The position numbers and the translations under genes were made by a program. A stretch of 64,000 bases of DNA from Nitrospirota bacterium (GTDB lineage Bacteria > Nitrospirota > UBA9217). The DNA lies in NCBI GenBank assembly GCA_963737155.1, contig CAVTRN010000002.1, forward strand, positions 128,001-192,000, written 5' to 3'. This document shows, piece after piece, positions 1 through 64,000 of the stretch (position 1 is its first letter; every line of letters begins with the position of its first letter). The notes under the pieces are model-generated. The model was not told the origin of the DNA and did not search any database. It was given only the letters and a program-made list of their open reading frames with translations.

Positions 1-444
1 AACAATTGTTCCAGACGAAGGCAACTTAAACTGCAATTGACCGAGCACATATCCAACAAACAAAAGGGAGAGCTTCTGCTCTTTCGTAACCTGATGTGTA
101 CCCACAATGCTTATCGGCTCGTAACTATAACTGCCGAGAGATGAGGTACGATGCACTTTCGTGAGCACGTCACAGCCAGCTTTTAAATCGTGCAACTTGA
201 GTGCGACGTCCAGAAGAACATTCTCGCCGCTTGAGAGAGCAGCAGCGTTCCCGGAGCTCAGGCTAGGATGTTCTTTCTCGATAAGATTCAAATATTTAAT
301 TCGGCTTTGATGTGCTTGTTCTTCAAGTAAATGCCAATACTCATGGGGTATTCCCTGATCTTCCAAGCAAAGAAGAAGAAATGCTTTTCGAGAGCATTGC
401 GAGTATGCAACAACAACTTCAGGGGTAATAATTTTCGTTTCCAT
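1..444 (-). CDS. N-terminal part of a TM0106/RecB-like nuclease (often IS66-transposase-fused) protein; runs off the left edge
   Basis: Not in the ORF track. Manual translation from ATG at 444 is open to base 1: METKIITPEVVVAYSQCSRKAFLLLC...SSLGSYSYEPISIVGTHQVTKEQKLSLLFVGYVLGQLQ, resembling the N-terminus of TM0106-type nuclease/IS66 fusion proteins. Confidence 0.6.
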   Translation of the reverse strand, partial: METKIITPEVVVAYSQCSRKAFLLLCLEDQGIPHEYWHLLEEQAHQSRIKYLNLIEKEHPSLSSGNAAALSSGENVLLDVALKLHDLKAGCDVLTKVHRTSSLGSYSYEPISIVGTHQVTKEQKLSLLFVGYVLGQLQFKLPSSGTIV

Positions 445-800
445 TCAACCCCATGCCAATCTTTCTTCAAGGACGCCTGATGTTTATGCTTCTGAGCGCT
501 TATTCTGAAAGAAACTGGTTGACTATGCCTATGCGCGCCGATGACATCGGGTTTCAAATGAATTTTTTCTTCAAATCAAGGGTATAGATTACAGCATTGT
601 ATCGGCGTAGGACCTGTGTCTTGGAGATGCCTGATGCAAAAACAGCAATTCAGGTTAGAGCCACTAGCAATACAATTAACATAGTCGAACAAACTGTTGA
701 ACTTAATTGACAATTTGGTGGGGTTCGTGAGGAAACTCAGGGTTATTCCTATTGTGTTTTTTTCTCGAAATGTTTGATATAGAAACCGTTGACTGCGTAG

Positions 801-1193
801 TTAGTTCTGTAGTGACGCCGTGATTGCGATAGCGATATTTCTCGCGGCATCTTTCGCTTGCAATGCTTTATCCTTCGTGTAATGAACGGGCCAGTGAACA
901 GGATAGCGGGTGTCAATATACGAAGTATTTAAAAACTCGCAAAAAGTCATCAGAGGTAAAAGCAAAGAGTTCTTTTCAGCGCATGTTTCGAGCAAAATGA
1001 CTAGATTATGCTGTTTCTCGAATTTCAGGTCATGAGCGACAATAAAAGCTTTCAGATACTTCTCCGCTGCCTGATGAAAATGAAAACAGATTTGTGCGTA
1101 AAACTCATTACCTTCTCCAAGGACGGCACTCGCGAAATTGAAATCTTCATCCGCCTTATTCAGCCAAACCTGAACGACCTGCGGATCAGCCAT
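801..1193 (-). CDS. HEPN domain protein (toxin of HEPN/MNT pair)
   Basis: WLNKADEDF...CFHFHQAAEKYLKA...HNL...TRYP pattern. The ATG at 1193 overlaps the upstream MNT stop. Confidence 0.9.
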   Translation of the reverse strand: MADPQVVQVWLNKADEDFNFASAVLGEGNEFYAQICFHFHQAAEKYLKAFIVAHDLKFEKQHNLVILLETCAEKNSLLLPLMTFCEFLNTSYIDTRYPVHWPVHYTKDKALQAKDAARNIAIAITASLQN

Positions 1194-1506
1194 AGAGAAG
1201 CTTCCCTTCATTAAGTATCTTTTTCAAGAATGGGTCGCCTAAAGCAAACCACTTTTCAACTTCTTCAGGCTTATACACGATATAATCAACCGCTGCATGA
1301 GTCTTCATTAAGCGGTAAAGTTCGTTTATCCGGTCGCTGCCGTAATAGGGAACATTTTCTTTCACGATGAAAAAATCCAGATCGTTCACTTCGCTACCGC
1401 TTCCCCAGGCTGCGGAACCGAAGAGTATGATCTTCTCAGGCTGATATTTCTCGATAAGCTGGTTCTTGATGCTGTCTATTTCCAGCGTGATTTCTATTTT
1501 TGTCAT
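1186..1506 (-). CDS. Minimal nucleotidyltransferase (MNT antitoxin)
   Basis: PEKIILFGSAAWG...NDLDFFIV (GS..DxD motif); coupled to the HEPN gene; likely start MTKIEI at 1506. Confidence 0.9.
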   Translation of the reverse strand: MTKIEITLEIDSIKNQLIEKYQPEKIILFGSAAWGSGSEVNDLDFFIVKENVPYYGSDRINELYRLMKTHAAVDYIVYKPEEVEKWFALGDPFLKKILNEGKLLYG

Positions 1507-1587
1507 ATGATTAACTCTATCATACGGAGTAAGGGTCTGAGCATGAATGAGTAAATGTTGGCTCACTGGTCAAATGCATACAATAAA

Positions 1588-1613
1588 CTATCCCGCTGCA
1601 AGCCGCGGGGAAT
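1588..1613. repeat. Isolated IS200/IS605-type end hairpin
   Basis: ctatcccgctgcaagccgcggggaat is an imperfect palindrome of the CCCCGC-GCAAGC-GCGGGG type, with no transposase nearby. Confidence 0.4.
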
Positions 1614-2295
1614 ACAACCCAGAATGGTAATTAAAGAATACCGTAAAACACAGACGAATTCAATGATAAACTTAACTTCGGCATTTAAGAGTGGATCTCG
1701 TTTGAATTTAATAATAGCTGGCATAATCAAAATGCGATTACATATCTCGTATAGCCAACAATCAAATATAGACTCGCGGTATTAACATTTGGTCAGTCCA
1801 TCCAGTCTTTCATGATATTCGACGGCGTTGTCAACGATATCAATTGGATATTTTATAGGAATGAGGCTGTTGAATACAAGTTCAAACTTTAAATGTTGCA
1901 AAGAATGGAAACTTCAAAAGCTTCAGGAAGTTCTTGTTGCAAGGAGAACCATGTCATAATATCCATGATTCAAACAGAAGATAGCACCTTCTTAATAAAT
2001 CTGATCATCCGGCCTTCACCTACTCTGCAATTTCAGCAGGACGCAACAACCAGCGAATATCTGGTTGTAATCTGCGACAACGGACGGGTTTTGTCCATCG
2101 GCCACGCGATGCGTGAACGGAGATGGATTTGTTCGAGGTTTTTAGGCGCTATTCCCATCCGTGTAATATTATTGCCTTCGGAAAGAGAACGTGCAGGCCA
2201 ACTACCCGGCCTGCCCGTGATGTGTTTAAATGATCCTGTCTCGATTCATCAGATGACGTCGGTTGTATCCTTATCCAACCAAAATGCAACCACAC

Positions 2296-2580
2296 TTACG
2301 TCTTGGCGCACCGGAGATCGTTGAGAACGTATCCCCATGTGCCTGTGGAATCATAACTTTCACCCCCAAAGAGCCAGAGGTTGCCACTACTGTCTATCCA
2401 GGAAACGGTTGAATTGCGCCCGTCCGGTATGTTGGTTGTGGCAGCCATAACCTTGGTTCCGCAGGTGCCGGCTTGGTTTCCGAGGTTGGGTCCACTCACC
2501 CAGGTCCAGTTGGTCCCGTCGAACCGCCAAAGATCATTGAGCCACGTACCAATCGCGCCTACGGCATCTAAAGCAGCGCC
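2296..2580 (-). pseudogene. Fragment of a Kelch/galactose-oxidase-like repeat protein
   Basis: WLNDLWRFDGTNWTWVSG...PDGRNSTVSWIDSSGNLWLFGG...LNDL: about 1.5 repeats, no start context, abrupt end. Confidence 0.7.
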
Positions 2581-2685
2581 GTCACGAAAACGACGGCGTG
2601 AGGCGCTGCTCCATCTTCCTGGGGTCCGCAGAGCTTCTGAGGCCCGGCAAACATCGTTTTTTGGTCTGCGACACCCTCTAAGGTG

Positions 2686-4380
2686 CTATTTCCCAACGGT
2701 GATGATTTGACTGGGTCCATATTCCGTCGGGACCGTTGGATTGTTCATGAGTGTGAGCGCCCCGGTCGTCTGGTCGATCGTGAACTGAAAGATGGACATA
2801 TTATTGATAGCTGGACCGCACGAGCCGTCGTCGCCACTGGTCGCGTAGGCGTACTTGCCCGAGGCTTCCACCGTGATGACATCGACGCTCGGCAGCGAGA
2901 CCGTGGGCGGAGTCATTGCTGTGAGCGCCCCAGTGTTCTGGTCGATCGTGAACTGAGCGATACCCGGCGGGTCAAGGACCGTCGCATAGGCGAACCTGCC
3001 CAAGGGGTCGACCGTGATGGACGCTGCCCCATAACCCCCCGTGGCCGTGGCGAGGGTGACCGTAGGCGCGGACATGGGTGTGAGCGCTCCAGTGTTCTGG
3101 TCGATATTGTACTGAAAGATGTAGCCGTATTCATAGTCCGCAACGTAGGCATACTTACCCTTGGTGGGTTCGATCGTGATGGCGTAGGGCTCCGAGTAGG
3201 CGGGTCCCGCGGCGACCGACAGCGTGGGCGCGGATGTGAGCGCCCCAGTGTTCTGGTCGATATTGTACTGGGTGATGGAGCCACCATAACCACCATTATT
3301 GGTTGGCACGTAGGCCCACTTGCCCGAGGGGTGGACCGTAATGGAATCGGGATACGACGACCCCGACCCCGCCGCGACGGTGGGCGTGGTCATTGATGTG
3401 AGCGATCCATCCGTGCCGATCGTGTACTGATTGATGTCAAGCCTTTCAATGTTTAGCACGTAGGCCCAGGGGCCCGAGGGGTTGACCACAATGCTGGCAG
3501 GATAGTACAACTGGCCGACAGGCACATTCGGCCCCACCAAGATAGTAGGCGTGGACATGGATGTGAGCGACCCTTCCGCGCCGATCGTGAACTGAGAGAC
3601 GGTCTCACTTATTTGGTTCGATACGTAGCTATACTTACCCAGGGGGTCAACCGCGATGTTTCGGGGATCGTTCCCTCCTGTAGTGACCGAGGGCGTGAAC
3701 ATGGGGGTGAGCGCTCCATTCGGGCCGATCCAGTACTGAGAGACGCTGCCTCCATAACCGCACTGATTGTTTGCCGAGTAGGCATAGCCCCCTTCCCAGA
3801 ATGCATACAGGGTGCCATTTGTTGCGCTCTTCGTGAAGGTCTGCCCCGGCGCATAGATTATTCCGGATCCGTCGGCCGTCGTCTGCCATCCCACGAAGGT
3901 ATATCCGGTATATACGAGACTGCCTGAATTCCCGAGCACTGTGACGGTCTCCCCAGTCACATAGGAGTTCGAGTCAATCGGGACGCTGCCGCTGGTGGCG
4001 CCGTTGCCGTTATAAGTCACGGCATTGCCACCGGTGCCGTTTGCGGTCCATATCGCGTACAGTGTAACATTGGCCGTACCCATCGTGACGCTCGACATAG
4101 AGGTCGTGCCGTTAGCCAGCGTGTTCCAACCCGAAAAGGTATACCCGGTTTTCACGAGGATGCCCGGATTCCCGAGCACCGTGACCATCTGCCCCTGCGA
4201 ATAGTTATTTGGGTCGCTCGGGACGCTGCCGCCGGTAGCCCCGTTACCGTTATAAGTCACGGTGTACGTGGTGGAAGTTGGGCTTGTACTGCCACCACCT
4301 CCTCCACCACCGCAGGCAGCCGCTATCAATGATAAACACAAGACTAAGGCCACAAAAATACCGATATGTCTCTTTTCCAT
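2686..4380 (-). CDS. Surface lipoprotein with InlB B-like (Listeria/Bacteroides) repeats and a lactonase-type beta-propeller
   Basis: Signal peptide with IAAAC lipobox and Gly linker; two VTYNGNGAT.GSVP.D...GYTF.GW repeats; repeated P..I.VDP.GK.AYV / QY.IDQNTGALT blades. Confidence 0.85.
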   Translation of the reverse strand: MEKRHIGIFVALVLCLSLIAAACGGGGGGGSTSPTSTTYTVTYNGNGATGGSVPSDPNNYSQGQMVTVLGNPGILVKTGYTFSGWNTLANGTTSMSSVTMGTANVTLYAIWTANGTGGNAVTYNGNGATSGSVPIDSNSYVTGETVTVLGNSGSLVYTGYTFVGWQTTADGSGIIYAPGQTFTKSATNGTLYAFWEGGYAYSANNQCGYGGSVSQYWIGPNGALTPMFTPSVTTGGNDPRNIAVDPLGKYSYVSNQISETVSQFTIGAEGSLTSMSTPTILVGPNVPVGQLYYPASIVVNPSGPWAYVLNIERLDINQYTIGTDGSLTSMTTPTVAAGSGSSYPDSITVHPSGKWAYVPTNNGGYGGSITQYNIDQNTGALTSAPTLSVAAGPAYSEPYAITIEPTKGKYAYVADYEYGYIFQYNIDQNTGALTPMSAPTVTLATATGGYGAASITVDPLGRFAYATVLDPPGIAQFTIDQNTGALTAMTPPTVSLPSVDVITVEASGKYAYATSGDDGSCGPAINNMSIFQFTIDQTTGALTLMNNPTVPTEYGPSQIITVGK

Positions 4381-4755
4381 AATAACTACCCCCTTTCTTT
4401 ATGAGACAAAGCCGAATTGAGAATTCCCTTGTTTCTCTCTTGAAAAAAAATGTTGCGATATGTTAAATTGACAAAGTGTTAGTTTTCTGTTGAAATCAAC
4501 ACTTTTACCGAAGAGCTCATCGCGGCAAAATACATATAAAAGGTGCACTACTTACTTCACTGATGTTTACGCTAATTTATCAAATGATTGAAAGAGGGGC
4601 TCCTCAGCAGAATCTGTTGATAATAAAATAAGCATTTAAGGAAAAGTCTCGCATTCCGGCATAGCCATTATGCTAATTTTGATATATATGGGTAGAGCAT
4701 GGGGTTAGACTTCCCCATTAAAGTATAAGAAATATTTTTTTCAAGATTACCCAAA

Positions 4756-4944
4756 ATAGAAACCTCCTGCTAAAAATTAGTTTATACGGGAACTAAATTC
4801 AAGCGTCAGGAGGTTTCTATGAACTGTATTGATGATAGCAGACTTGAGCAGCTTCTTCAACTGAAGAAAGAGATTCGTGGTTCAGATCAGGATTTGATTG
4901 TTTCTTACAATGCAGATGATATATCTCACTGTGACATTTATTAG
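4756..4944 (+). pseudogene. Left-end remnant of an IS110-like transposase gene with an RBS-sequestering inverted repeat
   Basis: Perfect 14-bp IR atagaaacctcctg (4756-4769) / caggaggtttctat (4807-4820) covers the RBS and the ATG at 4819. The peptide MNCIDDSRLEQLLQLKKEIRGSDQDLIV resembles IS110 N-termini just before the GIDxAK motif, which is absent. Confidence 0.5.
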
Positions 4945-5328
4945 CCTAATCGACAGTGGTGATATCTTTCAATCACGCGTAATTACAGAACAAATACGGA
5001 TTTATTATCTAATAAATATCCACAGATTCAGCGTAGGAGGCGAAAGAGGTTACTCAGCCTATGGGTAATTGTAAATACCCCTGTCAGGGTATTTTTAGGG
5101 TATGCTTATCTCGTCACTTCATCACAATCAACTACTTATGGAGGACACAGTTGATTTTTTTGATGATTCAAATGGTCTATTTCAGAAATCGGTGAAGGTC
5201 CTGCCTTATTTGACATCCCGAAAAGGAATGCAACTGATCACAGGGAGAGGAAGTCAATCCTTGACTATTAGATTGAAGAATACGACATGATAAGTGCAAT
5301 TTCCAATAAGTGCAACTGTTACCAGCTC

Positions 5329-5430
5329 CAGGAAGTTGATGATGAGAGAAAACTTTACCACGAAATGCAATGATTCAAAATGAATTCTGCACCTCCGTTA
5401 ATTTTATGCAAAACTCAACTCCACCTAAAC
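5329..5430. repeat. Dispersed non-coding repeat, copy 1 (most diverged)
   Basis: aactttaccacgaaatgcaatgattcaaaatgaattctgcacctccgttaattttatgcaaaactcaactccaccta aligns with the copies starting at 8913 and 13163. Confidence 0.75.
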
Positions 5431-5654
5431 ACGTCCTAAATTTATGAGATTAAAGGAAACTGCGCCTATTTGCAAGAGGTTAAGGAATTGGCGGTAAAGA
5501 TATGCGTCCGGGGCAGTCATGCAACTCTTGCCGTGAGTATTGCTGAAACAAAAACAGGCACCTGCTTAGCGAAAGGAACCATCATCCAGCAAGAAAAAGA
5601 ACACAAGAATTGAAATTACTATCTTTTGGATAAAGTCTTTCATTCTATTGACCT

Positions 5655-6128
5655 CTAACGGGTAGGAGCAAGGGCCTTAATCGCGTCCTTAAATTCCTTG
5701 ATAAGGCCGCCGGCACCGTGAGCAGCATCAATCAATGAACCAAGTACTGCGTCTACAGCTTCCAGGACCGATCGGAAACCTGTACGGACCGTAAGCTGAC
5801 CTTGCCAGCGACGCCATGACTTCGAAACTCTTGCCAATACAGCGTACTTGAATCTCACAGCGGAGCCAACAAGCCCGTGATGTTTCAATTGCGATTCGGG
5901 AATCTTTGTTATCTTTACTTTAAGGTACTCCGCCGCTGGCAAGACATCATCCCGTAACGTCTTCTCAGCCAGTGATATTAATTGCGCGTCATCCCTCCAT
6001 AGCCTCACGGTGAAATCTTTAGACTTGACCAATAGGGTCAGCAACTCAACAGTTTCGTCAACAAAGAGGACTAGCGTATCCCTCTGCGGGTCTTGGACTT
6101 GGCCAATCTTCACGAAGAAGCGAGACAT
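5655..6128 (-). CDS. Hypothetical protein
   Basis: 157-aa ORF with a G-rich RBS and protein-like composition; no recognised motif. Confidence 0.7.
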   Translation of the reverse strand: MSRFFVKIGQVQDPQRDTLVLFVDETVELLTLLVKSKDFTVRLWRDDAQLISLAEKTLRDDVLPAAEYLKVKITKIPESQLKHHGLVGSAVRFKYAVLARVSKSWRRWQGQLTVRTGFRSVLEAVDAVLGSLIDAAHGAGGLIKEFKDAIKALAPTR

Positions 6129-6585
6129 ACATACCCCCTGACAACCGAGGATAAATTACTTTGCCTGCTTTCTTAAATATGTTACAAACATTGGGTGTCT
6201 TTTTATGTAATTTTAAAAGCGGCTTACTGTCAATTTCGTGCATTCTGGCAAGGGTCTCGAATTGTTTGCGAATAAGCGTCAAAGCTTCAATGATATCGCC
6301 TTGCATGAATAGGTCGTTTATCAAGTAATGAGTACGAATGAAAGATGTAGAAAGGATTATTTGATAGGAAGTCTTTTCAGTCGTGTTGTTGATTTTATTA
6401 GATGCTTGCTCTTGAGCTATTTTAGCCATGAGGCCATCAATAAATATTCGAAGTGTATTTTCGCCTTCTTTTTCCTGGGTTTTATAGTATTGACGAGTTT
6501 TCTCACGAGCCTCAAGACATTTGCCTTGATACTCACATGCGTTTTTCATTAGTTCTTCGATTATTTCTTGTGTGATATTCGTCAT
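6058..6585 (-). CDS. Hypothetical integron-cassette-like protein, probably 3'-truncated
   Basis: ATG (MTNITQEII) lies 10 nt after the attC R' box. After ...IYPRLS the frame runs into the RBS and start of the next gene. Confidence 0.6.
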   Translation of the reverse strand: MTNITQEIIEELMKNACEYQGKCLEAREKTRQYYKTQEKEGENTLRIFIDGLMAKIAQEQASNKINNTTEKTSYQIILSTSFIRTHYLINDLFMQGDIIEALTLIRKQFETLARMHEIDSKPLLKLHKKTPNVCNIFKKAGKVIYPRLSGGMYVSLLREDWPSPRPAEGYASPLC

Positions 6586-6595
6586 TGGTTTTCGT

Positions 6596-6655
6596 TTATA
6601 ACGAGCGCGTGACGCGCCGCTTTCTGGCGTGTCGCCGTCCACGCACAGGTTGGAC
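6596..6655 (-). other. Integron attC recombination site
   Basis: Minus strand GTCCAAC-ctgt-GCGTGGACG...CGTCACGC-gctc-GTTATAA: R''/R' boxes with AAC/GTT, and L''/L' complementary with one extra G; 60 bp. Confidence 0.8.
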
Positions 6656-6731
6656 TCCCTAAGTCCAATCAACATTATTTTGTCGGCAGCTAGTGTGCCC
6701 CCATGATGACTATAGGGACAGTTTCTGTCAC

Positions 6732-7748
6732 TTAATCATTAGTCAAGCTATAGTAATTCATTTGACCGGTATGAATTATTCCCGCCTTTACTTTTTCCTC
6801 GAAGTCGTGTCTGTCCTCGATAAAAGAATTTTCAACATGCTTTGTAAAATAAACGTAATAATCATATTTATAGTTCAGACCGTCAAGAAATAAAGTGGCT
6901 TCTTTAATGGGATTGATGATATGTACATCAAGGCTTTTGTCGATCTTGTTTTTTGTATCTTGAATAAACTTTGTTGAGACATTAATTTCAGCCATGAATT
7001 TTAAAGGTTCAATTTTTAAGTCAGGGGAAAATTTAAACAAGATGTCACCTTGTTCTTTAATCTTGATCAGTGATTGAACAAGCTTATATTTATTATAAAT
7101 AAAAATATTTTTCCATTCGATAGTTGTCTTCTCTTTCCTCTTCAGGATAATATTGACTTCGAATTCTTCTGCATCTCGGTTCATCGCTGCATATTTATTA
7201 AAGTCCCTATTAAATTCTACTATTAACCTCTGAAGCTTTAGATAATTGCTCGTCGGGACAGCATTAAAAATACCCTTCTCTAGATTGGGCAATTTGGGAT
7301 CGGCTGAAAAGAAGTGATCTATTGTATCCTGCTCATCAGCCATCCCGATTGGACCAATGAGCGGAGTGCATTCGTCATATTTATGGAGCAAAGACGTGTC
7401 AATATAATACCGCCTATATTTCTCAATTGACGGCTCTTCTTGAATTCCTCTTGTAGAAATTGAATTAGGCTGATTTGTAAGGATTTTGTTATGTTCGAAT
7501 GCTAAATATCTAAGATAATTTGTTATGTACTCTGTTAGGAAATCTCTTGCGTTGTTTAAAATGAGAAGTTGTTCTCCACTATGAATATCAGCTGCACTTT
7601 TCGTTACGGACTCATTCAGTTGGTAGACACCGTAGCTGAGGATTATCATTACGATTGTCAGAACCATTGGAATAATTTCCTTCCAATATGTCTTCAATTT
7701 TTCCATAAACTGCAAAGTCATTTCCGTATCCCCATAATGCTCAAGCAA
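6732..7748 (-). CDS. Hypothetical membrane-anchored protein (AT-rich)
   Basis: 338-aa ORF with one N-terminal hydrophobic helix; the start may be the ATG of MTLQF or MEKLK. Confidence 0.7.
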   Translation of the reverse strand: MLEHYGDTEMTLQFMEKLKTYWKEIIPMVLTIVMIILSYGVYQLNESVTKSAADIHSGEQLLILNNARDFLTEYITNYLRYLAFEHNKILTNQPNSISTRGIQEEPSIEKYRRYYIDTSLLHKYDECTPLIGPIGMADEQDTIDHFFSADPKLPNLEKGIFNAVPTSNYLKLQRLIVEFNRDFNKYAAMNRDAEEFEVNIILKRKEKTTIEWKNIFIYNKYKLVQSLIKIKEQGDILFKFSPDLKIEPLKFMAEINVSTKFIQDTKNKIDKSLDVHIINPIKEATLFLDGLNYKYDYYVYFTKHVENSFIEDRHDFEEKVKAGIIHTGQMNYYSLTND

Positions 7749-7792
7749 GAATTGATTTATTTTTCGATGTAAAGTAATCCCGTTGGGTTCCG

Positions 7793-8575
7793 CTATGCTT
7801 TACCCGACCTACCGATTTTAGCGGTCATCTTTTTTTCAAGCTCATCTCTTAACGCACCGAAATGAGCCTCGCGATGATGCTCGGCGCAAAGGGCGATCAC
7901 ATTAGTTATTCGATCTGCGCCATCATTGGCCAACGAAATAATATGATGTGTTTCCAGATAAATAGTTCCATCGGGGCGAGCAAATCCGTGTTTGCCGCAC
8001 AACTCACATAGTCCTTTAGCCCGCGCCTCAACTGTTCTCCTAACTTGGGGATCTCTCGCATATCTGGTCCCTGAAATTAATTCCTTCTCAGGCCTGTCAG
8101 ATCCTAAGTCATTAACGGCATCCTGATCTTGTAGAAAGGGTGCTTCGGTAAGCTGCTGATATAGTTGGCTCTCTGGAATTCTTCTTTTTACTTCTGCCCA
8201 CGCCGCGTGATTGCCATAGCCCTCAAGCGCAATAAGGGCTTTATCTATAGCTGCAAAATCAGCATCTATGAAGATATGGGCAAGAGAGCGTTTGATAACT
8301 GCTTCTCTAACTCCCGCTGGAGTACCTTTCACCCATGCTTTAGGATTGATCTTACCAGATGCAGCACGAACGGCAACCAAAGCCAGAACTGGAGTTTTCG
8401 CAAGTGATGCAGCCGCATCTAGCAGGTCACAAACCTGAGCTATTGCGCGCGCATTTTTATTTGGAAGCCCAAGTTCCTTTGCTGCCGTCTGATATGTCAG
8501 AAGCCTATGGGTTGGATATGCATCGCGAATAATTGAAAGAAGACGATGGGCTAACTGATGTTGGATTAAGCTCAT
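7793..8575 (-). CDS. HNH endonuclease with an uncharacterised N-terminal domain
   Basis: C-terminal YARDPQVR...CELC...YLETHHIISL...GAD...NVIALCAEHHREAH (McrA-like HNH). Confidence 0.9.
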   Translation of the reverse strand: MSLIQHQLAHRLLSIIRDAYPTHRLLTYQTAAKELGLPNKNARAIAQVCDLLDAAASLAKTPVLALVAVRAASGKINPKAWVKGTPAGVREAVIKRSLAHIFIDADFAAIDKALIALEGYGNHAAWAEVKRRIPESQLYQQLTEAPFLQDQDAVNDLGSDRPEKELISGTRYARDPQVRRTVEARAKGLCELCGKHGFARPDGTIYLETHHIISLANDGADRITNVIALCAEHHREAHFGALRDELEKKMTAKIGRSGKA

Positions 8576-8874
8576 GTTTGATTTCCACGATAAGTCATAT
8601 CAAAACTCTTCGGAATTAACCAGGGGATGACTAGCCCCCCTCGTTAATTCCGAAAATCCGGTATTGGCGAGCCCCCTAGATAATACCGAATTTGTGATGT
8701 TATCTAGTTTAGCAATGATTATGCCAGGTCAATTTACGGTCAAAATGACTATATGCCTGATCAAATAAGATGTCAATAAGAACGGGGGATCGATTACGAT
8801 GGGGATGATCACGATGAGATCTATTAAGGGGCTGTCAACAAATACGGAATGAAGTTGATACTGTTTCAATAAAT

Positions 8875-9092
8875 GGAAACTCCAACACTCCAGGAAGCAG
8901 TCGTTGACGGATAACTTTATCACAAAATGCTATGATACACATTGATTTCTGCACCTTCGCTAAAATTATACGAAACTCGACTTCACCTACAATCACGCAA
9001 TGCCAATGTTTTGACGATGGCAAGGGATTCTGGGTGTATCCTGCAAGCAGAAATATCCACCTTTGGGTGGATCCATTTTTGGGGAACCCTCA
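8875..9092. repeat. Dispersed non-coding repeat, copy 2
   Basis: About 200 bp aligns without gaps to 13141-13340, e.g. shared gaaactcgacttcacctacaatc and tgccaatgttttgacgatgg. Confidence 0.9.
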
Positions 9093-9248
9093 CTGTGACA
9101 TACTTGTAATATTCACACCTCCTCGTTCGAGGGGGTAGTAATAATGAATTATTATAATACCTCGCAAAATATTTCATCCATACGAAACTACAATTCATTA
9201 TATTACCTAACTGGTTTAATAACCTCATGATTACGTGAACAAGAAGAG

Positions 9249-9276
9249 TGGAACCGTAAAAATGGAACCGTAAAAA
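9249..9276 (+). repeat. Tandem 14-bp duplication upstream of the thioredoxin-like gene
   Basis: tggaaccgtaaaaa x2. Confidence 0.8.
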
Positions 9277-9508
9277 AGGAATGTTGTAAGGCTTTGATCA
9301 TCGAAGAGGGAAATATATTATGGTAGACGAAATTGTCTGGGAGAAAAGTCTCAAAAATGCCTTGGACCTTTCAAGACAGGAAAGCAAACTTGTGCTTGCT
9401 GCTTTTTTCGGCTCGACCTGCGAAGCATGCATTAAAATGAAAACATGCACGTTAATCACTCAACGTGTTCAGGACTATATAAAATTACATTTTATCCCAA
9501 TTAAATAT

Positions 9509-11392
9509 GATGGTCTCGTAATAAGTCGATAGTCGTGATTCAGCTAAAATAAGTCATGTGAAACATCATATAACCATTGCAGCACAAGGGGTTTTGTGAT
9601 ACACAATAGCATCACAATTCGCAATCAAGGAGCCAGAATGATCCACATCAAGGATCACAAAACCCCCGACATGTTCGACCCCTTTCCTTTTCTGGGACCC
9701 AAACGCAAACAGCGCATCGAGGAGTCCTGGGCAAAGGTTTTTCGAGAGCACATTCTTCCCACGTTGCCGGTAGAGAAGATCTTTTCCAAATACGATCCGG
9801 TTTTCGGAGCACCGACCAAGGAACTCTATGCCATGATCGGTCTCATGGTCATCCAACAGATGCACAACCTGACCGACGAGGAAGCCGTGGACCAGTTTGC
9901 CTACAATCTCCAATGGCAATACGCCCTGAATATCACCAGGACGGACGATGCCGCCGCTTATGTCAGCCCCAAGACCCTCTGGAACATGCGCGATCTTCTG
10001 ATCGAACGGAACCTCTACCAGGCTATTTTTGAAGAAGTCGCGACGAAGCTTGCCGAGGTGTTCAAAGTCGATGTCGCCAAGCAGCGTTTCGACTCGGTCC
10101 ATATCTTCTCCAATATGCGACACCTGGGCCGGCTCGGCTTGTTCGTAAAGACCATCAAGAAGTTCCTGGTGAACCTCAAGCGCCACCATAAAGACCTCTA
10201 CGAATCATTAGAGACAACTATCACCGACCGGTACATGACCAAACAGGGTGAGGCCGTTTTCTCCATGGTGAAACCCTCGGAATCGATAAATACGCTCGCA
10301 ACGCTGGCCAACGACGTGTTCAGTCTGGTGGAGCAGTTCGCGGGAAATGAGCCCGTTACCACCATGAATACCTATCAGCTCCTTGCCCGGCTGCTTAAAG
10401 AGCAATGCATCGTGGAGCGCGTTGATACGCATACAACCCAGGTCTCGGTCAAAGCCAACAAGGACGTTCCTTCCGATTCCCTGCAAAACCCTTCCGACCC
10501 CGACGCCGGGTATGACGGTCATAAAGGCAAGGGCTACCAGGTGCAGGTTGCCGAAAGCTACAGTACTTCCGAGGATACCAACACCCTGAACTTGATCACC
10601 AGCGTGATCGTAGAACCTGCCCACAAGAGCGATGCCCATGCCCTGGTCCCGCTCATCGAATCCACCACGGAGCTTGGGCTGAAGCCTGAAGAAATTGCTG
10701 CCGACTCACTCTACGGTAGCGATGAAAACTGCGAGAAGGCAAAGACCTTGGGAATCGAGGTCGTTTCTCCGGTTATGGGCAAACTTGACGAAAACAGCGT
10801 GCCGCTCACGGCATTCACCATGAACAGCGAAAACGAAATCACTTTCTGCCCCGAGGGATGCGCTCCGGAGAAAACCCGGAGCAAAGACAACAACCACACT
10901 GCGCTCTTCTCAAAGAAAACGTGCCGCAGTTGTTCCCGGAAGAAAACGTGTCCGACAATGCCCGGTAAAAAAGGTCGCTATCTTCGGTACGACGATAAAG
11001 CAATCCGGCTGGCACAGCGGCGGGCTCAGGAAGACACTCCCGAGTTCCGGGATAGGTACCGCTTCCGGGCAGGGGTCGAAGGAACCATGTCTCAGCTTGA
11101 CCGATTGACCGGGGTCAAGAACCTCCGCGTCCGAGGATTGTCCGCAGTGAGCTTCGCCGCGTACCTGAAGGCGGCGGGAATCAACATTATCCGGGCGGCG
11201 GCGTTCCGCAAGCGAGAAATCGAAGGGGAACCAGTGCCTAGAGCCGCCCTTTCGATTCTATCTTGTGCTGTCAAAGAACGTTTACAGCTTGTTTCAGATA
11301 CAATCAGGCGTTGGGGTTATTTCCAACGGCTGGATATCCGGCTTGCGGCGTGATAAGCCGCAATACGATAATTTACTTCTTACGAATCCATC
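9509..11392 (+). mobile_element. Insertion sequence (IS1182/IS5-like DDE), 1884 bp
   Basis: Terminal IRs GATGGTCTCGTAATAAGT / ACTTCTTACGAATCCATC; 6-bp TSD AAATAT at 9503-9508 and 11393-11398. Confidence 0.92.
9638..11353 (+). CDS. DDE transposase
   Basis: QRFDSVHI, SLQNPSDPDAGY..HKGKGY, AADSLYGS, Cys cluster, YRFRAGVEGT; RBS aggag before the ATG at 9638. Confidence 0.9.
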   Translation: MIHIKDHKTPDMFDPFPFLGPKRKQRIEESWAKVFREHILPTLPVEKIFSKYDPVFGAPTKELYAMIGLMVIQQMHNLTDEEAVDQFAYNLQWQYALNITRTDDAAAYVSPKTLWNMRDLLIERNLYQAIFEEVATKLAEVFKVDVAKQRFDSVHIFSNMRHLGRLGLFVKTIKKFLVNLKRHHKDLYESLETTITDRYMTKQGEAVFSMVKPSESINTLATLANDVFSLVEQFAGNEPVTTMNTYQLLARLLKEQCIVERVDTHTTQVSVKANKDVPSDSLQNPSDPDAGYDGHKGKGYQVQVAESYSTSEDTNTLNLITSVIVEPAHKSDAHALVPLIESTTELGLKPEEIAADSLYGSDENCEKAKTLGIEVVSPVMGKLDENSVPLTAFTMNSENEITFCPEGCAPEKTRSKDNNHTALFSKKTCRSCSRKKTCPTMPGKKGRYLRYDDKAIRLAQRRAQEDTPEFRDRYRFRAGVEGTMSQLDRLTGVKNLRVRGLSAVSFAAYLKAAGINIIRAAAFRKREIEGEPVPRAALSILSCAVKERLQLVSDTIRRWGYFQRLDIRLAA

Positions 11393-12082
11393 AAATATGA
11401 ATCGGGCGCAGATTCAGATCAGTTTATGAGATTTTGTGTAACGGCGAAACCCGCTGTAATTGTGCTTGATTCTGAAGGTAATGAAATATTCAGAAAGATA
11501 GGATATTTTGAGCCTGATGTAATTATAAAAAAACTCGAAATGGCAAGAAAAAAGGCTGCCCATAGAGCAGCAAAGGTCATGCATATTATAAATAGAAGTG
11601 TAAATTAGGGGACGTCAGTTTTTTTGAGAAAATAGATATCGCAAAGAAACAACGATGGGACTTCCATCACGAAATATTGAAGTCTAACCGAGCCCGACAA
11701 TCATATGGACCACCTACTTGTATTCGTTTTTAATTTCGTAGTGTAAGCAGAATATCTGCCCACTATGCTTTATGCGAAGAGTACAGGATGGTCATCAGAC
11801 TACAAGTTACAGACGACGTCCTTCGACTCATCCAAAGCTAGGATCTCTTTGCAGAGCACCTCAATTGTCGTAAAGTATCTCAGGTTTCTGTTGAATGACA
11901 ATCGCACAATATCTCCAGTATGCAGTACTAATGGACACTTTCTTTTCCGGCTTCCTTGACATACCGTTCAATCAGTGTCAGACTTTAGTTATCTCTCCCA
12001 CAGTAGCATCTTCGCATCCAACTCGATCAGCATCCCCTTAAATTTACGAAGACTTCCGGTGGGTAGCGATGGGAGGTATAAA

Positions 12083-12964
12083 ATGAAAACACTGGTCATA
12101 GGTGGAACAGGTATGGTAGGAAGTATGGTGGTAGCCGGCCTGCTGAAGCAGCGCGAGTCAGTACGGGTATTGAGTCATTCCCGGGATAAACTGGAAAAAC
12201 TGCCCAGCGGCGTGGAAGGGGCAAGGGCGGACCTTGATGATCCCCACTCGCTCGCTGCTGCATTTGACGGCATAGACAGAGTGTTTCTGCTGAATGCAGT
12301 CGGACCGAACGAGACCGATGAAGGACTCCTTGCCGTGTCTGCAGCAAAGGCAGCCAAGGTTAAGAAGATCGTCTATATGTCGGTCGCCATGCCGGAAGGG
12401 TCGGAAAGAATACCGCACTTCCGAAGCAAACTCCCGGTGGAGAAGGCCATCAAGGAGTCAGGGATCGCCTATACGATCCTTCGGCCAAACAACTTCTTCC
12501 AAAACGACCTGTGGTTGAAGTCCGCCATCATGCAGTACAGCCTTTATCCTCTGCCCATCGGTAAGAAAGGACTGAACCGGGTCGATGTGCGCGACATCGC
12601 CGACTGTGCGATTAACGCTCTTATGGAATCAGGACACGAGGGTCGGACGTATGAAATCCACGGATCCGATACCCTGACCGGCGAAGGGATCGCCAAGGCC
12701 TACACAAAGCATCTGGGACGTGAGATTCGCTATAGCGGGGAGGACCTCAATACCTGGGCAGAAAAATCAAAAGGCATGATGCCGGAGTTCCTGATTGCCG
12801 ATATGCGTATCATGTATCAGTTCTTCCAGGATAACGGAATGATCGCATCAAAGGATGACCTCGAAAAGACGGAGAAGCTTCTTGGACGCAAGCCTCGGAG
12901 CTTTGACGATTTCGTCAAGGAGACCACCTTGGAGTGGAAGAACAAGGTGGGAAAGGCCGCGTAA
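12083..12964 (+). CDS. NmrA-family NAD(P)-binding oxidoreductase
   Basis: MKTLVIGGTGMVGS Rossmann motif, HFRSK, TILRPNNFFQN, VDVRDIA; RBS ggaggt. Confidence 0.9.
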   Translation: MKTLVIGGTGMVGSMVVAGLLKQRESVRVLSHSRDKLEKLPSGVEGARADLDDPHSLAAAFDGIDRVFLLNAVGPNETDEGLLAVSAAKAAKVKKIVYMSVAMPEGSERIPHFRSKLPVEKAIKESGIAYTILRPNNFFQNDLWLKSAIMQYSLYPLPIGKKGLNRVDVRDIADCAINALMESGHEGRTYEIHGSDTLTGEGIAKAYTKHLGREIRYSGEDLNTWAEKSKGMMPEFLIADMRIMYQFFQDNGMIASKDDLEKTEKLLGRKPRSFDDFVKETTLEWKNKVGKAA

Positions 12965-12973
12965 AGAACACGA

Positions 12974-13009
12974 CGCCGGATGCTGCCTCGATGCATCCGG
13001 CATTTTATT
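12974..13009 (+). terminator. Probable intrinsic terminator
   Basis: gccggatgc...gcatccggc stem followed by attttatt. Confidence 0.65.
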
Positions 13010-13122
13010 GACTCGTCTATCTAAACTCCCGCGAACATCCATTTCTGAACGTTCAGCCGTAACCGCTCTACGGGTACAGGCTATCGAATACAGATTGTAA
13101 ATTTATGTGCTTCACAGAATGG

Positions 13123-13342
13123 GGAAACTCTAACTAGTAACAGGAAAAAGTCGCTTACAGAAAACTTTATCACAAAATGCAATGATACAAAATGAATATT
13201 GCACCCTCGCTAATATTATAGGAAACTCGACTTCACCTACAATCTTGCATTGCCAATGTTTTGACGATGGTAAAGAATTCTGTCTGTATCATGCAATCAA
13301 ATTTTTCCATTTTTAGATGAATCAAGTTTAGTCGACCCTACA
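13123..13342. repeat. Dispersed non-coding repeat, copy 3
   Basis: Same orientation as copies 1 and 2; aactttatcacaaaatgcaatgataca...gaaactcgacttcacctacaatc. Confidence 0.9.
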
Positions 13343-13459
13343 ACCTAAAAAAATACAGCTCTTAATCCGGGACAATAATTGGGTCAGTAAGCGCTGCTTA
13401 CTCGTAAGTGCTAACTATTGCCAGAAGTTCGATATCCTCTGGTTCCGCCATTGAGTGCC

Positions 13460-16400
13460 TCATACAAGCAAGGAATTCAATGTTATTTGCAGATCGATTA
13501 GATTATAGGGTTTCTTGAGGAAGGCCCGAAAGCCCTGATCTCGATAGTTCGACAGAGCCGCATCATCCGAGTAGCCGCTCGATACGACCGCTTTTACGTC
13601 GGGATCAATTTCCGATAGCTTTCTCAGGGTTTCTAATCCGCCCATCCCGCCCCGGATGGTCAGGTCCAGGATAACAACATCGTAGGGACGACCAGCTTCC
13701 CGTGCGGCCCGATAGGTTTCCAGCGCTGCTTCGCCTGTTTGTGCAAATGCGACATCATGACCTAATACGGTCAGTAATTCTCCCGCGACCTCTCTGATCA
13801 TCTCATCGTCATCCATAACTAGGATCCGGGCATTTCGTACCACTGTCGGTCTTGTCTGGCTTTTTGGTTCATCCACATTTATGCTAGACGCGGAAAGATA
13901 GATAAAGAAGGTGGTCCCTTTGCCGACCTCGGATTGTACGCGGATCAGACCTCCGTGGTTCTTGATGATGGCATAAGAGGTGGCGAGCCCCAGTCCGCTC
14001 CCTTTCTCTTTGGTCGTGAAATAAGGGTCGAATATCCTCGCCAGATGCTCGGGAGGGATTCCGGTGCCCTGGTCACGGATCGATATCTCCACGAAGTCGC
14101 CTTGCAGGTCGGTTGGCGGTACAATTGCTGTGGCGGGCATGTTCCTAGCCGATACCTCGATCATGCCACCGAGCGGCATCGCCTGGTCGGCGTTCAGCAC
14201 AATATTCTGTATCACTTGGCCAATCTGTCCCTCATCAGCTTCAACTGCACGGAGATTTTCATCAATAACTATTTCGTAGTTGACGCGAGACCCGCTTAGG
14301 GCGAATGCTATAGAGTTCTCGATCAACGGCCTGAGAGCAAAGACCTTCTTCGCAGGCTTTCCCCCCTTGGAAAAGGTAAGGAGTTGGGCAGTGAGGTTAA
14401 CTGATTGATGCAATGCCTTCTCTGCCTGTGTGAGCATGGCGAGCGACTTCTCCTTCTGATCGAAAGTGAGTTTGGCTATGGAGATGTATCCGAAAATACC
14501 CTGCAGGAGATTGTTGAAGTCATGCGCGATTCCGCCAGCGAGAGTGCCGATGGACTCGAGCTTCTGTGTCTTGAGCCTTTCCTCCTCAAGGATGCGTTGA
14601 TCTGTGATATCCCATAGGATTCCATTGATTTTTGATGGCTGTCCCTTGTCGTCGCGGACCAGCCTACCGCGGACCGTGATATAATGGACGCTTCCGTCAG
14701 GCCAGATAACTCGATACGACAGTTCGTAGGGTATATCCTGCTCAACGGTCCGAGCGAGCGCGGCCTTGATCTTCTCGTGATCTTCGGGATGCACTGTCAG
14801 CAAAATCTCCTCAAAAGTTCCGGTGAATTTTACTGGATCTATCCCCAGCAGTTGACAGGCCAGGTCGTCTAAATAGCGCTTGTTTTCCCTATAATCCCAG
14901 CGCCATACGCCCATATGTGCGGAGTGCAGCGCAAGATCGAGCCTTGCCTGGTTCTCGCGCTGTGCCTCCTCCGCTCGCTTCCGCTCGGTTATGTCGGTGT
15001 GCATACCGACGAGACGGACAACCTTGCCTTCCTTATTCTTAATAGAAAATGCCCGAAGATATATATCCCTTTCTTTCCTATCTTTATCTAACATTTTCAC
15101 TTCGCCAACAAAAGAACCACCCTTCATAATCATGTCGAACACTTTCCGACCTTCTTTTTCATCAGCATATACAGATGCTGGTGGCCCTGAAACTCCATCT
15201 ACTTCGTTAACAGATAGCCCAAACAACTTAGTAAAGGCCTCATTTTGGTAATAATGTCTTCCATCAGGCGTAGACATACCAATTGCATCTGTAGCGCTAC
15301 CCACCGCCATTTGGAAATAAAGCTGCGACTCCTCCGCCTGTTTGCGCTCGGTGATGTCGGTCGCAACATAGATGGCACTGTCTATTCGACCTTCGATCAT
15401 AACAGGCATGACCCGCACGATGTACTCACGGACAGTGCCGTCCGGCCCCGGTCCCGGTCCCGGTCCCGGTCCCATAATCTCATACTCTTGGCGCTGGCCC
15501 GAGGTAAAGACTATCTTGAGGGCGTGTCGCACGACGGAATGTTGCTCTTGGGGAACCCATGTGAGGACGCTTGTGCCGATGATCTGCTCTCTGGACAAGC
15601 CGGGTATCGGCCGGTTGATAAAAGTGATCGTCCCATCCCGGTCCACTTGCAGGATCGTATCAGGAACATTATTCATTACGGTCCTCAGCCGGCCCTCGCT
15701 CTCATGCAGCGCTGCCTCCATCTGCTTTCTCTCGGAAATATCTTGGATCACAGACTGGGAATGGATAACGTTGCCGTCAGCATCCCTTTCAGCTGTTGCC
15801 GAAAGAAGCACATCAATCACGTCCCCGTTCTTTTTTATAAACTGATAGGATACATCATTAACGATGCCGTCCCGGAAGAATACCGGCTGAACAACGTCCA
15901 GGGCATACTTTTTTGATGCCTCTGTGTAGAAATCCGTAACTTTTCTGCCGATCACCTCGTTTCGCGCATAGCCCATGGTTTTTAGCCAGTAGTCATTCAC
16001 ATCGACCAACCGTAAATCCCGGCCTACGGAATGCAGCAGGACGGGCGTCTCGTTATAGAGGCGCCGGTATTTTTCTTCGCTCTGCTTCAGGGTCAGTTCG
16101 AACCGTTTGCGTTCAGTGATGTCCTCAACGAACCCTTCAAGAAATTTGACTTCGCCGTTCTCGTCGGGCACCATCCGCATATAGAGATTGGCGACAAATG
16201 GCTCTCCGGTTCTTCGGTGATACTCAACTTCCTGGCAGACGATTTTTTTTGAGTTCAGTACCTCGCTGACGATTTTTTCCCGCTGTTCAGGATGGACAAA
16301 CTGTTTCGTGATATTCGTCGTTGCCGCCACCATTTCCTCCGGATTGGTGTAGCCGAACATCAGAGAGATCGTCGAATTGACGTATATAAGGCGACCGTCA

Positions 16401-16792
16401 GGCGTGGACTGATAAATGCCAAGCGGTGCATTGTTAAAAATATTTCTATATTTTTCCTCGGAGACTTGAAGCGACTGTACTATTTGCGTGTAATTTAAAT
16501 ATTGAAGAGCAGCAAACCAAAAAAGAGGAACTCCCATCAAACAATTAAATAATCCGTATTTGAATGCCAAGCCTGGAGGTGAGGATATGAGGCCTACAAA
16601 CATAAGAATTGTGCAAGCAGACGTCACTATAATGATATTACGCCTATTTGATGTCCCACAGATCAATAAAATCGGGATAAGATAAAGCAACCATGCAATG
16701 AATCCTACAGGCGTGATTATGTCGATAATAAAGATGCCTGCTATGAGTAAAACAATTATAACGTGTTGAACTTTCCGAGAAAAATAGCTCAT
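13460..16792 (-). CDS. Membrane-bound multi-PAS hybrid histidine kinase
   Basis: N-terminal TM helices, five PAS/PAC units (DITERK), H-box GGIAHDFNNLL, FTTKEKGSGLGL, C-terminal receiver (VMDDD...ILDLT...KPY). Confidence 0.95.
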   Translation of the reverse strand: MSYFSRKVQHVIIVLLIAGIFIIDIITPVGFIAWLLYLIPILLICGTSNRRNIIIVTSACTILMFVGLISSPPGLAFKYGLFNCLMGVPLFWFAALQYLNYTQIVQSLQVSEEKYRNIFNNAPLGIYQSTPDGRLIYVNSTISLMFGYTNPEEMVAATTNITKQFVHPEQREKIVSEVLNSKKIVCQEVEYHRRTGEPFVANLYMRMVPDENGEVKFLEGFVEDITERKRFELTLKQSEEKYRRLYNETPVLLHSVGRDLRLVDVNDYWLKTMGYARNEVIGRKVTDFYTEASKKYALDVVQPVFFRDGIVNDVSYQFIKKNGDVIDVLLSATAERDADGNVIHSQSVIQDISERKQMEAALHESEGRLRTVMNNVPDTILQVDRDGTITFINRPIPGLSREQIIGTSVLTWVPQEQHSVVRHALKIVFTSGQRQEYEIMGPGPGPGPGPDGTVREYIVRVMPVMIEGRIDSAIYVATDITERKQAEESQLYFQMAVGSATDAIGMSTPDGRHYYQNEAFTKLFGLSVNEVDGVSGPPASVYADEKEGRKVFDMIMKGGSFVGEVKMLDKDRKERDIYLRAFSIKNKEGKVVRLVGMHTDITERKRAEEAQRENQARLDLALHSAHMGVWRWDYRENKRYLDDLACQLLGIDPVKFTGTFEEILLTVHPEDHEKIKAALARTVEQDIPYELSYRVIWPDGSVHYITVRGRLVRDDKGQPSKINGILWDITDQRILEEERLKTQKLESIGTLAGGIAHDFNNLLQGIFGYISIAKLTFDQKEKSLAMLTQAEKALHQSVNLTAQLLTFSKGGKPAKKVFALRPLIENSIAFALSGSRVNYEIVIDENLRAVEADEGQIGQVIQNIVLNADQAMPLGGMIEVSARNMPATAIVPPTDLQGDFVEISIRDQGTGIPPEHLARIFDPYFTTKEKGSGLGLATSYAIIKNHGGLIRVQSEVGKGTTFFIYLSASSINVDEPKSQTRPTVVRNARILVMDDDEMIREVAGELLTVLGHDVAFAQTGEAALETYRAAREAGRPYDVVILDLTIRGGMGGLETLRKLSEIDPDVKAVVSSGYSDDAALSNYRDQGFRAFLKKPYNLIDLQITLNSLLV

Positions 16793-17124
16793 AAACTAAT
16801 CCTCTATTGTTCAAGTAGGCAATATTCTAGCCGCTCTATTCCTTTACTCAGACCCAAGCCTGATGCTTAGTTTAGCTGAAACAAAAAAAGAGCTTAATTG
16901 TTATGTCGAATATATGCCGGATTCACGGTGATGTCAACGTTGTCGAATTAGTTTTTCAAATGGGTTATATATTGGTAGGTAGATGTTAACGAATACATCT
17001 TCTAAATTTAAGTGATCCAGAGAATGGCAATATCCACATATACATATGCACATCGTACTAAATACTACAATCGATATTCTTCAAGTCAATAAAATTGAAA
17101 TCTCTGTGAGCTGCACCTCCCATG

Positions 17125-17420
17125 AAGAGGTTTGTCAAGTGCCGCCCTTGAATTTTATGTTAAATTCTACTATTGCAGTATGTTTTGTGAAACCGCATCA
17201 GTCTCGCCAAGTGGTTCGGTTATTTATAAGGGAATCAGCCATCCTCCCATTCGAGCTCACCCTTCAGGTGTCTCACCTTATTGATGCTGATGGCACGCCC
17301 ATTCTACAAGCCGGTTTTTTCAACCAAGGTGTATGCGCGGGGCTGTGCCAAACCGTTGATTCCTATATATCCCGGTTCATCTTTGTGAGAGCTGATCTTC
17401 TTGATGCTTCCCTCCTCGCG
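17125..17420 (-). ncRNA. Putative bridge/seek RNA of the IS1111-group element
   Basis: About 300-nt non-coding end containing cttgtag (left target+core), cacct (right target complement) and atgggag (donor+core). Confidence 0.6.
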
Positions 17421-17425
17421 TTGTG

Positions 17426-18454
17426 TTAACTCGTCCGCAACAAACTTGCATCATAAGGTTTCCGATCACGAAGCACGTAAAAGATAATCTCTGTCAACTT
17501 TCTTGCCAATGCGACCACTGCAGTTTTGTTGCCTCTTCTCCTGGCTATACGTTCATACCACTTCCTCAATGGTTTGCTTTCACTGTTTGTACTCCGTAGT
17601 ATTGCATGTGCACTCTGAACTGCAACATGTCTGATTTCGCTTCGTCCCTCGCGGGTTATATGGCCATAATCAGCTCGCTCTCCGCTACTAAACACACTTG
17701 GCACAAGACCGCAATAACTCGTTAACTGCTTTGCCCGCTTGAATCGCTTTATGGTCGAGATCGCGGCATAATAGGTCTTGGAGGATACCTCGCCGATTCC
17801 GGGCACGCTCTTCATTAAATCAACATCCTTATTATCGTAGTCCGCAATCACGTCATCCAGTGCCTCTTTTTGTTTTTGAAGTTCAGCTATTTTTTTTCCA
17901 TAGCCCTCAATGATTGGACTTAGGTGTTTGGGAATGCTTTTATTCTCCTGGAGCCTTGTAAAGATCGATTCATCATCAAATGCTTTTTTCTTAAGCTTTA
18001 TTCCTTCCTGTCGCAGCATACCCCGCAGATGGTTCTTAAGGCATGTTGAACTCTTAAAAAGTTGATGTCGAGATCGTAACAAATCGCGTAACTCTCGACT
18101 ATCTCCTTCTGCCACATATACTCTTTCAGGTAATTCATCTATCCGTAATAACTTCGCAAGAAACATCGCATCTACCTTGTCGGTCTATTTCTTGTTCTTG
18201 GCGATTAGCTTTACCTTGTTGGGATTAACGATATAAACGTTTATCCCCAGCTTCTTGAGTGTATCGTGTATCCAACGGCTATGGCCGCCTGCCTCAACCG
18301 CAACCTTTACGGGCTTATTTATCCACTTTATGAAGTACTGTCTATAGCGATCCTTATCTGTAGGGATCCCTAAGCTCTCAACCTTTTTTCCTTTATCATC
18401 GGTGACGTACACATAACTGCTTTTCTCAGATACATCGCATCCAATGTAAAACAT
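17426..18454 (-). pseudogene. IS110 transposase/recombinase with one in-frame amber stop
   Basis: MFYIGCDVSEK...VAVEAG...NPNKVK..AKNKK*TDKVDA...SVPGIG...CGLVPSVFSSG...ARKL. TAG at 18185-18187 replaces the K of the KTD motif. Confidence 0.9.
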
Positions 18455-18557
18455 GGTGACTGCCTCCTTACTGTGATATTTATTTTCTCTAATCACAGAG
18501 TAGCACCGAATATTTGTTTTTTCTCCTTTCTTCATAATATCTACAAGTGTGTAGTTC

Positions 18558-18650
18558 TCATTGATTGAAACAATCAACAAATTCAGGTTCAAAATTTCTG
18601 CAGTATGTAGTCAGTCTGCTTACGACGAGGATGCGCTTGACATTATCCAT
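18558..18650 (-). pseudogene. N-terminal fragment of a universal stress protein
   Basis: RBS aggagg + MDNVKRILVVSRLTTYCR, then unrelated sequence. Confidence 0.5.
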
Positions 18651-18952
18651 TGTTTCCTCCTACGGTGCAGTTTGCACAGAGAGATGCTCTCTTTTTCACT
18701 TTTATATTGCAGCACAGTGCTGATCATTTCCCTTCACAGGAACCGCAAGAGAGGGCTTATGCCACTCTGCACGCCACACGATGCAGGTTGATCGTGTATC
18801 GGGTACGGTCGTCCCATGTGTCCAGTGGGTATATAATGTCCGCAGTAATAAGATGAGAACTTACAGTAACTATAACTATGCGGTGATATGCTATATTTTA
18901 AACGTACATGGAGTGACCGAATACGAAGATAATACTATAGTCATTAAACAAT

Positions 18953-19258
18953 AAAGTGATGATCATCCCAAGGGGAATGGCCATGGGTGTCACCCAACTC
19001 CTGCCCGAAGAGGACGGACCGGCACTATTATCCCCCCTACGTATTTTTTTATGAACAAACTGAGCATCGCGCTCGGCGGCAGGTGCGCCGAGAAGATCGT
19101 ATTCAACGATGTGAGCAGCGGCGCTCAGAGCGATCTTAAGGAAGTAACATCACTGGTAGAAAAAATGGTGTCCCAGTGGGGCATGAGCGATAAGGTTGGG
19201 CCGGTGAACTTCGGGAGAGGGGAAGAGTACCCATTCCTTGGAAGGGAGCTTGCGCTCT
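18953..19258 (+). pseudogene. ftsH: FtsH peptidase M41 fragment
   Basis: KVMIIPRGMAMGVTQLLPEED (frameshift) LSIALGGRCAEKIVFNDVSSGAQSDL...QWGMSDKVGPV...PFLGRELA. Confidence 0.85.
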
Positions 19259-19444
19259 GGCGTGGAGCATCCCGGCACGTACCGAGGTCTAATGGAAAAG
19301 ATCCCCTATTTCAAAGAACTGGGGGGTGACGGCTGTGGAGCTGATGCCCGTGCAGGAATTCAATGAACACCAGGTGACAGGCATTAATGCGCAAACAGGC
19401 CATCCACTCGGAAATACAGGGGTTACGATCCCGTGGCCTTCTAA
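19256..19444 (+). pseudogene. glgX: Glycogen debranching enzyme (isoamylase) fragment
   Basis: SGVEHPGTYRGLMEKIPYFKELG / VTAVELMPVQEF...N / GYDPVAF, with two frameshifts. Confidence 0.8.
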
Positions 19445-19498
19445 GTATCCTGCAACTCATGAAACCTGTGGCATGGCAAGACAGAAAGGATCCCCATT

Positions 19499-22111
19499 AT
19501 GAAATCCAATGCCGACCAGCCCGAAGCTCCAGAATCTAAGCCCAATGTGAAGGACGATCTAAAATCCCTTCCCATGCAGGAATTGCAGGCAAAATTGAGG
19601 TCGTCGCCGGATGGCCTCAGTCAAGCTGAGGCGCAGAAACGGCTGACTAAATATGGGCCTAACGAGATTGAAGATAAGAAAACCAATCCGTTCCTGAAAT
19701 TCCTTACCTATTTTTGGGGTCCTATCCCGTGGATGATCGAAGCGGCCGTGATCCTTTCGGCGGTAGACCGGCATTGGCCGGACTTTGCCATCATCCTCCT
19801 TCTACTTCTGGCCAACGCCATGGTCGGATTCTGGGAAGAACACCAGGCGGGCAATGCCATCGCCGCGCTGAAGGCCAAGCTGGCGATCAAGGCCCGGGTG
19901 AAACGAGATGGGAAGTGGATCAACCCGGCGGCGCGTGAGTTAGTGCCGGGCGACGTCATCCGCGTGCGTTTGGGCGACATCGTGCCGGCAGACGCGCGCT
20001 TGCTGGAGGGCGACCCGATAGAGGTAGATCAGTCATCGCTGACGGGAGAGTCGTTGCCTGCTACGCGAAAACCTGGCGAGTCTGTGTTTTCAGGTTCGAT
20101 TATCCGCTTGGGCGAAATCGGCGCGCTCGTGTACGCCACGGGCCAAAACACCTACTTCGGCAAGACTGCGCAACTGGTGCAGGAGGCGCACACAGTCAGC
20201 CATTTCCAACGCGCGGTGTTGAAGATCGGCAATTACTTGATCATCCTCGCAGTGACCTTGGTGGTGTTGATTCTGGGCGTCGCGCTATTCCGCGGTGACC
20301 GGATGCTCACCACGCTTCAGTTCGCATTGGTGTTGACGGTGGCCGCGATTCCCGTGGCAATGCCCACGGTGCTGTCCGTGACTATGGCGGTCGGTGCGCG
20401 CCTGCTGGCCAAAAAAGAGGCGATTGTGACCCGGTTGGCGGCCATCGAGGAATTGGCGGGCGTGGACATGCTGTGCGCGGACAAAACCGGCACCCTGACC
20501 CAGAACAAGCTGACGCTGGACGACCCGTTCAGCGTCAGCGGCATCCCTGCCGATCAAGTAATCCTCAACGCTGCGCTGGCGTCGCGCGCGGACAATAAGG
20601 ACACGATTGACCTAGCCGTGCTGGGCGGCCTGAAAAATGATCAGGCATTGAAAGGCTACGAGGTGGTTCACTTCCAGCCGTTTGACCCGGTGCATAAGCG
20701 CACCGAAGCCACCGTTAAGGGCACGGACGGAAGGGAATTCAGGGTGACTAAAGGCGCGCCGCAGGTGATCTTGGCGTTGTCGGCCAATGCAGGGCAGGTC
20801 AAGCCCGCCATTGAGAAAGCCGTCAACGAATTTGCGGCGCGCGGCTTCCGCTCGTTGGGTGTGGCTCGGGCGGACGCGCAAGGTCCATGGCAGTTTCTGG
20901 GCGTGTTGCCCCTGTTCGACCCGCCCCGGGGAGAAGCCAAAGCGACCATCGCGAGTGCCTGGCAGATGGGCGTGAACGTCAAGATGGTTACGGGCGATCA
21001 ACTGGCCATTGCCCAGGAAACCGCCAAAAAATTAGGGATGGGCACAAATATCCTCGATGCCAGCGGCTTCGGAGACACGAAGCATCACGAGATGGCACAG
21101 TTGGCAGAGTCTATCGAAAAAGCGGACGGGTTCGCCCAGGTGTTCCCCGAACACAAGTTCCACATTGTGGATATCCTTCAGCAACGCGGCCACATCGTCG
21201 GCATGACAGGCGACGGGGTGAACGATGCCCCCGCGCTGAAGAAGGCCGACTGCGGCATCGCCGTTTCGGGCGCGACGGACGCGGCACGCGCGGCAGCGTC
21301 CATCGTGCTTTTGACGCCCGGCTTATCGGTGATTATTGACGCGATTAAGGAGAGCCGGAAAATCTTTCAGCGGATGAACAGCTATGCTATATACCGCATC
21401 GCCGAAACACTGCGCGTGCTGTTCTTCATGACGCTGGCGATTCTGATCTTTAACTTTTATCCATTGACGGCGGTGATGATCGTGATCCTGGCGTTGCTCA
21501 ACGACGGAGCAATCCTGTCTATCGCGTATGACAACGTTCATTACAAGAATAAGCCCGAGGCATGGAGCATGCGCATGGTACTGGGGGTCGCCACGGTGCT
21601 GGGCGTTGTCGGGGTCGTCTCCGCCTTCGGCTTATTTTATCTCGCTGAGCGCGTTTTTCATCTCGACCGTGCGCACATCCAGACACTGATGTATTTGAAG
21701 CTGTCCGTGGCGGGACATCTAACGATTTTTCTGACGCGCACACGCGGCCCGTTCTGGTCTATACGCCCTGCGCGGATTTTGCTGCTGGCGGTGTTCGGTA
21801 CTCAAGTGGTAGCGACTCTGATCGCGGTTTATGGGTTGTTTATGACGCCACTCGGCTGGGGCTGGGCCCTGTTCGTTTGGGGCTATGCACTGGTGTGGTT
21901 CCTCGTGAATGACCGTGTGAAACTAGTTACGTATCGTGCGTTCGATCCAACTGCCGCGCCCTTATTGGCCAAGAACCCGGTCGATGTGAATTCGCAGATC
22001 GCCAAGCGTGCTTATGAACTGTACGAGCAGCGAGGCCGCCAGGACGGTCGAGCAGTTCAGGACTGGCGGGAGGCGGAGCAGGAGATTCGGAAAGAAGAAC
22101 CCCATAAATAA
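19499..22111 (+). CDS. Plasma-membrane-type proton-efflux P-type ATPase (P3A) with a C-terminal DUF2934-like tail
   Basis: FWGPIPWMIE, TGES, IPVAMP, CADKTGTLT, PFDPVHKRT, KGAPQ, GDGVNDAPALK, LNDGA; tail IAKRAYELYEQRGRQDG...DWREAEQEI. Confidence 0.93.
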   Translation: MKSNADQPEAPESKPNVKDDLKSLPMQELQAKLRSSPDGLSQAEAQKRLTKYGPNEIEDKKTNPFLKFLTYFWGPIPWMIEAAVILSAVDRHWPDFAIILLLLLANAMVGFWEEHQAGNAIAALKAKLAIKARVKRDGKWINPAARELVPGDVIRVRLGDIVPADARLLEGDPIEVDQSSLTGESLPATRKPGESVFSGSIIRLGEIGALVYATGQNTYFGKTAQLVQEAHTVSHFQRAVLKIGNYLIILAVTLVVLILGVALFRGDRMLTTLQFALVLTVAAIPVAMPTVLSVTMAVGARLLAKKEAIVTRLAAIEELAGVDMLCADKTGTLTQNKLTLDDPFSVSGIPADQVILNAALASRADNKDTIDLAVLGGLKNDQALKGYEVVHFQPFDPVHKRTEATVKGTDGREFRVTKGAPQVILALSANAGQVKPAIEKAVNEFAARGFRSLGVARADAQGPWQFLGVLPLFDPPRGEAKATIASAWQMGVNVKMVTGDQLAIAQETAKKLGMGTNILDASGFGDTKHHEMAQLAESIEKADGFAQVFPEHKFHIVDILQQRGHIVGMTGDGVNDAPALKKADCGIAVSGATDAARAAASIVLLTPGLSVIIDAIKESRKIFQRMNSYAIYRIAETLRVLFFMTLAILIFNFYPLTAVMIVILALLNDGAILSIAYDNVHYKNKPEAWSMRMVLGVATVLGVVGVVSAFGLFYLAERVFHLDRAHIQTLMYLKLSVAGHLTIFLTRTRGPFWSIRPARILLLAVFGTQVVATLIAVYGLFMTPLGWGWALFVWGYALVWFLVNDRVKLVTYRAFDPTAAPLLAKNPVDVNSQIAKRAYELYEQRGRQDGRAVQDWREAEQEIRKEEPHK

Positions 22112-22232
22112 GCAGACGCGAACCGCGCGAAAGGAGGAGAACGTCTCGGGGATTGTATGTATAATAGCACAGAATATGGTGGCTTAAAGTATCAGCTTTG
22201 TATTGACAGAATGCATCTGAATTATGAAGGTA

Positions 22233-22272
22233 AATATGACAGTCGGATGATTTCCGACTGTCATATTTTTTT
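22233..22272. terminator. Long perfect hairpin with a U tract
   Basis: aaatatgacagtcgga-tgatt-tccgactgtcatattt followed by a T run. Confidence 0.75.
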
Positions 22273-22445
22273 AATCACGTCGCAATAAAGTGCTGACTAC
22301 AAGTTATAAATTACAGTGTTATAAAATTGGCATCGTCATCAGCTACAGGAATTAGGTGTGTTTTTGTCTTGATATAAGAAAAACAAGATTACAGTCTGAA
22401 ATTAACGTCAAGGACACAGGTAGAAAATGTGCATAGTGTCGCCAA

Positions 22446-22503
22446 ACGATCTTCGGGTCTAAAACCCGAAGGTCGTCGGATCAAATCCGGACCACCGCTA
22501 CCA
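22446..22503 (+). other. Degenerate 3' half of tRNA-fMet (att-site scar)
   Basis: cgggtctaaaacccgaaggtcgtcggatcaaatccggaccaccgctacca resembles the initiator tRNA anticodon arm, T arm and CCA. The 5' half is absent and the anticodon is mutated. Confidence 0.75.
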
Positions 22504-22553
22504 AACTTATCAATGACTTACGGTATTTCGTAAAAACCTTGTTTATTTTAATA

Positions 22554-22700
22554 TTGACAGAATATAAATACTAATGTAAATTTACTTAGTATTTTAATTA
22601 ATGCAGTTGCTTTGGACTAAATCACTAAAATAAATAAATCTATTTAATTACTAATTTCCTACTAATAAATATAAAATTAGTAATTAAACCAAAAATTAAA
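22554..22700 (+). promoter_or_regulatory. Very AT-rich fic promoter region with repeated TACTAA/TTAGTA motifs
   Basis: TTGACA at 22554; several tactaa/ttagta copies in direct and inverted arrangement. Confidence 0.45.
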
Positions 22701-22708
22701 TATTTATT

Positions 22709-24031
22709 ATGAAAATACCTGAAAAAACACCCAATATAATATCAGAAATACCACTTGCAATTACACTTTTCAATCAAATCGAACCGGTCTTAAGAAAAGC
22801 TAACAACGAGTATATGTATTGGGACACGTTTAAGTATCTGACATTTCCGCAAGGTATAACACCCGAGCAGGCTTGGGCCATTCTGAAAATGAACAGATCG
22901 TTTCAGCGAAGGTTTCTTTCGCTTGAAGATTCGGAGGGAAAACCTTTTACCTACTGGCTCCCTGATTGCGTTCAAAAAGAGGTTCATTTTATTGACCAGC
23001 AGGCTGGAGGTACGATTCTTATTGACGATCCCTCTGTTCCTGCGGAAGAAAAAAAAAGATATATGATGCGATCCTTAGTAGAGGAAGCAATATCTTCAAG
23101 TCAAATTGAAGGCGCTGCTACAACCACAGTCGTAGCAAAAGAAATGCTTCGCACTGGCAGAAAACCCAATGATCGATCGGAACAAATGATCTTCAATAAT
23201 TATGAAGCGATGCAAATGATAAAGACGCATCTGCAAGAACCATTAACCACTGATCTAATTCTCAATATACATACTCACATGACGAAAGATACTTTGGAAG
23301 ATCCATCTTGGGCCGGACGGTACAGAACATCTAGTGACGACCTAATTCATGTAATAGATCCTTCTCAAGATCAAACGGTTCTTCATATACCGCCTGACCC
23401 TACACGTATTCCGGTTTTAATGCAGAGTCTTTGCGAATTTGCAAACAGCGATGGTATAGATGAGTTTGTAAATCCGATCGTGAAGGGGATCTTGCTTCAT
23501 TTCTGGCTTGCCTATATTCATCCGTTTATGGATGGGAACGGACGAACGGCAAGAGCACTCCTCTATTGGTACATGACGAAGCATGGTTATTGGGTGTTTG
23601 AGTATTTGTCAGTATCAACGGCAATACTTAGCGCCCGTGCACAATATTACCGATCATTTCTTTATTCGGAAATGGACGGCAATGATGCCACGTATTTTAT
23701 AGTTTATAATTTGAAGGCAATACACAAAGCAATCGAGATGCAGAATGATTACATCCGGAGAAAACAGAAGGAGAAAAGGCATACCTACCGACTTGCTGAG
23801 AAATACAGTTCCGTAAATCCTAGACAACGAATGTTACTTGCAAGCGCATTTGAAAAACCAGATGAGATTTATACCATAGATACGCATGCCCGAGTCCATG
23901 GAATTACCTACCAGACGGCACGAACTGATTTACTAGGCTTGAAGAGTCTCGGATTGCTTAATATGAGAAAGGAGGGTAGAAAATTTGTTTTTCTTCCGGC
24001 TTCGGATCTTCGTCAAAAATTGGGAGAGTAA
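22709..24031 (+). CDS. fic: Fic family protein with a C-terminal HTH
   Basis: Canonical HPFMDGNGRTAR; inhibitory-type SSQIEG motif; C-terminal TYQTARTDLLGL helix-turn-helix. Confidence 0.93.
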   Translation: MKIPEKTPNIISEIPLAITLFNQIEPVLRKANNEYMYWDTFKYLTFPQGITPEQAWAILKMNRSFQRRFLSLEDSEGKPFTYWLPDCVQKEVHFIDQQAGGTILIDDPSVPAEEKKRYMMRSLVEEAISSSQIEGAATTTVVAKEMLRTGRKPNDRSEQMIFNNYEAMQMIKTHLQEPLTTDLILNIHTHMTKDTLEDPSWAGRYRTSSDDLIHVIDPSQDQTVLHIPPDPTRIPVLMQSLCEFANSDGIDEFVNPIVKGILLHFWLAYIHPFMDGNGRTARALLYWYMTKHGYWVFEYLSVSTAILSARAQYYRSFLYSEMDGNDATYFIVYNLKAIHKAIEMQNDYIRRKQKEKRHTYRLAEKYSSVNPRQRMLLASAFEKPDEIYTIDTHARVHGITYQTARTDLLGLKSLGLLNMRKEGRKFVFLPASDLRQKLGE

Positions 24032-24044
24032 ACAGTAATCGGCA

Positions 24045-24251
24045 ATGCAGCCGGCTGAATATATAGACCCTGCATCAAGCCTTGAGGATTTAAAGGTGCC
24101 TCTCAGAAACCGGCTTCATGTCCTGACAGACGATCGGGAGGATCAATATTTTTTGGCTTTTGAGGGTCCTTGGGATTCATGCCCGGAATGGGTAGCCCGG
24201 CAACTCGGGCAGTCGACTAATGCTACGATGCGATCAAGCTACAGCGCTTAA
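24045..24251 (+). pseudogene. Chimeric remnant: HigB/RelE toxin fragment joined to a tyrosine-integrase C-terminal fragment
   Basis: ASSLEDLKVPLRNRLHVLTDDREDQY (HigB-like) followed by CPEWVARQLGQS..M...Y (integrase box II-like, His lost). Confidence 0.55.
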
Positions 24252-24279
24252 GGTCCCGGGTCGTATACCCGCCTCAGCC

Positions 24280-24565
24280 TTACTGGTTCCTCAACTCGTC
24301 AAAATCCGCACGATCACGGTAGTGTTGGGCGATTGTGAGGATATCGTCTTCTAAGGTGGTGGCCAGTACCGCATACTCATATCCCTTGGCAACTCTGGGC
24401 GCTTCCACAAACCCAAGTTCCATCTGATCCTTCTGCTGCAGGCTTATTGGTACATCTCCCGCAAGCGCTCGACGAAGAATAATAACGCGACGAGGTTTCT
24501 GCCATCCCATGAGTTGAAGGAATTTTTCCACACCCTCCCAGCCCTGTCCGGCATCTACCCAGTCG
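24280..24565 (-). pseudogene. IS1380-like transposase fragment
   Basis: DWVDAGQGWEGVE...GWQKPRRVIILRR...YEYAVLATTL...AQHYRDRAD..DELRNQ. Confidence 0.7.
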
Positions 24566-24807
24566 TTACTATAGAATCTAATACGCTACGGCAGCCTTTT
24601 GGTACCCCCCTAACTCAATCGCTAAAGTTATTTCAATTTTAGCCGATAGAATAAAGTAAATAATCAAATAACACCTCTATGTGTGAATCCTGTGTTCATG
24701 ACGCCGGTGCGCATAATTTTACCCGCGTTCGTACCAGGATCTAACAAGAAACACCGATTTGAGCCGCGTAAGCGTCCAAAAAACATAACATAAGTGAGGG
24801 GGGGCTA

Positions 24808-26778
24808 ATGAAATTCAAAAATTTATCGTTGCGATGGCAGACTACAATACCGATTATCATATTGGTTGCTATCGGCATCAGTGTGACAGTCGCTGCAACA
24901 GGCTACAAAACGAAGGAAATCGTGCTGCAAGAAATCCAGCAAACCGTCCTCAAGAGCTATCGGGATACTGTTTTGAACGCCATGACCACGATGATGTCTA
25001 CAGGAAATTACGCAGAGGCCCGGGGGTCATTTCTTGACCAGATGCAAAAAATAGCCGATGTGAAGGTCATGCGAACAACCAATGTTGACAAAGACTTTGC
25101 GCCTGCCAAGGGGCAAACGTCCGATTACCCTTCAGACTCCATGGAGAAAGAAGTAGTTGATACAGGCGTTGGTAAGGTAGAAATTGACGGGGCTTATGTC
25201 CGTGGTGTCTACCCTTATATCGCGAGTAGTAATTTTATGGGTAAAAACTGTCTTTCCTGTCATACGGTGAAGGAAGGAGATATTCTTGGTGTCGTAAGCA
25301 TAAAAATACCGATAACGGAATCTCTGGGCAGAATACAGTCACTGCAGTATCTGTATACGGTGCTTGGTCTTTTAGGGATTGTGGCTCTGGCGGCATTTAT
25401 ATTCGCAATCGTAAGCTTTTCGCTCAAACCGCTCGCAAAATTTGTCACAGAGGTTGGAGAAACAAGCCACAAATATTCCAACCTGGATATCTCGTATAAG
25501 GGCGGTAACGAGATATCCCATGTGGCTGGCAATGTAACAAAACTTGTCCATAATCTTGCCTCGATGATCAACGGGATATTGTTGACAAGCAGCAAAACAT
25601 TCCCCGTAATCGATGTTCTTAAAGACGCTGTTGCGAAGACTTCGCAAGGCGCAAAAAAGCAATCCGAGCAGTCGACGCAGATTGCCACAGCTGCAGAGGA
25701 GATGTCCCAGACCATAAACGATATTGCTCGCAACGCGGCCAGCGCGTCCGAGACTTCGGCGGGTGCGTTGAAAATTGCAGTAAAAGGCAAGGAAACGGTT
25801 GATCATGCAGTTACAAGTGTGAAAGAGGTACACAAGTCATCGGTGGAGCTCGCTGCTATGGTCGCTAATCTCAATAGTCGCGTGGGCGAAATAGGGAATA
25901 TTGCGACCATGATCAAGGGCATCGCTGACCAGACAAATTTGCTTGCCCTCAACGCCGCGATCGAGGCAGCGCGCGCAGGAGAACAGGGCAGGGGGTTTGC
26001 CGTGGTGGCTGATGAGGTGAGAAAGCTTGCGGAAAGGACCATCAACGCGACGGCCGATATCACCGGCAAAATCGAGTCAGTGCAAGCGGAATCCGAGAAG
26101 ACAGCTGTATTTATGGATGAAACGACCAAAAAATCCGAAGGCGCCGCAGGAAGCATCGGGGAGGTAGGAAGCGCCCTGGGTTCCATTCTGGGTGAGGTAC
26201 AGCGCGTCAAAGACGAAATTACCAAAATAGCTGCCGCAGTCGAAGAACAGTCGGCGGCAACCGAAGAAGTTACAAAGAACATAGAAGCCACCTCCACGAT
26301 CGCCAAGGATATTGAGACGTTGTCGGATAGTGTATCTACCGAAGTGTCAAAACTCGCCCAGGTTGGTGAAGAACTAAGAACTGTAACGGGGAGTGTGGTG
26401 ACTCAAAGCAGCGCGACAATCATGCTTGAGGTGGCGAAAAACGACCACCGCGCATTCGTGGGCAAAATAGCCGCCTGTCTAAAAGGGGAGCTCCAAATGG
26501 ACGAAAACCAGCTGCCTGACCATCACACTTGCAGGTTCGGAAAGTGGTATGACAAGGATGGCCATAAAATTTGCGGGCATATGTCCAGCTACAAGGCAGT
26601 AGAAGAACCTCATAAAGATATACACCGGCTGTCAAAAGAAGCCATTGCAGCTTACCGTACCGGCAACCGGGAAAAAGCGGAGCAGATATATAAGGCGGTA
26701 GAAGCAGCATCGATGAAGGTTATCGGATCTATCGACCGGGTAAAGGATGAGTGCATGACGAACATGAACAATGCATGA
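24808..26778 (+). CDS. Methyl-accepting chemotaxis protein with a periplasmic c-type heme motif and a C-terminal CZB domain
   Basis: Two TM helices with CLSCH between them; [38 protein letters not shown]; DH..F...[11 protein letters not shown]...H..IH. Confidence 0.95.
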
Positions 26779-26811
26779 TGCACTGATCGTAGTTTAAGTC
26801 ATACACATTCA

Positions 26812-26850
26812 AGGCTGCCCGGCGGAAATGCCGCGGCAGCCTCTTTTATT
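26812..26850 (+). terminator. Intrinsic terminator
   Basis: aggctgcc-cggc-ggaaat-gccg-c-ggcagcct followed by cttttatt. Confidence 0.7.
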
Positions 26851-27294
26851 CGAGGAGACCAAAAAGTTTCTCGTGCCGTTTCTCCGTCGGATAAGCCCTG
26901 GATTTAACTCCGCTTGTTACCGGTGCCATGCGAAGCGACTGGTTATCAGATCAGATGGATTGGCACCTGCAGAAAAGGTCGGCGCCCGTAAGAATATCCA
27001 GGCTCGGGAAATGTGCCGCGTGCTTCGACTTTATTGTTCTCCTCGAAAAAACCAAGACCGGCACCGGGTGTCGGCGAGTTGGACGAGTGTATACTGAACG
27101 CAGCCTGTTTCAGAACGTTTCTATCGTGGAACTCTAAGCTGCAGCAGTTCTTCTGCCGCAAAAATACGCCATCGAAATCCTTGACAAAAAAAAGCACTAC
27201 CGTATAATCATCCCATCCATTCCTGGGGATTTTGGTGTTTTCTTAGTCAGGATCTGCAATAATAGTTCGTGACCATTCGACCTGAGGGGGGATT

Positions 27295-28155
27295 GTGCGC
27301 GCCAGAACGCTAGGAGTCATCGCCCTGTTGCTTTTCTTCTGCGTCTTTCTCTTCCATTTCTCGGCAAAACGTCAGCCCACCGGAGAAGAGATGAGCCGGT
27401 TCGACTTCCTCCGCCAGCCGCGCGCGTGGAAGGGGAAGCCCGCGCCCGAACTGACGCTCGATCTGCTGAACAACGAAAAGTTCGTCCTGTCCGACCACGT
27501 GGGCAGGAAGGCCATCGTCCTCAATTTCTTCGCCACCTGGTGCGGGCCCTGCAAGGAGGAGATGCCGGAGCTTGTCAGGTTCGCGGTAAAGCACAAGGAC
27601 GAACCCTTCACGATGATCGGCATCGACGCCAACGAGAGCGAGGACGCGGTGCGCGATTTCATGAGGTATTACAGCGTCGCCTATCCCGTGGCCATCGATA
27701 AGGGCGAGGCGCAAAAGGCCTTCGGGGTCCGCGCCTTCCCCACCACGGTCTTCATCGGCGCCGACGGGATCGTCCAGATCTACGAGGCGGGATCGATCCA
27801 GAACGCGGATGTCGCCTTCGAGGCTCCTTACAAGGCTACGCTCGCGGCGATCCAGGCCGGAAGAGGCGTCACGAAAGAGGCCTTCCTGCAGCTGCAGGCG
27901 ACGGTTAGGCGGGTCGCCTCCGCAGGAACAACGACGGAGGAAAAGAAGGTTGACCCCGAGGACGACATCCCTCCGGGCCGCGCCAGGGAGATCGCGATGA
28001 AGATGAACTGCCCCTGTGGGTGCACGCACAAGCTGATGGAATGCACGTGCAAGACCGCGAAGGACATCAAGGCGAAGCTCAAGACCATGGACCTCACGGG
28101 CAAGACGGACGAAGAGGTTATCACGCTGCTCAATAAGGAGTACTGCATGAAATGA
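27295..28155 (+). CDS. TlpA-family thiol-disulfide oxidoreductase with a Cys-rich CcmH-like C-terminal domain
   Basis: N-terminal TM, LNFFATWCGPCKEEMP, FPTTVFI; C-terminal CPCGC...ECTC..A..IK....GKTDEEVI. Confidence 0.85.
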   Translation: MRARTLGVIALLLFFCVFLFHFSAKRQPTGEEMSRFDFLRQPRAWKGKPAPELTLDLLNNEKFVLSDHVGRKAIVLNFFATWCGPCKEEMPELVRFAVKHKDEPFTMIGIDANESEDAVRDFMRYYSVAYPVAIDKGEAQKAFGVRAFPTTVFIGADGIVQIYEAGSIQNADVAFEAPYKATLAAIQAGRGVTKEAFLQLQATVRRVASAGTTTEEKKVDPEDDIPPGRAREIAMKMNCPCGCTHKLMECTCKTAKDIKAKLKTMDLTGKTDEEVITLLNKEYCMK

Positions 28156-29048
28156 TGGTCTCCGCCGAGAACGTTTCTGTCAAGTTCCGGAAGGGCCTGT
28201 TCAAGGGCACGATCCGGGCGCTCGATTCTTTCACCCTCGATGTACGGGAAGGAGACATCTTTGCCCTCCTGGGGCCGAACGGAGCGGGCAAGTCCACGGC
28301 CATGTATTGCTTCCTGGGCCTGGTCCGTCCCGACACGGGGACCGTCTCCATCTTTGGCCGCACGCCCGAACCGGGGAGCGACCTCTTCCACGACATCGCC
28401 TACCTCCCCGAAGAACCGCACTATCACCAATACCTCACGGTGCAGGAGGCTGTCCGCTACTATGCCCGGCTGCAGGGCATCTCCGGCCTTCCCGTGGCGC
28501 GCGCCATCGACCGTGTGGGCCTGGGCGAGTTCAAGGACCTCCTGCTTTCGAAGTGCTCCAAGGGCATGAAGCAGAAGGTTGGCATAGCCCAGTGCCTCAT
28601 CAACAACCCGAGGCTCGTGTTCCTCGACGAACCTACGCGCGGCCTGGACCCGGTTGCGGTCAAGGAGTTCCGCGACGTGCTGGTGGAACTGAACAAGAAT
28701 GGCGCTACGATCGTGCTGAACTCCCACGTCCTGTCGGAGATCGAGATGATCTGCAACCGCGCTGCCATCATGAACAAAGGCAAAGTGGTGGCCCAGGACG
28801 AGATGGCGCGGCTTCGCGGCACGAGCCTCGAGACCTATCGGGTCGAATGCGCGCCCTTCGATCCGCTGCCGGACTATCTCAAGGTCCTCGTGCGCACGCC
28901 CACGAGCGTCAAGGGCGAGATCCCTGCGGAGCGGCTGGACGAGTTCATGCGGCTGATGACCGTACCGGGCAGAAAGCTCATTGAATGCACGCTCAAACGG
29001 GCCACGCTCGAGGATTCCTTCTTTTCCATCCTGAAAGGAGGGGCCTGA
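28152..29048 (+). CDS. ABC transporter ATP-binding protein (PilH-like)
   Basis: GPNGAGKST, SKGMKQKVGIAQ, FLDEPTRGLDP, NSHVLSE. Confidence 0.93.
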   Translation: MMVSAENVSVKFRKGLFKGTIRALDSFTLDVREGDIFALLGPNGAGKSTAMYCFLGLVRPDTGTVSIFGRTPEPGSDLFHDIAYLPEEPHYHQYLTVQEAVRYYARLQGISGLPVARAIDRVGLGEFKDLLLSKCSKGMKQKVGIAQCLINNPRLVFLDEPTRGLDPVAVKEFRDVLVELNKNGATIVLNSHVLSEIEMICNRAAIMNKGKVVAQDEMARLRGTSLETYRVECAPFDPLPDYLKVLVRTPTSVKGEIPAERLDEFMRLMTVPGRKLIECTLKRATLEDSFFSILKGGA

Positions 29049-29049
29049 C

Positions 29050-29862
29050 ATGTACGCGCAGCTCTGGGCGAACATCGCCACAAACCTGGTCTTTTACCGC
29101 AGGAACCGGCTGATCGTGGCAGCCGTGATCTTCATCGTGGTCATCATGGGCCTCACGACGATACCCGCGGTCATCTTTACGTCCAGGTCGCAGCACCTGG
29201 AGCAGATCAAGATCGTGATGAAGCTCGTGACCACGTTCGCCATGGTCGTGACTGCGGGCCTGGGCCTGATGCTTGTGTCGCAACACATCCGTGACCGCTC
29301 GGTCAAGATGGTCTTCACCAAGCCCTGCCTGCCCGAAATCTGGCTCCTGTCGAGCTTCCTTTCCGCCGGCCTTGTTGCCGCCGTACTCTTCGCCATCGCG
29401 CTCCTCGTCACGTCGCTCCTGTCCGTGGTCTGGAGCATCCCCTTCCAGTCCGGCATCGTATACATTCTCCTGAACGACTATTTCCAGGCAATGAGCCTCA
29501 TGGCCTTCGCCACCTTCCTCTCCGTGGTCTTCCATCCGGTCCTGGCGCTCTTCGTCCTCTTCGTGCTGCAGGAAGGCCTGTTCTACTGGCTCAAGGTGAT
29601 ACTTGCGGGAGGCATCAAGATGGCAGGAGAGAGCACGATCGCCCCGCTGCTCAAGTTCATCAAAGCGATCGTAGACGCGCTCTACATGCTCTGGCCCACC
29701 TTCAGCCCTTATGGAACGAAGATGGAACAGATCTCCAAGACCCTGCGCGGCTCAGACGCGGACTGGACTTACCTCGCGCTCGCCATCGTCTACGCAGTGG
29801 TGCTGACAGCGATGTTCTACTTTTTGACGGGGTATGTGTTGAAGAAGAAGAGGTATGTGTAG
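29050..29862 (+). CDS. ABC-2 type permease (PilI-like)
   Basis: Six hydrophobic segments; IRDRSVKMVFTKP cytoplasmic loop; coupled to the ATPase gene. Confidence 0.85.
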   Translation: MYAQLWANIATNLVFYRRNRLIVAAVIFIVVIMGLTTIPAVIFTSRSQHLEQIKIVMKLVTTFAMVVTAGLGLMLVSQHIRDRSVKMVFTKPCLPEIWLLSSFLSAGLVAAVLFAIALLVTSLLSVVWSIPFQSGIVYILLNDYFQAMSLMAFATFLSVVFHPVLALFVLFVLQEGLFYWLKVILAGGIKMAGESTIAPLLKFIKAIVDALYMLWPTFSPYGTKMEQISKTLRGSDADWTYLALAIVYAVVLTAMFYFLTGYVLKKKRYV

Positions 29863-30474
29863 GAGGGATCGTTAAGGGTCAAGATTTGATTGGTGGCTGG
29901 GCATAACGACAGAATCACGTCTGGCCCGGAACGGTTTAGACTTTGGAATTGATATTCTGAGAACGCATTGGGGTAGGGGGCCCGAAGTGCAAGCCACCGA
30001 CTATCTTGATGCGTGCCGGTTAGGCATGAATGCGGATGGCCGCATACTGAGCCGGCTAAGAGGGGCCATTCCCGGAAAAATCCGACACGTCGGCACTCTT
30101 TTTCGCTCAAATCCCGCACTTCAGGAATGGGTCCGCGAGGTTCACCCCGAGATTTCCTTCCGGGGCCAGCTCGCAACCTCCCATACCCGTTATCCAGCAT
30201 ACCCATTTTGTTCTTTATATTTCCGACCGATACCGTTATAATTTTGTGAGTCGGGCAAGACTCATCTTCTTGTATCATAAGATAGTTACCTCTCTTGACC
30301 ATTAAATACTTCACCGAAAATTCGTTACGTGGATCGTCCGGCTGCCTCTGGCCTGAAAAAAAACAATCAAACGCCGCAAGCAGATAGATGTTTTTAGCAT
30401 TGACGATTCATCAAATATCTTTTTTGAGTTCTTGGAAAAAGTCAGGATTCAGAAAAGAAACGGGAGTGCATGCA

Positions 30475-32523
30475 ATGGGCATAAAATCAGAAGGCCATAT
30501 TTCGAAGAACGCTGGTACTGCCATAATTGCGCTGGGTGCGGGGATCGTATTGTCTGTTCTTACCTCTATCCTCGTGCAAAGACTGGAATTTAAAGATCTC
30601 CGAAGCGAATTTAATTATGATACCAAAAATTATTCCGTGGCGTTAGAGAAAAGCATTGATAAAAACCTTAATTCCCTTTATGCCATAAAAGGTCTCTATG
30701 CATCTACTCCTCGAGTAACCAGGGTAATGTTCCACACATTTGTGAACGACATATTGCCTCGCAGCAAAGCAATTCACGCCCTCCGGTGGCTGCCGCGTGT
30801 ACCAGGCGCAGAAAGGAAAAAATATGAGGCCGCCGCGATCAAGGACGGTTATTCACAATACCACTTTACCGAGACGAATTCACAAAAGCAGCTTGTAACG
30901 GCTGGAAAAAGGGATGAGTACTTTCCTGTCTACTATGCCGAATCAATTGCGAGAAACGACGCTACGCTCGGGTTCGACCTTTCGGCACACCCTGATGGCA
31001 GGGCATCGCTGGAAAAGGCGAGGGACACTGGCGACATGGTGATAACGCACAGGATTAGGCTGAGACTGGAGGCCGACCCTTCATTTGCTTTTTTGGCCGT
31101 GCAGCCCATATATCGCAATGCTTCGCCGAGCGGTACATTGGAAGAACGCAGAAAGAATCTCACGGGGTTTGTAGTGGGCGTCTTTCGCTTCGAGGATATG
31201 GTTAACGCCGCCCTGAAGGGGATAAGCCTCAAGGGTATCGATCTCTCTCTATTCGACGAGTCAGCCACCCCGGAACGAAAGATGCTCTACTCAAACATCA
31301 GTCAAGCAAATCCCGCAAGCGAGGTTCTCAGCTTTACAAAAACGCTGGACATTGCCGACGGGAAGTGGATGGTAAAATTCCAGGCAACCCCTGAGTATCT
31401 TTCAATGCACGAGACCCGCTATTCATGGGCGGTCCTTGCGGGCGGGCTCCTCTTCACCTGCCTTCTTGCTTTATACATAGTAAAAATGAAACGCCATGCC
31501 TTTGAGATGGAGCGGTCAAGAGATACCTTGACAACCGTGCTGAATAGTATCAACGCGGCCATTGCGATCGTAGACACAAAGGACATGACGATATCGGCGT
31601 ACAACAGGGCTTTCATCGGGGCAGCAGAGGTGCATGCAAAGGGAGTCCTGTCCTGGCACTGCAATGACATGGCGCAGAAGAGACTTTTGCCGTGCCATCA
31701 GCTTTGTGACGAATGCCCCGTCAAAGAGACAATGAGAACAGGGGAGGATTCGGCCCGGGAGAGCATCCATTACAGCGCCAGCGGCTCGACAAAATATATG
31801 GATATCAGGGTGTACTCCGTAAAGGACGACAGCGGGGACGTCCTGCACGTCGTCTACATTGCCCAGGACATCACCGAGCGCAAACAAGCGGAAAACTTCC
31901 GGCTTGAAGAGCAGCAAGTGCGACGCATGGCCGCGGAACGGCAGGTAGTCGAGACTCAACTGCGAATGCTCCAGGCACAGATAGAGCCGCACTTTTTGTT
32001 CAATACGCTTGCCAACATTATCAGTCTCATCGACAAAGAACCGAAGTCCGCAAAAAACATGTTGGAGCACCTGACCAGGTCGCTGCGACTTTCTCTTGAG
32101 CGGTCGAGGGAGGACCTCTCAACCCTTAGACAAGAGGGCGATATGCTCAGAGACTATTTAAGCATCTTCAAAATGCGCTTGGGACCTCGATTGGATTTTA
32201 CAATAGAAATTCCCCCTGGACTGCTAGACGTTCCTTTTCCACCCATGCTTTTGCAACCGCTTGTCGAAAACGCCATCAAACACGGAATCGAGCCGAAGGT
32301 CGAGGGTGGCCGCATAGCGATCACGGTGGAAAAGTCGGATGGCATGCTGCGACTCTCCGTTTTTGATAACGGTCTCGGCTTTTCAAAGCCGATAAACGCT
32401 CGAGGTCTGGGGCTCGAAAACGTGCAGGCCCGTCTGCGCGCGCTCTACAATACCAGCGCGAGCTTTGTGCTGGAAGAGAACATCCCCAGCGGCGCTACCG
32501 CGACTATCGAGGTGCCATTATGA
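30475..32523 (+). CDS. CHASE-PAS sensor histidine kinase, LytS/YehU type
   Basis: CHASE (EYFPVYY.E...N...LGFDL), PAS, LQAQIEPHFLFNTLANI, LQPLVENAIKHG, GLGLENV. Confidence 0.92.
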   Translation: MGIKSEGHISKNAGTAIIALGAGIVLSVLTSILVQRLEFKDLRSEFNYDTKNYSVALEKSIDKNLNSLYAIKGLYASTPRVTRVMFHTFVNDILPRSKAIHALRWLPRVPGAERKKYEAAAIKDGYSQYHFTETNSQKQLVTAGKRDEYFPVYYAESIARNDATLGFDLSAHPDGRASLEKARDTGDMVITHRIRLRLEADPSFAFLAVQPIYRNASPSGTLEERRKNLTGFVVGVFRFEDMVNAALKGISLKGIDLSLFDESATPERKMLYSNISQANPASEVLSFTKTLDIADGKWMVKFQATPEYLSMHETRYSWAVLAGGLLFTCLLALYIVKMKRHAFEMERSRDTLTTVLNSINAAIAIVDTKDMTISAYNRAFIGAAEVHAKGVLSWHCNDMAQKRLLPCHQLCDECPVKETMRTGEDSARESIHYSASGSTKYMDIRVYSVKDDSGDVLHVVYIAQDITERKQAENFRLEEQQVRRMAAERQVVETQLRMLQAQIEPHFLFNTLANIISLIDKEPKSAKNMLEHLTRSLRLSLERSREDLSTLRQEGDMLRDYLSIFKMRLGPRLDFTIEIPPGLLDVPFPPMLLQPLVENAIKHGIEPKVEGGRIAITVEKSDGMLRLSVFDNGLGFSKPINARGLGLENVQARLRALYNTSASFVLEENIPSGATATIEVPL

Positions 32524-33275
32524 ACATACGCGCGTTGGTTGCCGACGACGAACCGAAACTTGCGGAATATCTTGCGGGGCGACTGTCTGAACTGTGGCCA
32601 GAACTCGAGCTCTGCGGCATCGCAGTCAACGGCAATGATGCCCTCTCAAAAATAAATAATGAGAAGCCGGACATAGCGTTTCTGGACATCAAGATGCCCG
32701 GCCTATCAGGTCTGGAGGTCGCCAGAAAAATGACGTACTCAAGTCTTATCGTTTTTGTCACCGCCTATAACAAATATGCCACGGCTGCCTTTGAAGAAGA
32801 AGCTGTCGATTACCTGCTGAAGCCGGTCAGCGATGACCGTCTCATGCGTACCATAGCGAGGGTAAAGAACCGCTTTGCCAGCAAGAGTGGGGCGCAGAAT
32901 TTGGATTCGCTTCTGACGAAACTCACCCAGGCGATGGAAAAAAAGGACGCTTATATGCGCTACCTCCGCGCGTCTTCGGGCAAGGTCGTGCGTCTTATTT
33001 CCGTCGATGACGTCCTCTTCATTAATGCGCGGTCGAAATATACATTCGCGGTCACTAAAGATGGAGAGTTTCTGATGCGCATGTCACTCGCCGAACTGAT
33101 CAGACAACTTGATCCTGAAAGATTCTGGCAGATACATCGGTCCACGATTGTAAATGCCTCCAAGGTTGTTTCCATAAGGCAGACCGGACGTGAAACACAT
33201 GTATTGACCGTGAGAGATTACCAGGAACCTTTGATTGTAAGCAGGGCATTTGTTCATCAGTTCAAACATATGTGA
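32520..33275 (+). CDS. LytTR-family response regulator
   Basis: ADDEP, FLDIKMPG, FVTAY, DYLLKP, FWQIHRSTIVN, VSR; overlaps the kinase stop. Confidence 0.95.
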   Translation: MNIRALVADDEPKLAEYLAGRLSELWPELELCGIAVNGNDALSKINNEKPDIAFLDIKMPGLSGLEVARKMTYSSLIVFVTAYNKYATAAFEEEAVDYLLKPVSDDRLMRTIARVKNRFASKSGAQNLDSLLTKLTQAMEKKDAYMRYLRASSGKVVRLISVDDVLFINARSKYTFAVTKDGEFLMRMSLAELIRQLDPERFWQIHRSTIVNASKVVSIRQTGRETHVLTVRDYQEPLIVSRAFVHQFKHM

Positions 33276-34038
33276 CGCTGGCTGGTGCTGTAACAGCATC
33301 CTTCCTGTCTGATCACCCGTCGTCGTTCGTCTTCTCATATCTCATGTCAAGGGCCGAATTCAGCACTTCGTCGCAAGATAATTGCAACCACAACGATAGT
33401 TCACTACAATAGCCACAGGCTCATCCATAATCATTGTTCCATGCCTGCCGGTACTGGAAAACGGGAACTGCCTCTGTACAGGTGTCCCGAAGTTTTCAAT
33501 TTCAACGGCTTGTTAATACTTGTGAGCATTCTCCTCGGGATGTAAAGATTCTAGATCGGCTATAATCTATGCCTTTGGAGGATGAGATCAATAACGCGAT
33601 TGGAGCCCACGGGACGCGGAAAAGAAGGCTTAAAAGCGCGGTCGATACGCGGGAAAAAGATGTCCAAATATGATAAAAGTGGACAACCAATGTAATTTGG
33701 GAAAATGACTTTATGGGTCTGCAATCACGACGAATGATAACAATTCGATCAGTATCAAAGAGCGCGAGAGGTGCATGCCGGTCTTCGTGAACAGGCGGCA
33801 ATGGTCGGTCAACTTGTCATTCCAGGCAGGAAAGACGATATGGAGAGACGTAGTGATTGATACATATCTCGATCTTTTAAAAGCACCGTTTCTTAGATTG
33901 CGTATTCCGGGAACAGAAAACGCAAAGCAAAGGAGTGGAATAAGCAGTCAGTACAAAGCCCTAAACAGAAGTAATGAGTATGGATGATAGTAGAAATTAT
34001 GTACATCTGTCACAACAGACATTATGGGAGGTAAACAA

Positions 34039-34614
34039 ATGAAGATTAAAAACAGCAAAGGCTTTACCCTTATCGAACTTCTTATCGTGGTGGCCATCAT
34101 TGCCATTTTGGCTGCCATCGCCATTCCGCAGTTTTCCCAGTATCGCATGAAAGGTTATAACGCCGCCGCATTGGCCGACCTTCGCAATGCCCGTACCTCG
34201 GAAGAAGCTTTCTATTCTGACTGGCAGGCGTATGTATCGACTGCCGGTAATGGCGCCGTTGGCATTGTGATCACCAACGCAACTGTTAGCACCATGGTTG
34301 CTAAAAATGCAATTAATGGTACAACGATTCCATCCTCTGCTACGTTCATAAATTTTGGCCTTTCCTCGAATGATTCTTTATTAATTAATGCAAATGGCTC
34401 GGGTGTTACTTATACCGGAGTTTCAGACAACACTTCGGGAAATCGCTGTTACGGTATGGATTCCACAACGACGTCTCTGTACTGGTCCCAAAATGCTACC
34501 GGCGCTGCTCTAGGCGGAGAAGTAAAGGTTGGCGACATAAGTGGAACCGCAACTACCAGTAACTTGGTTAATGCTCCTGGCGGAATTTGCACGACTGCCT
34601 GGGCAACATTGTAA
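34039..34614 (+). CDS. pilA: Type IVa major pilin (long form)
   Basis: MKIKNSKG/FTLIELLIVVAIIAILAAIAIPQFSQYRMKGYNAAALADLRNA; two C-terminal Cys; RBS ggaggt. Confidence 0.92.
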   Translation: MKIKNSKGFTLIELLIVVAIIAILAAIAIPQFSQYRMKGYNAAALADLRNARTSEEAFYSDWQAYVSTAGNGAVGIVITNATVSTMVAKNAINGTTIPSSATFINFGLSSNDSLLINANGSGVTYTGVSDNTSGNRCYGMDSTTTSLYWSQNATGAALGGEVKVGDISGTATTSNLVNAPGGICTTAWATL

Positions 34615-34646
34615 TCAGTTTAATAGCAATAGTATCAACATAAAAT

Positions 34647-34683
34647 ACATACAGGCCGGGGGATACCCCGGCCTGTATGTTTA
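34647..34683 (+). terminator. Terminator after the pilin gene
   Basis: acatacaggccgggg-gata-ccccggcctgtatgt followed by tt. Confidence 0.8.
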
Positions 34684-34944
34684 TGGAAACACCATTACGG
34701 TAGTCACCAGACATGGGGAAAATGCGGTGAGAGCGGGCCTTAAATGAGCCAAATGCCCTTATCAGATATTCCAGATGGCGCAGGCCGCGCAAAATGGACA
34801 TGGCAAGGATCGTCAAAGGAGATTTCTACGGCACCTGACCATAATGGGCCCGGTCCTTCCACGTGAAAGATAAGAAGAACTGCACCCGCCGTCGCCGATA
34901 ACCGTTATGCAAAAGAAACGGCAAGACTGTTATTCAGTTCAACA

Positions 34945-35820
34945 ATGAAAATTATACGAATAAAGACAATCCTCGAATTTCCTGACCTCCCCAAACCATT
35001 TCTTACTTTTATTGGATTTCTCCTCGTATTGGCAATTGGCGTTCTTGAATCCATTACAAGCCATAATATTTTCTTTTCACTTGTCTATCTTTTCCCCATC
35101 ATCCTGATAGCCTGGTATGACGGAGGAGTGCTTGTTGCAATAATATCAATTTTTAGCGTGATCAACTCGTCCGTATCTGATCTGGTATTTGGACACGTTA
35201 CTTCCCATTCAGCCACTCCCCTTTGGAACGCCATAACGATGCTAGGCATCTTTTTAATTGTTGGATATGCAATTACAATGCTCAAGAAATTATTAATAAA
35301 AGAACGCGGACAAGCCCACGACGATGATTTGGCGAGCATAGCGAACATCAGTTTCTTTTATGAGCAGGCACGTGTTGAAATCAGCAGATTGGCTAAATAC
35401 AAACGGACTTTAACTCTGGTTTATCTCAGTGTTGATAATTTAAGCGGTGTAAATGAAATCTACGGCATTATGGCTGGCAATTATATCCTCCATAAGTTGG
35501 CACAAACAATAAAGTCAACGTTACAGTCAACGGCTCTTATTGCAAGACTTGGAGAAGCCGAAATCGCTATTCTTATGCCGGAAACAGAGAATGAGAATGA
35601 CACCGCTATTATTCACAAAGTTCAGGAGCGTCTTTTGGAAATGGTAAAAAAGCATGGCTGGCCGGTAACGTTCAGTACCGGTGTTGTTACCTGCGCCGCC
35701 CCGACATACACGATAGATGCATTGATGGACATGGCCAAATATCTTATGGAGTCTGCCAAAAAAACCGGTAAAAATATCGTGAAATTTAAAGTATTGGACT
35801 TGTCATCAAACCACTCCTAA
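34945..35820 (+). CDS. Membrane protein with a degenerate GGDEF domain
   Basis: Four TM helices. D.L..I.N, VDNLSGVNEIYG..AGN and ARLGEAEIAIL replace the canonical D.FK.VND..GH..GD and RxGGDEF. Confidence 0.85.
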   Translation: MKIIRIKTILEFPDLPKPFLTFIGFLLVLAIGVLESITSHNIFFSLVYLFPIILIAWYDGGVLVAIISIFSVINSSVSDLVFGHVTSHSATPLWNAITMLGIFLIVGYAITMLKKLLIKERGQAHDDDLASIANISFFYEQARVEISRLAKYKRTLTLVYLSVDNLSGVNEIYGIMAGNYILHKLAQTIKSTLQSTALIARLGEAEIAILMPETENENDTAIIHKVQERLLEMVKKHGWPVTFSTGVVTCAAPTYTIDALMDMAKYLMESAKKTGKNIVKFKVLDLSSNHS

Positions 35821-36118
35821 CAGACCCGGTTGTCTGATGGATGTCCGCCCACGAGTATTGTACCGCGGAGCGGCTTACTTGAACCCGACTATTTTGGTTG
35901 TTATCAACAATCAGAACTACTCACTTGTCGGTGGCGATGCGATAGACATGATTTTAGATGACGTGTTGAATTGCGGTTGACGCATGTGGCGCAGTCTCCT
36001 ATATGCTCTTTGCGGTATCTGGTCTTTCGAAACATCCGTATCTCAAATCGAAAGCGGCACTAATTCTATAGACAAGAGTTCCCATCACGAGTATTCTGGG
36101 GGCTGAGAGGAGTGAGCG

Positions 36119-36904
36119 ATGGCTGAAGCCCTCAAGAAAAAGATGGCGTTGAAATCAGGTGACCGGGAGAAGCGTTTCCTTGTCGTCGTCGATGGAGACT
36201 ACGCATATCTGTATTATATGAGCATCCTGCTGCAACGGCTCGAATACAATATCTACACAGTAAAAACCGCCGAAGACGCACTGGATGTTATGGGCATTGT
36301 CCAGCCTGCGCTTATCTTGACGGAAATATCCCTTGGCGGGATGGACGGTGTCCAACTTCTGAAAAAGATGAAACGCCATCCGCAGGCTTTTCCCGTGCCG
36401 GTCATTGTGCTTACCTCGTCAAACGACCAGGCCGTCAAAGCCACCTGTCTGCAGGAGGGGTGTGCCGCCTACCTGCAAAAGCCGGTGGAACCCGACGTGC
36501 TGTACGCGGCAATACAGAAAGCGACGGAATCGCAACCTCGGCAGTATATCCGGCTGCATACTTCGTTGAACGTCATCGTGGGAGACGACAAAGCCGGGCA
36601 ATATGCCGGGAGAGGAGATTACATCACTGCCCTGTCGGAACACGGGATGTTTATTAGTACGTTAAAACCCGCGCCAAGCGGGATCCAGATACCCGCTGTG
36701 ATATTACTTGAAGACTCGAAAATCAGAGTCGAGGGAGTGGTGCTCTATAGTTTCCAGCGTGATAAAAGCCCGATGAAAACCCCTGGCATGGGTATAGAAT
36801 TCGTCAGCATCAGCCGCAAAGACCAGAACGCGATCAAAAACTATATCAAACGCGAGATTACGAAAGGAATCCCCACGACGCGTGTGGGTGGCACGCTCTT
36901 TTAA
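36119..36904 (+). CDS. Atypical receiver domain + PilZ domain protein
   Basis: Receiver with E in place of the phospho-Asp (LILTEISL); RQYIR...ALSEHGMFI...GMGIEF PilZ signature. Confidence 0.85.
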   Translation: MAEALKKKMALKSGDREKRFLVVVDGDYAYLYYMSILLQRLEYNIYTVKTAEDALDVMGIVQPALILTEISLGGMDGVQLLKKMKRHPQAFPVPVIVLTSSNDQAVKATCLQEGCAAYLQKPVEPDVLYAAIQKATESQPRQYIRLHTSLNVIVGDDKAGQYAGRGDYITALSEHGMFISTLKPAPSGIQIPAVILLEDSKIRVEGVVLYSFQRDKSPMKTPGMGIEFVSISRKDQNAIKNYIKREITKGIPTTRVGGTLF

Positions 36905-37516
36905 GCGCATAGGGGATGACGTCATCACGCGATTCCAAAGGTTCGTATGCCTCATGTAAATATCAGAACATGCAGCCAAACTTCATCTAATTTAATTCAA
37001 AGAGCTGCCTGGTATATGCCAGTTAATGAAAAATGGTCTTGAACCTTTCTGGCGTGCTCTGAGAGAAATTGGGGCTATCACCCATTTTTATAACACCGAT
37101 CCATCGGCGCTTTCTTACCGCCGGCGTAGTTCAGAAAGCGCATAATGTACTTTTTGATATCCTTGGTATCAAAGGGGAATGTAGTAAAGCACTGGATCAA
37201 ACGGAAAACAAATGCAATTTCCAACCCTCCTCGGATTCGGGTAAACTAACTCACGCGGTTCATCATGAGGCTGGGCTGGCGCTACGCAATAACGGATCAT
37301 CGGCTGACGCATGCATGAGCACGACAGCTTCCTTTGCATTTCGATTCGGCTTTTTCCTTGTAGCTGCCATTCTTTACAACATCCACTGTTGCATCTCGAA
37401 AACACAGTAAGGGCATTTTTACTAATTGGGTCGAAAGACGAGGGAACTCTAGTCAAACCAGAGTCGGGAAAATTCTTACCGCTGTTATCGGATCTGGCCT
37501 GGAGAGGGAGGGCCGC

Positions 37517-38212
37517 ATGACTGCACTGTTCGGTGTCCCACTCTTTTACGTCTATTTCATTTATGGCGTAAGTTTTCTTGTAATGGCAGGTCTTATTATC
37601 AGGGGAATTAGGACGGCGACCTCGTTCACGCTGGTATCGTCATTCAAGATGCTGGCCGCTTTCGGTTTCACGCACGGAATAACCGAGATGGTCGACTGGG
37701 TGAGGTTCATCAGAAGAACGCTCGGTCAATCGGAAAGCATCGGGCTGCTCTATGCGTCACAGATTTTTCTGGTCCTTTCTTTTGTACTGCTGCTACAGTT
37801 TGGATTCAATGTACTGACCTACAAAAACTCCCAAAAGAAAGGCTTCAGGGCAATTCCGACTATCCTGTTTGGTGTTTTTCTTGCCGTCGTGTATTTATTC
37901 AAAATTTCCGATATCAGTCAGGCCGGTCTGATTGCTCGACGCAGCTTTGGCTTCGCGGGATCAATACTCAGCGCTATTGTCCTTTTCCGATTGAGCAACA
38001 CCATGAAGCCGCTGGGCAATAAGAAATTGAATGGAGGTCTCATTGTGTCGGCGATGGGGTTGGCCGCTTATGCTATTTGCGGGGGGGTGATCGTAACCCC
38101 GGTCTTTGGCCTTCCAATCCAGTTGTTCAGGACGGCCTGCGCATTCGTGATTGCAGTCGCCTCTGCATCCATATTGGACATATTCAAGGTAAATCGGAGT
38201 ATCGAATTGTGA
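37517..38212 (+). CDS. Multi-TM membrane protein resembling a stand-alone sensor-kinase input domain
   Basis: About 7 hydrophobic segments; YFIYGVSF, LAAFGFTHG..E..DW, PIQLFR; RBS ggaggg. Confidence 0.75.
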   Translation: MTALFGVPLFYVYFIYGVSFLVMAGLIIRGIRTATSFTLVSSFKMLAAFGFTHGITEMVDWVRFIRRTLGQSESIGLLYASQIFLVLSFVLLLQFGFNVLTYKNSQKKGFRAIPTILFGVFLAVVYLFKISDISQAGLIARRSFGFAGSILSAIVLFRLSNTMKPLGNKKLNGGLIVSAMGLAAYAICGGVIVTPVFGLPIQLFRTACAFVIAVASASILDIFKVNRSIEL

Positions 38213-38778
38213 ACCTTACCGTAACCGTTATCAAAGCGGACAGCGGGTCAGTGGGCGGACACATTATGACCTTGATCGTAGCACCCCACGTTTGCGCGAA
38301 AGTGCGCGCTTTCCCCCCATTCCTGGTAAATGCCAATCGATGTGGGACCGTGGCATCCTATGCAGGCTTTACTTTCGCTTGATAATTCTTTCGGGAGACT
38401 GCTCGTTGTCAATCCATGCGCCTAAATGCAATTAGGAACGATAAAAAAACACCGTTGCGAAGACTGCTGCAGATCTTTTGTCTAACATTTACCCTCCTCC
38501 GGCCTTTATGAAATTTGACGAAGCAGACATCAAATATAACACAGAACTATACCAGATTATTTTGCGTGCTGTTAAAGTATGTAAATTTTTTATAAATTTC
38601 AGATATGCACATTTCTTCGATATTGTAAAACTTCGAAAAATATTGCGTAATAATCCGGAGAGGCGGCTTGAAATCAACCTTCTTCAAAGACCTTTTGGAC
38701 TATATAAAAGTGATTTTAAGGCATCTAGGAGTTTCATGAAAGGTCTATAAGGAAGAGTTTAGGTTGGGTTTATAAAAA

Positions 38779-38803
38779 GCGCCACGGGCATTAGCCCGTG
38801 GGT
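38779..38803. repeat. Solo IS200/IS605-type end hairpin
   Basis: ccacgggc-atta-gcccgtgg. Confidence 0.5.
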
Positions 38804-38903
38804 TTCCAGGCAAAAACCTTTCACGCATGCCCTTCCCGCAAACGACCGGCTCGGGAATGATACGCTTGAAGCATACATGTAGTAGTAATTACAAAACGCT
38901 GCA

Positions 38904-39236
38904 CTACGATTTTTTGGAATACGAAGTACACCAGCCCTGTGGGCCGATTGAACCCTCCACCACCTGACATGTTCCGTCTGCCGTGGACGTCTTGCCGGCG
39001 ATAAAGAAGCTGCAATTGCTGCACATCTGCTCGCCTTTGGGCTTGTCTTGGTACTTCATGGCAGCTTTGGTTGCCTTCACTTGTGCCTCGGCAGTCAATG
39101 GCGACGTAAGTGCGACACCCGCTAACGCGACACCCGTTATTCCTATAGCGCCCTTAAGCAGGGTACGGCGAGAAATTTCTTTATCCAGAAATCCTTTCAC
39201 TTTTGCACCCTCCTTTCTTGATCTATACATAGTCAT
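38904..39236 (-). CDS. High-potential iron-sulfur protein (HiPIP), Tat-exported
   Basis: SRRTLLKG Tat motif; YQDKPKGEQMCSNCSFF...CQVVEG.I.PQGWC..Y. Alternative GTG start at 39200 has its own RBS. Confidence 0.9.
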   Translation of the reverse strand: MTMYRSRKEGAKVKGFLDKEISRRTLLKGAIGITGVALAGVALTSPLTAEAQVKATKAAMKYQDKPKGEQMCSNCSFFIAGKTSTADGTCQVVEGSIGPQGWCTSYSKKS

Positions 39237-39502
39237 TTACCTCCTTCTGCTCCTTACTTCTTCCTAGCCTGAATGCTTAGGTTGTTCGAGCCTTCCAGGC
39301 TCGATGGTTGCGCTCTCAATAACGCCGCCTTCAATATTGACCTTGTCTCCGACCTTTGTGTTCTTTATGTCTTCATGCTGGTTGAACCTCCCTTTTAAAT
39401 AGTCATATAAAACAGGTGCCCTCTCTCGCTGTGAGAGAGATCGCAGGGGCACGCGCTAGCTTAATACACGATACCGCAAGTTTCAGAATGTCGGAAGGAT
39501 CG

Positions 39503-40122
39503 TCAGTACCTGAAGCCGAGGTTAATTGTTGCGGTAAATCCGTTCAGCTCGACAGGCTCACCTCCAAATTCCGGCTTAGCCCATATGTATCTCCCCTCTG
39601 CTCCCAAGAAAAATGTATCCGTGAGGTTAAAGTTCAACCCAGCCCCTAAATTATCCCCGTACGTAACTTTTGATGTACCGCGGAAGTTTCCGAGATTGCC
39701 GCTTACGTCCATATCCGTGAAGTAAGCACCGATTCCAGCTTCGCCGTAGGATTCAGGCCGAGCAGGAGATAAAGCTTGGCGCTTGCGAGCACCGGGACGG
39801 CCCTGAGCGTAGTATACTTCCTGGCTCTACAGCTGGTGAACTCTTGCTCTCAAAAATTACCCGATTCCCAGTTCAATGCCGAATATGGGTACGAAGTAAT
39901 GTCCGAACACGATCTCTCCGTTGAAACCTGTTGTGGTGTCCAAAGTGCTGCCGCCATTGAAATTGTTAAGGTCGTAAGACTCGCTGGGTGAATAAACTCC
40001 TCCCTTGATTACAGTGTAGTTAGAAAGTGTTGCCGATGCTTGCTCGGCGGGGGAGCGTGTGTGAATGCAATACCGACTAGAAGTGCGGCTAGAACCATGG
40101 AAAGAGCAAACTTACGTTTCAT
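39503..40122 (-). pseudogene. Frameshifted outer-membrane beta-barrel protein
   Basis: Signal peptide MKRKFALSMVLAALL; NYTVIKGGVYSP and GFNGEIVFGHYF in other frames; C-terminus GAEGRYIWAKP...GFTATINLGFRY. Confidence 0.75.
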
Positions 40123-40424
40123 GATTATTTCTCCTTCACATATTTTACCCAGCGCTTTTCTTAAAAAATATCTAGAAGTATCCCTTGTCTCAGAAAGCCA
40201 TAATTGGCCACGAAAATGGCAGGGTTCTTTTCCAAAACCTTGATGGTGGGAAGAACAAATAATCACATATATTAACGAATATATCAGTACTCATACCTTT
40301 GTCAATAAGACCATAGTACTGAAAATACATTTCTTCAAAAAAGCCAGAACGTGTGATTAGAAGGACACCAGAGTAGTGTTATATAATAGGTGGAGGTATC
40401 AATAATGAAAGAGTTTGTTGTCTA

Positions 40425-40880
40425 CTATTTGCATTCGACCTCAGTCTGCGATTCCATTATGCACTTGAGGTTCCTGAGGTCGTCTTTCATTTGCATGTCG
40501 GTTATGCGCTCAAGAATTTCGTTCTCCAGGAACGAGTCATGCCCAACCGGTGGATTATAGCGGAGTTCTACAGTAGCTTCGGTGGCATCGCTTCCCTCCT
40601 TTTTTTCAAGGCTCAGGGATCCGCTGTTGTTAAAGCGTGAATCCGGCATCGAACGCCACCGTATTATCTCGTTTTCCTTATCCTCGATAATTTCCGAATC
40701 CCAGCTTAGATGTCCCACAGGTGTCTTGATGGTCCAGCGGTTATGCCCTTCCCCCAAGTCTTCTACGGAGTCAAGGTGGGTGATGAAACGTGGAAGATTC
40801 TCCAATTTCCGCCAAAACTTGTAGATGTCGTCGGCCTTACGGTTTATGGTGATGTTTTCCTTGACGTGTATTTCCGGCAT
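40425..40880 (-). CDS. SRPBCC (cyclase/dehydrase) family protein
   Basis: ITINRKADDIYKFWRKLENLPRF..HL.SV...WDSEI.ED..NE.I.WRS...DLRNLK.IME. Confidence 0.9.
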   Translation of the reverse strand: MPEIHVKENITINRKADDIYKFWRKLENLPRFITHLDSVEDLGEGHNRWTIKTPVGHLSWDSEIIEDKENEIIRWRSMPDSRFNNSGSLSLEKKEGSDATEATVELRYNPPVGHDSFLENEILERITDMQMKDDLRNLKCIMESQTEVECK

Positions 40881-40924
40881 AAAGTTCGAGTTCAGACATT
40901 TTCCAACCGATTCGCGTCTACACT

Positions 40925-41170
40925 CTAGTGCGCAGGACCCGTCACTGTGTATACTGCAAAGGGTGTTTGATTTGCCACGGGTCCACTAGAGGACATTGGT
41001 CCACTATAGGGCACAACGGGCAATGGCGAGAGTGTGCCCACAATTTGTACTTGCGTAACGGGAGGTTGGGCATGAGCCCTTGTAATGAAGGGAATATCTC
41101 TCATACAAATCCACACAAGGCATCCAGCAATAATCGTCAAAATCAGTTTTGTGTACATATCGGCTTTCAT
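40925..41170 (-). CDS. Small exported hypothetical protein
   Basis: MKADMYTKLILTIIAGCLVW...AHAQ; RBS aggggg. Confidence 0.7.
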   Translation of the reverse strand: MKADMYTKLILTIIAGCLVWICMRDIPFITRAHAQPPVTQVQIVGTLSPLPVVPYSGPMSSSGPVANQTPFAVYTVTGPAH

Positions 41171-41506
41171 AGAACCCCCTTTTTAACGTGCACGTAATGT
41201 CAAACTGTTAAGCAGAGAAAACAGAGGACATCTTTAATTCAGTGAGCGAATCAGTCACTGCCATTTTCCCCCTGTATGTCTTCCTTATTACCAGCGCTTC
41301 CGATCGTTCTCTTAATGAGTCAACTGCGAAAGTACAGACTATCTTATTGAGAAATCAGGCGCGGAATTTAACGGGCATTACTCCGCGCCCGCCTTGCTTT
41401 CATAATTGCCTCTCCGGCTTTCATGAAATTTTTGACAGTCTTCCTTGAAATCCCGCATACCGTGTGAGTGGCGGCATGCGTGGGAGATACTATACTAAAA
41501 AGCATT

Positions 41507-42070
41507 CTACATCGGACTTATCGGTGTAAATTTGGCACCTTGTATAGAGACTCCCGCCATCAAACCCTTCTGATCAAAGACAAACCCCACAACAGGATGT
41601 TGGCTTCTGAGGGTCGCAATGGAAGCATTAGCCCCCACTTTAATAAGTGTCACTTCGGCATCCACGCCTGCCTCCCAGCCGTCAGCTTCGCGGAATTTTT
41701 TCAGTGCTTTGTTGGTCATGAAAATAATGACCACGTCGTACTGCTCGGCGCCGATCTGATAGCCTAGTGAGCCCGATATGAGGTTATAGTACCGGACATT
41801 TATACCATCGACTTGAAGGGCTCCTTGGCCGTACTGCCCGCCGACGATGAAACCAGCTTTGGTGACGTGTGGCATGACCAGCACGCCCTTTGCCGCGCGT
41901 AGATATGCGGAGCCTCCTCTGATATCGTGGCGGAATCGGGATAGAGTAGCTGTAACGCCTGCGTTAATCTCAGCCTTTGTCAACGCGCTCGCAACAGTAT
42001 CAGTGATGAAAAATGCTGCCGTGACCAGGAGCATTGAGACAAGAATTCTTAGCCTCGAATGAATATTCAT
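41507..42070 (-). CDS. YSC84/SYLF lipid-binding domain protein
   Basis: Signal peptide, AKGVLVMP...KAGFIVGGQYGQG, S.GYQIGAE, QKGLMAGVSIQGAKF. Confidence 0.9.
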   Translation of the reverse strand: MNIHSRLRILVSMLLVTAAFFITDTVASALTKAEINAGVTATLSRFRHDIRGGSAYLRAAKGVLVMPHVTKAGFIVGGQYGQGALQVDGINVRYYNLISGSLGYQIGAEQYDVVIIFMTNKALKKFREADGWEAGVDAEVTLIKVGANASIATLRSQHPVVGFVFDQKGLMAGVSIQGAKFTPISPM

Positions 42071-42390
42071 GATGCTGACCTCCTTTTCGCAATACCATCT
42101 TCCTTCTCGGTTTCCCTGTATGCAGAAGGAAGAGGATACACCCTCTTCTGCTCTCAACAGGTCATAATAATAATATACCTCATATTTCGTTATAATTGAT
42201 TGGAGCTAAGGGTTCGTACCAGGTAGCACAGGTAGCACAAAGTATGTAAAGAGATACTAGATTGTGCGAGATTTGCGTTTTGAAACAGTATAGGATGAAA
42301 GTATCATTACTAGAGTTATAATTGAAAAGTGTGAAAATCTGATAAAGTAATATTTGGATCTTTATTATTATCAGAAGTGGATCCGCTTAA

Positions 42391-43134
42391 TTAATAGGTC
42401 ACCACTATCGCAGCGGTTAACATTGTATCGGTTCTCTTCAGTGTTGCAGGGACCGGTTCGTTTGAATAGTTTACAATATAAGAGGTCTTGAGGGATAATT
42501 TGCCATTTAATTTAGATATGAACGCTGTTTCCGAATTAACGAAGTATTTTCGCGAATCATTTAAGTCATCAAGATATTCCAGGGATTGGGAGAACTTGTT
42601 CGTTTTTGTAAACGCATAGTCGTATTTTACGAAGGCACGTCCAGTGGGATATTCTCTCATTGTTTTATTGGTATATTTATCGGACACAGACATGGCGCTG
42701 AGTTCACCGATCAGAAAATTGTTCGGCCCATTCAGAAACTTGTATCCTTCACCGGCTCCCTCATACACGTGCTCGTCAACACCGGCAAATCTATTTTGCT
42801 GCCAGCCCGCATTTACAAAGGAATATAACCGCTGTGTGTTCTGATAATCCAGCTTAAGATCCGTGTAATAGCTTTCCGCTGTTTTTACGTCATTCGCATC
42901 CGCATGCAACGCGCCGGCTTTCCAGGCCCCTAGCCATTGCTCGTTAAATTTGTATTTCGCCTGGTTTTTTACCGCAAGGCTGGTGACGTTCGTATTACCA
43001 CCAGTTTGTACGAACGCAAGATCGCCTTCGTCGCTTAATGCCTTCTTTTCTGCTACTTCCTCTGCAAACGCAATCGACACCATCGCTATTAGCCCTAGGT
43101 ATGCCGCTACGATGAAGAACGTGGCTGTTTTCAT
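42391..43134 (-). CDS. DUF481 family outer-membrane beta-barrel protein
   Basis: Signal peptide, QTGGNT, TAESY, NRFAG, GAG.GYKF, NSETA, C-terminal aromatic residue. Confidence 0.85.
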   Translation of the reverse strand: MKTATFFIVAAYLGLIAMVSIAFAEEVAEKKALSDEGDLAFVQTGGNTNVTSLAVKNQAKYKFNEQWLGAWKAGALHADANDVKTAESYYTDLKLDYQNTQRLYSFVNAGWQQNRFAGVDEHVYEGAGEGYKFLNGPNNFLIGELSAMSVSDKYTNKTMREYPTGRAFVKYDYAFTKTNKFSQSLEYLDDLNDSRKYFVNSETAFISKLNGKLSLKTSYIVNYSNEPVPATLKRTDTMLTAAIVVTY

Positions 43135-43550
43135 AACTGCTCCTTCCCTTGTGACCCCACTCTCGTTTAACAATGGAGACTGTTTACAGAATACTTATGT
43201 ATTCTTGGCGCCATGTAGTTCGCTGCCAACTATGCTGATGTCACATATTTATGATGTGTCTTTACATGGCCCAAAGTTAGGAGGTTACCTACTTCAGGTC
43301 CGTATGTTCAAGTCTCAGGTGGTTTAAATATACGCGTTGGTTGACATAGGCCTGATAGCTGCTTTGGTCGAAGATGTATGGATCGCTGAAAAGGTACTCG
43401 ACAGAAACGGCAATGTTGAGTTTTGAACTTGGCGAAAGAGAATAGACATAATGGTTGACAGTTGAAAAAGTGACCTGCCCCTTGTCACCGTGGGTTATAC
43501 TTGGATGCAATGGGTGTCCAAATACAGAGCCACAAACAAGGAGGCAGGTC

Positions 43551-44663
43551 ATGAAAGATTCTATCACAATCGTAGGACTCGATTCAGCAAAAAACTCCAT
43601 AGCTGTAGCAACGGCCGAAATTGGCGGCAGCCAAGAGGTTCGCTACTACGGCAAAATCGGCGGCGACATGGCGTCATTGGACAAAATGGTCAGAAAGCTT
43701 GAAAGCAAAGGCTCAGAACTGCACTTCGTCTATGAAGCCGGGCCGTGTGGTTACGAAATATACCGCCATCTAACCAAGAGAGGTTACAAATGCACGGTTG
43801 TGGCACCATCGCTGATTCCCAAGAAAAGCGGAGATCGCGTCAAGACCGATCGTCGTGACGCGCAAAGTCTAGCCAGGCTGTATCGGGCCGGAGAACTGAC
43901 TCCTGTTTACGTGCCCCAAGAGGATGATGAAGCCATGAGAGACCTGACCCGATGCCGCGAAGACGCAGTCAAGGCCCATCGCACTGCCCGGCAGAGGTTA
44001 GGCGCGATGCTCCTGCGGCATGGACACCGTTACTCTGGAGAAACCGCATGGACCCAAGCCCACATGCGCTGGTTGTCTGATATCAAGATGCCACACCCTG
44101 CACAGCAGATCACGCTGCAAGAGTACATCAACACGGTGAAGGAATGCGCAGAGCGTGTGGCCCGGCTTACGGAGCAGATTCAAACGCTTATGCCCACATG
44201 CCGAACGGCCCCTGTTGCACTCGCAATCCAATCGTTACGCGGCATCGCGGATGTAACTGCCGCGACCACCATGGCCGAGATCGGAGACTTGGGACGTTTT
44301 GAAAATCCCAAGCAGCTCATGGGATACCTTGGATTGGTCCCTTCCGAATACTCCAGCGGCGACAGCACCAGACGGGGTGCTATCACCAAAACCGGAAACA
44401 CCCACGTCAGGCGCGCATTGATTGAAGCGGCCCAAGCCTACAGTCTGCCGGCCCGAGTGAGCCGGGTAATCCTCAAGCGGCAGGAGGGGCTGCCGAAAAA
44501 TATCTGTGATATCTCCTGGAAAGCCCAGGTGCGTCTCTGCGGACGGTTCCGTAAACTCACGGCCAAAGGGAAGCCCAGGAACAAGGTGGTAACCGCCATT
44601 GCCAGGGAACTATGCGGCTTCATATGGGCAATTGCCCGGGAAGTGAATCTCCAGAGCGCATAA
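43551..44663 (+). CDS. IS110 transposase/recombinase
   Basis: VGLDSAK, YEAGPCG, VKTDRRDA, LGLVPSEYSSG, ITKTGN, AIAREL; RBS aggagg. Confidence 0.95.
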   Translation: MKDSITIVGLDSAKNSIAVATAEIGGSQEVRYYGKIGGDMASLDKMVRKLESKGSELHFVYEAGPCGYEIYRHLTKRGYKCTVVAPSLIPKKSGDRVKTDRRDAQSLARLYRAGELTPVYVPQEDDEAMRDLTRCREDAVKAHRTARQRLGAMLLRHGHRYSGETAWTQAHMRWLSDIKMPHPAQQITLQEYINTVKECAERVARLTEQIQTLMPTCRTAPVALAIQSLRGIADVTAATTMAEIGDLGRFENPKQLMGYLGLVPSEYSSGDSTRRGAITKTGNTHVRRALIEAAQAYSLPARVSRVILKRQEGLPKNICDISWKAQVRLCGRFRKLTAKGKPRNKVVTAIARELCGFIWAIAREVNLQSA

Positions 44664-44929
44664 GAAGATTAACCCAAGAACAAGGTGTCACACAAAACTT
44701 GAGGGGGTATCTTGGCATGGACTGTCTCTGGAAAATCAATCCTGGGGCATTTATGAAAGAAAAAATCAACCCTCAAAGGTAAAAACCGCTCAAATCGTCA
44801 ACATAGGCGGAAGCATCGAGCTTTCCAAAGAACAGGATCAAAAACTTGAAGTCACCCGGTAACAATGGCGACTCAAACGACTGAGGCAAAACAAAGGAGG
44901 ACGCAAGCAAACAATAAACAACCTCCAAG

Positions 44930-45115
44930 GCATAAGCGGGGACGCGGCCACGTTTACGGAGAATCCTCGTCCAAACTATGGAATAAGGCAATGCCGAACT
45001 TCCGTTAATAGAGCGAGGCAGCTCCGCGGCGAAGAAAGGTCTTGCGGTCAAACCCGCGAATATCAGAGTGATCAAACGTCGCACAAGTCGGCCCCGTCCC
45101 TCCTTACGCCTTGGA
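44930..45115 (+). ncRNA. Putative bridge/seek RNA in the 3' non-coding end
   Basis: Structured block gagaatcctcg...atg...tagagcgaggcagctcc...gcggt..ccgcgaatatcag contains short matches to the target (aaact, aatag) and donor (gtct, atatcag). Confidence 0.6.
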
Positions 45116-45474
45116 ACATATTGAAACAACGAACCCTTTGAAAAAAAGGGGCAGGAGACTATTTTCCCTATTGACAACTGTCAACCATATCAGTTTAGCG
45201 ACTCAACGAGTGAGTAGACGCCATCCTCAAGTTAGCTATTATCCGCGTTCCCGTACTCAGTGACTCAAGCAGAACCTTGCATCGTCAGTCCTGGCGTCTT
45301 TTTACATAAAGATGCGATATAACTTTCCGGTCATTCTCGCGACTTTCACAGGGTCGGAAGTATATTTTAACCACGTGTCGAACTCTAGATGAGTGCTGAT
45401 GCGTGATTCCCGCATTTCAGTATGGCTGGCTGGTATGCTCTTTGGTTAGCCCTGTCATGTCAAAGTCGAACAGG

Positions 45475-48400
45475 CTATTTCGTGAAGCTCGCCACAACCG
45501 TGCAGTTCGCCGTGATCGCGTCCGTAGTATATTTTTTTCCGGACAGCGCGCCGCCGCAGGTACCACCCACCGAGGCGGTGTATCCTGAGGCCGGCGTTAC
45601 GGTGAATACCGTCGTCTTGTTGTAGTCGACCGTCTGGGCGGTTGACGGGCTGATGGTCCCATTACTGCCGCTGACAGACGGCGTCACGGTAAGAGTCTTG
45701 ATCGAGAAGCTCGCCACAACCGTGCAGTTCGCCGTGATCGCGTTCGTCGTATACGTGTTGCCGTTCAGCGTGCCGCCGCAGGTGCCGCCCACCGAGGCGG
45801 AGTATCCCGTGGCCGGCGTTACGGTGAATGTTGTTGCTAAATCGTAGCTGACCGTCTGGGCGGTCGACGGGCTGATGGTCCCATTACTGCCGCTGACCGA
45901 CGGCGTTACGGTATACGTCTTGATCGAGAAGCTCGCGCTGATCGTGTGGTTCGTTATGACATCCGTGAATGTGTAGGAAGTCACCGCACCGGCCGAAACG
46001 CCATCAACCAGCACGCCGGCAACAGAGTACCCCGTAGCCGGGGTGATCGTGAAATTCTGGCTTGCACCATAATTCACCGCCACGGAGCCCGATGGACTGA
46101 TGGACCCGCTTCCGCTGGAAACCGTCGCCGTTATGGTGTTGGTGTTGATCGAGAAGCTCGCCACAACCGTGCAGTTCGCCGTGATTGCGTTCGTCGTGTA
46201 TGTGGTGCCGTTAAGCGTGCCGCCGCAGGTGCCGCCCACCGTGCCGGTGTATCCCGTGGCCGGCGTTACGGTAAATGCCGTCGTCGTGTTATAGCTAACC
46301 GTCTGGGCGGCCGACGGGCTGATGGTCCCATTACTGCCGCTGACCGACGGAGTCACGGTAAACGTTTTGATCGAGAAGCTTGCGCTTATCGTGTGATTCG
46401 CTATAACATCCGTGAACGTGTAGGAGGTCACCGCGCCAGCCGAAACGCCATCCACCAGCACGCCGGCAACAGAGTACCCCGTAGCCGGGGTGATCGTGAA
46501 TGTCTGGCTTGCACCATAATTCACCGACACGGAGCCCGATGGGCTGATGGACCCGCTTCCGCTGGAAACCGTCGCCGTTATGGTGTTGCCGTTGATCGAG
46601 AAGCTCGCCACAACCGTGCAGTTCGCCGTGATCGCGTTCGTCGTGTACGTGGTGCCGTTCAGCGTGCCGCCGCAGGTTCCACCCACGGAGGCGGTGTATC
46701 CCGTGGCCGGAGTTACAGTGAATGCCGTCGTCGCATTGTAGGTAACCGTCTGGGCGGTCGACGGGCTGATGGTCCCATTACTGCCGGTGACCGACGACGT
46801 CACCGTAAACGCGTCAATCGAGAAACTTACCGATATGGTGTGGCTCGTTGTTACATTATTGAACGCATAGGAGGTCACCGCACCAACCGAAACGCCATCC
46901 ACCAGCACGCCGGCAACAGAGTACCCCGTAGCCGGGGTGAACGTGAAGGTCTGGCTTGCACCATAATTCACCGTCATGGAGCCCGATGGGCTGATGGAAC
47001 CGCTCCCGCTGGATACCGTCGCCGTTATGGTGTTGGTGATGATTGAGAAGCTGGCGCTGATCGTATGGTTCGCCGTTACGTTCGTGAACGCGTAGGAGCT
47101 CACCGCGCCGACCGAAACGCCGTCTACCAGCACGTCCGCAATTTGATAGCCGGCATTCGGCGTGATACTGAACGTCTGGGTCGCACCCGAGACCAGCATC
47201 ACCGCTCCGGACGGCGTGATACTGCCGTTCCCCCCCGCTGTCGATGCCGTGATGATGAACGTAGCAATGGCCTCGGTAGTAAAGGACCAGGCATACCCCC
47301 CGGACGTATTGCTGACAAGCGGGTTTCCCGCAAGGTTGGTGGCATGCGAGGTAATTTCGGCAACGTAGTTTGTACTGTATGCCAGGGGCTGCGTAGGCGT
47401 AAATACAAGCGTGGCGCCGCTGGAAGTGACCCACCCGGGGATGCTTGTTCCATTCCCGTCGACAAGCGTAAAGGTAGTGGTCGGCGTGATCGAGCTCGTA
47501 AGCACGGCTTCACTGCAGAGCGCGACCACGTCGTTGTAGATTGGCACATTGACCGCAGAGCTGGTCGGGAACGTGGAAAGGACGGCAGGCGGGACGCTGT
47601 CCGAGGCCTCTGGTTCTGTAGTAAAGCTCCAGGTATATTCGGACGACAACGAATTCAGGGACAGATCGCTGACCGCTTCGGGGATGCTGACCGTATAGAG
47701 GGTCGACGGTGCAAGGGACGTGCTTGGCATGAAAATGACCGTATTGTCGACATACATGATCGTGCCGGGAATCCCGGTCGTGCCGTTACTGACGATGATC
47801 GACGAAGGCGTGAGGCCCGTCAGGAGCATCGGTTCGCTGAAGGTAACACTGATCGGCGTGTTCACATCGGCCGCCGAGGCGGTGGTGGACGGGATGGTGA
47901 GCGCCGACATGACCATGGGAGCTGCAATGTCAGGTCCTGCTCCGGTCACAAAACTCGCTACGAAGGCGTCTATCATGGGAGTGCCCGACACGGTTTGCAC
48001 CCCGGTTGTGACGTTGACGATGTAGATAGAATTGGGAGGAAGGGGACTCAGGGGTTCGAACGTGGCCGAGGCCGTCGCCGCATTATAGTAAACATTGCCC
48101 GGAACGTTTCCAGTCGGCGTACTGAGTATTATCGTGTCCGAGGAAACCGTAGACGGGTCGACAGGCTGACTGAACATGATTGAAATAGCGGTCGTCGTGC
48201 TGACATTTTGTGACCGGTCTTCGGGCTGGACATCGATGACCCTGAGCGGCATGGTCACCCCGGTAATGAAAGAGCTGGTGAATGCCGCGGACATGGCGAT
48301 TCCGGTCGTGTCCATGACGGTATTGGCGACTGTAACCGTGTAGAGGGTACTCGGATTCAATACGACTGATGGCAAAAGAACGGCGGTATACTTGCCGTTC

Positions 48401-48684
48401 GCGTTGCTGTAGGTAACCGATGAGGGAACCGAACTCTGCTCGCCGTTATAGCAAAGCGTAATCGTTTTGTTATTGATGGTCGAAGCATCCATTTCGTTGC
48501 TGAATGTTATCACGATACCGTTGTTTATAGTTACGGAGACATTCAGCGCCCCATCGGCGGGTGTGATGGAGGTCACGGTGGGCGGCGTTATAGGGGCCGC
48601 CGGAAGCGGCCCCTTCTGGCCGCACGTCGAAAGCAGCATGACTGCTGCCTGCAGCACCATAAGTATAATAAATCGGTTCCTCAT
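45475..48684 (-). CDS. Large surface lipoprotein/adhesin with Big_5-type Ig domains and InlB B-like tandem repeats
   Basis: LLSTC-GQKGPL lipobox; four P.V....P.....V...I...FSE.MD..T Ig-like units; eight ~75-aa repeats of two alternating types. Confidence 0.9.
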   Translation of the reverse strand: MRNRFIILMVLQAAVMLLSTCGQKGPLPAAPITPPTVTSITPADGALNVSVTINNGIVITFSNEMDASTINNKTITLCYNGEQSSVPSSVTYSNANGKYTAVLLPSVVLNPSTLYTVTVANTVMDTTGIAMSAAFTSSFITGVTMPLRVIDVQPEDRSQNVSTTTAISIMFSQPVDPSTVSSDTIILSTPTGNVPGNVYYNAATASATFEPLSPLPPNSIYIVNVTTGVQTVSGTPMIDAFVASFVTGAGPDIAAPMVMSALTIPSTTASAADVNTPISVTFSEPMLLTGLTPSSIIVSNGTTGIPGTIMYVDNTVIFMPSTSLAPSTLYTVSIPEAVSDLSLNSLSSEYTWSFTTEPEASDSVPPAVLSTFPTSSAVNVPIYNDVVALCSEAVLTSSITPTTTFTLVDGNGTSIPGWVTSSGATLVFTPTQPLAYSTNYVAEITSHATNLAGNPLVSNTSGGYAWSFTTEAIATFIITASTAGGNGSITPSGAVMLVSGATQTFSITPNAGYQIADVLVDGVSVGAVSSYAFTNVTANHTISASFSIITNTITATVSSGSGSISPSGSMTVNYGASQTFTFTPATGYSVAGVLVDGVSVGAVTSYAFNNVTTSHTISVSFSIDAFTVTSSVTGSNGTISPSTAQTVTYNATTAFTVTPATGYTASVGGTCGGTLNGTTYTTNAITANCTVVASFSINGNTITATVSSGSGSISPSGSVSVNYGASQTFTITPATGYSVAGVLVDGVSAGAVTSYTFTDVIANHTISASFSIKTFTVTPSVSGSNGTISPSAAQTVSYNTTTAFTVTPATGYTGTVGGTCGGTLNGTTYTTNAITANCTVVASFSINTNTITATVSSGSGSISPSGSVAVNYGASQNFTITPATGYSVAGVLVDGVSAGAVTSYTFTDVITNHTISASFSIKTYTVTPSVSGSNGTISPSTAQTVSYDLATTFTVTPATGYSASVGGTCGGTLNGNTYTTNAITANCTVVASFSIKTLTVTPSVSGSNGTISPSTAQTVDYNKTTVFTVTPASGYTASVGGTCGGALSGKKYTTDAITANCTVVASFTK
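45478..47260 (-). repeat. Intragenic near-identical tandem repeats (A/B pair period 447 bp)
   Basis: Equivalent positions recur at 45653, 46100 and 46547; gaagctcgccacaaccgtgcagttcgccgtgat occurs four times. Confidence 0.9.
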
Positions 48685-49350
48685 ACCCCTCGTTGATCTA
48701 CACTCACATCACATGCAGGGAGTGGCTTTCTTGCTGTCAATCCGGCAGCGGACGCTCCCGGAAAGATTAAAACGCTATACTCACTTGCCCTGTGGCTTTG
48801 TTGTTCCAATAATTGTAGTTGTACTCGCCCGAAACAAATGCATATGCATTCGTATAATTGTATTCCCTTCTTATTAAGACACATGGGTATAGGATTATAG
48901 GATTTCGGAAGAAAACGGTGAAGGACAGACTGACATAAGCAGGTGGTCGTCTGGACCACAGACTACGTGCTGAGATACGTCAGTTCACCTAGTTCATCCA
49001 CGGGCATCGATGTGATCATATGCCAACATCTATACCACATGTTGACGAAATACGAATAACCATATAACAATTAAACCCAAATTCTGCGCCACTTGACAAA
49101 ACATGGTGGCTCAGACAGGCAGATGGAGGATCGGTACCGATCGGAACCATGGATAGAATCAGGGAAAGAGCAAATGTGCGTTTCATAATTGTTCCTCTAA
49201 TAAAATATAGATTTTTCTCTCAGATCATGATGACCTTTCGCGAGGACTATCATACTTAAAATCGGAAAGCTTCGCTTTATCTTTTACGCCCATCGTTATT
49301 ATCAGCTATAAATACTGCTGAACAGGCTCCTTAATTCTGATAAAAACTCT

Positions 49351-49602
49351 TCAGACAACATTCTTGATCGAATTCTCGTTATTCTTGATGTAAACAGTAC
49401 CGTTTAATTTATTTATAAGGTGTGCCCGTTTATGTGTTAAATGCCCGACTTCACCTGCTTGTGCATGATGCTGTATGTGAGGACAACTATCATGTCGGGA
49501 GGTTTTGCAGTACTCTTCAAGCTCGAGCAAACTTGGCATATAAACGAATCCGTTCACTCCACAGGATAAAATACGAGATCCCCACAACTCAGGGCATTTC
49601 AT
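49351..49602 (-). CDS. Small Cys-rich hypothetical protein
   Basis: MKCP.L......SC......YMPSLLELEEYC....H..CP; RBS aggag. Confidence 0.65.
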   Translation of the reverse strand: MKCPELWGSRILSCGVNGFVYMPSLLELEEYCKTSRHDSCPHIQHHAQAGEVGHLTHKRAHLINKLNGTVYIKNNENSIKNVV

Positions 49603-49660
49603 GATTTGCTCCTTTCGCGCTTCTCGATATCAAAAAGCGAAAAAAGATATACAGGAGTGA

Positions 49661-49984
49661 TTACCTCACATTTATTACAGAGTTGTTCGTTCCAAAGGGG
49701 TTATTGGTTGATTCGGCGTTTGCTGTATCCTGTATCCACGATCCATCAACAAAAAACTTATACTCGCATCTTCCCAGGGGGAGTTTCAACTTGATTTTCC
49801 ATATTCCATCTTTCCCTTTTATCATGGGAGTAGACTGGGTGTTCCAATTATTGAATGATCCTGCAATGTGGACCTTTGTTGCATTAGGAGATGTAAATGA
49901 TAATTCAAATTCCCGCACGCTGTCAGGGCGTAAATTGCTGATAGACTTATTTAACTGCTTTCCTGTGTCCCTCATATTGGCCAT
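49661..49984 (-). CDS. CBM48/AMPK-beta-like glycogen-binding domain protein
   Basis: A.KVHIAGSFNNWN...M.K..DGIW...L.L..GR.EYKFFVDG.W..D...NPFG..NSV; RBS gaggagg. Confidence 0.9.
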   Translation of the reverse strand: MANMRDTGKQLNKSISNLRPDSVREFELSFTSPNATKVHIAGSFNNWNTQSTPMIKGKDGIWKIKLKLPLGRCEYKFFVDGSWIQDTANAESTNNPFGTNNSVINVR

Positions 49985-50205
49985 TGCTGTTGCCTCCTCT
50001 TTGTAGTTTTTGTTAATGTCTCATAAATATAGTAGCTTCATGTGGAGCTCTTTATTAACCATATCATATTAATAGAACCTCGGCATGATTTATCCATTTT
50101 GTTGTAAAAAAAGTATAAGCATTTATTATTTATTGCATATGTGCACCTTGATGCATTTATAAGGCAATTATTGCTCTTAAGCATATAGAATTAGAATTCG
50201 ACACC

Positions 50206-50485
50206 AATGGGGTTTCGTTTGAACAACGTGCTTTTCTCGATCCTTACCGTATCATCATGGAGGTCCTGGAACACAGTACCGAGGAAAATAGACATTATTG
50301 CATCGGATGTGCTGGCGAAGGAATCATGACTGTTAGATTCACGTTTCGCGGAAGTGTTAAACGTCTATATGGCGCCGGATATTGGAGGAAGGAAAGAAAA
50401 AGATACGAAGATCAAAATTAAAGACACCGATGAACTGATGGGTATATTGAAAGTAACAAAGATTATCTGCCACCTCCGGATCAGT
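50206..50485 (+). pseudogene. Decayed BrnT-type toxin and adjacent antitoxin fragment
   Basis: No start. GVSFEQRAFLDPYRII...HSTEENRHYCIG...GIMTVRFTFRG..RLYGAGYWRK (stop at 50421), then KIKDTDELMG / DYLPPPDQ with a frameshift. Confidence 0.75.
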
Positions 50486-50717
50486 CAGTACTTAAAGAAG
50501 ACAATGTCAAGGGAACGCCTGCCCTAAAAAAGTCGAGTGTTGAATCCTATAAGAAAGAGGCCAATAGGCATCACACGTCGTATAAAAAAAATGATATGTC
50601 AGCTTGTCGATTGGTACTCCTCTCGCCATCAATAGGTGGAGCTGTTAATATCTGCTCATATTATACTATACAGAATTACTGATTGAAGTATGTACTGTCG
50701 GAATCTGCAGTCAGTAT

Positions 50718-50806
50718 CCGAAACGATCGAAATTGATGTCCGAGACAAATCGGAACAATTGTCCGAAATCAATCGTAATGGCAGGCCGACCCTATTGGAA
50801 TACGCA
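50718..50806 (-). mobile_element. Orphan IS21-family end
   Basis: Minus strand TGCGTATTCC... followed by ~23-bp periodic CGAT...TCGGAC repeats typical of IS21 termini; no istA/istB. Confidence 0.65.
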
Positions 50807-51641
50807 ACAAGAATAAACTATTAAATTAACATTATCTGAATTGTTATGATGCTAATGAGGTATATTTTTACGCGTTTCACACTGGTGGTATATGCTTCAT
50901 AGCTGTCATGTGAAACACTGGTAGGAATTAAATAGAGAAGGATTTGTGAATCGCTGTGAAACGGATTTAAAAGGTATCACAAGGGGCATCAATCTTCATT
51001 CGGGACTGAAAAAAGAAGGCTTATAAGTCGGAAAAGCAGAGTCGCTATCTTGCGTCTTCTACAGTATTTAAAAGTATTCAGTTCGGAGGGCAAAAATGAC
51101 AAAAAAGTGTCAAGAAAGCGAATAATTCCGTTTAAGTTTTTAATCAGGAGTATTTTCTGTAGCTGTTGAAGTTTCCCTTCTCTATACACGGCGTCAAATA
51201 TAATTGCTCATATACTGCCATTTTTGGCTCGATATCTGTTATTTCGCAAAAAGGACATGCGCAACTATTTATGACGCTGAGTATAAATACTTCAACTTAT
51301 AGGCCGTATTTGTCAGTGTCCCTCCTCCATAAATACCCATCTGTATTTCTGTCTTGACAACTTCCCGACTCACTGGTATCATATAAAAAATATCATATAT
51401 GTTAGGATTGGATGTTACATAATTTGGCTCGATAAATTGTCTTTTCACGCTTGGGAATGCAGCAAGGTCACGGTTTGTTAATGCCATGGAAATCTTCATG
51501 TATTATGTAATTATTATATTTCAGTGTTTTTTATCATCATCTTCGCTGCATCAGTCGTTCATTCTTTCCTTCCACCAGAAAAGACAAAACGCATTTGATC
51601 CCATAAAAAATAGATTATTTGTAGGAAAGGAATAATCTCGC

Positions 51642-52025
51642 ATGGAAAAATTATCTATTATATTCAAGGCCCTTTCGGACGAAACTCGGCTCAGGATTGT
51701 GAAGCTTCTTGAGCACGGCGAGCTTTGCGTCTGCGATATTGTCGCCGCGCTGAACGTCGTTCAACCCAAGGCCTCGTTCCACCTCGGAGTATTGAAGGAG
51801 GCGGGTTTTATCAAGGACCGGAAGCAGGGCAAGTGGATTCATTACAGCTTGAACGAAGCCGATTTATTCAGGAGGATGCTTATGGTATCGATATGCGAAA
51901 AGGCTGAAGGCAACTTCATAGAGGAAGACCGGAAGCGCCTTGTCCGATTTCTCATGTCGAAGAAAGCAGGCAGTGATTGCCTCCCAACGAAAAAAATGTT
52001 GGCTTCTGCGGAGTCTAACTTATGA
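51642..52025 (+). CDS. arsR: ArsR/SmtB family regulator
   Basis: FKALSDETRLRI..LL..GELCVCDI...QPKASFHL.VLK.AG...RKQGKWIHYSL. Confidence 0.93.
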   Translation: MEKLSIIFKALSDETRLRIVKLLEHGELCVCDIVAALNVVQPKASFHLGVLKEAGFIKDRKQGKWIHYSLNEADLFRRMLMVSICEKAEGNFIEEDRKRLVRFLMSKKAGSDCLPTKKMLASAESNL

Positions 52026-52738
52026 GGATAGCAGTTTTTGGAGATATACACGGAAATATCGAGGCACTCAAAGCAGCCTATGATGCGGCTATGACTTTGC
52101 AGCCCGACAAGACATATCACCTCGGCGATCTCGGCGGCTATGCGCCCTTTGTGAATGAGGTCGTGTATTTCCTTGTCGAGCATGGCATCGATGGCGTGCA
52201 GGGGAACTACGACGAGGCAATAGCGAATGACCGCGAGCACTGCGGATGCAAGGCAGAGGATCTTGTCCAGGAGGAGATGGCAAACCTGTCCTTTGCCTGG
52301 ACGAAGAAACACACATCAGCGAAGAGCAAAGCCTACATGAAGAGCCTACCGATAAAGATTACATTTACTGCCGAAGGGAGGAAGATCGTATTGTTCCACG
52401 CAACACCCCACAAAAATAACCTCTACTGGTATGAGGACCGACCGGAGAAGTTCTTTCTTGAGATGGCCGAGAAAAGCGATGCCGATGTCATGATCTATGG
52501 GCATATTCACAGGCCGTACAGAAAAGACATCAACGGAAAAGTCTTTATCAGTGCTGGAAGCGTAGGCAAGCCCAAGGACGGTGATGCAAGAGCATGCGTT
52601 GCAGTAGTGGACATAACACCGAAGGCCGTTGATGCAAAGTTTATTCGCGTGCCATACGAATTAGAAAAGGTAGCAGGCGCCATCATCGAAAGCAGCTTGC
52701 CTGCGTATTTCGCCGACAAGCTGAGGCGCGGGGCATGA
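52022..52738 (+). CDS. Metallophosphoesterase (calcineurin-like)
   Basis: [32 protein letters not shown]; HCGC motif. Confidence 0.92.
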
Positions 52739-52757
52739 ACCAGGACCAGTATCAGGG

Positions 52758-53849
52758 ATGAGGAATACTATGACCGACTCAGGCAAAAAGAAATTATCTT
52801 TCATCGATCGTTTTCTGACTTTGTGGATCTTTGCTGCAATGGCCATTGGGGTTGGGCTGGGGTATTTCGTTCCTGGCACTGGGAAACTGATTAATAGCTT
52901 TCAGGTCGGCACTACGAACATTCCTATCGCCATCGGACTTGTCCTGATGATGTATCCCCCGCTTGCCAAAGTTAAGTACGAAGAACTGGGCGAGGTCTTC
53001 CGGAACAAAAAGATTCTGATCCTATCACTCGTCCAGAACTGGATTATCGGTCCGGTCCTGATGTTTGTTCTTGCTATCATATTCCTTCGGGGCTATCCCG
53101 ACTATATGGTAGGCCTCATCATGATCGGGCTTGCCCGCTGCATCGCCATGGTCATAGTATGGAACGAGCTCGCCTGCGGCGATTCCGAGTACGCGGCTGG
53201 ACTCGTGGCGTTCAATTCCGTATTTCAAGTCCTCTTCTTCTCGGTTTACGCATATGTCTTCATAACCGTTCTGCCCGCCTGGTTCGGACTCAAGGGCGTC
53301 GTAGTCAATGTTACCATCGGCCAGATTGCACAAAGCGTCTTTATCTATCTCGGAATACCCTTCATTGCCGGAATGCTGACACGGTTCAGCCTCATGAGGG
53401 TCAAGGGACGACAATGGTACGAACAATCATTCATCCCCAAGATCAGCCCTTTTACTCTCGTATTTCTCCTATTCACCATTGTTGTCATGTTCTCGCTCAA
53501 AGGCAGTTATATTATCAGGCTTCCGCTTGATGTCATCCGGATCGCAGTCCCACTGCTTATCTATTTCGTTGTCATGTTTCTGGTCTCGTTCTATCTCGGG
53601 AAAAAGATCGGTGCAGACTATCCAAAGACAGCGACGCTTTCTTTCACAGCTGCAAGCAACAACTTCGAGCTCGCCATCGCTGTTGCCGTGGCTGTTTTCG
53701 GGATCAATTCTGGATCGGCCTTTGCCGCCGTCATTGGTCCCCTGGTAGAAGTTCCTGTGCTGATCGGTCTCGTGAATGTCGCCCGGTATTTTCAAAAGAG
53801 ATATTTCACGCTCGCATACTGCCGGGTAAACTCAACGACGCCAATGTAG
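52758..53849 (+). CDS. acr3: ACR3-family arsenite efflux transporter
   Basis: [47 protein letters not shown]. Confidence 0.95.
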
Positions 53850-54032
53850 TAACGGTTCAGGCTAAATAATTGAGGAAAGGGGTCAATCCCGAGCTTATCA
53901 TCGGGTACCGTCATTCCGCCGAAGGACTGACTGGTACGATAAAAGAGGTTGAATTGCACGGGTCAGGTCTTTACATATAATAATTATAGAAGCTAACCCG
54001 TCGCCTAACGCTGTATATAGGGAGGTAATGAC

Positions 54033-54683
54033 ATGAAAGTACGACACAGCATTTTAATTGCGTTATTATTGCCGGTTCTTATGGTAATGAGTATTGTCAG
54101 CGCAGGCAGCGGCGCAAGCAACGATAACTCAATCAGGCTACCCATGACCGGTCAGACGACTTGCTATGACAGCTCAGGCATCGTAATATCCTGTGCTAAT
54201 ACAGGGCAAGATGGAGACCTGCAAAAAGGCGTTGCTTGGCCCAATCCGCGTTTTACCGCGAACGCTGATGCCACGATTACCGACAATCTTACAGGGCTTG
54301 TCTGGGCGCCCAATGGCAATCTCATGCAGACAAGAGATTCTGGTTGGAAACAGTACCGGACATTCGTCGGAGCGGTTACATGGCAGTATGCCCTTGATTA
54401 TGTTGCAAAGCTGAATGCTGAAAATTATCTTGGGCATAACGACTGGCGTTTGCCGAACTTAAAAGAACTCGGAAGCCTTGTCAATAATGCCCAGCTCGAT
54501 ACCGCCGAGTGGCTGAATAGCCAAGGATTCACCAATGTACAGGCTGGGGACTTCTATTGGTCATCTACCTCGTATGCCAACGATGCCGTCAAGGCATGGG
54601 TCGTCGACATGACCTACGGCAACCTGCACTACCTCAATAAGGCAAATGACCACTTTGTATGGCCTGTACGTGGGGGACAGTAG
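54033..54683 (+). CDS. Exported DUF1566 (Lcl C-terminal) domain protein
   Basis: Signal peptide, TGQTTCYD, GQDG, RFT.N.D.TITDNLTGLVW, DWRLPN.KEL, YWSST, VWPVRGG. Confidence 0.92.
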   Translation: MKVRHSILIALLLPVLMVMSIVSAGSGASNDNSIRLPMTGQTTCYDSSGIVISCANTGQDGDLQKGVAWPNPRFTANADATITDNLTGLVWAPNGNLMQTRDSGWKQYRTFVGAVTWQYALDYVAKLNAENYLGHNDWRLPNLKELGSLVNNAQLDTAEWLNSQGFTNVQAGDFYWSSTSYANDAVKAWVVDMTYGNLHYLNKANDHFVWPVRGGQ

Positions 54684-54881
54684 CTATTCGAACATTTGAG
54701 AGTTTGTACGGGGCGCCGGGGCGCCTGCCGGCTTTAGTGCGCCGGACATTCGCTTTATCGATGACCCTTGGGGGGCCCCTCACTAACAGGCCTTTCCTGC
54801 TACTCTTTCATCTATCTGATTTCTTGTATTAAAAGAAGTCAGTATCCCCTCTTCACCTTCTAACAGTTTCACCGGGGGGAT

Positions 54882-54914
54882 AAAAAAAGGGCTACAGCAG
54901 TTGCTGTAACCCTA
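54882..54914 (-). terminator. Terminator following the tRNA remnant
   Basis: Minus strand agggttacagca-ac-tgctgtagccct followed by a T run. Confidence 0.7.
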
Positions 54915-54923
54915 AGAATTGAT

Positions 54924-54969
54924 TGGTAGCGGGGGCCGGATCTGAACCGACGACCTTCGGGTTATGAGC
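54924..54969 (-). other. 3' half of tRNA-fMet (att-site scar)
   Basis: Minus strand gctcataacccgaaggtcgtcggttcagatccggcccccgctacca: CAT anticodon loop through CCA; 5' half absent. Confidence 0.85.
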
Positions 54970-55032
54970 TCTTTGTGAAACTCTACATCCTTTTAATTAC
55001 AATAAGTTTTAGTTTTTTGAACCAGTGAAATA

Positions 55033-55200
55033 CCGTTCCTAAAAACATAGTATTTTATTTCTCATAACTATGACGGCAGCCGAACAGTGCTGCTGCCGGT
55101 TAACGTCAGGGATTCCCGCCCTGATTCGCCCAAGTCCCGTTGTTTGCTGATCGGGATTGCTTCCGGTGCCTTTTCAGTAAGACTGCTACTGGCAGGTGGC
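55033..55200 (-). ncRNA. Putative omega/reRNA scaffold of TnpB
   Basis: Stacked hairpins at the right end (tcaggg-cgggaat-ccctga; ggcagc..cactgttcg..gctgcc). The 5' boundary is uncertain. Confidence 0.45.
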
Positions 55201-56477
55201 CCGGAGAATTGCGCTGTCGACGGGATGATGGCTTCTTCTGCAATTCAGCGCAGCCTGGGGAGTCCTGTAAGGACCGTCGTTGATAGAGACTGTGATGATT
55301 GCCACAACCTCCCCGAGTCTTCATCTTGCTCCAAAACTTCCAGACGTGCTCCTCTCGATTCCTTGCAGGTAGAGGGGAGGCGGTTCTGCTTGGTATGGGA
55401 GACTCGGAATATCCTTGAACTCTTCTCGCGATCGCAAGCGCCGCTGCTTCATGCGGCGAGATGCCATGAAAAGACATATAATTGTTTCTGCCGATAGCGG
55501 ATGTGTAAGCAGGATTCACGGAGAGCACACCGACGCCTGCCTTATATGCTCTGCGGTCAAGCATGTTTAAAAAGGTGGAATAGGCGAACCCGGATAGCAT
55601 CCGCGCATACGTTACTCCCTGTTCTTTAAGAGATGCTTTCTTCTTTTCGAAGTCAAGAGTTTCATGAGCGACGGGTTTCCCTGTTTTAATTGACCGGTCG
55701 ATAATGCCGACGCAGATATCACCGTAAGTTGCCTCGGTCTGTTCCGTGGTTCTGTCTTTTATACATGCAGCATACGTTGTGTGCCAGACAAAATTGCCGA
55801 ACCGGTCAGTACGATCCCAGACAAAACGATGAAGAGCTTCGGGCAGCCTTCCAGGCAGACAGCCAGTTATTGTGGGATTTATAACCGTTTTCAGAAAGGC
55901 TAAACTGCTTGTAGAAAAGTTTTTTCGTCCCAAAGCAAATCCTGATTCGGCCTTTGTCCAAATCGTATTTCAGTTTTTCGAGTTTTTGCTCCGATGAATG
56001 GAGCTTCCGTTTTTTGTTATGGACCGCAAACCGGAGAGACTTCACCCTGGGCGTTTTCTCATGTCCGGACAATTTTTCGTCTTTGCGTATGTCAATGACA
56101 TTGTTCTCTTTGGTTCTAATCCATTTTCGCACAGATTTTATTTTTTGTTCGAGCTTTCCAACCCGCAGTTTCAATATCTCAACCGCGGAACTGATATTGC
56201 CGTCAAGATCGTAGCGGATAGCGTTAAACTGCCGGGCGGTAATACCATACTTAACAAGATACTCATTTTTGAATGAAATGGGTTTGTTGCCGGAACGAAC
56301 GCTGTCTTTAAAGAGAGAGCGTTTGATGTGCCCGTATGAGTCGCCGATATCGTCAAGAACATGATAAAGAGACTTCTTTGTGTCCAGGTAAGACATGTCA
56401 ATCAGCAAAGTTTGAGCGGTAAAAGAAAGTGTTTCACTTTTGCCGCTCTTGCCCATTTTATCCTTATTACTTGCCAT
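55106..56477 (-). pseudogene. tnpB: TnpB with an internal deletion and frameshift
   Basis: N-part ...YGITARQFNAI...ICFGTKKLF.KQF...FCLGS joins out of frame at ~55811 to TDRFGN...HETLDFEKKK...LSGFAYS...VNPAYTS.IG...HEAAALAIARR. The RuvC-I segment is missing. Confidence 0.85.
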
Positions 56478-57033
56478 TTTCCATGGCCTCCAGAGCTTTT
56501 TTTGCTTTATTGGCCGCTGACCGGCGTCCGTAGAGCCTTGCGCAAAACGATGTCAATACTTCAATCATGTCCTGCACCAGATCGTCCTTTAGCTCGGTCT
56601 GGTCTACAATAATAAGTTGACGACCTTGAGCTCGAAGTGCCGATTCTACATACTCAGACCCAAACCGCATAAGCCGGTCACGATGCAAGGCGACAATAAT
56701 ACTGACGTTGGAGTCGGCAAGCAGCTTCATGAGTTTTGGCCTGTGCCCATTAAGACCAGATCCAACCTCAGACACCGCTTTTGAAACTGACAACCCTTTG
56801 GAAGCGGCATATACGGAAAGCCGCCCGAGCTGCCCGTCCAGGTCTTTCTTTTGGTCATGACTGGATACCCGGGCATAAATAGCAACAGAACCTTGGGCAG
56901 TTTTCTGCTCTTTTATAATGATGGTTCCGGTAGGCATCTGCTCAGCCTCAACCGGCAGCTTGCCAGCCTTCCACCATTTCCATGCCGCTTGATAGGTTAT
57001 ACCTTGTTGCTTTGCCCATACGCTTAGCTTCAT
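56467..57033 (-). CDS. tnpA: IS607 serine transposase TnpA
   Basis: MKLSVWAKQQGITYQAAWKWWKAG HTH, IYARVSSHDQK.DL..Q, EVGSGLN, HRDRLMRFG, SFCARLYGRRS. Confidence 0.95.
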   Translation of the reverse strand: MKLSVWAKQQGITYQAAWKWWKAGKLPVEAEQMPTGTIIIKEQKTAQGSVAIYARVSSHDQKKDLDGQLGRLSVYAASKGLSVSKAVSEVGSGLNGHRPKLMKLLADSNVSIIVALHRDRLMRFGSEYVESALRAQGRQLIIVDQTELKDDLVQDMIEVLTSFCARLYGRRSAANKAKKALEAMENGK

Positions 57034-57349
57034 AAATACATTATATCATATAAAATTATATTATACAATATAAATATTAACAGTATTCCACCCTCTTTTC
57101 GACCAGCAACTCTTGCACCATGGATCATCGGGCGTAACGCCAAAAATTATTTGTCAGGTATGCTCTCGCCGATTATGATATTGTATAATATTAACATTTA
57201 CACCGGCTAAACCGTCATGAACGACTTTTCTTCAACAACGCAGGTTTTCTGATTGCGGAACCCCTGAGCCGGACTTTAATGTCATTGCCGCTTTTCCGTA
57301 TCGTCCCCGACCGAGAGGCGGCACACTGCAAGGGGAAGTTACTATCGAC

Positions 57350-58036
57350 GTGAACACAGAGAATCAGACGATCCCTGACGCGAATGAGTGCGTGATCCTC
57401 CTGCATGGTCTGGGCCGCTTCAGACAGTCCATGCGCAGGATCGACAAGCATCTGAAAAGTCTTGGCTATACAACCATCAACCTCGCCTATCCTTCAACGA
57501 CCAAATCGATCGAGACAATCGCCGAAACTCACCTTGCACGCGCTGTGCGGAGCTGTGAGACCGATGGATCGAGGAAAATCCATTTCGTCGGGCATTCCCT
57601 GGGCGGCCTCATCGTACGTCAGTACCTGCAGAGGCATTCGGTGCCCGCCGGCAGTAGGTTCGTGATGATCTCCTCGCCGAACCAGGGGAGCGAACTCGTC
57701 GACCTACTCCTGCATGTTCCCCTATACCGGTGGGTAACCGGTCCGGCCGGCCAGGAGATAGGAAGAGGACCGGAGTCCGTAGTCCATCGCTTGAAGCCGG
57801 TAGAGGTCGAGATAGGCGTGATAGCGGGAAACCGCAGCATGAACCTACTGGTCTCCATCTTCATGGACGAGCCAGGCGATGGTATGGTTTCGGTGAAAAG
57901 CACCATGCTCCCGGAGATGCGTGACTTCATCGTAGTCCCAAGCACCCACACGTTTATCATGAATAATCCACTCGTAATGAGGCAGGTCGCGAATTTTTTC
58001 AAGTACGGGAGGTTCGACCATAGCAGGACAGGATGA
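57350..58036 (+). CDS. Alpha/beta hydrolase (lipase/esterase-like)
   Basis: LLHGL, FVGHSLGG, PNQGS, DGMVSV, HTFIM. Confidence 0.9.
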   Translation: MNTENQTIPDANECVILLHGLGRFRQSMRRIDKHLKSLGYTTINLAYPSTTKSIETIAETHLARAVRSCETDGSRKIHFVGHSLGGLIVRQYLQRHSVPAGSRFVMISSPNQGSELVDLLLHVPLYRWVTGPAGQEIGRGPESVVHRLKPVEVEIGVIAGNRSMNLLVSIFMDEPGDGMVSVKSTMLPEMRDFIVVPSTHTFIMNNPLVMRQVANFFKYGRFDHSRTG

Positions 58037-58157
58037 GCAAGACTGCAAGCCGGGCTGAAGGAGGATAAGCCTCGGATTTGTTCCTCGCTCTGTCTGCGGC
58101 ATGCTTCTCATCTCTCCGAGTGCTCAATCCTTTTATCAATCCTTGGCGCCAACCTCC

Positions 58158-59810
58158 CTAACCCGGACAAGCCGGAACCAAGAGGTTTTATAAAAACCAT
58201 GATACAATGAAGGCTCTACTCATTGTAGTCATGGAGGTTGCTATGATGATTCCTGAACGCTACCAAGATAAAATAGCCGGTTCACTATCCTGCTATGACC
58301 GCATGATCATGCAGGGCACGCTGCCCGGCTGGTGCTTCGATAAGGGGATGACGGCATTCCTCTATGCCCGACAGATCAAGATTTTCGATTATGCCCAGTT
58401 CGCCAAAGCGCTTCAGGAAAAAGTCCGGGAGAACGCTGAGGGCCTCGCGAATGAGAACAGCATTGAGATCGAGTTCATCCGCAAGCTGGGTGCGTTCCGT
58501 AAAGAGGCTCGGATCAAAGAAATCATCAAAGCGCGTGGCGAGCAACCCGGCCTTGTTCATATCTTCTCGGCCATGGAAGCCTGCACCAGCTACAAACCCT
58601 GGCACGACAAAAACACCGGCAAGACCTTTCTCAAGTATGATTCCGGAAAGTGTCTCCACTATTACTTCTACTTCATCGACAAGACGTTCGGCCTGTGCTA
58701 CCTCCGCGTTCCCACCTGGGCACCGTTCCGGCTCCAGTTCTATATGAACGGCCACAACTGGCTGGCGGCGAAATTGGCAAAAAAGAAAATCCCCTATGTT
58801 CTTCGGGAGAACGCGTTTCTCTCTATCGATAATTTTCCCAAAGCCCAGGAGCTTTCTGACAGCATCAAGGTGTCGGACTTACACCATGCACTGGACAGAT
58901 TCGCTAAACAATACTGCCCGGTCGGTAACGGGTACGGACTTACCTACCACTGGAGCACTATGCAGGTGGAATATGCCACCGACATCGTTTTCAAGAAGCA
59001 ATCGGACCTGCACACGTTGTATGAGCAAATCGTTCGAACCGCCATTCACTCCGTGAAACCGGAGAATATCGCGACCTTTCTGGGTCGGAAGCTCCACGGC
59101 AATTATCAAGGCGAAATGGGCAACAACTTCAACACCCGAATTCAGGGAACACGGATCAAGCACCATATGGGCGCTTCATCCATCAAGATGTACGACAAGT
59201 TCGGCAGCATCCTCCGGATTGAGACCACGACCAACGACGTCTCGGAGTTCAAGCACTATCGGGAAGTCCAGTCGCGGATCGGAGATCCTGTCCACAAGAA
59301 CGCACCCATGAAGAAGAACATCTACAGCCTGTTTGACCTTACGGCGATCTTCAAGGCCTCGAACCGCCGTTATCTTGAGTTCATCTCCACGTTCGACGAC
59401 CAAAGCGCGGGAATCAATAACCTTGATAAAATTTCAAAGACCGTGGAAACAGGCGACCGTTCCTACAAGGGCTTCAATCTCTTCAGCGACGATGATCTCA
59501 AACTGTTCGAGGTTCTCGCCCGCGGCGAGTTCAACATCAACGGACTTCAGAATAAATCTCTACGAAAACAGCTGCCATCCGTGACGAGCAGTACCATGAC
59601 GAGAATTCTGAAACGGCTTCACGTCCACGGCATTATTCGGAAAGTCGGAAAAACATACAAGTACTACGTTTCAAAACTCGGTAAGGCTGTTATCGCTGCG
59701 GGATTGACCATCCGAAATATGTCTGTAATCCCGCAACTGGCGCATGTTTAATGCATATTCACCAAATTGTTCTACCCATTTTGAGAAGCTTTTGATTCTT
59801 TAGTTACTAA
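58158..59810 (+). mobile_element. Putative IS-like element without TIRs, flanked by CTAA direct repeats
   Basis: CTAA at 58158-58161 and 59807-59810; left end cccggacaagccggaacc forms a small hairpin; a single ORF fills the element. Boundaries are inferred. Confidence 0.55.
58243..59751 (+). CDS. Putative transposase with Rep_trans-like motifs and a C-terminal winged helix (often labelled a MarR regulator)
   Basis: SCYDRMIMQG, CLHYYFYFID, QVEYATDIVF, SIKMYDKFGSILRIETT, C-terminal wHTH; RBS ggaggt before the ATG at 58243. Confidence 0.65.
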   Translation: MMIPERYQDKIAGSLSCYDRMIMQGTLPGWCFDKGMTAFLYARQIKIFDYAQFAKALQEKVRENAEGLANENSIEIEFIRKLGAFRKEARIKEIIKARGEQPGLVHIFSAMEACTSYKPWHDKNTGKTFLKYDSGKCLHYYFYFIDKTFGLCYLRVPTWAPFRLQFYMNGHNWLAAKLAKKKIPYVLRENAFLSIDNFPKAQELSDSIKVSDLHHALDRFAKQYCPVGNGYGLTYHWSTMQVEYATDIVFKKQSDLHTLYEQIVRTAIHSVKPENIATFLGRKLHGNYQGEMGNNFNTRIQGTRIKHHMGASSIKMYDKFGSILRIETTTNDVSEFKHYREVQSRIGDPVHKNAPMKKNIYSLFDLTAIFKASNRRYLEFISTFDDQSAGINNLDKISKTVETGDRSYKGFNLFSDDDLKLFEVLARGEFNINGLQNKSLRKQLPSVTSSTMTRILKRLHVHGIIRKVGKTYKYYVSKLGKAVIAAGLTIRNMSVIPQLAHV

Positions 59811-60140
59811 TCCCTGTTTTTGCCTCCGATATTCTGCACCGAAGTACTGCGGCTCTTTTGCCGAACAGTCGAAACCGGAAAGAGTGCACATTTCACGAAG
59901 AAGGTGCCAAAGAAGTAATCGGAAGCGTAGGGAATCGCATAGAGTAGTGCTTGCCCTGAGCTTTGTATATTGGGTGATGAGATAGGGTGCGACCAGAAAC
60001 CGGAAAAAGACGATATACGCGATTATGCCGTTGTCGATTATGCACTGCCAAATTCGTGACTATAGCAAAGAATTCCGGTTGAATTATCCATTGGAAAAAA
60101 CCACTATAACCACAGTTATGAATAACCCGCAACCGGTTGA

Positions 60141-61445
60141 TTAGAACGAAAGCACCTTCCCCATAAAGAGTATCAGGCCAGTTTGTTTTTCCCGAATAAA
60201 AAATATATAGGGATGATCGATCATAAGCGTCAGTTGAGGCAGCGGCACGCTCGTCGTACTCACCGAGATGCCGGTCGCGGCTGCTGCCTCTGTCCCGGAC
60301 TCGTCCACGCTGATAAAGGTTTGATGGAAGACACCGCTGATAAATAGGTCGTGGTTCCCGTCAATGCCGGAGAAGTCCGCGGTAGCCGGATTGAATGCGT
60401 CGGTCATGCCCAGAGAACTCAAAATAGGAACCATGCTTGCGGTGTAAGTAAAGGTGAATTTCGGGAGAGAAAGATCTACTTCCTGAGCGGCCAACTGACT
60501 GGTAATGTCACCCAGTATGGTCGGCGTAAGCGAGGATAGAAACGCATCGAACGTATCGGGATCCGGCATGATCATGAGCATCGAAAAATTGTTTCCGGCA
60601 TAGGGGATATCGACAGCCTGACATCCATCTGCCTGCGCATAAGACACCATAAAAGTTTGGCGCATAAAGGGAACCGATGATGTGGAACTGTTCTGATTGA
60701 AAAAGGACTGATTCGTCGTGCTCGCTTCCGAAAACGGTGACGCCCAGTTTGCCTTGAACCATAGGGCGTTCGTAAGAACGACGCGGGTATTGGGTGTTAC
60801 GCCTCCCTCGGGGATCAGGTTCTGGATCCTGTTATTCGTTTGGCTTTCCACCCATGCGTTGATCGTACTTCGCGCGTCCTCCGTCGCGTTGATGAAGTCA
60901 GCGAGATAAATGCCCGCACCGTAATTTACCGCGAGGGTGTCCAAATATGCCGGGAGAATGGGAAAACCCACTTGTCCCCAGATTGCATTGGCGTTCCTGA
61001 GCATGGGGAGTTGAGCGCCGGTTGAGGTAATGGAACCTGTGCCCTCGCTCGTGATCAATAGGTCGAGCTCATTTAGGGCCATGTTAAGGCGGTCTTGGGG
61101 AAGAGAAAACGACAGCGCCTGTTCGATCCCGCTTAAAGTATTCCCGCCAGCGCCCGGCGCTGCAAGAGCAAAGGCCTGGGTTATGCTATACGGAGAGAAA
61201 GCGGTATTGCTGTTTCCGCTCGGGTCGAGAAGGGGGAAAACCTTAAGTGCGAAATCCGTGTTGCCCGCTATGACCGCCGTGAAGTCCTCGCCAGGTACTT
61301 GCGGGTTCGTGTCACGCGCCAGGGACGACTGCGCAATCTGATATTGCGGCGGCTGCGTATTGTTTCCGGATTTACTGCACGCTATTGCGAGACCAAGCAG
61401 GCAGAAGGAAAAGAACCGTAAATTAGAGATAATTTTACTACACAT
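60141..61445 (-). CDS. Serpin family lipoprotein
   Basis: LAIAC lipobox, N.AFSPYSI, INAWVE.QT, NALWFKANW, LPKF, VDESGTEAAAATG hinge, DHPYIFFIRE..TGLILFMG. Confidence 0.95.
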   Translation of the reverse strand: MCSKIISNLRFFSFCLLGLAIACSKSGNNTQPPQYQIAQSSLARDTNPQVPGEDFTAVIAGNTDFALKVFPLLDPSGNSNTAFSPYSITQAFALAAPGAGGNTLSGIEQALSFSLPQDRLNMALNELDLLITSEGTGSITSTGAQLPMLRNANAIWGQVGFPILPAYLDTLAVNYGAGIYLADFINATEDARSTINAWVESQTNNRIQNLIPEGGVTPNTRVVLTNALWFKANWASPFSEASTTNQSFFNQNSSTSSVPFMRQTFMVSYAQADGCQAVDIPYAGNNFSMLMIMPDPDTFDAFLSSLTPTILGDITSQLAAQEVDLSLPKFTFTYTASMVPILSSLGMTDAFNPATADFSGIDGNHDLFISGVFHQTFISVDESGTEAAAATGISVSTTSVPLPQLTLMIDHPYIFFIREKQTGLILFMGKVLSF

Positions 61446-61852
61446 GCAGTCGCCTTCCCGCGGGAGTTTAGCTTTTTCTAGAACTATTTATATATTGGCA
61501 AAGCTTTGTAGTGTTGTCAAGTTCAAGGACTTGCAACTATGCACTTTATTTCATCCGCGAGTAATCTGAAAAGTGTACTTTGAATAAAATGTGACATGCA
61601 GCTGGAAGGGGTTCTTGAGGGGGATGTAAGAACACTTGGGGCACGACATTGTATGAATATCAAAGTGTGCTATGCAATTTTCATAGGGCACAATTGTCGC
61701 CCAGTGCGGGAAGGAACGTTGACCAAAACTTCGAATAAAATTCTTCACTTTTTTGTCAGGTCTGGCTGTCCGAACTTCACCTACAGTCCGCAATATCGAT
61801 AAAGCGAAACAACTATCAAGTTCTGTTTGAAATATGCATCCGAATTGATTTT

Positions 61853-62260
61853 TCACCTATCAAGTGCTTTGGCATCTATCCAACGGTCTAAAATGCGTTC
61901 TAAACCTTTCTTGAATTGATCGAGGTCTGTTGCCTTATGCAGAAAACCGTCAGCCCCGGCCTTTACAGCTTTCTGTTCGTCCGAATCCAAATTTGAGTTC
62001 GTGACCATGACCACCGGGATACTGCGCAAACTCTCGTCGTCACGTATGTTGCGTAATACTTCGATACCGTCCATCCGGGGCATTTTCAGGTCGAGCAGGA
62101 TCAGCTTTGGCGGAGTTCTCTCTCTCCGGATGAGCGTGAGGCCAGTTTCACCACTTAAGGCGACTTGCAACCTGAAAGCCCGCCCGGTCTTCGATAGGGC
62201 CAATTTTGTTATGATGATATCGTCCTCGCTATCATCTATGATAAGGATTGTTGGTTGCAT
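61853..62260 (-). CDS. Single-domain response regulator
   Basis: ILIIDDSEDD, LILLDLKMPRMDG, IPVVMVT, GAD.FLHK. Confidence 0.92.
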   Translation of the reverse strand: MQPTILIIDDSEDDIIITKLALSKTGRAFRLQVALSGETGLTLIRRERTPPKLILLDLKMPRMDGIEVLRNIRDDESLRSIPVVMVTNSNLDSDEQKAVKAGADGFLHKATDLDQFKKGLERILDRWIDAKALDR

Positions 62261-62322
62261 AATAATTTCCTTTGGCTGAGGACTGTAGATTGGCTGCAAA
62301 AATATCGGCAGATTGCTTCCTG

Positions 62323-62902
62323 TTAGGCCGCTTTATCCAGTTTGTAGGTTTTGAAGAATTTTCTCACGTAGTTTGCAATCACATCGCAGGCCTCTTCAAG
62401 GGCGAAATGCCCTGTAGCGAGCATATGCACTTCGATGTTCCTAAGGTCACGCATGTAGGCTTTCGCGCCCTGAGGACTGAAGATTTTGTCATTTTTCCCC
62501 CATACGACAAGTGTTGGCGGCTGGTGATTTCTGAAATAGTTATGCCATTCAGGATAACGTTTCACGTTGGAGCCGAAGTCCGACCGCAGCTCGAGCTGAA
62601 TAAGTTTGTTGCCGGGCCTTTCCAGAAAATACTGATCCATATTCCAGGCATCGGGGCTAATCCTGCTCATGTCACGCACTCCGTTGCTGTATATCCACTT
62701 GGTACTCTCCATCTTGAAGGTCTTAAGCACAGGCCATTCGTTAGCTCTCGTCCTCTTTTCCCATAGTGGACTCCTGCTCTTAACCAAAGGTGTCAGCCCC
62801 TCTTCGTAGGCGTTGGTATTTTGGATGATGAGCGATTCGATCCGCTCTGGATGCTTCTCGGCAATCCTGAAGCCTACAGGCCCGCCATAATCCTGCATAT
62901 AA
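62323..62902 (-). pseudogene. C-terminal part of an alpha/beta hydrolase (epoxide hydrolase/dehalogenase-like) cut by IS1182
   Basis: Begins at the nucleophile motif MQDYGGPVG directly against the IS end; WGKND, TGHFALEE. Confidence 0.85.
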
Positions 62903-64000
62903 GAGCCTGTTGCTCAAATGCCAGCATAGCCGTTTATGATCGCCCATATGGGATAGTGCCAGACTGCAAATGGGGTATCTCTGCGAAGCACACGGCATGA
63001 ATCAGCTGTCGTTTTCGTTCTTTATACTGCCATCTGGGCCGCAATCTCTTTGCCGCTTCGCCAAAGCTTCAAGAGATTGTGCGTCGCGCAGATGAGTTTC
63101 CATTCCTGGGAGCAGGCTTCAATCCCTCGGCGCATGTAGTGCCGGATGCCGCGATTGTCTTTAATCTGGCCAAAGATCGGTTCGACGGTCTGGCCTCGTT
63201 TCTTATAAAGCTCTCTGCCCCGCTTGGTCAGGAGCTTCCTCTCCATCCTCTGCCGGAGTGTCAGGCTTTTTGGTATCCTCCCTTGGGGCGGGGATGATGC
63301 GGCGGCCTCTTTACGTTGCTTCCAGTCTTTCTTGGTTGCGATAAGATGTTCGGGACCGTCGGGAGTGATGGCCGCAAAGTTCTTCTCACTTGCGTAGCCG
63401 GCATCGCTCAGAGATATTTCGATCTTCAGTTCTTTTTGCAGGGCGATCTCGTTTAAGTTCTCCTGGGCCTTCTGGATCATGGGATGCAGCTGGTTGATGT
63501 CGTTTTCCTGGTTCGTGACCTCGGCGGCGATGATGATCTGCTCCTTGGTGACCACGGCCTGGCTGTTGTAGCCCTGAACATATCCGCTTCGGGTTTTCAT
63601 GATCCTGCTGTCCGGATCAGTCATATTGGCCTTCGCTTCCGACGATGGCGTCGGATCAGGCTCCTGAGGTTTGCGGCCCCGTTTCTTGCTGCCGGTTTCA
63701 GCCTCTTGGGCCTGTCGTTCTTCGATCTTTGACTGTTGCTCGGCTGCTGCCTCTGCAGCCTGTTCTTCCAACCGCTTTTTGCACGCGGCAAGGCGGGCTC
63801 TGCGGCTGGTTCGGTCGGCAAGTTCATCAGGAAGTTCGTCGCCCCGTTTGTTTTGGCCGTACTGCCGGTCTTCCTCGGTGTCCTTGGCCTCCGCTTCATC
63901 GAGCATCCTCTTCACTTCCTGCTCGATATGTTCGTACGTGCGGTTGGCTTCCAGGGCTGCGTTAGCCTTTATCTTGCTCCCGTCAAGGGCCACGATGCCG
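62903..64000 (-). mobile_element. IS1182-family element (right part; continues beyond the window)
   Basis: Probable terminal IR GAGCCTGTTGCTCAAATG at 62903, abutting the broken hydrolase gene. Confidence 0.8.
63022..64000 (-). CDS. IS1182 transposase (partial)
   Basis: ALDGSKIKANA, NMTDPDSRIMK, QGYNSQ, SDAGY, YKKRGQTVEPIFGQIK, HNLLKL. Confidence 0.93.
   Translation of the reverse strand, partial: GIVALDGSKIKANAALEANRTYEHIEQEVKRMLDEAEAKDTEEDRQYGQNKRGDELPDELADRTSRRARLAACKKRLEEQAAEAAAEQQSKIEERQAQEAETGSKKRGRKPQEPDPTPSSEAKANMTDPDSRIMKTRSGYVQGYNSQAVVTKEQIIIAAEVTNQENDINQLHPMIQKAQENLNEIALQKELKIEISLSDAGYASEKNFAAITPDGPEHLIATKKDWKQRKEAAASSPPQGRIPKSLTLRQRMERKLLTKRGRELYKKRGQTVEPIFGQIKDNRGIRHYMRRGIEACSQEWKLICATHNLLKLWRSGKEIAAQMAV

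Follow-up and report, generated by a model that had tools for sequence, protein, structure and literature searches.

In the window, a 64,000-nucleotide stretch of a Nitrospirota contig, a single gene encoding a protein of 502 amino acids fills almost all of a 1.65-kb segment (Table 1). A GGAGG motif lies 5 nt upstream of its ATG, and an alternative form of 514 amino acids is open from the ATG at 58207. The non-coding ends of the segment are short (83 nt on the left and about 57 nt on the right). No second conserved gene was present inside it in the list of open reading frames, no Rfam family matched within it, and comparison of its left end with its right end revealed no visible terminal inverted repeat. 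A preliminary description had reported this long reading frame, the absence of terminal inverted repeats, CTAA at both ends and a ccgg-acaag-ccgg hairpin sequence on the left, all of which can be read directly in the DNA.

Table 1 Features of the inserted element, with positions in the window
Feature	Position	Strand	Description and basis
Left junction CCTAA	58157..58161	+	Target CCT, then the element's first two bases AA; 7/7 copies in this genome
CTAA junction tetramers	58158-58161 and 59807-59810	+	Read in the sequence
Inserted element	58160..59808	+	1,649 bp; starts AACCCGG, ends GTTACT; based on the 7 copies, the acidobacterial copies, uninterrupted targets and empty sites
Left non-coding end	58160..58242	+	83 nt; two more palindromes, then the ribosome-binding site
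Palindrome CCGG-ACAAG-CCGG	58163..58175	+	Left end; candidate hairpin or candidate binding site of a winged-helix dimer
Gene of the probable transposase	58243..59751	+	502 aa plus stop (59749-59751); ATG at 58243; list of open reading frames
TBP-like double-repeat β-sheet domain, putative Rep_trans-like nuclease (residues 1-386)	58243..59400	+	AF2 model
Codon of Tyr317, candidate catalytic tyrosine in K-x-Y-x-K	59191..59193	+	Invariant, 68/68
C-terminal winged helix-turn-helix, MarR/HxlR/ArsR type (residues about 385-502)	59395..59748	+	VIA-align, weak Pfam matches
Right-end box CCCATTTTG (consensus TGCCATTTT)	59775..59783	+	First base 36-37 nt from the last base of the right CTAA
Right junction ACTAA	59806..59810	+	Element's last three bases ACT, then target AA; 7/7 copies in this genome

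The genome carries seven copies that are 99.8–100% identical over exactly this segment, with the 502-aa reading frame identical in all of them and divergence starting immediately outside. The seven sites are chromosomal and unrelated to each other, and one copy interrupts a gene. Furthermore, metagenome contigs from other runs split at 58156/58157 and then run into differing flanks. Since the copies share the exact segment and the contigs break at the same point, the boundaries are far beyond chance; they could move 1–2 nt leftward if CT is counted as duplicated. Uninterrupted versions of the site were also identified. In genomes G011 and G001 the orthologous site is empty, the former aligning ungapped over 35 columns with the window flanks joined via one CTAA, and a paralogous empty site, CCTAAT, occurs in the repeat next to the interrupted one in the repeat gene. 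The metagenome contigs, the assembled sequences that were searched, contained neither a circular junction nor an excision joint, and we noticed neither read-through nor one-ended products in the copies examined. By GC-skew replichore assignment, three copies lie on the leading strand and four on the lagging strand, with no sign in this small sample (n = 7) of the lagging-strand bias of IS200/IS605.

Miniature derivatives of 150–230 bp keep both ends, and decayed derivatives occur too. The 21-nt left end was found in 14 of 15 genomes of the genus, up to 28 times per genome (0 control matches), whereas a stop-free reading frame was present in only two of these 15. Among species-representative genomes, 290 relatives were distributed over many phyla, often on contigs of 1.64–1.65 kb; at least 7,999 relatives were among the matches listed. 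The family is very large: clustering at 50% identity leaves more than 7,000 clusters, spread over many bacterial phyla, and genomes of gut Lachnospiraceae carry as many as 12 copies. Four unrelated genomes contained 12, 7, 7 and 4 full-length copies, and elements with this single gene and these ends were seen repeatedly in several phyla, each genome holding 4–12 copies. No relative was detected in 50,697 phage records, and 13 of 72,556 plasmid records contained one, all of at least 270 kb, in which the gene travels as a megaplasmid passenger. The actinobacterial relatives on megaplasmids (20–23% identity) had no obvious CCTAA/CCGG ends. Thus, the seven identical copies, the miniature derivatives, the empty sites and the multi-copy relatives in other phyla demonstrate that this is a mobile element, as the preliminary description had proposed. 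Its suggested searches for empty sites with a single CTAA, and for copies and non-autonomous derivatives sharing the left end, both succeeded. Homologues in single copy, in conserved synteny and lacking shared ends or empty sites, which it had named as the outcome that would speak against mobility, are contradicted by these data. We consider that the element is probably an autonomous insertion sequence whose single protein is its transposase.

The junctions define how the element sits in its target. Across lineages, the left junction was CCTAA in 62 of 65 distinct insertion contexts. Right junctions were called in 55 of the 65 contexts, 10 having no call, and read (A/C)CT+AA in 43 and ACT+CA or ACT+TA in five, all acidobacterial; the remaining 7 of the 55 were probably misplaced by the regular expression. 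Seven otherwise identical copies in one acidobacterial genome were particularly informative. Their left junction is always CCTAA, whereas the right junction is ACT+AA in three, ACT+TA in two and ACT+CA in two, so that in four of the seven the right-hand CTNA is unlike the left-hand CTAA. The same genome contains six uninterrupted target repeats, CGCTYCCTNACGGTCGCGG, against 0 control matches. Judged from these copies and repeats, the cut falls inside CCTNA, after CCT and before NA. The left AA belongs to the element and the right AA to the target, and the inserted DNA is therefore 58160–59808. The CTAA tetramer, proposed earlier as target or junction, was right in substance, the target being CCTAA/CCTNA cut after CCT, but it is not simply duplicated: orientation is fixed, and at most two base pairs, CT, are duplicated.

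Each end also carries a conserved internal feature. The left-end palindrome starts 3 nt 3′ of the inferred cut and is kept in the miniature elements. Among elements whose proteins are 57–92% identical, its CCGG stems are constant and its loop varies (ACAAG, ATAAA, ACGAG, CAAAG, CGTAG, CATAG). The stem is only 4 bp long and never varies, so that covariation lends no support to a hairpin. The suggestion that it forms a hairpin at the nicking origin holds in part, as to its invariance and its position beside the cut, while a hairpin and a duplex binding site are both candidates. Folded as DNA, the left non-coding end gave z-scores of -3.6 for this strand and -4.1 for its complement; the outermost helix of this fold involves flanking bases and is peculiar to the copy in the window. 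On the right, the TGCCATTTT box keeps its position in 14 right ends taken from various lineages, and the miniature elements have it too. Pairings of T-runs with A-runs around this box were visible by eye in several lineages; they are of low complexity and inconsistent, and we do not claim a right-end hairpin.

We then examined the protein. Searches of Pfam and NCBIfam returned no transposase or recombinase family, HUH Y1 transposases included, and no family at all beyond weak Pfam matches to the C-terminal winged helix, every one below cut-off. The IS family as a whole is absent from the annotation libraries searched. Likewise, the PDB yielded nothing but winged-helix matches by sequence and by profile, the ESM Atlas only unnamed clusters, and PHROGs nothing useful. 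The AF2 model (pLDDT 94, pTM 0.83) shows a TBP-like double repeat followed by the winged helix, the latter matching HxlR and MarR structures with VIA-align Z up to 9.6. On this model the fold is predicted to be TBP-like, and neither RNase H nor HUH. In a Foldseek search of the PDB, the only four matches at E ≤ 1e-3 were chains A–D of 4cij (RepSTK1; E 1.5e-4 to 2.7e-4), followed more weakly by RepDS/RepDE (E 8e-3 and 1.9e-2). These matches superpose poorly (TM-scores 0.19–0.33, rmsd 12–13 Å). BFVD matches included an Inoviridae Rep (A0A345MNV4, E 1.7e-4) and a phycodnavirus TBP (A0A2N9QVX7). TBPs aligned in VIA-align over nearly their full length (Z 8.0–8.9, 172–183 residues), 1mp9_A reaching Z 8.9 and rmsd 4.4 with 183 of 193 residues aligned. 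The VIA-align lists consist mostly of winged-helix proteins; TBPs are among the best 50 rows but Rep_trans chains are absent from them in both lists, and we therefore regard "TBP-like" as firmer than "Rep_trans-like".

Conservation points to a candidate active site. In an alignment of 68 sequences reaching down to 29% identity, five residues never change (D19, E243, Y317, R325 and E327), and three more (D247, K315 and K319) are shared by at least 90% of the sequences. In the AF2 model, K315-x-Y317-x-K319 lies on β-strand 312–319, and the candidate catalytic residues sit on separate β-strands with i/i+2 spacing. D19, E243 and E327 are each predicted to occupy a strand of their own, and their order is that of D46, D142 and E214, the metal-binding carboxylates found on three separate strands in RepD. 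Rep_trans initiators carry D46, R140-D142-A144-D146, R189-Y191-K193 and R212-E214 in RepD, according to the accessible text of Carr et al. 2016 (PMC4797284), and we confirmed these motifs in the pT181 RepC sequence. The candidate residues of the transposase follow the same motif order, namely an N-terminal Asp, acid-x-Ala-x-Asp, basic-x-Tyr-x-Lys and Arg-x-Glu. Sequence comparison supports a correspondence of K315-x-Y317-x-K319 to RepD R189-x-Y191-x-K193, by order and pattern rather than by superposition. Two departures accompany this likeness: the motif I arginine is replaced by Q241 (Q-x-E-x-A-x-D), and 8 residues separate the tyrosine from RxE, versus 21 in RepC. The first TBP repeat contains further invariant residues, E112, Y141 and Y143. 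Tyr141/Tyr143 with Glu112 may form a second active centre, in which case one protomer could cut both ends by a two-tyrosine mechanism of a kind absent from Rep_trans replication proteins.

The resemblance to Rep_trans proteins (PF02486: RepC/RepD of pT181/pC221, RepSTK1 4CIJ, CTXphi RstA, ICEBs1 NicK) would comprise a TBP-like crescent β-sheet, judging from the model, together with a DNA-binding module on the C-terminal side of the nuclease and an inverted repeat where the nick is made. In pT181, the repeat of the origin (L051:4359-4378) contains CTAA between CCGG stems, and RepC would nick it between T and A. The transposase differs in its larger domain (about 385 aa), its long insertions, its glutamine for the motif I arginine and its fused true winged helix. 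Its role differs as well: it belongs to a chromosomal multi-copy insertion sequence, whereas Rep_trans proteins serve replicons or conjugative elements and, in the available part of one source (PMC5714925), are documented in plasmids, phages and ICEs alone. The PF02486 profile matched neither the protein (E ≤ 1), nor 68 relatives (E ≤ 0.1), nor anything in the whole genome (E ≤ 10), and hhalign of the family against a Rep_trans alignment gave a probability of 0.2% in the default run. A probability of 98.8% over 26 columns in a -norealign run was discarded as an artefact in view of the default result, and a core-versus-core alignment pairing LRIETT with RLDLAI was not meaningful (0.17%).

Rep-Arvir proteins (DUF7845, PF25227; RepSNJ2) have the same layout, an N-terminal TBP-fold nuclease of about 300–390 aa followed by a MarR-like winged helix, and like the present family, in which some ArsR names also occur, they are commonly named "MarR family transcriptional regulator". 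The spacing of candidate catalytic residues is similar (E25/D207/Y283/E303 in Rep-Arvir versus D19/E243-D247/Y317/E327 here), and the same two viral hits, the Inoviridae Rep and the phycodnavirus TBP, are reported for RepSNJ2, as given in the accessible portion of PMC13107129. The DUF7845 profile matched nothing in the protein, its relatives or the genome (E ≤ 10), and hhalign against a 24-sequence Rep-Arvir alignment gave 0.3%. However, hhalign equally fails between Rep_trans and Rep-Arvir, which one paper shows to be related in structure, and the hhalign negative against Rep_trans is therefore weak. Rep-Arvir is described in the text available as exclusive to archaea, in viruses, plasmids and ICEs, whereas this family is bacterial and transposon-borne. 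Taken together, the Rep_trans-like identity of the transposase is supported, though not proven. The preliminary description had pointed to QVEYATD, MYDK and LRIE in this order, and these are the most conserved positions of the family. Its view that the enzyme is not DDE, HUH or a recombinase agrees with our searches and with the TBP-like double repeat of the model, and the winged helix does draw the MarR label that it foresaw. The Rep_trans assignment itself gained from the 4cij and Inoviridae Rep matches and from the motif order, but found no signal in the Pfam model or in profile-profile comparison, and its global superposition scores are low.

Among known transposons, IS200/IS605 elements (HUH Y1 TnpA) are alike in their dissimilar ends without terminal inverted repeats, in insertion 3′ of a short specific target in fixed orientation with no real duplication (here at most 2 bp, CT), in a left-flank cleavage site that resembles the right-end site, and in a small palindrome adjoining the left cleavage site. 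The present enzyme differs in its TBP-like rather than HUH/RRM fold and is about three times larger. IS91/ISCR/Helitron elements (HUH Y2 rolling-circle transposons) likewise insert, with no duplication, beside a conserved tetranucleotide, and their "ori" and "ter" ends are asymmetric; they share the idea of a replication-initiator-type enzyme acting as transposase, from a different enzyme superfamily. IS5, a DDE element with a CTAA/YTAR target according to the part of its literature available to us, has a similar target preference but differs in its terminal inverted repeats, RNase H-fold enzyme, true 4-bp duplication and insertion in either orientation, none of which occurs here. We rejected the DDE insertion sequences (IS5, IS4, IS1182) on the lack of a family match, the fold, the dissimilar ends and the CTNA/CTAA mismatch in four of seven copies. 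IS110/IS1111 elements (DEDD with bridge/seek RNA) were also set aside, given no family match, ends of only 83 and about 57 nt, no Rfam match and a target of only 5 nt.

It is likely, in our assessment, that the element represents a new IS family and that its transposase belongs with the Rep_trans-like tyrosine nickases and cuts at CT^AA. In such a mechanism, the winged helix would bind the left end at the CCGG-N5-CCGG palindrome and the right end at the TGCCATTTT box. Tyr317, aided by metal on D19, E243 (with D247) and E327, would nick a single strand at both junctions, behind the CT of xCT^AA, yielding a 5′-phosphotyrosine link. The 3′-OH of the element (...ACT) would then be joined to its own 5′ end (AACCCGG...), and the resulting circular junction ACT|AA would mimic the target CCT|AA. 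Repeated on CCTAA/CCTNA, this nicking and joining would insert the element 3′ of CCT, in one orientation and with 0–2 bp duplicated. The logic would be the "peel and paste" of IS200/IS605 with an enzyme outside the HUH class; a replicative variant, with rolling-circle transposition in the manner of IS91, is equally compatible with the data. Whereas mobility, the anatomy of the ends, the target with its cut position, the modelled fold and the conservation of the candidate catalytic residues are established, we infer the chemistry, the single-strandedness, the strand cut, the circular intermediate and the dimer state.

An unlikely alternative keeps the element and its transposase and changes the chemistry. 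D19, E243/D247 and E327 would form a hydrolytic metal centre, with Tyr317 in a structural or DNA-binding role, and the enzyme would cut both DNA strands, staggered by 2 nt, at C^CT and then paste the element with duplication of CT. The CT that flanks both sides of every copy is compatible with such a 2-bp duplication, and both the absence of strand bias among the seven copies and the failure of profile methods to detect Rep_trans homology suit it. However, orientation is strictly fixed relative to a non-palindromic target, as the left-junction tally attests, and entirely dissimilar ends are unusual for double-strand cut-and-paste enzymes; moreover, the fold is predicted not to be RNase H-like, and the invariant basic-x-Y-x-K strand fits the Rep_trans nucleophile motif.

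Two further readings would remove the transposase function from the protein altogether. IS200/IS605 derivatives carrying only tnpB are moved in trans, and the gene could similarly encode a DNA-binding passenger or regulator, a TBP-like clamp with a winged helix, in an element moved by an unlinked enzyme. TBP is indeed a non-catalytic DNA binder that aligns over almost its full length, and miniature elements with no reading frame are mobilised in trans and outnumber autonomous copies in relatives. We nevertheless regard this as quite improbable: one gene between the same ends recurs in several phyla, with 4–12 copies per genome, the element contains no second conserved gene, and an invariant Tyr, Lys/Arg and carboxylates at alternate strand positions form the pattern of an active site rather than of a DNA saddle. 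Least credible of all, and already contradicted by the copy structure, is the reading that an integrated plasmid or a filamentous prophage left its replication-initiator gene here. The known range of Rep_trans enzymes and the viral or plasmid-borne nature of Rep-Arvir, the nearest architecture, at least in the source texts available, would fit a replicon. But the repeated unit is only 1,649 bp with one gene, occupies seven unrelated chromosomal sites, once within a gene, and has no phage matches, and its plasmid matches are confined to megaplasmids, as passengers.

We return to the nickase reading and its consequences. No description of an IS family of this kind, or of a TBP-fold/Rep_trans transposase, was found in the openly searchable literature, and we lean towards regarding the element as a member of the first transposon family with a Rep_trans/TBP-fold transposase, one that spawns miniatures and in which a 5-nt core, CCT^AA, is common to the target and the joined ends. 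Members are named MarR or ArsR regulators, which makes the family invisible to annotation; thousands of genes labelled as such regulators or as hypothetical would become transposases, the family would account for many breaks of 1.6 kb in the assemblies of metagenome bins, and widespread miniature repeats would gain a parent. A small, single-protein system inserting in one orientation at a 5-nt site with no target duplication could also be a possible DNA-insertion tool. To our knowledge, prokaryotic transposases fall into DDE, DEDD, HUH, serine and tyrosine recombinases, and Cas1, and Rep_trans-like enzymes would, if our reading is true, add a further catalytic class. Replication initiators would thereby have been recruited for transposition a second time, in parallel with the HUH enzymes of IS200/IS605, IS91 and Helitrons but independently of them, and both known rolling-circle initiator lineages would then have been turned into transposases.

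The anatomy of the element agreed with the preliminary description: the ORF, the flanking CTAAs, the left palindrome and the lack of terminal inverted repeats were all present where it had placed them, and comparison of the two ends in inverted orientation revealed no similarity. An alternative 514-aa form of the transposase ORF, starting at 58207, is likewise open. The genes flanking the insertion sequence (IS) are unrelated: the left one encodes an α/β-hydrolase, the right one a serpin. The serpin gene is full length (Pfam Serpin, E = 4.6e-101), has a lipoprotein-like N-terminus, and is kept beside the IS site in several same-genus genomes. A serine-recombinase gene is followed by two overlapping ORFs with no Pfam match at 1e-5, an arrangement (55106-57033, minus strand) reminiscent of an IS607-type unit whose accessory gene is split or degenerate. 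At the window end, a DDE_Tnp_1-type transposase gene adjoins an N-terminally truncated α/β-hydrolase gene. A 1.1-kb stretch beside another IS copy (L005:1-1122) matches, at 98-100%, both the window from 63368 onward and five further loci of this genome; the DDE element is therefore multi-copy too.

Features of the IS and of its surroundings (window positions)
Feature	Position	Strand	Basis
Transposase ORF, 502 aa	58243-59751	+	ORF listing; GGAGG 5 nt upstream of ATG
CTAA, left	58158-58161	+	sequence
CTAA, right	59807-59810	+	sequence
Palindrome CCGG-ACAAG-CCGG	58163-58175	+	sequence
Serpin gene	60141-61445	-	Pfam
Serine-recombinase (Resolvase) gene	56467-57033	-	
Overlapping ORF	55806-56477	-	
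Overlapping ORF	55106-55933	-	
DDE_Tnp_1-type transposase gene	63022-63993 and beyond	-	
Truncated α/β-hydrolase gene	62323-62898		

The element is mobile. A whole-genome search revealed seven copies, 99.8-100% identical and distributed over both strands of contig C2, all encoding an identical protein, with flanks that are unrelated right up to the common C|CTAA...CTAA|. The same contig carries an internally deleted copy (C2:1979698-1980051), miniatures consisting of the left end plus the right end (C2:750465 and C2:634059), and a mini copy of about 72 nt (C2:952999). The genome-wide search of the ends proposed in the preliminary description thus yielded both full copies and non-autonomous derivatives with the same left end, and the empty sites with a single CTAA that it had anticipated were found in orthologous and paralogous form. 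The window's two flanks are contiguous in the same-genus genomes G011 and G001, and the G011 sequence forms an ungapped alignment of 35 columns with the window flanks joined via a single CTAA. The copy at C2:636295 interrupts a gene built of 120-bp repeats, and the adjacent repeat, ...AAACCCTAATGGC..., has a single CCTAAT and keeps the reading frame. Additional insertion sites are seen in contigs from other soil and wetland runs, which break at 58156/58157 and carry on into other flanking DNA. Assignment of replication strands by GC skew placed three of the seven copies on the leading and four on the lagging strand, with no strand bias seen among these seven. Four of the seven lie within 100 kb (C2:2059906-2156446) in mixed orientation; the presumed terminus, where the GC skew turns (~1.94 Mb), is about 120-220 kb away.

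The left junction in every lineage examined reads flank|CCTAA, then CCCGG-N5-CCGGAA, with constant palindrome stems and variable loops (ACAAG, ATAAA, ACGAG, CAAAG, CGTAG, CATAG); the left pentamer was CCTAA in 62 of 65 distinct insertion contexts. The right end carries a TGCCATTTT-like box, the first base of which lies 36-37 nt from the end, and terminates in (A/C)CT. Among 55 called right ends, AA came next in 43, CA or TA in 5 (all acidobacterial), and other bases in 7, most of which we think were misplaced by the search pattern. Seven otherwise identical copies in one acidobacterial genome have left CCTAA without exception (7/7), and their right junctions read ACT+AA (three copies), ACT+TA (two), and ACT+CA (two). 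Several acidobacterial copies lie inside repeated palindromic sequence, and the uninterrupted target repeat CGCTYCCTNACGGTCGCGG (N = C, T or G) occurs six times in the same genome, with no control matches. This variation, together with the uninterrupted repeats, shows that the target base after CCT ends up at the right junction and that the element itself contributes the AA of the left junction. The junction sequences indicate that the element runs from AACCCGG to ACT and inserts in one orientation into a CCTNA target, which is cut after CCT (CCT^NA), with a target duplication of 0-2 bp, CT at most. The CTAA proposed earlier as target or junction therefore holds for the CCT^NA core, although the left AA is the element's own and the AA on the right the target's. 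In a Pseudomonadota MAG (L082:2750-2830), nine tandem octamers GTACCTAA, each containing the CCTAA target core, begin immediately after an IS right end, …AGAACTAA; the array could be a target hot-spot or the product of repeated aberrant nick-and-join reactions.

Same-genus genomes contain 150-230-bp elements that share the IS left terminus (C)CTAACCCGGACAAGCCGGAAC and its right terminus of 40-45 nt, with the CCATTTTG box inside and ACTAA as the last bases. The 21-nt left end (≤1 mismatch) was detected in 14 of 15 genus genomes (control matches, 0), with counts of 28, 17, 13, 11, 9, 8, and 8 in the richest. Within the genus, an ORF without stops was found only in the genome of the window (seven copies) and in G010 (one copy), and G001, G002, and G013 hold broken or partial copies; a wider version of this ORF search gave any match in 7 of 41 genomes. 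That the ends are kept in miniatures and an intact ORF is rare argues that both ends are cis-acting sites working with a transposase supplied in trans; judged from these sequences, the two ends are dissimilar and both required. The same-genus miniatures at L031-L050 fall into several subfamilies, with interiors that are unrelated to the IS and contain long inverted repeats rich in CGCAAAG-like units, and one of them (L036) contains a nested insertion.

Pfam searches with the 502-aa protein and its relatives returned only sub-threshold winged-helix matches at residues 438-485, NCBIfam gave no match for the protein at E ≤ 1, and PDB sequence and profile searches matched only the winged helix. 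Conservation was scored on a 68-sequence alignment reaching down to 29% identity, in which D19, R20, E112, Y141, Y143, G150, P161, N169, N190, E243, F250, Y317, R325, and E327 are invariant, and K87, R155, D247, K315, and K319, among others, are ≥90% conserved. An AlphaFold2 model built from this alignment (pLDDT 94, pTM 0.83) predicts two consecutive strand-helix-four-strand-helix units (residues 11-180 and 236-381), followed by a winged helix. VIA-align matched TBPs over nearly their whole length (1mp9_A, Z 8.9, rmsd 4.4, 183/193 residues, covering model residues 1-395; other TBPs, Z 8.0-8.2) and the C-terminus to HxlR, MarR, and ArsR-type regulators (Z up to 9.6). The TBP-like fold of the predicted structure is solid. 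Foldseek against the PDB gave E ≤ 1e-3 only for four chains of 4cij (1.5e-4 to 2.7e-4, probability 0.99-1.0), followed by 4cwe (8e-3), 4cwc (RepDE, 1.9e-2), and TBP (3.9e-2). The suggested structural comparison with Rep_trans, the rolling-circle initiators of PF02486, thus yielded one of its members, RepSTK1 (4cij), as the best PDB match, but TM-scores were low (0.19-0.33). The viral library gave 19 Foldseek matches at E ≤ 1e-3, including giant-virus TBPs and Inoviridae Rep proteins; A0A2N9QVX7 and A0A345MNV4, published as viral-library matches of RepSNJ2 (PMC13107129), also match the IS model.

In RepD, the metal ligands D46, D142, and E214 each lie on their own strand, the nucleophile Y191 is flanked by R189 and K193, and R140, A144, D146, and R212 are conserved (Carr et al. 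2016, PMC4797284). A review describes the Rep_trans motifs as N' (D), I (RxD), II, III (YxK), and IV (hydrophobic-x-R-x-E), and its account of their roles names plasmid replication, phage replication, and ICE transfer, with transposase unlisted there (PMC5714925). We found RxDxAxD, RxYxK, and RxE in pT181 RepC and in a 12-sequence Rep_trans alignment. The IS protein resembles them in the same order, with D19; Q241-x-E243-x-A245-x-D247; K315-x-Y317-x-K319; and (V/I)-x-R325-x-E327, each motif on a predicted β-strand with i/i+2 spacing. Unlike Rep_trans, it has Glu for the motif I Asp, extra invariant residues in the first repeat, and a tight hairpin in place of the 21-residue loop between the Tyr and RxE strands. 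The earlier reading of QVEYATD, MYDK, and LRIE as Rep_trans motifs is supported by order, β-strands, and conservation, whereas the motif I Arg is Gln and profiles were silent: Rep_trans and DUF7845 HMMs found no match in the IS protein or the genome, and hhalign of the IS family against Rep_trans or Rep-Arvir, the archaeal DUF7845 initiators that include RepSNJ2, gave a probability of 0.2-0.3%. hhalign fails equally to link Rep_trans with Rep-Arvir, the kinship of which is described as structural only (PMC13107129). Rep-Arvir proteins are portrayed there as a TBP-fold nuclease (E25, D207, Y283, E303) plus a MarR-like winged helix, acting on a bipartite origin (bind site plus nick site), and their reported occurrence is limited to viruses, plasmids, and ICEs of archaea (PMC13107129). 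The predicted Rep_trans-like active site of the IS protein draws its support from the Foldseek ranking, the order of the motifs, and their location on strands. The pT181 origin repeat (L051:4359-4378), within which RepC presumably nicks T^A, resembles the IS left end in its CTAA and CCGG stems, with CTAA lying between the stems in pT181.

A protein search identified at least 7,999 relatives, most of which, among the matches listed, lie on 1.6-2.5-kb contigs; matched relatives carry the name "MarR family transcriptional regulator" or are called hypothetical, a MarR label that had been foreseen and that goes with the C-terminal winged helix. Family members are annotated as MarR or ArsR regulators. 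Searched exhaustively, the 50%-identity representatives yielded 7,065 matches at E ≤ 1e-3, of which 3,603 reached E ≤ 1e-10 and 771 reached E ≤ 1e-30. Of 324 candidate stretches from species-representative genomes, 290 code for a close relative. The record titles of these include Nitrospirota, Bacillota, Acidobacteriota, Thermodesulfobacteriota, "delta proteobacteria", Planctomycetota, Gemmatimonadaceae, Dehalococcoidia, Armatimonadota, Cloacimonadota, and Pseudomonadota, and several 1,640-1,651-bp contigs start and stop exactly at the element termini; four genomes reached via those loci hold 12, 7, 7, and 4 full-length copies without stops. In Dorea sp. 5-2, some 1.7 kb of other DNA interrupts one copy (G042:C4:242511-245708) near residue 315, after which the protein is split; this may be a nested insertion. 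None of 50,697 phage records matches the family, and 13 of 72,556 plasmid records do, all megaplasmids of ≥270 kb. One megaplasmid relative (48% identity) has the left end CCTAA|GCCGG-N5-CCGG and the right end ACTAA. No obvious CCTAA/CCGG-palindrome ends were seen at relatives of 20-23% identity on Rhodococcus/Mycobacterium megaplasmids (L153, L154), and ends or targets may differ in the family's deep branches. Some records of this megaplasmid type carry several copies. Neither Pfam nor NCBIfam (with the NCBI IS-family models as far as they are contained there) covers the family, and a literature search, with ISfinder and subscription journals outside its scope, turned up neither an insertion sequence nor a transposase of the same type.

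The model points to a TBP-like fold with a conserved Tyr/carboxylate/Lys-Arg pattern, plus a winged helix, and from it we infer that the protein is a Rep_trans-like tyrosine nickase. Such an enzyme would cut xCT^AA at both the left flank/element and the element/right flank boundaries, after which the element ends would be joined or displacement synthesis primed, and the same reaction would then be repeated on a CCTAA target. Excision could proceed as a single-stranded circle, as in IS608, or the element could be copied by an IS91-like rolling-circle process. The palindrome may form a hairpin, or a winged-helix dimer may bind it as a duplex, the half-sites being spaced 9 bp apart; no stem covariation was seen, the stems being constant across the lineages compared. 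Joining the ends after excision would give ACT|AA (CCT|AA in Lachnospiraceae), which is the target core itself.
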